Positions 1 to 20,000 of a stretch of 20,000 nt of DNA are shown in pieces. Location of the stretch: the IMG/VR virus record IMGVR_UViG_3300037497_000123; one strand, given 5' to 3'. The stretch's first letter is position 1; every line of letters starts with the position of its first letter. Made by a program: the position numbers and the translations under genes. This DNA is from an uncultured virus (IMG/VR IMGVR_UViG_3300037497_000123). Its lineage: Duplodnaviria > Heunggongvirae > Uroviricota > Caudoviricetes. Under the pieces are notes generated by a model. That model searched no databases, had not been told where the DNA came from, and saw only the letters and a program-made list of their open reading frames with translations.

Positions 1-10
1 GGCACAAGCA

Positions 11-3000
11 TTGGGGACACTTACGCCCGGGGTCGAACATACTGGGTATGATGTTGGAGCGCTTGGGTCCCATCTCACCAACTTTGCCAAGATTGATTTT
101 GCCGGTATCGCGGCCGGCATCAAGATCACCACGGATGCTCTCGCTTCCATGGAGGAGCGGTTGCGCAAAGCGACGGATAAGTCCTCAGGACAGACCGTTC
201 GGGCGGTCGCGGCCATAGAGAAGGAGCGGGTGAAGAAGGAGAAGGCCCTAATTGAGCAGGGAGCCAATGTTGCGACGGCACACGCGCGAGGAGTTGAAGC
301 GAATGCCAAGGTAGTCAATGCCGACAAGAAGTTGACGTATAGGGAACGGAAAGAGGAACAAAAGCGAAATGCGGCTACGCAGTTGGCTGTTGAGGAAGCT
401 CGCAAGGAGCGTCAGTTCGGGGTAGAAGAGCGCAGGCTCGAGCGGGAGCGTATGCGAGCCTCTATGAAGGCCCTTGCCACTACAGGGGCTGCGGGAGGTT
501 CACGTCTCGGACTGGCTCTGTCTCAGGCGGGCGTACCTCTGGGTATGGGCATGACCAATGCTCAGCTTGAGAAAGCGTTGGTGCAAAACGTGGCATCCAC
601 CGCCCGGCAACAGGCGAAGATCGCGGAATTGCGTGCTCAGAAAGCCCAGTATGCTGGGATAGGAATGTCGACGAGTGGCATTGATAGCCAGCTCATGGCC
701 CGAGGTGCGAGGCTGGACTACTCGGGAGAAGAGTTCCTGAATCTCTTGGGACATGCCGGTAAAATGATGCCGGAAACTTGGGGTAAGCGGTTCCCTGCAA
801 CCGAAGCGCTCCAGCAGTTTCAGAACATGCAGTACAAGCGAACCCGAATTGCAGCAGACCTGGCCAAAGTTCAGGAGTTGCGAGAGTCCACGATGGATCC
901 GCTTGTAGCTGCTTCCACACCTCTGTGGGCGGAAGCGCAAGCGGCTCGCCAGCGTCTGGGAGTTTTCGGAGGGGAGGCTCAGGCAGCGAAGCGGGCGGGA
1001 GAGCTTCGGGAAGAGCAGCACGCCATGGTCAACGGGTTAAAAGGTCAGGTCGGGAAGCACCACGAAATTGAAGCGTCGATGACACGCCAAGGTAACCTCT
1101 TCGATTTCATCGGAAACAAGATGAAGTCGATTATGGCCTATATGGGCATTGGGTTTGTGTTCTATCGGATGGCGGGGGGCATTGCGGCAGCGGTCAAGGA
1201 AGTAGTGGAGTTAGAGCATGTCATGGCGGAACTCCAGGGACTCATGCGCGGACAGTCCGTGGGGGACATGCTTGAGATCAAGAGTTCTATCCTAGAGACG
1301 GCGCGGCAATACGGTCTCGACATCAAGGGTGTGGCCGAGGTAGCTAAAGCGTTTACGCAACTTGGACTGTCTCCGGCGGAGGCCTCAAAAGAAACGCGAG
1401 CGGCCGCTCTTGGCGGCGCCGCCTTGAACATGACGCCGGAACAAACGGCGCAGATCATGATTGCCGCTCGGGAACTCACGGAAGGTGAGATGACCGGCCT
1501 AGACGTGATTGACCGAATTGCGGCAGTCATGCGCGTGTCAGAAACAACAGGGAAAGGTCGGCGGGTGTCTCCCGAGGACCTCACAACCGTGATTGAGCGC
1601 GTGGGTCCCCTCGCGCAGTCCTTGCAACCGAACAAGCTGGGGTCGGTGACGGCCATGGACATGCTGCTTGGTATGCAGTCCACGATTTTGACACGTACGC
1701 AGGGCGTGGGTGGAGCACAGACAGCAGCCGCATTGGCGTTTGCAATGTCCAGTATCATGCGGCCCTCAACCCAGAAGCAATTGCAGGGGAAGTTTGGAAT
1801 TGAGTTGGGTCGTCCGGAAGGTGGGCTACGGCCCATGGGGGACATTTTCCAATTGGTGGCGGAACGCTATAAGCAATACAAGTCCGAAGGCAGTGAGAAG
1901 GCCTCGGCTTTGCTGTCGGTGTTTGGTGGATCCCGTCAAGGTCGGCAGTTGGCGCCGTTGCTGGAGAATTTCGACGAGGCCATGCAAACCGCTATTGAAT
2001 CGTCGGAAGCGTTCGGGCAAGCGGAAAAGCGGGCGGCTCTTGAAGTAGACACCCTTCAGAATCGAATGAAGGGTTTGGGGAATGCATTCACTGGATTCAT
2101 GGATGCGCTGCTTCGTAACACCGGCATCATTGGGGGTACCCATGGGCCGTTGAGAACAGCCTCAAATGCGATTGCGGGCATGTCAAAGAATCCTCAGGCC
2201 TGGACCCTGGGAATAAGTGGCCTGAGTGTGGGGGCGTCATATGGTGGAGCAGCGTTGGCGCGCACAGCGGCATCGGCCATGGCGGCGGGTACTGGGCGGG
2301 CGGCAATGCTAGGCTTGGCCCGACTCTTAACGGGAATGTTGATTGGGTCTGGAATTGTTGCAGCGGTGATCGGGATTGCCTTGGCGGCTTTCGCAGCATA
2401 CAATTTTATCACTCGTGATCGGAAACCCACGGAACTGGAACTGGGACGCGAGCGGTTCGGGGAAACCGCCAAAACTCACAATTTGACTCCCGAAGAGTTA
2501 TCCCATCGGACGATAGCAGCGAATCGCCTGGCCCAGGAGCGCACGGGGGAATTGCTTGGAAAGTCAGGACTCTTCACTGGGGTCGACACGGACCCGGAAG
2601 CGCGAGCAACGTTCTCTCGGGTATTTTTGGGATTGATGGAAGGCGCAGTACCGGATTTGAAGAAAATTGCCGATCCGGCGGAGCGATTGAACCAAGCGTT
2701 TGGTTTGCTTCGGGAATCCATGGAGGAAATCGATCGGACCGCTCGTACCCCGCTGTTCCAGAGTGAGATTCTTGCGCGGATGGAGGCTCGTGGAAACATT
2801 ATTGCAGAGCGCACCAATTTTGAGACCCATTCTAAGACAAACCCTGACTATAAGCCATACACAGAGACGCTTCGGATCATTCAGCGGGGCGACCAAAACA
2901 AGTTGACGCAGTTAAAGCAGGGGCGTCTTTCGACTCGATCCGGGGCGGCAACGGCGGTGTCCGCTACCACCGAGTTGATGGCAAACGTCGCCAATACTCA

Positions 3001-5815
3001 GGGAGGCAAGCTTCCAGTGGTGGGTCTGGGGGGTGCGTGGAAGGATCGTATTCTGGAAGTGCTCATTGGGTATGGATCGCAGCGTTCCCAGCAGGAGGCC
3101 ATGAAGGGTATGGGAGGGTTGGTTGGGTATGACTATGCGGGTGCTCGACGGACCAGTTCTCGAGGCTTAGTCGAAGGTGTTGAACGTGCAATCGCAGAGG
3201 CCAAGGGAGATCTTATCCGGACGAAAGAGCAACTTGTGATGGCGGAATGGTCCTCGATGGATACAGAGGATTTGGCGGCGCGTACAGCGGACGCGGGGGA
3301 TCTCAAGAAATTGTCAGATGCGGACAGGGCCTTAGTTCTTAAGTCGGAGGCCAAAGCATCTTTTATATCCAAGATGGATAATGCTGAAGCGGTCATTGCA
3401 GCTTTTCAGAAGGACAAAACATTGTTGGGATCGTTGCCACCAGATCTCCAGAAACTGCTTGCGGAACTTGTTACAGGGCAATCCTTCAAGACCGAGGACG
3501 ACGCGACTAAACACTTGAGCAAGAGTTTAGGACTCATTTCTGGGATTCGGGCTGTTGCGAAAGAGGAAGCCGAGGAAGGAGAGCGGTTGGTGGTGGCGAA
3601 GGAACAGACCATCAAACTTCTTGAGAATGAGCGCGATTTGCATGTATCTATTTTGGAACATGTCCAGCGGCGAGCACAACTCAACCGAGAATCAGGAATT
3701 GCTCGAGCGGAGTTGGCTGGTGTTGGAGCTGGGTTTGGTAGTCGGCAATCCGACATCCTCTCGCGAGGAGCGGACGAAGTCAACCGCATTCGCCAACAGG
3801 GGTTGTACGAACGAGCGTTGATTGAAGCGGATCCGGAAATGTCGGATCCGCGAAAGGTGTTTTTGCAAGATCAAAGTCAGATCCAGGAAGACCGCAAAGC
3901 GCTGGTGGCGCAGGAAACTGCTAATCTGGATGCGGAACGCCTCCAAGTCATGGCCCAGATCGATGTGGAACGGGATCGTACTAACAACGCCAAAACAATG
4001 TTGCGGGGGGCCACGTCAGGATTGTCGGGGGCTTTGGGACAGAATTTCATGAGCGGATGGGCTGGCGGTCCAGCCCTAGAGACCATTACACGCCCACTAA
4101 TCTCGGGGTTGCAGCAAAAGTTGGCGGACAACTTCGTGGATTCGTGGTTTGGTCCAGATGGTATTTTCGGCGGGAAAATGATGGACTTGTTCTCTGTCGA
4201 CACGCTTCTGGACCAAGAAGTGGTGATGCGGCAAAGTTACTTGCGGAACTTAGGTCTTGCCCTTACGGGGGAAGTCACGGCCGTGCGTTCTGCTGCAAGT
4301 GGGGGGAGTCTTACGGCTGTAGCGTCTAACGTGTCGGTTGGAGAGGCACGAACCCGTATGGCGGAACTCGAGAACTCTAAGAGCTTGGCATTGCTACCAG
4401 GCGCGGCCGCGTTACCGGCGATCTCTTTGATAGGATCGGGATCGGGAACGGGCGTGGCGGGGCTTACAGCAGTGGCGGCAGCGGGTCCGATGGCATTTCG
4501 TCAAAAATATGAATCCGAGTTTGCCTACAGGCAGCGGGTGCGTCGAGAGTGGAAGGGGCAGCCGATACCGCCGGCTCAACGTGGTATGGGAGTGTTGGAT
4601 CCCGATGTTCGAGAAAAGATGGGACACCTGATGGCAGATGCAGCCAAACGTGGGTGGAATGTACAAATCCTGGAAACGCAGCGGACGCAAGAGCGTCAAG
4701 ATGCTATTTTTGCTAACACCAACAACACGAACACTCTTGACTCCAACCACCTCCTGGGCCGGGCTCTTGACATCAAGATAAACGGGCGTGATCTAACCAC
4801 GGAACAGCGACTTTGGTTGGACCAGCGGAATGTTGGCTTGATCGGACCTCCCGATGTTAGCAAACAGCCAAGGGGGTCCTTTGTTGATTTAAATCATATA
4901 CAGTTTCCGCTCTCAAGACGCGAGAACCGGCGACGTCGGCAAGCTTTGCGGGAGGGGCAGGCTGCGGTTGTAATGGGGCCGACTTTAGCACCCCTAGTTA
5001 CACCAACTCAAGATACTAGGTTCGGGTTCGGCACTTTGGGTGCAGGGTATAATTTCACTGCGGGGGCAAGCAGCATTGATCCGCTGATTAATCTGTCGGG
5101 AGGCCTTTCACAAATCTCCCCTCGCCAAATCGAGGACACTCTGCCGGGCATGCCGGGCATGCCGGGCATGTCGCCCTTGCCTGCAGCGGTGCTTCCTACA
5201 CTCACGAAATGGAAAACTCGGTCAGGGTTGATTCCGAAACCGACGGTGAAGGAGCGTTGGGCGCAAGTGGGAGACCAGGCGGCGATGATGGCGGCGTTGC
5301 AGGGCGGCATGTTGTTGGGGGGTGCCTTGAACTCGGATCGAGGTCTTGGTGGTATGAGAATGGGAAGGAACAAGGGGTACAACTACGCCTCCGAGGGTGG
5401 GGCCGTTGGAGGGATGCTTGGTAGTGTGTTTGGAGCACCAGGCGCCTTGGTAGGCAGCCTACTTGGGTCTATGCTTGGTGGATTGATTGCGAAGAAACGG
5501 CCGCGTGAGGACCCCCATGCGCAGTCCCTAGAAAAGATCGAGCGCAATACCCGCGAGAGTGTGACCGCGATCGAGAACCAGACGCGCATGATCGATTTGG
5601 GAAGCCGGATGCTTGGGGTGCCTACCACCTTCAAGTACCCCAGTTACGCGATCGCGGCCGGCGGTGGCGGTGGCGGTGGCACGCCGAACAGTGTCCAAAA
5701 TCACTTCGAAATCACCGTCAATGGAACGTCGGATGCCCGGCAGACGGCTGACCTTGTAGTGGCCCAGTTGCGGTCAGAACTGCGAGGGCAGGGCACCTTT
5801 ACTTCTCGGCGGTAG
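11..5815 (+). CDS. Phage tail tape measure protein with embedded M15-family peptidase; true start may lie upstream of the window
   Basis: 1934-aa Ala/Gly/Leu/Glu-rich helical protein. It has a TP901/PhageMin_Tail-like core (ELEHVMAELQGL...ILETARQYGLDIKGVAEVAKAFTQLG, ~1200-2100), hydrophobic segments (~2200-2410), a Gly-zipper region (GGAVGGMLGSVFGAPGALVGSLLG) and a typical TMP C-terminus (NHFEITVNGTSDARQTADLVVAQL). The frame is open from base 2 (gca caa gca ttg), so the TTG at 11 is not a proven start. Confidence 0.9.
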   Translation: MGTLTPGVEHTGYDVGALGSHLTNFAKIDFAGIAAGIKITTDALASMEERLRKATDKSSGQTVRAVAAIEKERVKKEKALIEQGANVATAHARGVEANAKVVNADKKLTYRERKEEQKRNAATQLAVEEARKERQFGVEERRLERERMRASMKALATTGAAGGSRLGLALSQAGVPLGMGMTNAQLEKALVQNVASTARQQAKIAELRAQKAQYAGIGMSTSGIDSQLMARGARLDYSGEEFLNLLGHAGKMMPETWGKRFPATEALQQFQNMQYKRTRIAADLAKVQELRESTMDPLVAASTPLWAEAQAARQRLGVFGGEAQAAKRAGELREEQHAMVNGLKGQVGKHHEIEASMTRQGNLFDFIGNKMKSIMAYMGIGFVFYRMAGGIAAAVKEVVELEHVMAELQGLMRGQSVGDMLEIKSSILETARQYGLDIKGVAEVAKAFTQLGLSPAEASKETRAAALGGAALNMTPEQTAQIMIAARELTEGEMTGLDVIDRIAAVMRVSETTGKGRRVSPEDLTTVIERVGPLAQSLQPNKLGSVTAMDMLLGMQSTILTRTQGVGGAQTAAALAFAMSSIMRPSTQKQLQGKFGIELGRPEGGLRPMGDIFQLVAERYKQYKSEGSEKASALLSVFGGSRQGRQLAPLLENFDEAMQTAIESSEAFGQAEKRAALEVDTLQNRMKGLGNAFTGFMDALLRNTGIIGGTHGPLRTASNAIAGMSKNPQAWTLGISGLSVGASYGGAALARTAASAMAAGTGRAAMLGLARLLTGMLIGSGIVAAVIGIALAAFAAYNFITRDRKPTELELGRERFGETAKTHNLTPEELSHRTIAANRLAQERTGELLGKSGLFTGVDTDPEARATFSRVFLGLMEGAVPDLKKIADPAERLNQAFGLLRESMEEIDRTARTPLFQSEILARMEARGNIIAERTNFETHSKTNPDYKPYTETLRIIQRGDQNKLTQLKQGRLSTRSGAATAVSATTELMANVANTQGGKLPVVGLGGAWKDRILEVLIGYGSQRSQQEAMKGMGGLVGYDYAGARRTSSRGLVEGVERAIAEAKGDLIRTKEQLVMAEWSSMDTEDLAARTADAGDLKKLSDADRALVLKSEAKASFISKMDNAEAVIAAFQKDKTLLGSLPPDLQKLLAELVTGQSFKTEDDATKHLSKSLGLISGIRAVAKEEAEEGERLVVAKEQTIKLLENERDLHVSILEHVQRRAQLNRESGIARAELAGVGAGFGSRQSDILSRGADEVNRIRQQGLYERALIEADPEMSDPRKVFLQDQSQIQEDRKALVAQETANLDAERLQVMAQIDVERDRTNNAKTMLRGATSGLSGALGQNFMSGWAGGPALETITRPLISGLQQKLADNFVDSWFGPDGIFGGKMMDLFSVDTLLDQEVVMRQSYLRNLGLALTGEVTAVRSAASGGSLTAVASNVSVGEARTRMAELENSKSLALLPGAAALPAISLIGSGSGTGVAGLTAVAAAGPMAFRQKYESEFAYRQRVRREWKGQPIPPAQRGMGVLDPDVREKMGHLMADAAKRGWNVQILETQRTQERQDAIFANTNNTNTLDSNHLLGRALDIKINGRDLTTEQRLWLDQRNVGLIGPPDVSKQPRGSFVDLNHIQFPLSRRENRRRRQALREGQAAVVMGPTLAPLVTPTQDTRFGFGTLGAGYNFTAGASSIDPLINLSGGLSQISPRQIEDTLPGMPGMPGMSPLPAAVLPTLTKWKTRSGLIPKPTVKERWAQVGDQAAMMAALQGGMLLGGALNSDRGLGGMRMGRNKGYNYASEGGAVGGMLGSVFGAPGALVGSLLGSMLGGLIAKKRPREDPHAQSLEKIERNTRESVTAIENQTRMIDLGSRMLGVPTTFKYPSYAIAAGGGGGGGTPNSVQNHFEITVNGTSDARQTADLVVAQLRSELRGQGTFTSRR
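4586..4906 (+). other. Peptidase M15-like (L-Ala-D-Glu endopeptidase, CwlK/Ply500-type) domain within the TMP
   Basis: Motifs occur in the correct order: LDPDVREKM, ETQRTQERQ (R-T-x3-Q), SNHLLGRALD (S-x-H-x2-G-x-A-x-D; His 4748, Asp 4769) and DLNHIQF (D-x2-H; His 4895). Confidence 0.85.
5142..5170 (+). repeat. 9-bp tandem repeat (tgccgggca x3) encoding PGMPGMPGM in the TMP
   Basis: Three exact copies at 5142, 5151 and 5160. Confidence 0.95.
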
Positions 5816-5912
5816 CTCCTGCGGTAGACCTCCTGCTCCAGCGACTCATTCGTAGGGGAGTGAGCATGGGGAGGTCGGAGCGATAGCTCCATCCATAGCA
5901 CCCTCTGGGTGC
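5809..5912 (+). promoter_or_regulatory. Multi-hairpin structured intergenic region upstream of the terminator (candidate cis-regulatory RNA)
   Basis: Stems: gacctcc 5827-33 / ggaggtc 5870-76, enclosing tgctc 5834-38 / gagca 5862-66; ggagc-gata-gctcc 5877-90; gcaccc-tct-gggtgc 5898-5912. The stems are seen directly; any function is inferred. Confidence 0.45.
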
Positions 5913-5917
5913 AAGTC

Positions 5918-5948
5918 AGGGCACCCAATACGGGTGCCCTTTTGTTTT
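5918..5948 (+). terminator. Rho-independent terminator after the TMP
   Basis: Perfect 9-bp stem agggcaccc (5918-26), loop aatac, gggtgccct (5932-40), followed by tttgtttt. Confidence 0.85.
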
Positions 5949-5961
5949 GGAGACCGAAGAA

Positions 5962-6126
5962 ATGTCCTGCTATGACTGTCAGAAAAGCCTGCCACGAACT
6001 TCAGAAGAAGACTACGAGGTGTTGTTGAATCCGGGCGGGGTATGTGCGATTTGTCGGCAACGAGAGACTCTAAAAGCAGCCGCTGCTTATTTGGAACAAG
6101 CTTCAGCTAAACGAGGGCCTACCTAA
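5962..6126 (+). CDS. 54-aa four-Cys mini-protein, apparent internally deleted endonuclease VII derivative (possibly a pseudogene remnant)
   Basis: Own translation: MSCYDCQKSLPRTSEEDYEVLLNPGGVCAICRQRETLKAAAAYLEQASAKRGPT*. GGAG at 5949-52 lies 9 nt before the ATG, and the stop overlaps the next start (TAATG). Three blocks are collinear with the 6815..7309 protein. Confidence 0.7.
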   Translation: MSCYDCQKSLPRTSEEDYEVLLNPGGVCAICRQRETLKAAAAYLEQASAKRGPT

Positions 6127-6812
6127 TGGCTTTCTCCGTATCATCTTCTGATGTTTCGGGTGCACGCATATCGGGGTACGACGAGCAACTAACTATTGCG
6201 CCGGAGGAAGTGGATTATCCACAGACGCCGGCCGGTCGACGCGTGGAAACCACTAGTGGTTCCGTGATCAAACAGACCCCAGCAACGGATCCTCGCATTC
6301 GGGCATGGAGTTGGAGTGGATTGCCGAACTACACGGTCGCTCCGCGATACATCCAAATGATTCATCGACTGGAAGCGTTGGTGTCCACTACTAGGCGTAC
6401 TCGGAATCTAAGTCCTTGGGTGTATTTGAAAGAAGATCTTACGGATGAATTTCGGTTATGGCATTTCGATTCGGGGACGGCCAGCTCAGTAGCGGCCGGC
6501 ACGCTCACGGATTCTGGAAAGACCTGGACCACGAACGCTCTAGCAAACAGCGTGGTGGAAATCGTATCAGGCACGGGTGCGGGACAACGTCGAACGGTCA
6601 CCAGCAACACGGGCACCGTATTGAGTGTGTCCCCGGACTGGACCACACAGCCGAGTAGTGCTGTCTATAACGTGCAGTGGGGAGAATCCACGTGGGTGCG
6701 CTGTCGGGTGTTGTCCGTGGCCAAGAAGCCGGTTTCACGTGCGGGGGTGTCGTTTGATATGGTGCGCATGGAATTCGTGGTTGATGATCCAGCTTGGAAT
6801 TTTTTGGGATAG
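6126..6812 (+). CDS. Putative distal tail (Dit-position) protein with an inserted ~70-aa module
   Basis: First structural-size gene after the TMP, 228 aa. N-terminal RRVETTSGSVIKQ...RAWSWSG and C-terminal VRMEFV resemble Dit/minor tail beta-strands. The insert is at 6471-6674. The assignment rests mainly on synteny. Confidence 0.6.
   Translation: MAFSVSSSDVSGARISGYDEQLTIAPEEVDYPQTPAGRRVETTSGSVIKQTPATDPRIRAWSWSGLPNYTVAPRYIQMIHRLEALVSTTRRTRNLSPWVYLKEDLTDEFRLWHFDSGTASSVAAGTLTDSGKTWTTNALANSVVEIVSGTGAGQRRTVTSNTGTVLSVSPDWTTQPSSAVYNVQWGESTWVRCRVLSVAKKPVSRAGVSFDMVRMEFVVDDPAWNFLG
6471..6674 (+). repeat. ~70-aa Gly/Thr-rich module B copy 1 (in the Dit-like gene)
   Basis: SGTASSVAAGTLTDSGKTW...VEIVSGTGAGQRRTV...VSPDWTTQPSSAVYNV. 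Confidence 0.85.
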
Positions 6813-6814
6813 CC

Positions 6815-7309
6815 ATGCCTGACACTGAAATTGACACCAAATATTGCACTCTTTGTAATGAAGAGTTTCCAAACACTCGAGAATATTTCGGATTCCAACG
6901 GGAGAAATTGGAAGCTAGATGTCAACAGTGCAAAAGAACGCTTCTCAAGGCTTGGCGGAAAAAGAATCCCCTGCTTTATGGTGCTCAAAAGAAGCGCCAT
7001 AAAACTAGGAATCCTCGGATGTACAAGAATTCGATGTTGAAACATTACTATGGAATTACCATCGAAGTTTACGAAGAAATGTTACGGCAACAAAATGGAG
7101 TATGTGCCATCTGCAAGAATCCCGAGAGAGTTCGCAAAGCTGGGACTCAGGAATCAAAGGCGTTATCCGTGGACCACGATCATCGTACTGGAAGGATTCG
7201 CGGGTTGCTTTGCACCAATTGCAATACAGCCCTAGGGCTGCTTTTTGAGAACACTACGATGTGTTTTGCGGTTGTTGAGTACATCCGATTTCACATGCAG
7301 AGAGCTTAA
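6815..7309 (+). CDS. Endonuclease VII-family HNH (putative homing) endonuclease, 164 aa
   Basis: YGITIEVYEEMLRQQNGVCAIC ... LSVDHDHRTGRIRGLLCTNCNTALG matches the recombination endonuclease VII signature, with an extra N-terminal CTLC/CQQC zinc finger. The ATG at 6815 lies 2 nt after the upstream TAG. AT-rich (22/60 GC at 6841-6900, 19/60 at 7021-7080, versus 33/60 at 7561-7620). Confidence 0.9.
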   Translation: MPDTEIDTKYCTLCNEEFPNTREYFGFQREKLEARCQQCKRTLLKAWRKKNPLLYGAQKKRHKTRNPRMYKNSMLKHYYGITIEVYEEMLRQQNGVCAICKNPERVRKAGTQESKALSVDHDHRTGRIRGLLCTNCNTALGLLFENTTMCFAVVEYIRFHMQRA

Positions 7310-10300
7310 TGGCAATCTGGACAGCGAAACGAGAAGCAAGTTACGTCCATTCTGTAGATTCGTGGGACAGTCCGTTCACGCCACTTGAGACAGACGTGGC
7401 GTCGTATGGGCTGCGCGTAGATGTCGTGGAACCGCATGCAAGCTACGCCTGGACCACGGGGTTTCTCACGAATGTGAAGGCGGCTTCCGCCTCCGCATTG
7501 TTTGGGGTGTTCACGGATACCACGAAATCCACACGGCTTATCCTCGATGGGCGGGCTCCAAACCTTGTGGAATACTGGAGTGCTGGCACTCCCAATTGGT
7601 ATGGGGGAAGTCAGCGGGGTCGGGTGGCTCTGCACTGGCGCGGGTTCATTAGGCCGGCGGCCGGTCGCGGTTGGTTTGATACGGCCAGCTCGGTCACCCT
7701 GTCCCTCGCATTTGCGGGGCAGGGGTTTGTGCGGTGCACCAAGACCATTAGTGCCACGACAACGGACTTGCAGATCAACTCCGCCAATGGGTACCAACTG
7801 TCGGAGCAAGATTGGATCGATCAGGGCTATCGATTCACCTCCACGGTGACGCTGGCGCCGGGAGATTCGATCGATGTGTATTACTTGCAAGACAAGGAAA
7901 CTTGGGGCGGCCTCACTGCGAAAGTGGTATCGGGGTCTACTCAAACCAATGCCTTGGCGGCCGCCGGACCGGTGCTGGGTTGTGGGCTGTTTGACACAGG
8001 AACACAGCCTCCCAAGAAGTCCTGGAAGCATGTGCAGGACATGCAGGTAGTTGTGGACGCTGGGCAGGCATCGCAAGCCACCTTAAGTATTCCACTAGTC
8101 AATCCTGCGGTAGGCAAACATGATGGGTTTGGGTGGGAGTGGCGCCAAGACAATACGGATGATCCGGGCTACCTAGCACTCTGGGATGGGGGTGTCGAGC
8201 AGTTCACGATTCGTCGCGGGCGTCTGATTCGGGTGCGCGCGGGCTATGCGGACGCGGACAACACACCGTTGTTCACAGATGCCTTTTCAGACCTCGATGG
8301 CACACTCCTGCAGAACCACACCGCTCATGGCATGGCGTGGAGTAAGCACACATCGTACTCGGGAGGAAGTGCAGAAGTGTCGGCGACGGGTCGCATTTTT
8401 GCGGCAACGGTCACGGCTCTCTACACCAACAATTTGTACCTTCCCTCGGCCGATTATGAAGTGCGAGCCGATTTTGTGCCGCGCACCTCTACCACTGATC
8501 AAACGGGACTTGTGGGGCGGTGTTCGACTAGTGCCGATACGATGTACATGCTTCGGTATCACGGAGGTTTGGGAAGTTGGGACTTGCTCAAGTTCGTGGC
8601 GGGAACGGCCACCACACTAGGGTCTTACTCCCAATCGCTCACGGTGGATCAGGCCTACGCGATTCGGTTGCGTATGGTGGGGCAAACCATCAGCGCTTTC
8701 GTGGATGGGGTTGAACGCATTACGGCCACGGATTCAGCAATTACAACGGCTGGAGTAGCGGGAGTGCGTTTTGCTGGGGGCGCGGGCACGGATACGACCG
8801 GCCAACATCTTGACAATTTCCAAGTGTGGGCGGTTGCCGGTGATCAACAGGAAACGATCATCACGGGGATCCTTCAGGATATTCCGAAGCCGAAGGATGG
8901 GAAGGCACAGGTTCGTGTCATTGGATTTGAACATCGCTTGATCGAGGCCCGTAATCGACTCGAGCCGGATCCCGTGAGCTACATGACCTTTGGGTACCGA
9001 AAGATCACTGGGATTTCGGAGCCGGTCTATGGAGTGACTGCCTACGACTTCTGGACGATCGAGAACGCGGTCGCCGATTCGGCATATCGGTCGGGAATCG
9101 ACGCGTCTCGCCTACGACAACCCCTCAAGATTCGGCAAAGCGACGGTTCCTACACCACGGTGAACTTCTCCGGCACGTCGGTGGCCAAGGGGACGTGGAG
9201 TTCCAGCGGGGTCGTTTTGTATGGCCCGGCGGCAGCCTGTGGAGACGGGATCACTACGGTGGCGGCATGGCATACGGATAGTGGAGTACCGGGCGCTTAT
9301 GTGCAGGTGGACCTCGGGGTTGGGATGCTCGTGGACACGTGTAGCATTTGGAAAACATCAGCTTCCGCCTACGCGGGTGTTTACAAGGTTCGGTATTCTG
9401 GGGATGGGGCTACCTGGACGGACGTGGCTACCGGCATCAATCCCACCGGTTCGGGTGCCAACACCGTGACGTTTGCGGCTGTGAGTGCTCGATACTGGAG
9501 GATTGAACTTACGAACACACCAGGAGGCGGGGATTCGCTAAGTGAAGTGCAGTTCAATCTTGTCGGTTCCAATTTCCTCAAGTTCCGGGCGCGGTCGGTG
9601 GCCGGCACTCCCCTGACTCTTGAGCACGCCATTCACTATGGCAATGTGGGAACGCTGTTTACGGAAGTCAAACCCCTCGATGACCCTTATTTGTTCACAC
9701 CGGAATCTCGGGACGATTCCTGGTCTCGGGTCATGGAAATTGCGGATCGATATGGCTACGATGCTCGATTTGATGCTGTAGGAGATTTCGTGTTGGCATC
9801 GCGAGCTAATGCGGCCTATGCATATGATACGGGCATCGGGGATTCTGTGCAAGCAAGCACTCGCAAAACTCGCCCGTCAGCCTACAAGGGCACCTACATC
9901 GAATGGGCGGTAGCACCAACGATCACGAAACAAGTTCGCGGAGCTCGGATTGACGTGTCATTGCCTCGAGGTGCGGGGCTTGGCTCCTGGGCTTCTATTA
10001 CTGTGACGCGCGCGTCTACGGGTGCAACTGTAGGCACGCGCACGGCGGTCGATGTAGCCACTGGAGTGACTTCCGATGTGTACTACTACGATTATCGCAG
10101 TAGCACGTCCGGAGCGAACGCGACCATTCTCACACTGTATGTGGGGGATTTTGATACATACAACGTCACGTTTGTAGGCACCGGAGCTACGACGAGGCGC
10201 CTCGATACCCTGTTTGTGTACCACAAAGATCCGCTTGGCATTGTAAGCTCGGAAGGCCCGGCGTGGTCGGGAGTTGCCTACGCGCTCACGACAGCAGAGA

Positions 10301-13300
10301 ACGCCCTCACTGTCGATGCGCAGGATGCCGGCGACGACATGCGCAACAGTGTGTTGGTGGTCGGCCAGCGGAAAGCGACCGTCACGGATTCGGAGAAGTT
10401 CAAGACCAACCCAAACAACCCAGATCCAGAGTTTATCGTGGAACTGGCGGTGGACGCGGCCTCGATTTCGGATCCCACGGCCAAGAACTACGTGGGTATG
10501 CGGCGGGAAGCGGTCATCATTGACCCCAAGATTACGGACCAGGATTATGCGGCGTACCTAGCGCGCACAGCGGTCTATCGTTATCGGACGCCTCGGCCGC
10601 CGGCGGACATTACACACACCTTGATTGCCGAACTTAATCAACGGGTGTGCTTGTCCGTGGCCGAAGTCACGTACCAGTCCGTGAGAGCCACGACGAATTT
10701 GTGGGTAACGGGGTATACACACACTGTGGGTGTAGACGGTCATTTCGAGACCGCGATTCGAACTGCTGCCTGGCCGGAGTTCCCAAGCTATGAGCCACGG
10801 GCCGACATCGATATTGATGCGGATTTCGGCAGCTCCCCCATTGCGAATGTGGAAGTCCGGTACACGGGATGTTCGAACATGGCCCAAGTCAATTTGTCGG
10901 ATACAGGGGTGGTGAAAGATTCGGTAGACATGGAGGATATTGTGTCCGTGGCCGGCGTGGCGGTATCGGCGGCAAGTCCTCCTGATCCGGAATTTCTCAG
11001 CTTGTCCACGAGTCCGTGGCCTCCGGTTCCCGGCACACTCTCCATTTTCCCGAGTGCAGGAGGGTTTACTGGTGGAGTCATAGAAGACTATGGCCCCTAC
11101 GAGTGGAATGGTGCGCTTCCGAAAACCTCATTTCGGCTCCAGGGTACCGCAAAACAGCTTTACTCTGTGTCAGTGCTGTTGTTCAACGGGACAGAAGTTT
11201 GGACAAAGTTGCCGTATTTCACGGGGACGTTGGGGCCTGACGGAGAGGAGAACTGGCAGGTTACATATACCGTAAATGCAACTCCCGACAAGATTGTACA
11301 AATCTCGACATCGGGAACGGCGACGAGCGGAACAGCCACGTCGATTACGAATGGTGGGGCGAATTTCCCAGGTCTTGGAGTAACGGCGACGAACTGGACG
11401 GTTCGCATTACCGCAGGTACTGGGGCTGGGCAAGTGCGTACGGTGGCAGGACTCACGGGAATCTCGACAATTCGGGTAACTACGCCCTGGAATGTGACTC
11501 CCGATAGTACGTCAGTGTACACCGTGGCGCTCGGAGAAGTGACCTACGATGATGAAGAAAACCTGCTCACAGTCAGGGTCAATCCGATTCCTGGAACGTT
11601 TATCTCCACGAAGATTCGGGTCAACTATGACAAGTACGCATCACGGTTCGGTCGAAAAGCCCGAACAAACTCTCCATACCACCACTTTGTAAACATCGAT
11701 CACCGGGATGCCAACCGGAAGGTCTATTTGCCGTGGCAACAGGGGGATGGCACGAGTGTGTACAAGCGGGAAACTGCAGTCACCGGTTACGATGTCAAAT
11801 ACCGGAAACTGGGATTGGTGGATTCTGCGGGCACATATGTCTCGACCTACGGTAATGGGTCTCCGTTCTATGATGTCACCACGAGTGAACTCGGGTATCT
11901 CGCTTCCCTGTCGTTTGATGCCCTAGTGTCGGGGCAGTTCCGAATTTCGGTGTGCAGTGTGTATGACAACACCGTGGTTGCTTATCTCACAGAACCGACA
12001 GCGGACCCCAAGGAACCCGAGGCCCATTGGCAATACCTCACTGCGGGATCGGCCCGGTCCTTCAATTGGGATGGCGTGGATCAGGTGGGAGCATGGAATC
12101 GGCGCCAGTCTGAAGAGTATGCGTCGTTGTCGCAGGGATGGTTTGAAGACGAAGAGAAACAGGTGATTGGGGCCGGTTGGTATGTGTGGAATCGGGAACG
12201 GGAGGGCGGCGGCTGGGCACGACTTGCCCTCATTGCAGATGAGCGGGATTCGAACACGGGTGTTCCCGTGTATGGGCAGGGCACCTATGCCGCGTGGTAC
12301 TTCAAGGTTGAATGTCGTAATGACACTTTGGGTGCCGTTTGGGAACTCGAGTCCAGTAAGAACGATCTCAAGAAGCAACTGCCTCGGGTAGTCAAGACTC
12401 TCAGGCCAGGGGTGGCTGATATTGTGCCCACCTACACCACCAACAACGTGGTGCAGGTGTCCGATGTGTTCGCTGGATCGCCGGGCACTTTGTTGTCGGC
12501 ACATTCACCAGAGACGGGCGGCTCGTGGTTCAAGAACTTCCTCCAAGGCGCCGGCGACGACCTCGAAATTTCGTCAGCAAATCGGTTGCGTAGAAATGCG
12601 TCAAACACCACGCGCTGTGCGTACTACAACTCGGCTCCTCTCAATTCCGACTACTCGGTTCAAGCTGTTGTGCGGAGAATAGACGCGATAAACATGAATG
12701 TGGGCGTTACCGCACGGGGAGCTACCACCTTGGTGGATACGTATTACTGGTTCTGTCATGTAGGCAGCACGAACACTTGGGAACTGATTCGTCAGGTTGC
12801 AGGCACCCAAACCGTTCTAGGCACCTACGCCTCCGCGATGTCGATTGGGCAGGACTACACCATGCGCCTCGACGTAGTGGGCAGTTCCATCCGGGCCTTC
12901 ATTGACGGAGTCGAGCGTATCACGGCCACTGACTCTGTTCTTGTGTCTGGGGTAGCCGGTGTCTGCTTTTCTGCTGCGAGTGGCGGTAGCAGTTCGGATA
13001 CGACCACCATTCACATGGACAATTTTCAGGTTACGCGACTGACCGTGTCGGCAGTGGTGTACACTCACATGCCGAAGCCGACTCAACTGGAACTTGAGGT
13101 AGCAGATTGGATTGATACGGTAGGGTTTGATCCGAGCAATGCAGAGCATCTGTCCAACGAGGCCCACTGGCAGGCACCATGGTATGATCGGAATTTGGCA
13201 TTAGCGGGTCCGATCACTCGAGACACGTTCACAGATACCGACAACGTGTTGCTCTCGGCGCATACGGCAGATGACGGATCAACGTGGACATCGCACCCGT

Positions 13301-15705
13301 CCTCTACGGGAACGGTTCAAATCTCCAATCAGAATCGCATCCATAACAGCGGTGTTACCGTGGGGGTGTACTACTCCTCAGGGGTGCCCGTCTCTGCGGA
13401 TTACTCGGTAGCCTGTACTTTGCACGCGAAAGATGCAACGGGGATAACAGGTGTGTTGGGACGCATGGATACGTCGGCAACGACGTTTTACGCGGCGCGG
13501 TACAGTTACTCCACGGTCAAGTGGGAGTTGTACAAGTTTGTCGCAGGGACAGCAACCCTGTTGGGAGACTTTGCTCAAACAATCTCGATCGGTGTGGACT
13601 ACGCGCTTCGCCTAGAGATGCGCGGAACATCAATCAAGTTGTTTGTGGACGGTGCGGAAAGAGTTGCTGCTACTGATTCTGCTATTACGGCAGTGGGACG
13701 ACCCGGAGTTCGGTTTCTTAGCGCGACGGGAACTGACACCACGGGATTGCATCTCGACAACTTCCACGCAACTAATGCAAATACGTATGAGGGGTTGCTT
13801 GGAAATCAGAAGCCGGTGCGGCTTCGAGTTCGGGCAGTGCCTCGTGCAGGAGCGTTGTGGACGGGGCGAGAAGGAGACCAGGCGGTCAAACTGACTCGGC
13901 ATGTTCACCTCAAGGCCCTGGTCCACGATCAGTTTGTGGTAGGTGAAGGGTCTGTGTGGCCCAATACGACGACGGAACAGCGTTCGGTGTACACACGCCG
14001 CCTGCATAACGATGATCACACCGTCACGTTCGTGGATCAAGGGTGGCGGGCAGCACGCACACTTAAGAATTCAACGACGTCGGGATCAACTGAGTGGGTG
14101 TTCCGCCCCCAGGACTTCAAGAAAAACTTCCGGGGGATTGAAAATGAACCCTTGCAGTTTGGGGATTACTTGCAGCTCGATGAAGTCCCAAAGTGGGAGC
14201 AGCATCGGACGGTTGCGAGTGCACACTCCCGGCTCAATCTCGCGTTCGCGGCCTATGTGTTCTACTGCAGTGTGTATGGGGTAGATCGCTCTGGCCGACG
14301 AGTGTGGGCGGTCAATCGCTCGTTCATGGATCAGTCAAAGATCCCAAACAATGCGTACGCCCATTGGTGGGACCCCGCGAGTGTTACAACGCCCTTTGCG
14401 TACTCGACGTCCTCAACGTTCAAAGCGGACTTGGTTTTGAACCCGGTTCGCCATCAGCGGCGGTCGGTGGTGTGCCGGCAGTGGACGGATGACCCCACCA
14501 TTGTCCTAACCACACCGGAGCGAACGTGGATTACGGACCAAACCACTCGGTATGGGTTGACCGCGTTGGGCGTGAAGTTTTTGCGCCATCGGTGGCAGGA
14601 CCACGAGGTCACGAGCTCCACGCTCAATGGCACTGCGTGGGACGTGCTTGATACGGACAACTACTCGGCGTGGAGTCTTGCATCGGCTCGGGCGCAGTTG
14701 CCGGTGGGATTCACGGCACTGACTCGAGCGCTGGGGCCTGGGGGTACTGCAACGCCCACAACGAGGCTTGGAAACAACGTGGCGGGGGACCACTCCTGGA
14801 CGTGGGAATCGGATCCCTGTTGGGTGCCGTGTGTGACTCGAGATTGGCATCCGTACTTCTATGTACCCCCGATGCCGGATGCTGTAGATGAAGCGGGTCT
14901 TCTAGCGGCCTCGATTGTCGCGAATCGGTATGCAATAGTGGATTTCAGACAAAGGACTAATGCTCCTGCCGGTGGATTCAACGGACGAGACGTTGCGGCA
15001 AGTCCTACATGGTTTAGTTGGGCACGGGATAACTCACGGGCCTACGATAGCGCGACCAGCGGGAAGGTGCGATTTGATATGTCGCTCGGAAGTCCTGCCA
15101 AGAAAACCGATCCAGGAACAGCGACGGCACTCAAGACGGGGGTTGGTGGCGTAGAAGCAGACTCTCTCGACTATGTTCGCCAGGATGACACACTGCATTT
15201 TGAGGATTTGCGAGGGCTGTTCTCGCGAGGCCCTCGGCCGGGAGAGTTAGTCAAGAAAATCACGGCAATTCGACCCTACTACATCAACCAATTTTCATAT
15301 GACCAGATGTTGGTACGGCCGGCACGCTTCCAGGGAACGGGAGTGGAACTTCCGAACTACGCGGTTCGAGTAGCAGAGTGGTTCCGCATTGGATTTCGAT
15401 CAGAATACCTCTGGGAATCTTCGACATTGTTTCCGGTCAAACTACGGGGACAAGAGCGGATCGATGCAGTGAATGCATGGCAAGCCCGGTTTATTGGCCG
15501 AGAGTCTGCGTTGGGATCCCAGGAAGTCCTGTATGACCCCGGTGCTTGGGTAGGGTGGAAGGATGATTCCTTCACGTCGTTTTACCAAAGCAATGTGTTT
15601 GAAATGGGCTACATGCTGTTCGATATCGGTCCTCGACGCGGTTCTACAACGGAGTTGTATTTCCACATGACGTTGATAAACGAGCGACGGAAGGTGCCTG
15701 TCTAA
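7309..15705 (+). CDS. Giant multidomain baseplate hub/Tal-like tail protein (2798 aa) with carbohydrate-binding-like inserts
   Basis: Hub-like motifs occur in order: ASQATLSI, GRLIRVRAGY...IITGILQD, WSRVMEIADRYGYDARFDAVGDFVL, MRNSVLVVG, YVGMRREAVIIDPKITDQDYAAYLA, LWVTGYTHTV (~8030-10770). It also holds three ConA-like repeats, an F5/8C domain and a FlgD-Ig-like segment. The start overlaps the upstream stop (TAATG). Confidence 0.8.
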   Translation: MAIWTAKREASYVHSVDSWDSPFTPLETDVASYGLRVDVVEPHASYAWTTGFLTNVKAASASALFGVFTDTTKSTRLILDGRAPNLVEYWSAGTPNWYGGSQRGRVALHWRGFIRPAAGRGWFDTASSVTLSLAFAGQGFVRCTKTISATTTDLQINSANGYQLSEQDWIDQGYRFTSTVTLAPGDSIDVYYLQDKETWGGLTAKVVSGSTQTNALAAAGPVLGCGLFDTGTQPPKKSWKHVQDMQVVVDAGQASQATLSIPLVNPAVGKHDGFGWEWRQDNTDDPGYLALWDGGVEQFTIRRGRLIRVRAGYADADNTPLFTDAFSDLDGTLLQNHTAHGMAWSKHTSYSGGSAEVSATGRIFAATVTALYTNNLYLPSADYEVRADFVPRTSTTDQTGLVGRCSTSADTMYMLRYHGGLGSWDLLKFVAGTATTLGSYSQSLTVDQAYAIRLRMVGQTISAFVDGVERITATDSAITTAGVAGVRFAGGAGTDTTGQHLDNFQVWAVAGDQQETIITGILQDIPKPKDGKAQVRVIGFEHRLIEARNRLEPDPVSYMTFGYRKITGISEPVYGVTAYDFWTIENAVADSAYRSGIDASRLRQPLKIRQSDGSYTTVNFSGTSVAKGTWSSSGVVLYGPAAACGDGITTVAAWHTDSGVPGAYVQVDLGVGMLVDTCSIWKTSASAYAGVYKVRYSGDGATWTDVATGINPTGSGANTVTFAAVSARYWRIELTNTPGGGDSLSEVQFNLVGSNFLKFRARSVAGTPLTLEHAIHYGNVGTLFTEVKPLDDPYLFTPESRDDSWSRVMEIADRYGYDARFDAVGDFVLASRANAAYAYDTGIGDSVQASTRKTRPSAYKGTYIEWAVAPTITKQVRGARIDVSLPRGAGLGSWASITVTRASTGATVGTRTAVDVATGVTSDVYYYDYRSSTSGANATILTLYVGDFDTYNVTFVGTGATTRRLDTLFVYHKDPLGIVSSEGPAWSGVAYALTTAENALTVDAQDAGDDMRNSVLVVGQRKATVTDSEKFKTNPNNPDPEFIVELAVDAASISDPTAKNYVGMRREAVIIDPKITDQDYAAYLARTAVYRYRTPRPPADITHTLIAELNQRVCLSVAEVTYQSVRATTNLWVTGYTHTVGVDGHFETAIRTAAWPEFPSYEPRADIDIDADFGSSPIANVEVRYTGCSNMAQVNLSDTGVVKDSVDMEDIVSVAGVAVSAASPPDPEFLSLSTSPWPPVPGTLSIFPSAGGFTGGVIEDYGPYEWNGALPKTSFRLQGTAKQLYSVSVLLFNGTEVWTKLPYFTGTLGPDGEENWQVTYTVNATPDKIVQISTSGTATSGTATSITNGGANFPGLGVTATNWTVRITAGTGAGQVRTVAGLTGISTIRVTTPWNVTPDSTSVYTVALGEVTYDDEENLLTVRVNPIPGTFISTKIRVNYDKYASRFGRKARTNSPYHHFVNIDHRDANRKVYLPWQQGDGTSVYKRETAVTGYDVKYRKLGLVDSAGTYVSTYGNGSPFYDVTTSELGYLASLSFDALVSGQFRISVCSVYDNTVVAYLTEPTADPKEPEAHWQYLTAGSARSFNWDGVDQVGAWNRRQSEEYASLSQGWFEDEEKQVIGAGWYVWNREREGGGWARLALIADERDSNTGVPVYGQGTYAAWYFKVECRNDTLGAVWELESSKNDLKKQLPRVVKTLRPGVADIVPTYTTNNVVQVSDVFAGSPGTLLSAHSPETGGSWFKNFLQGAGDDLEISSANRLRRNASNTTRCAYYNSAPLNSDYSVQAVVRRIDAINMNVGVTARGATTLVDTYYWFCHVGSTNTWELIRQVAGTQTVLGTYASAMSIGQDYTMRLDVVGSSIRAFIDGVERITATDSVLVSGVAGVCFSAASGGSSSDTTTIHMDNFQVTRLTVSAVVYTHMPKPTQLELEVADWIDTVGFDPSNAEHLSNEAHWQAPWYDRNLALAGPITRDTFTDTDNVLLSAHTADDGSTWTSHPSSTGTVQISNQNRIHNSGVTVGVYYSSGVPVSADYSVACTLHAKDATGITGVLGRMDTSATTFYAARYSYSTVKWELYKFVAGTATLLGDFAQTISIGVDYALRLEMRGTSIKLFVDGAERVAATDSAITAVGRPGVRFLSATGTDTTGLHLDNFHATNANTYEGLLGNQKPVRLRVRAVPRAGALWTGREGDQAVKLTRHVHLKALVHDQFVVGEGSVWPNTTTEQRSVYTRRLHNDDHTVTFVDQGWRAARTLKNSTTSGSTEWVFRPQDFKKNFRGIENEPLQFGDYLQLDEVPKWEQHRTVASAHSRLNLAFAAYVFYCSVYGVDRSGRRVWAVNRSFMDQSKIPNNAYAHWWDPASVTTPFAYSTSSTFKADLVLNPVRHQRRSVVCRQWTDDPTIVLTTPERTWITDQTTRYGLTALGVKFLRHRWQDHEVTSSTLNGTAWDVLDTDNYSAWSLASARAQLPVGFTALTRALGPGGTATPTTRLGNNVAGDHSWTWESDPCWVPCVTRDWHPYFYVPPMPDAVDEAGLLAASIVANRYAIVDFRQRTNAPAGGFNGRDVAASPTWFSWARDNSRAYDSATSGKVRFDMSLGSPAKKTDPGTATALKTGVGGVEADSLDYVRQDDTLHFEDLRGLFSRGPRPGELVKKITAIRPYYINQFSYDQMLVRPARFQGTGVELPNYAVRVAEWFRIGFRSEYLWESSTLFPVKLRGQERIDAVNAWQARFIGRESALGSQEVLYDPGAWVGWKDDSFTSFYQSNVFEMGYMLFDIGPRRGSTTELYFHMTLINERRKVPV
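8269..8826 (+). repeat. ConA/LamG/DUF1080-like beta-sandwich, module A copy 1
   Basis: DAFSDLDGTLLQNH...SADYEV...GLVGR...WDLLKFVAGTATTLGSY...YAIRLRMVGQTISAFVDGVERITATDSAITTAGVAGVRF...HLDNFQV. Confidence 0.8.
9169..9555 (+). other. F5/8 type C (discoidin/CBM32-like) domain
   Basis: ACGDG..AAWHT...YVQVDLG...YKVRYSGDGATWTDV...VTFAAVSARYWRIELT...LSEVQF is the classic F5/8C pattern. Confidence 0.85.
11311..11526 (+). repeat. Module B copy 2 (in the 2798-aa protein)
   Basis: SGTATSGTATSITNGGANF...WTVRITAGTGAGQVRTVAGLTG...TPWNVTPDSTSVYTV. Confidence 0.85.
11902..12186 (+). other. FlgD-type Ig-like segment
   Basis: LSFDALVSGQFRISVCSVYDNTVVAYL...AGSARSFNWDGVDQVG...VIGAGWY resembles the FlgD_ig signature (WDGxDxxG ... 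GxY). Confidence 0.5.
12451..13032 (+). repeat. Module A copy 2
   Basis: DVFAGSPGTLLSAH...SDYSV...GVTAR...WELIRQVAGTQTVLGTY...YTMRLDVVGSSIRAFIDGVERITATDS...HMDNFQV. Confidence 0.8.
13213..13770 (+). repeat. Module A copy 3
   Basis: DTFTDTDNVLLSAH...SADYSV...GVLGR...WELYKFVAGTATLLGDF...YALRLEMRGTSIKLFVDGAERVAATDSAIT...GLHLDNFHA. Confidence 0.8.
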
Positions 15706-18700
15706 TGCGGTACTTGGAAGAGCTGAAGCGTTTGATCTTTGAGCAAACCGACAAGGTGGGCTCACCGATAGCGAACATCTATGGAACTGCTCAGGCACCA
15801 CTGAGTGGTTTGACGGGGTCAGTCACGTCCACGTGGCTCGCCTTGACCGTGCCAGGACGCAATATTTCAACGATCGATGGGTTCTATGCCACTTTTTTGG
15901 GGTTCGCTAATCCCACGCGACTGTTGTCGACCCAAGATGGCACGGTCGTGTGGAATGATGCGAGTACGACTACTACCACTACGTTGCTTCGAGGGACCGT
16001 GGAACTCACAGGTCCTCGGAGTTTTTCGCTTGCAGTGCAGACAGGGGATATGCAAGCGGCCTATGTCCTTCACGTCAACGGGACGGTAGCACAACAAGGG
16101 TTTGGTGGAGGGGAACTCGGGCTGACGCTGCCGCCGGGGTCCCATATCATCGAAGTTCTAGCGTCCTCGAGTACTCTAGGTCTCAAGGTGCCGGCGGATT
16201 TGGTGGTGCGGGGGGATTTCGAGCGCGTACCGACACCGGTGTGGCAATTGGTCAGGACAGGGTATGCAGATCCCGCGCAAGCACAGGCTACGGCCGTGTT
16301 GGAGTGGTTTGCGGATTCGCGAGCGGGGGGTTGGCGAATTTTGCGCCGGCAGTTACAGACGGTGTCGGGCATTGTGGATGTGGGTACGGTGGATGGCAAC
16401 AGCGAGTTCTCGGTCACATTGTCTGGTGACCAAAGTGCACTACTAGTGTCGGGACAAGAACTGAATGCGGTGCACGAACGTATGGGCACGGTGTTGCAGT
16501 TCCAGTTTGACGATATCAATACCATTGTCCGGTTACGGCTCGCTCTCGGCCGAGATGTTCCCAATGTTTTTTGGGTAGGGGCGCTTGCAACCCAAGGGAC
16601 GTTTGCGGAAATTCAGCGTATTGGGCAAACGCAGACGAGTGGTGTCGTTACCTGGACCGATGTTAACGTGGTTCGGGAACGGTTGTATGACTATGCACTC
16701 CAGGCGTGGGGATTCCTTAACACAGGGGTGTGGAGTACTCAGAGTGACATCAAGTCCATTCGTATCGGGGATAGGACTCCTCCTCGCTCCATTACCTACA
16801 TCAGTGGGTATCCCCGCGTGGTCAACCGGCGGGCGTTTGTGCGGTTCTTTACACCGACAGACACGGACTACGCGGGAGTTCGTACCTATTATCGGAAGAA
16901 GTTCACTCAGATTGGCACTGTGGGGGGTTCTCTTACCTCTCTAACGGATACTGGAGCCAATTTTACTGGAGTGGATTCGACGTGGAAGGTGCGCATCACG
17001 GCCGGCACGGGCGTGAACCAAGAGCGAAATGTTCTTAGTCTCACGGGCGTGACCCAAATCAATACGGCGAATGATTGGATCACGGCGCCGGATTCCTCCT
17101 CGTCGTACCTCGTGTTCAAAGATCGGGTGTTGTTGACGGACTACGGTCTTCCGAGCACGACCGCTCTCAACTTGAAAGGGACGGCAACGAGTGGGGCCGC
17201 AGGGTCGATCACGGATTCTGGTGCGAATTTCTCGGTGGTGGATACTACGTGGATGGTAGTTATCACGGGAGGCACGGGGGTGGCGCAGTACCGAGCAGTC
17301 GCCAGCCTTACCGGGGTCACTCAAATCAATGTGACGCCCAACTGGACTGTTACGCCGTCGACTGACTCCACGTACACGGTCTACAAAGGAACTGAAGACC
17401 AGTTCGATTTCGAGCCAATTGATACCGCGCCGAGTGCCCCCACGCAGGAGTATCAGTTTCGAGCATTCGACCAGGGGTTCAACGAGCAGGAAGACACACT
17501 CGCAGCCACTTGGACCTATAATCCCGCTGCGGATGGGTCATGGACGGTTCCACCACTCATCACCATTCGGCAAGTACCGACGAGTGAACAGTTGCTGTTT
17601 TCCGCTCCGTACAACAACACCACAAACTGGGCGCTTGTGGAGCTGGCGGCAAACGATCCCGCTGATCGCTTGGTGGGGGTCACGGTGTTCTATCAACGTC
17701 GGAGTGATGCGGCTCCCATTTCGTTTCCGGCGACTACGGCGCCCAGCACGGAGGGAGGAACTCCTCGAATCCTAGATGATCCCATTGGAACGCGAAGTCG
17801 TTATATCGCGATTGATCGAACCACGGATCAGAACTGGGTGCGGGTGTGGGCCACCGATGGGGACGGGAATCGAAGCGACAAGATCACCTACTCCGTGGAC
17901 TATGACGATCAGGCGGAAATAGCGTCCATTGAGGCCCGACTTGATACGTTTGCGCAGTTCAACACGGATTGGAACGGAGCAGGGACTGGCAACGAGTTTG
18001 GCAGTGGTGTCTTTGCGCCGGCGGGTCAATCGGGAATGATTCGGGTAACTGGAGCAGTGGATGATGACTGTCGGTCGCTTCGGTACTACTTCGAGGATGG
18101 ATTGGGTGACGATCCCTATTGTTTTGGCAGGGATTTGTTCACGGATATAGACAATGTTTTGTTGGAGACCCATGTAGCCACGTTTGGTGGTCCGTGGATC
18201 AAGCATGCCTCCTTTTCTTCGGGTAGCGTACAAACGTCGGATGCCGGACGCGTTCACACTACTACAGGAAACGACGTTCTCTACTACATGTCAGGGCTGC
18301 CGCTAACAGCGGACTACGATGTTTCGTGTATTGTGAGACAGCGGTCTGCTACCAACGAAAACGCGGGTGCCGTGGGTAGAGTGCAAGCGGGTGCAATCAC
18401 GTTCTACAGTGCGCGGTATAACGACAACTCGGATCAGTGGGAACTCCTTAAGAAGGTGGCTGGAGCTACCACGATTTTGGGCACGTACGTCCAAGTACTA
18501 ACAACTGATCGGGACTACCATGTACGACTAGAGATGCGCGGGACCGCTATCAAGATGTTTGTCGATAGTGTGCAACGGGCCTCTGTGACAGATTCGGCGA
18601 TCACGCTGGCGGGGACTGCGGGGGTTCTGTTTGAGGGTTCTGCGGGCAGTGATACCACCGGGCTTCATCTTGATGACTTGATGGCAGGAATCGGTAGGGT

Positions 18701-20000
18701 TATGGACTTGTCTACTACGCGTAGTTTTGCGTTTGCCACGTCGCTGTATGATGGGGAGCGGAAGAACTTGGTGATGGAGCCGTGGAGCAGTGACACGGCG
18801 ACCTGTCCTGGTATCAAGGGATTGATGGTGCAGCGTGAGTTTGCCCGTTCGCCACGATCCACGGCGGGGTTTGACAGCTACGACGAAAACAACAACGCCA
18901 CCGGTCAGCGGGTGCGCGCGCGGTTTGACATGTTTCCTGCAGCTGTTCAGGTCTACCCAGCATCAGGTACGAGTGCGGTGAGCGCAGCTTCGAATGGTCC
19001 ACCGGTTACCCTGGATGTTGCCGGGAGTCCGTGGATTGCTGGACAGTATGCGTCTACGGGTCGCGCAAAGTTTTATGTGATTTCTACCGCAGTCACAGCA
19101 AACGCCAATCCTGAGTTGTTGGAGACGAAGGGGCAAATTCGAAAGATCGTCACGAATACAACAGGACAATTGCAGGTGACTCCCGCATGGACGACGGTGC
19201 CCACGGGAGGTCAGTTTTACATCGTGGATGGGGCGGTTCTGCTCAAGTATGATGGGAGTTCGAATTTCAAACCGACATCCGGTGTTCAATATTTTGATCG
19301 CAAAACCGACGCTTCTTCGCAGATTGAGTATTACGCGACGAAGAACAAATGTCCCGATGAAGGAATTCATCGTAGTACCGTGGATGCGGATACCATCCCG
19401 GCATTTGACGATGTGTCGGTGGTGGAAGTTACACCCAACCTAATACGACTTACCGCGATCAATCCCGACGATGATGTGAAGTATTGGAGGGTCTATCGCC
19501 GCAAAGGAGCCGTGCCCGCGTCGTGGGGTGGAACGATATTGATTCCCAACACGGGGGCCCTTTCGATGTCAGTGACCACAGGACCCTCGAAATATGTGCG
19601 GACGACGGGGTCGTTTCTGACGGATGGTTTTCAGGTTGGTATGACGATCAATGCGACGTCGTTTTCCAATGCAGCCAATAACGGGCTGTCCGTGATTACG
19701 GCCGTGGTGGCACTCGAGATAACGGTGACGAAGGTGGGCGGAACGGCGACCGAGGGTGCAGCGGCGGGGAAGAATTTGACAACGGCGCTGCAAGGCTCGG
19801 ATTTTCAGCGGCAGTATTTACATCACGGTCCGATTGAGGTGGGGCAGTTGACGTACGATTCCTACGGAGGCACCGGCACGCAATTCATTGCGACAGTGCC
19901 CTCTAATGCGCTGAACCAAGATGGGCCTCCGATTCTCAAGACGATGATAGTTATCGGAGTCGCAGCAACCCCGTCGTTATCCAACTTGAGTGTCGTTCCG
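15705..20000 (+). CDS. Large FN3/Ig-like repeat tail (fiber/adhesin-like) protein, >=1432 aa, 3'-truncated by the window; missing from the ORF track
   Basis: The ATG overlaps the previous stop (TAATG at 15703-07). I translated MRYLEELKRLIFEQTDKVGSPIANIYG... with no stop to the window end (...ATPSLSNLSVVP). FN3-like motifs: LEWF..GGWRILRR, WTDVNV..LYDYALQA, DRTPP, DTDYAGVRTYY, YQFRAFDQGFNE, VRVWATDGDGNRS. It shares modules A and B with upstream genes. Confidence 0.9.
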   Translation, partial: MRYLEELKRLIFEQTDKVGSPIANIYGTAQAPLSGLTGSVTSTWLALTVPGRNISTIDGFYATFLGFANPTRLLSTQDGTVVWNDASTTTTTTLLRGTVELTGPRSFSLAVQTGDMQAAYVLHVNGTVAQQGFGGGELGLTLPPGSHIIEVLASSSTLGLKVPADLVVRGDFERVPTPVWQLVRTGYADPAQAQATAVLEWFADSRAGGWRILRRQLQTVSGIVDVGTVDGNSEFSVTLSGDQSALLVSGQELNAVHERMGTVLQFQFDDINTIVRLRLALGRDVPNVFWVGALATQGTFAEIQRIGQTQTSGVVTWTDVNVVRERLYDYALQAWGFLNTGVWSTQSDIKSIRIGDRTPPRSITYISGYPRVVNRRAFVRFFTPTDTDYAGVRTYYRKKFTQIGTVGGSLTSLTDTGANFTGVDSTWKVRITAGTGVNQERNVLSLTGVTQINTANDWITAPDSSSSYLVFKDRVLLTDYGLPSTTALNLKGTATSGAAGSITDSGANFSVVDTTWMVVITGGTGVAQYRAVASLTGVTQINVTPNWTVTPSTDSTYTVYKGTEDQFDFEPIDTAPSAPTQEYQFRAFDQGFNEQEDTLAATWTYNPAADGSWTVPPLITIRQVPTSEQLLFSAPYNNTTNWALVELAANDPADRLVGVTVFYQRRSDAAPISFPATTAPSTEGGTPRILDDPIGTRSRYIAIDRTTDQNWVRVWATDGDGNRSDKITYSVDYDDQAEIASIEARLDTFAQFNTDWNGAGTGNEFGSGVFAPAGQSGMIRVTGAVDDDCRSLRYYFEDGLGDDPYCFGRDLFTDIDNVLLETHVATFGGPWIKHASFSSGSVQTSDAGRVHTTTGNDVLYYMSGLPLTADYDVSCIVRQRSATNENAGAVGRVQAGAITFYSARYNDNSDQWELLKKVAGATTILGTYVQVLTTDRDYHVRLEMRGTAIKMFVDSVQRASVTDSAITLAGTAGVLFEGSAGSDTTGLHLDDLMAGIGRVMDLSTTRSFAFATSLYDGERKNLVMEPWSSDTATCPGIKGLMVQREFARSPRSTAGFDSYDENNNATGQRVRARFDMFPAAVQVYPASGTSAVSAASNGPPVTLDVAGSPWIAGQYASTGRAKFYVISTAVTANANPELLETKGQIRKIVTNTTGQLQVTPAWTTVPTGGQFYIVDGAVLLKYDGSSNFKPTSGVQYFDRKTDASSQIEYYATKNKCPDEGIHRSTVDADTIPAFDDVSVVEVTPNLIRLTAINPDDDVKYWRVYRRKGAVPASWGGTILIPNTGALSMSVTTGPSKYVRTTGSFLTDGFQVGMTINATSFSNAANNGLSVITAVVALEITVTKVGGTATEGAAAGKNLTTALQGSDFQRQYLHHGPIEVGQLTYDSYGGTGTQFIATVPSNALNQDGPPILKTMIVIGVAATPSLSNLSVVP
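16911..17381 (+). repeat. Module B copies 3 (16911-17114) and 4 (17175-17381)
   Basis: ...SLTDTGANFTGVDSTWKVRITAGTGVNQERNVLSLTGVTQINTANDWITAPDSSSSYLV and KGTATSGAAGSITDSGANFSVVDTTWMVVITGGTGVAQYRAVASLTGVTQINVTPNWTVTPSTDSTYTV. Confidence 0.85.
18123..18686 (+). repeat. Module A copy 4 (in the 15705 ORF)
   Basis: DLFTDIDNVLLETH...TADYDVSC...GAVGR...FYSARY...WELLKKVAGATTILGTY...YHVRLEMRGTAIKMFVD...TDSAITLAGTAGV...DTTGLHLDD; by eye closest to copy 3. Confidence 0.8.
18963..19226 (+). repeat. Divergent module B copy 5
   Basis: SGTSAVS...TLDVAGSPW...KGQIRKIVTNTTGQLQVTPAWTTVPTGGQFYIV retains GQxRxI, VxPxWTxxP and the terminal YxV. Confidence 0.65.

Follow-up and report, generated by a model that had tools for sequence, protein, structure and literature searches.

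A 54-aa ORF in the tail-type gene row of an uncultured virus of the Caudoviricetes (IMG/VR record IMGVR_UViG_3300037497_000123) appears, on sequence comparisons that support this well, to be descended from an endonuclease VII (Endo VII)-type nuclease gene; equally well supported is a loss of approx. 38 profile positions between its first CxxC motif and its last helix. The same comparisons support the view that this gene lost its catalytic core through an internal deletion that kept the reading frame. We consider it fairly probable that this ORF is a functionless relic of a free-standing homing endonuclease gene, which is held in place by linkage.

As read from its ORFs, the + strand of the window (i.e., the whole stretch of 20,000 nucleotides that was analyzed) carries a tail-type gene row, in which the small ORF, encoding the protein P0001, lies between a long upstream ORF and the gene for P0002, followed by the genes for P0003 and for two large proteins (Table 1). 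The 2798-aa protein matched the PHROG tail protein family phrog_4978 over residues 322-498 (E = 4.1e-22) and also has an F5/8 type C (galactose-binding-like) domain at residues 640-738, while no family match was found for the ORF of >1431 aa that starts at 15705. As the long upstream ORF had no Pfam match, the name "tape measure" is a positional label only for this ORF. Residues 1534-1593 of the same ORF (window 2-5815) matched PHROG ferredoxin and endolysin families (E = 6e-6 to 4e-4), perhaps through a shared small domain.

Table 1. Features of the tail-type gene row around the small ORF (positions in the window)
Feature	Position	Strand	Description
Long upstream ORF	stops at 5815	+	1937 aa; enters from the left end of the window
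Untranslated gap			146 nt, from the upstream ORF to the small ORF
Terminator-like hairpin	5918..5948	+	9-bp stem with 7 G-C pairs, 5-nt loop, then TTTTGTTTT
GGAG, Shine-Dalgarno-like motif	5949..5952	+	9 nt 5' of the ATG of the small ORF
Small ORF (P0001)	5962..6126	+	54 aa, ATG start; putative Endo VII-type relic
P0002 start region	6112..6128	+	GAGGG 9 nt before the ATG, within the last codons of the putative relic; TAATG
P0002	6126..6812	+	228 aa; tail-module protein between the putative relic and the intact nuclease gene
P0003	6815..7309	+	164 aa; Endo VII family
Large tail ORF	7309..15705	+	2798 aa
Last ORF of the window	starts at 15705, on to 20000	+	>1431 aa

A first-pass annotation of this DNA had described the small ORF as having a ribosome-binding site and a TAATG overlap with the next gene, and both were found at 5962-6126: the GGAG precedes the ATG by 9 nt, and the last A of the TAA (6124-6126) is the first letter of the P0002 ATG at 6126, giving TAATG at 6124-6128. 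The RNA around the start of the small ORF is predicted to be unstructured (46-nt fold, -3.4 kcal/mol; 178 of 200 shuffles folded at least as well). Further upstream, the strong terminator-like hairpin at 5918-5948 and its T-run lie within the tail gene row, past the end of the long upstream ORF and directly 5' of the GGAG of the small ORF. A scan of positions 5000-8000 found no sigma-70-like promoter, and there was no Rfam match within 5000-8000. A 23-nt, 74% complementary match between the hairpin and positions 6605-6627 was considered and dropped.

The Endo VII family was represented by IMG/VR relatives of P0003, taken from the best 80 of 172 matching loci (81 ORFs, including that of locus L001). 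A 35-sequence profile comprised P0003 and 34 non-identical ORFs of 120-200 aa with a CxxC in the first 30 residues, and an alignment of 32 sequences, A2, comprised P0003 and 31 of these 34 ORFs, three near-duplicates having been dropped. When compared to the A2 profile with hhalign, P0001 matched with 93.1% probability (E = 3.2e-7) over residues 14-36, i.e., the central block of the protein; the kinship with Endo VII that the first-pass annotation had put forward is thus upheld at the level of a family profile, with a Pfam match that stays below threshold (PF02945 as best match, E = 0.04; 14.3 bits as compared to a gathering cut-off of 23.6). Among PHROGs, the best match was also an Endo VII family (phrog_2914, E = 0.011), and BLASTP aligned residues 19-42 of P0001 with P0003 (10 of 24 identities, E = 6e-5).

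On the 35-sequence profile, HMMER aligned P0001 in collinear fashion, with residues 14-38 on nodes 67-92 and residues 34-50 on nodes 126-142, and the whole-protein score was reached by none of 3000 composition-preserving shuffles. When fragments were shuffled against this profile, the scores of the central and C-terminal fragments were likewise not reached (0/3000 for both), while the score of the N-terminal 16 residues was marginal, as 65 of 3000 shuffles did as well. In a chain alignment, in which long profile skips were allowed, residues 3-13 fell on nodes 6-16, residues 14-35 on nodes 71-93 and residues 36-51 on nodes 132-147; the chain score of P0001 was 49.9, as compared to a mean of 19.1 and a maximum of 30.6 among the shuffles (0/300 reached the score of P0001). 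Block-by-block shuffling in the chain alignment gave 0 of 2000 for the central block, 0 of 2000 for the C-terminal block, and 82 of 2000 as good for the N-terminal block (residues 3-13), which in this alignment falls on the N-terminal zinc ribbon, at its first knuckle. Of the three collinear blocks originally claimed, the central and C-terminal ones therefore stand, but the N-terminal one is marginal. The central block corresponds to the first helix of the family and its first CxxC knuckle (C28, C31), and the C-terminal block (residues approx. 36-51) maps to the last helix of the family; the residues retained in P0001 are still close to the Endo VII family consensus.

A different alignment of the N-terminal part was obtained when P0001 was compared by BLASTP to the full-length Endo VII of L001: residues 4-36 align as one contiguous stretch that is broken only by a gap of 3 residues (17/37 identities, E = 7e-7). 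If this alignment holds, the first Cys pair does not derive from a zinc-ribbon knuckle. As the N-terminal block is marginal and the contiguous alignment to L001 is a rival to it, neither the first of the two proposed deletions nor the inheritance of the first Cys pair is established, and the earlier idea that two deletions joined the halves of two zinc sites may not hold.

The losses in P0001 are concentrated in the part of the protein that cuts DNA in the family. Besides the start Met, A2 has 12 invariant columns, and only 3 of these are kept in P0001 (both first-knuckle Cys and the last-helix Tyr); the 9 missing ones are D120, H121, H123, G126, R129, L131, C133, C136 and N137. P0001 contains zero histidines, and the DHDH motif, the second CxxC and the catalytic Asn are all absent; from the zinc site of two CxxC pairs that flank the catalytic motif, P0001 has the first pair (C28/C31) only. 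We also scored the 50 stop-to-stop segments in the six frames of 5600-6500 and found no Endo VII remnants in other frames (the next best segment, with E = 0.042, is on the minus strand inside the long upstream ORF), which agrees with the first-pass statement that the DHDH site and the second CxxC are gone. Since it has no His, no DHDH, no second Cys pair and no catalytic Asn, P0001 cannot be a His-Me finger nuclease; with a sub-threshold score, no catalytic residues and half a zinc site, it also falls outside PF02945.

P0003, on the other hand, is an intact member of the Endo VII family (PF02945, E = 7.8e-21; phrog_2633, E = 9.3e-32) that keeps all invariant Cys, Asp, His and Asn columns of A2 and has T4 endonuclease VII and Hpy99I as its nearest solved structures; an extra four-Cys ribbon is found at its N-terminus. 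The P0003 gene is located 700 bp downstream of the small ORF and has a TAATG overlap with the 2798-aa tail gene. Its family and composition suggest that it is probably a free-standing homing endonuclease gene, putatively active.

The composition of the small ORF is foreign to the tail genes and close to that of P0003. The GC content is 0.497 for the small ORF and 0.436 for P0003, as compared to 0.547-0.564 for the tail ORFs, and GC3 is 0.42 and 0.45, respectively, as compared to 0.56-0.61 for the four tail ORFs. A codon-usage score trained on the four tail ORFs was -0.116 for the small ORF, -0.105 for P0003 and 0.214 for P0002; windows of 54 codons from the three long tail ORFs had a mean score of 0.253 (sd 0.10; 5th percentile 0.092). 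Among the three frames of the small ORF, its own frame had the best codon-usage score. Foreign codon usage and an intact sister gene across the same tail gene both speak for the homing endonuclease remnant that the first-pass annotation had suggested. P0001 and P0003 share 42% identity over 24 residues, and the best nucleotide match is 17 nt at 82%, so that neither gene is a recent copy of the other. We dropped an 11-nt identity (CGAAGAAATGT) shared by the start of the small ORF and the "YEEML" codons of P0003, as we estimate that approximately this much is expected by chance in 1.7 kb. In L002, a distant relative, the P0002 homologue is followed by a 10-bp gap and then by the large tail protein, and the nuclease gene is absent. 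These comparisons suggest that a single tail gene is flanked on both sides by an inserted Endo VII-type gene, the one intact and the other gutted.

We propose that a full Endo VII-type (HNH / His-Me finger) gene once stood between the long upstream tail ORF and P0002. An in-frame internal deletion removed its DHDH, second zinc CxxC and catalytic Asn, so that the product cannot cut DNA. The remnant would have no selected protein function of its own, and its frame would still be open since the loss was in frame and, as we suppose, recent. That the relic has not been wholly deleted may be due to its last codons, which hold the ribosome-binding site and the start of P0002; as GAGGG and ATG lie inside these codons, a deletion of the full relic must spare or recreate them. 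The relic may further ride along when the P0003 gene drives gene conversion of the region, and it may well be translated, which would bring ribosomes to the TAATG junction as a by-product. Neutrality of the relic is assumed here; the open, well-started frame and the consensus residues fit recent decay or continuing purifying selection alike. The open frame is in itself weak evidence, because the chance that one or two deletions happen to be in frame is 1/3 to 1/9.

One alternative, possible though rather doubtful in our assessment, is that the small ORF is kept for coupling: its sequence would be irrelevant, and its frame would be kept open so that ribosomes, having entered at its accessible start beyond the 146-nt gap and the terminator-like hairpin, reach the TAATG and open a hairpin over the Shine-Dalgarno sequence of P0002, with only in-frame deletions of the dead nuclease gene being tolerated. 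The TAATG overlap, the loss of the core in frame and the unstructured start region of the small ORF itself are in line with this, and the GAGGG of P0002 is indeed covered by a predicted 7-bp hairpin (-10.3 kcal/mol), being paired in both the minimum-energy and the centroid folds; however, 20 of 200 shuffled sequences gave folds of equal or greater stability, so that this hairpin is not unusual, and P0002 has in this GAGGG a well-spaced site of its own. The terminator-like hairpin and the 146-nt gap also set the small ORF apart from the upstream ORF, and because both intervene, ribosomes of the upstream ORF cannot carry through. Against coupling, the TAATG junction recurs at 7307-7311 (P0003 and the 2798-aa ORF) and at 15705 (the 2798-aa ORF and the next ORF). 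Since the same junction is found at 7309 and 15705, the overlap represents an operon habit rather than the special link to the next gene that had been read into it, and it may be just inherited; the chance probability of in-frame deletions likewise makes the in-frame loss weak as an argument for selection. Translational coupling of the small ORF and P0002, as predicted from the sequence, is nevertheless plausible, and in the reading as a functionless relic it would be a by-product.

The 228-aa P0002 had initially been named "Dit", for which we found no backing: the protein has no Pfam match and no PHROG match, and its model (pLDDT 42.8) is too poor for a fold search, so that its nearest language-model neighbour, Phage_min_tail (0.94), is the sole lead. 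The middle of P0002 (residues approx. 105-185) is formed by a module of approx. 70 residues with the motif EIVSGTGAGQRR and without a Pfam family. Up to seven copies of this module occur in phage proteins of 868-879 aa (L114, L115, L123-L126), and single or multiple copies are also found in many further large proteins of tail regions.

As a single query, P0002 found no IMG/VR relative. A search with a P0002 alignment yielded 15 IMG/VR loci, 27 metagenome contigs and 5 genome contigs, and nearly all of these 47 loci match just the module of approx. 70 residues; full-length relatives are limited to L002 and L003. Relatives of P0002 at 50-57% identity exist (P0006-P0011). An Endo VII ORF was found in none of the 47 loci, and a P0001-like stretch at E < 1 in none of the 33 loci scanned. 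In L003, the one distant relative (38% identity) that shows the site of the small ORF, the approx. 113-146 bp before the P0002 homologue are without an Endo VII-like or other separate ORF. In L002 (positions 1-120), the first approx. 36 residues of the ORF with the P0002 homologue are unlike P0002 and resemble what we take to be the start of an unrelated cellular enzyme, and this contig may be chimeric. IMG/VR relatives were found neither for the C-terminus of the upstream ORF nor for the N-terminus of the 2798-aa protein, and blastn searches with 4500-8500 and 5816-6130 gave no match among the phage records.

It is unlikely, in our view, that the relic has been exapted as a zinc-binding protein of 54 aa, with a new Cys pair at the N-terminus in place of the lost second knuckle, and that the protein or its translation serves the phage; in such a case, its role may be that of a ribosome relay for P0002 or of a modulator of P0003. 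That Cys 3, 6, 28 and 31 bind zinc and the mini-protein has a function of its own (DNA binding, regulation, or modulation or poisoning of the full-length Endo VII dimer by way of the retained helices) we regard as quite improbable. The four Cys are arranged as two knuckles, CxxC-x21-CxxC, a spacing that is compatible with a zinc ribbon, and the intact start site, the open frame and the consensus residues retained in both helices would fit such a protein. The single-sequence AlphaFold model of P0001 is moderately confident (pLDDT 69.6) and has a long helix at residues 29-50; it gave 1 row only in Foldseek PDB (E = 8.8) and a best Z of 3.4 in the VIA-align wide fold search. The language-model neighbours of P0001 are unnamed clusters of proteins of approx. 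55 aa, one of them auto-named GATA-type (0.94; 133-137 of 256 shared features), and represent a lead only. Complex prediction for P0003 and P0001 gave a score of 0.00 in both runs, which, being without controls, speaks neither for nor against binding.

What stands against an exapted mini-protein is that its homologues are full nucleases only, with no sign of a conserved family. No homologues of P0001 were found among proteins of 29-95 aa or among those of 96-2000 aa. A HMMER search against 1.84 billion representatives revealed no short homologue; its 2 matches, a multi-repeat LRR/Roc-COR protein and a Calx-beta protein, were both rejected as repeat artefacts. The IMG/VR search with P0001 found 1 locus, L001, with its full-length Endo VII of 249 aa, and tblastn of P0001 over 50,697 phage records yielded 20 records, none with an E value below 2; 4 of them are annotated as endonuclease VII. 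In addition, the codon usage of the small ORF is still foreign, the inheritance or conservation of its first Cys pair is not established, and truncated HNH relics are, as described in PMC12724721, common and usually read as decay.

We consider it very unlikely that P0001 is a small Cys-rich ORF of other descent, or not a gene, and that its short CxxC and Ala-rich helical stretches resemble Endo VII by chance. The Pfam score below the gathering score, an aligned core of just approx. 23 residues and the chance-level N-terminal block would agree with a fortuitous likeness, but the hhalign E value and the two independent collinear blocks, which no shuffle matched, argue against it, as do the composition shared with the neighbouring nuclease gene and the position of Endo VII at the top of the Pfam, PHROG and phage-genome tblastn results.

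Reads from four sequencing runs, in the form of contigs, were compared to the window. In run X1, one contig covers 5829-8500 with 0 differences and spans the small ORF and both of its junctions, although this support is not independent because X1 may be the source sample of the window. Run X3, from another study, shows depth in the bins 5840-5973 and 5974-6107, and no variants, indels or joints are listed for any of the four runs. For X2 and X4, the contigs from RNA libraries map to parts of 4789-5834 and 6541-8425, and none of them covers the small ORF; no conclusion on its expression follows from this. In the best-matching run, the Logan unitigs break at 5815-5828. A 35-bp intergenic stretch (5832-5866), which occurs once in the window, recurs with 3 differences in another contig of 7,850 bp in runs X1 and X3, and may be a repeated intergenic element of the phage or of a relative. 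The unitig break and this recurrence could be taken to favor a mis-join or collapsed region that made the short ORF, an artefact that the first-pass annotation had thought read mapping could reveal, but with the X1 contig free of differences and the X3 depth in these two bins, such an origin is barely credible.

Homing endonuclease genes are expected to invade, to decay and to be lost, and decayed copies in phages are common and rarely dissected. A relic of the kind proposed here would be a tidy example, with the core excised in frame, both ends kept, the codon usage foreign and the start signals of P0002 placed in its 3' end, and would illustrate that a dead selfish gene is hard to delete once the expression signals of a host gene sit inside it. 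If the short form were conserved in relatives, it would represent a documented step from parasite to host gene, and if the exaptation reading were true, a selfish nuclease gene would have been caught in the act of becoming a host gene.

Among known systems, the nearest parallel is I-TevIII/mobE of phage T4, where an internal deletion inactivates an HNH-type gene beside an intact HNH gene that flanks the same essential gene. As reported in PMC2790892, I-TevIII, a defunct HNH homing endonuclease in the nrdB intron, has been inactivated by an internal deletion and yet shows a high frequency of inheritance, since the intact mobE next to it drives gene conversion of the region and mobilises I-TevIII in trans; mobE also holds signals that nrdB needs, and these select against the deletion of mobE. 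In contrast to the T4 genes, both genes described here are free-standing with no intron and belong to the Endo VII (PF02945) branch, and they flank a tail gene rather than nrdB; mobilisation in trans would apply here by analogy. A further parallel is provided by Skunavirus (lactococcal) phages, for which PMC12724721 reports that 56 of 268 HNH genes in 89 genomes are partially deleted remnants. These truncated genes, like the relic, are described as remnants of once complete genes, with a variable presence and often at recurrent insertion sites; they represent other HNH subfamilies (I-HmuI-like and others) and were identified through BLASTP matches to complete genes of close relatives, whereas the deletion proposed for the relic takes exactly the catalytic core and keeps both ends.

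Proteins with the Endo VII motif include a proven homing endonuclease family, according to PMC6083498. With PF02945, to which T4 gp49 and the F-CphI / DHHRN homing endonucleases belong, the relic shares the first helix, the CxxC knuckle and the C-terminal helix, but it is without the catalytic His, Asp and Asn and has half a zinc site, and would be a derivative rather than a working member. The bracketing of one tail gene by two nuclease-derived ORFs also resembles the HEG-islands described in PMC10448857, in which homing endonuclease genes bracket essential phage genes and small ORFs of unclear function lie within; these islands, however, are defined there by high nucleotide identity between otherwise dissimilar phages, and their nucleases (T5orf172 and IPA-HNH) are of other classes than those found here. 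For ICP1, an in-frame internal deletion of a homing endonuclease gene via recombination between repeats is reported (PMC10448857; preprint PMC10055350). Overall, as far as the evidence goes, the relic represents a further example of a known fate of selfish nuclease genes rather than a new kind of protein.
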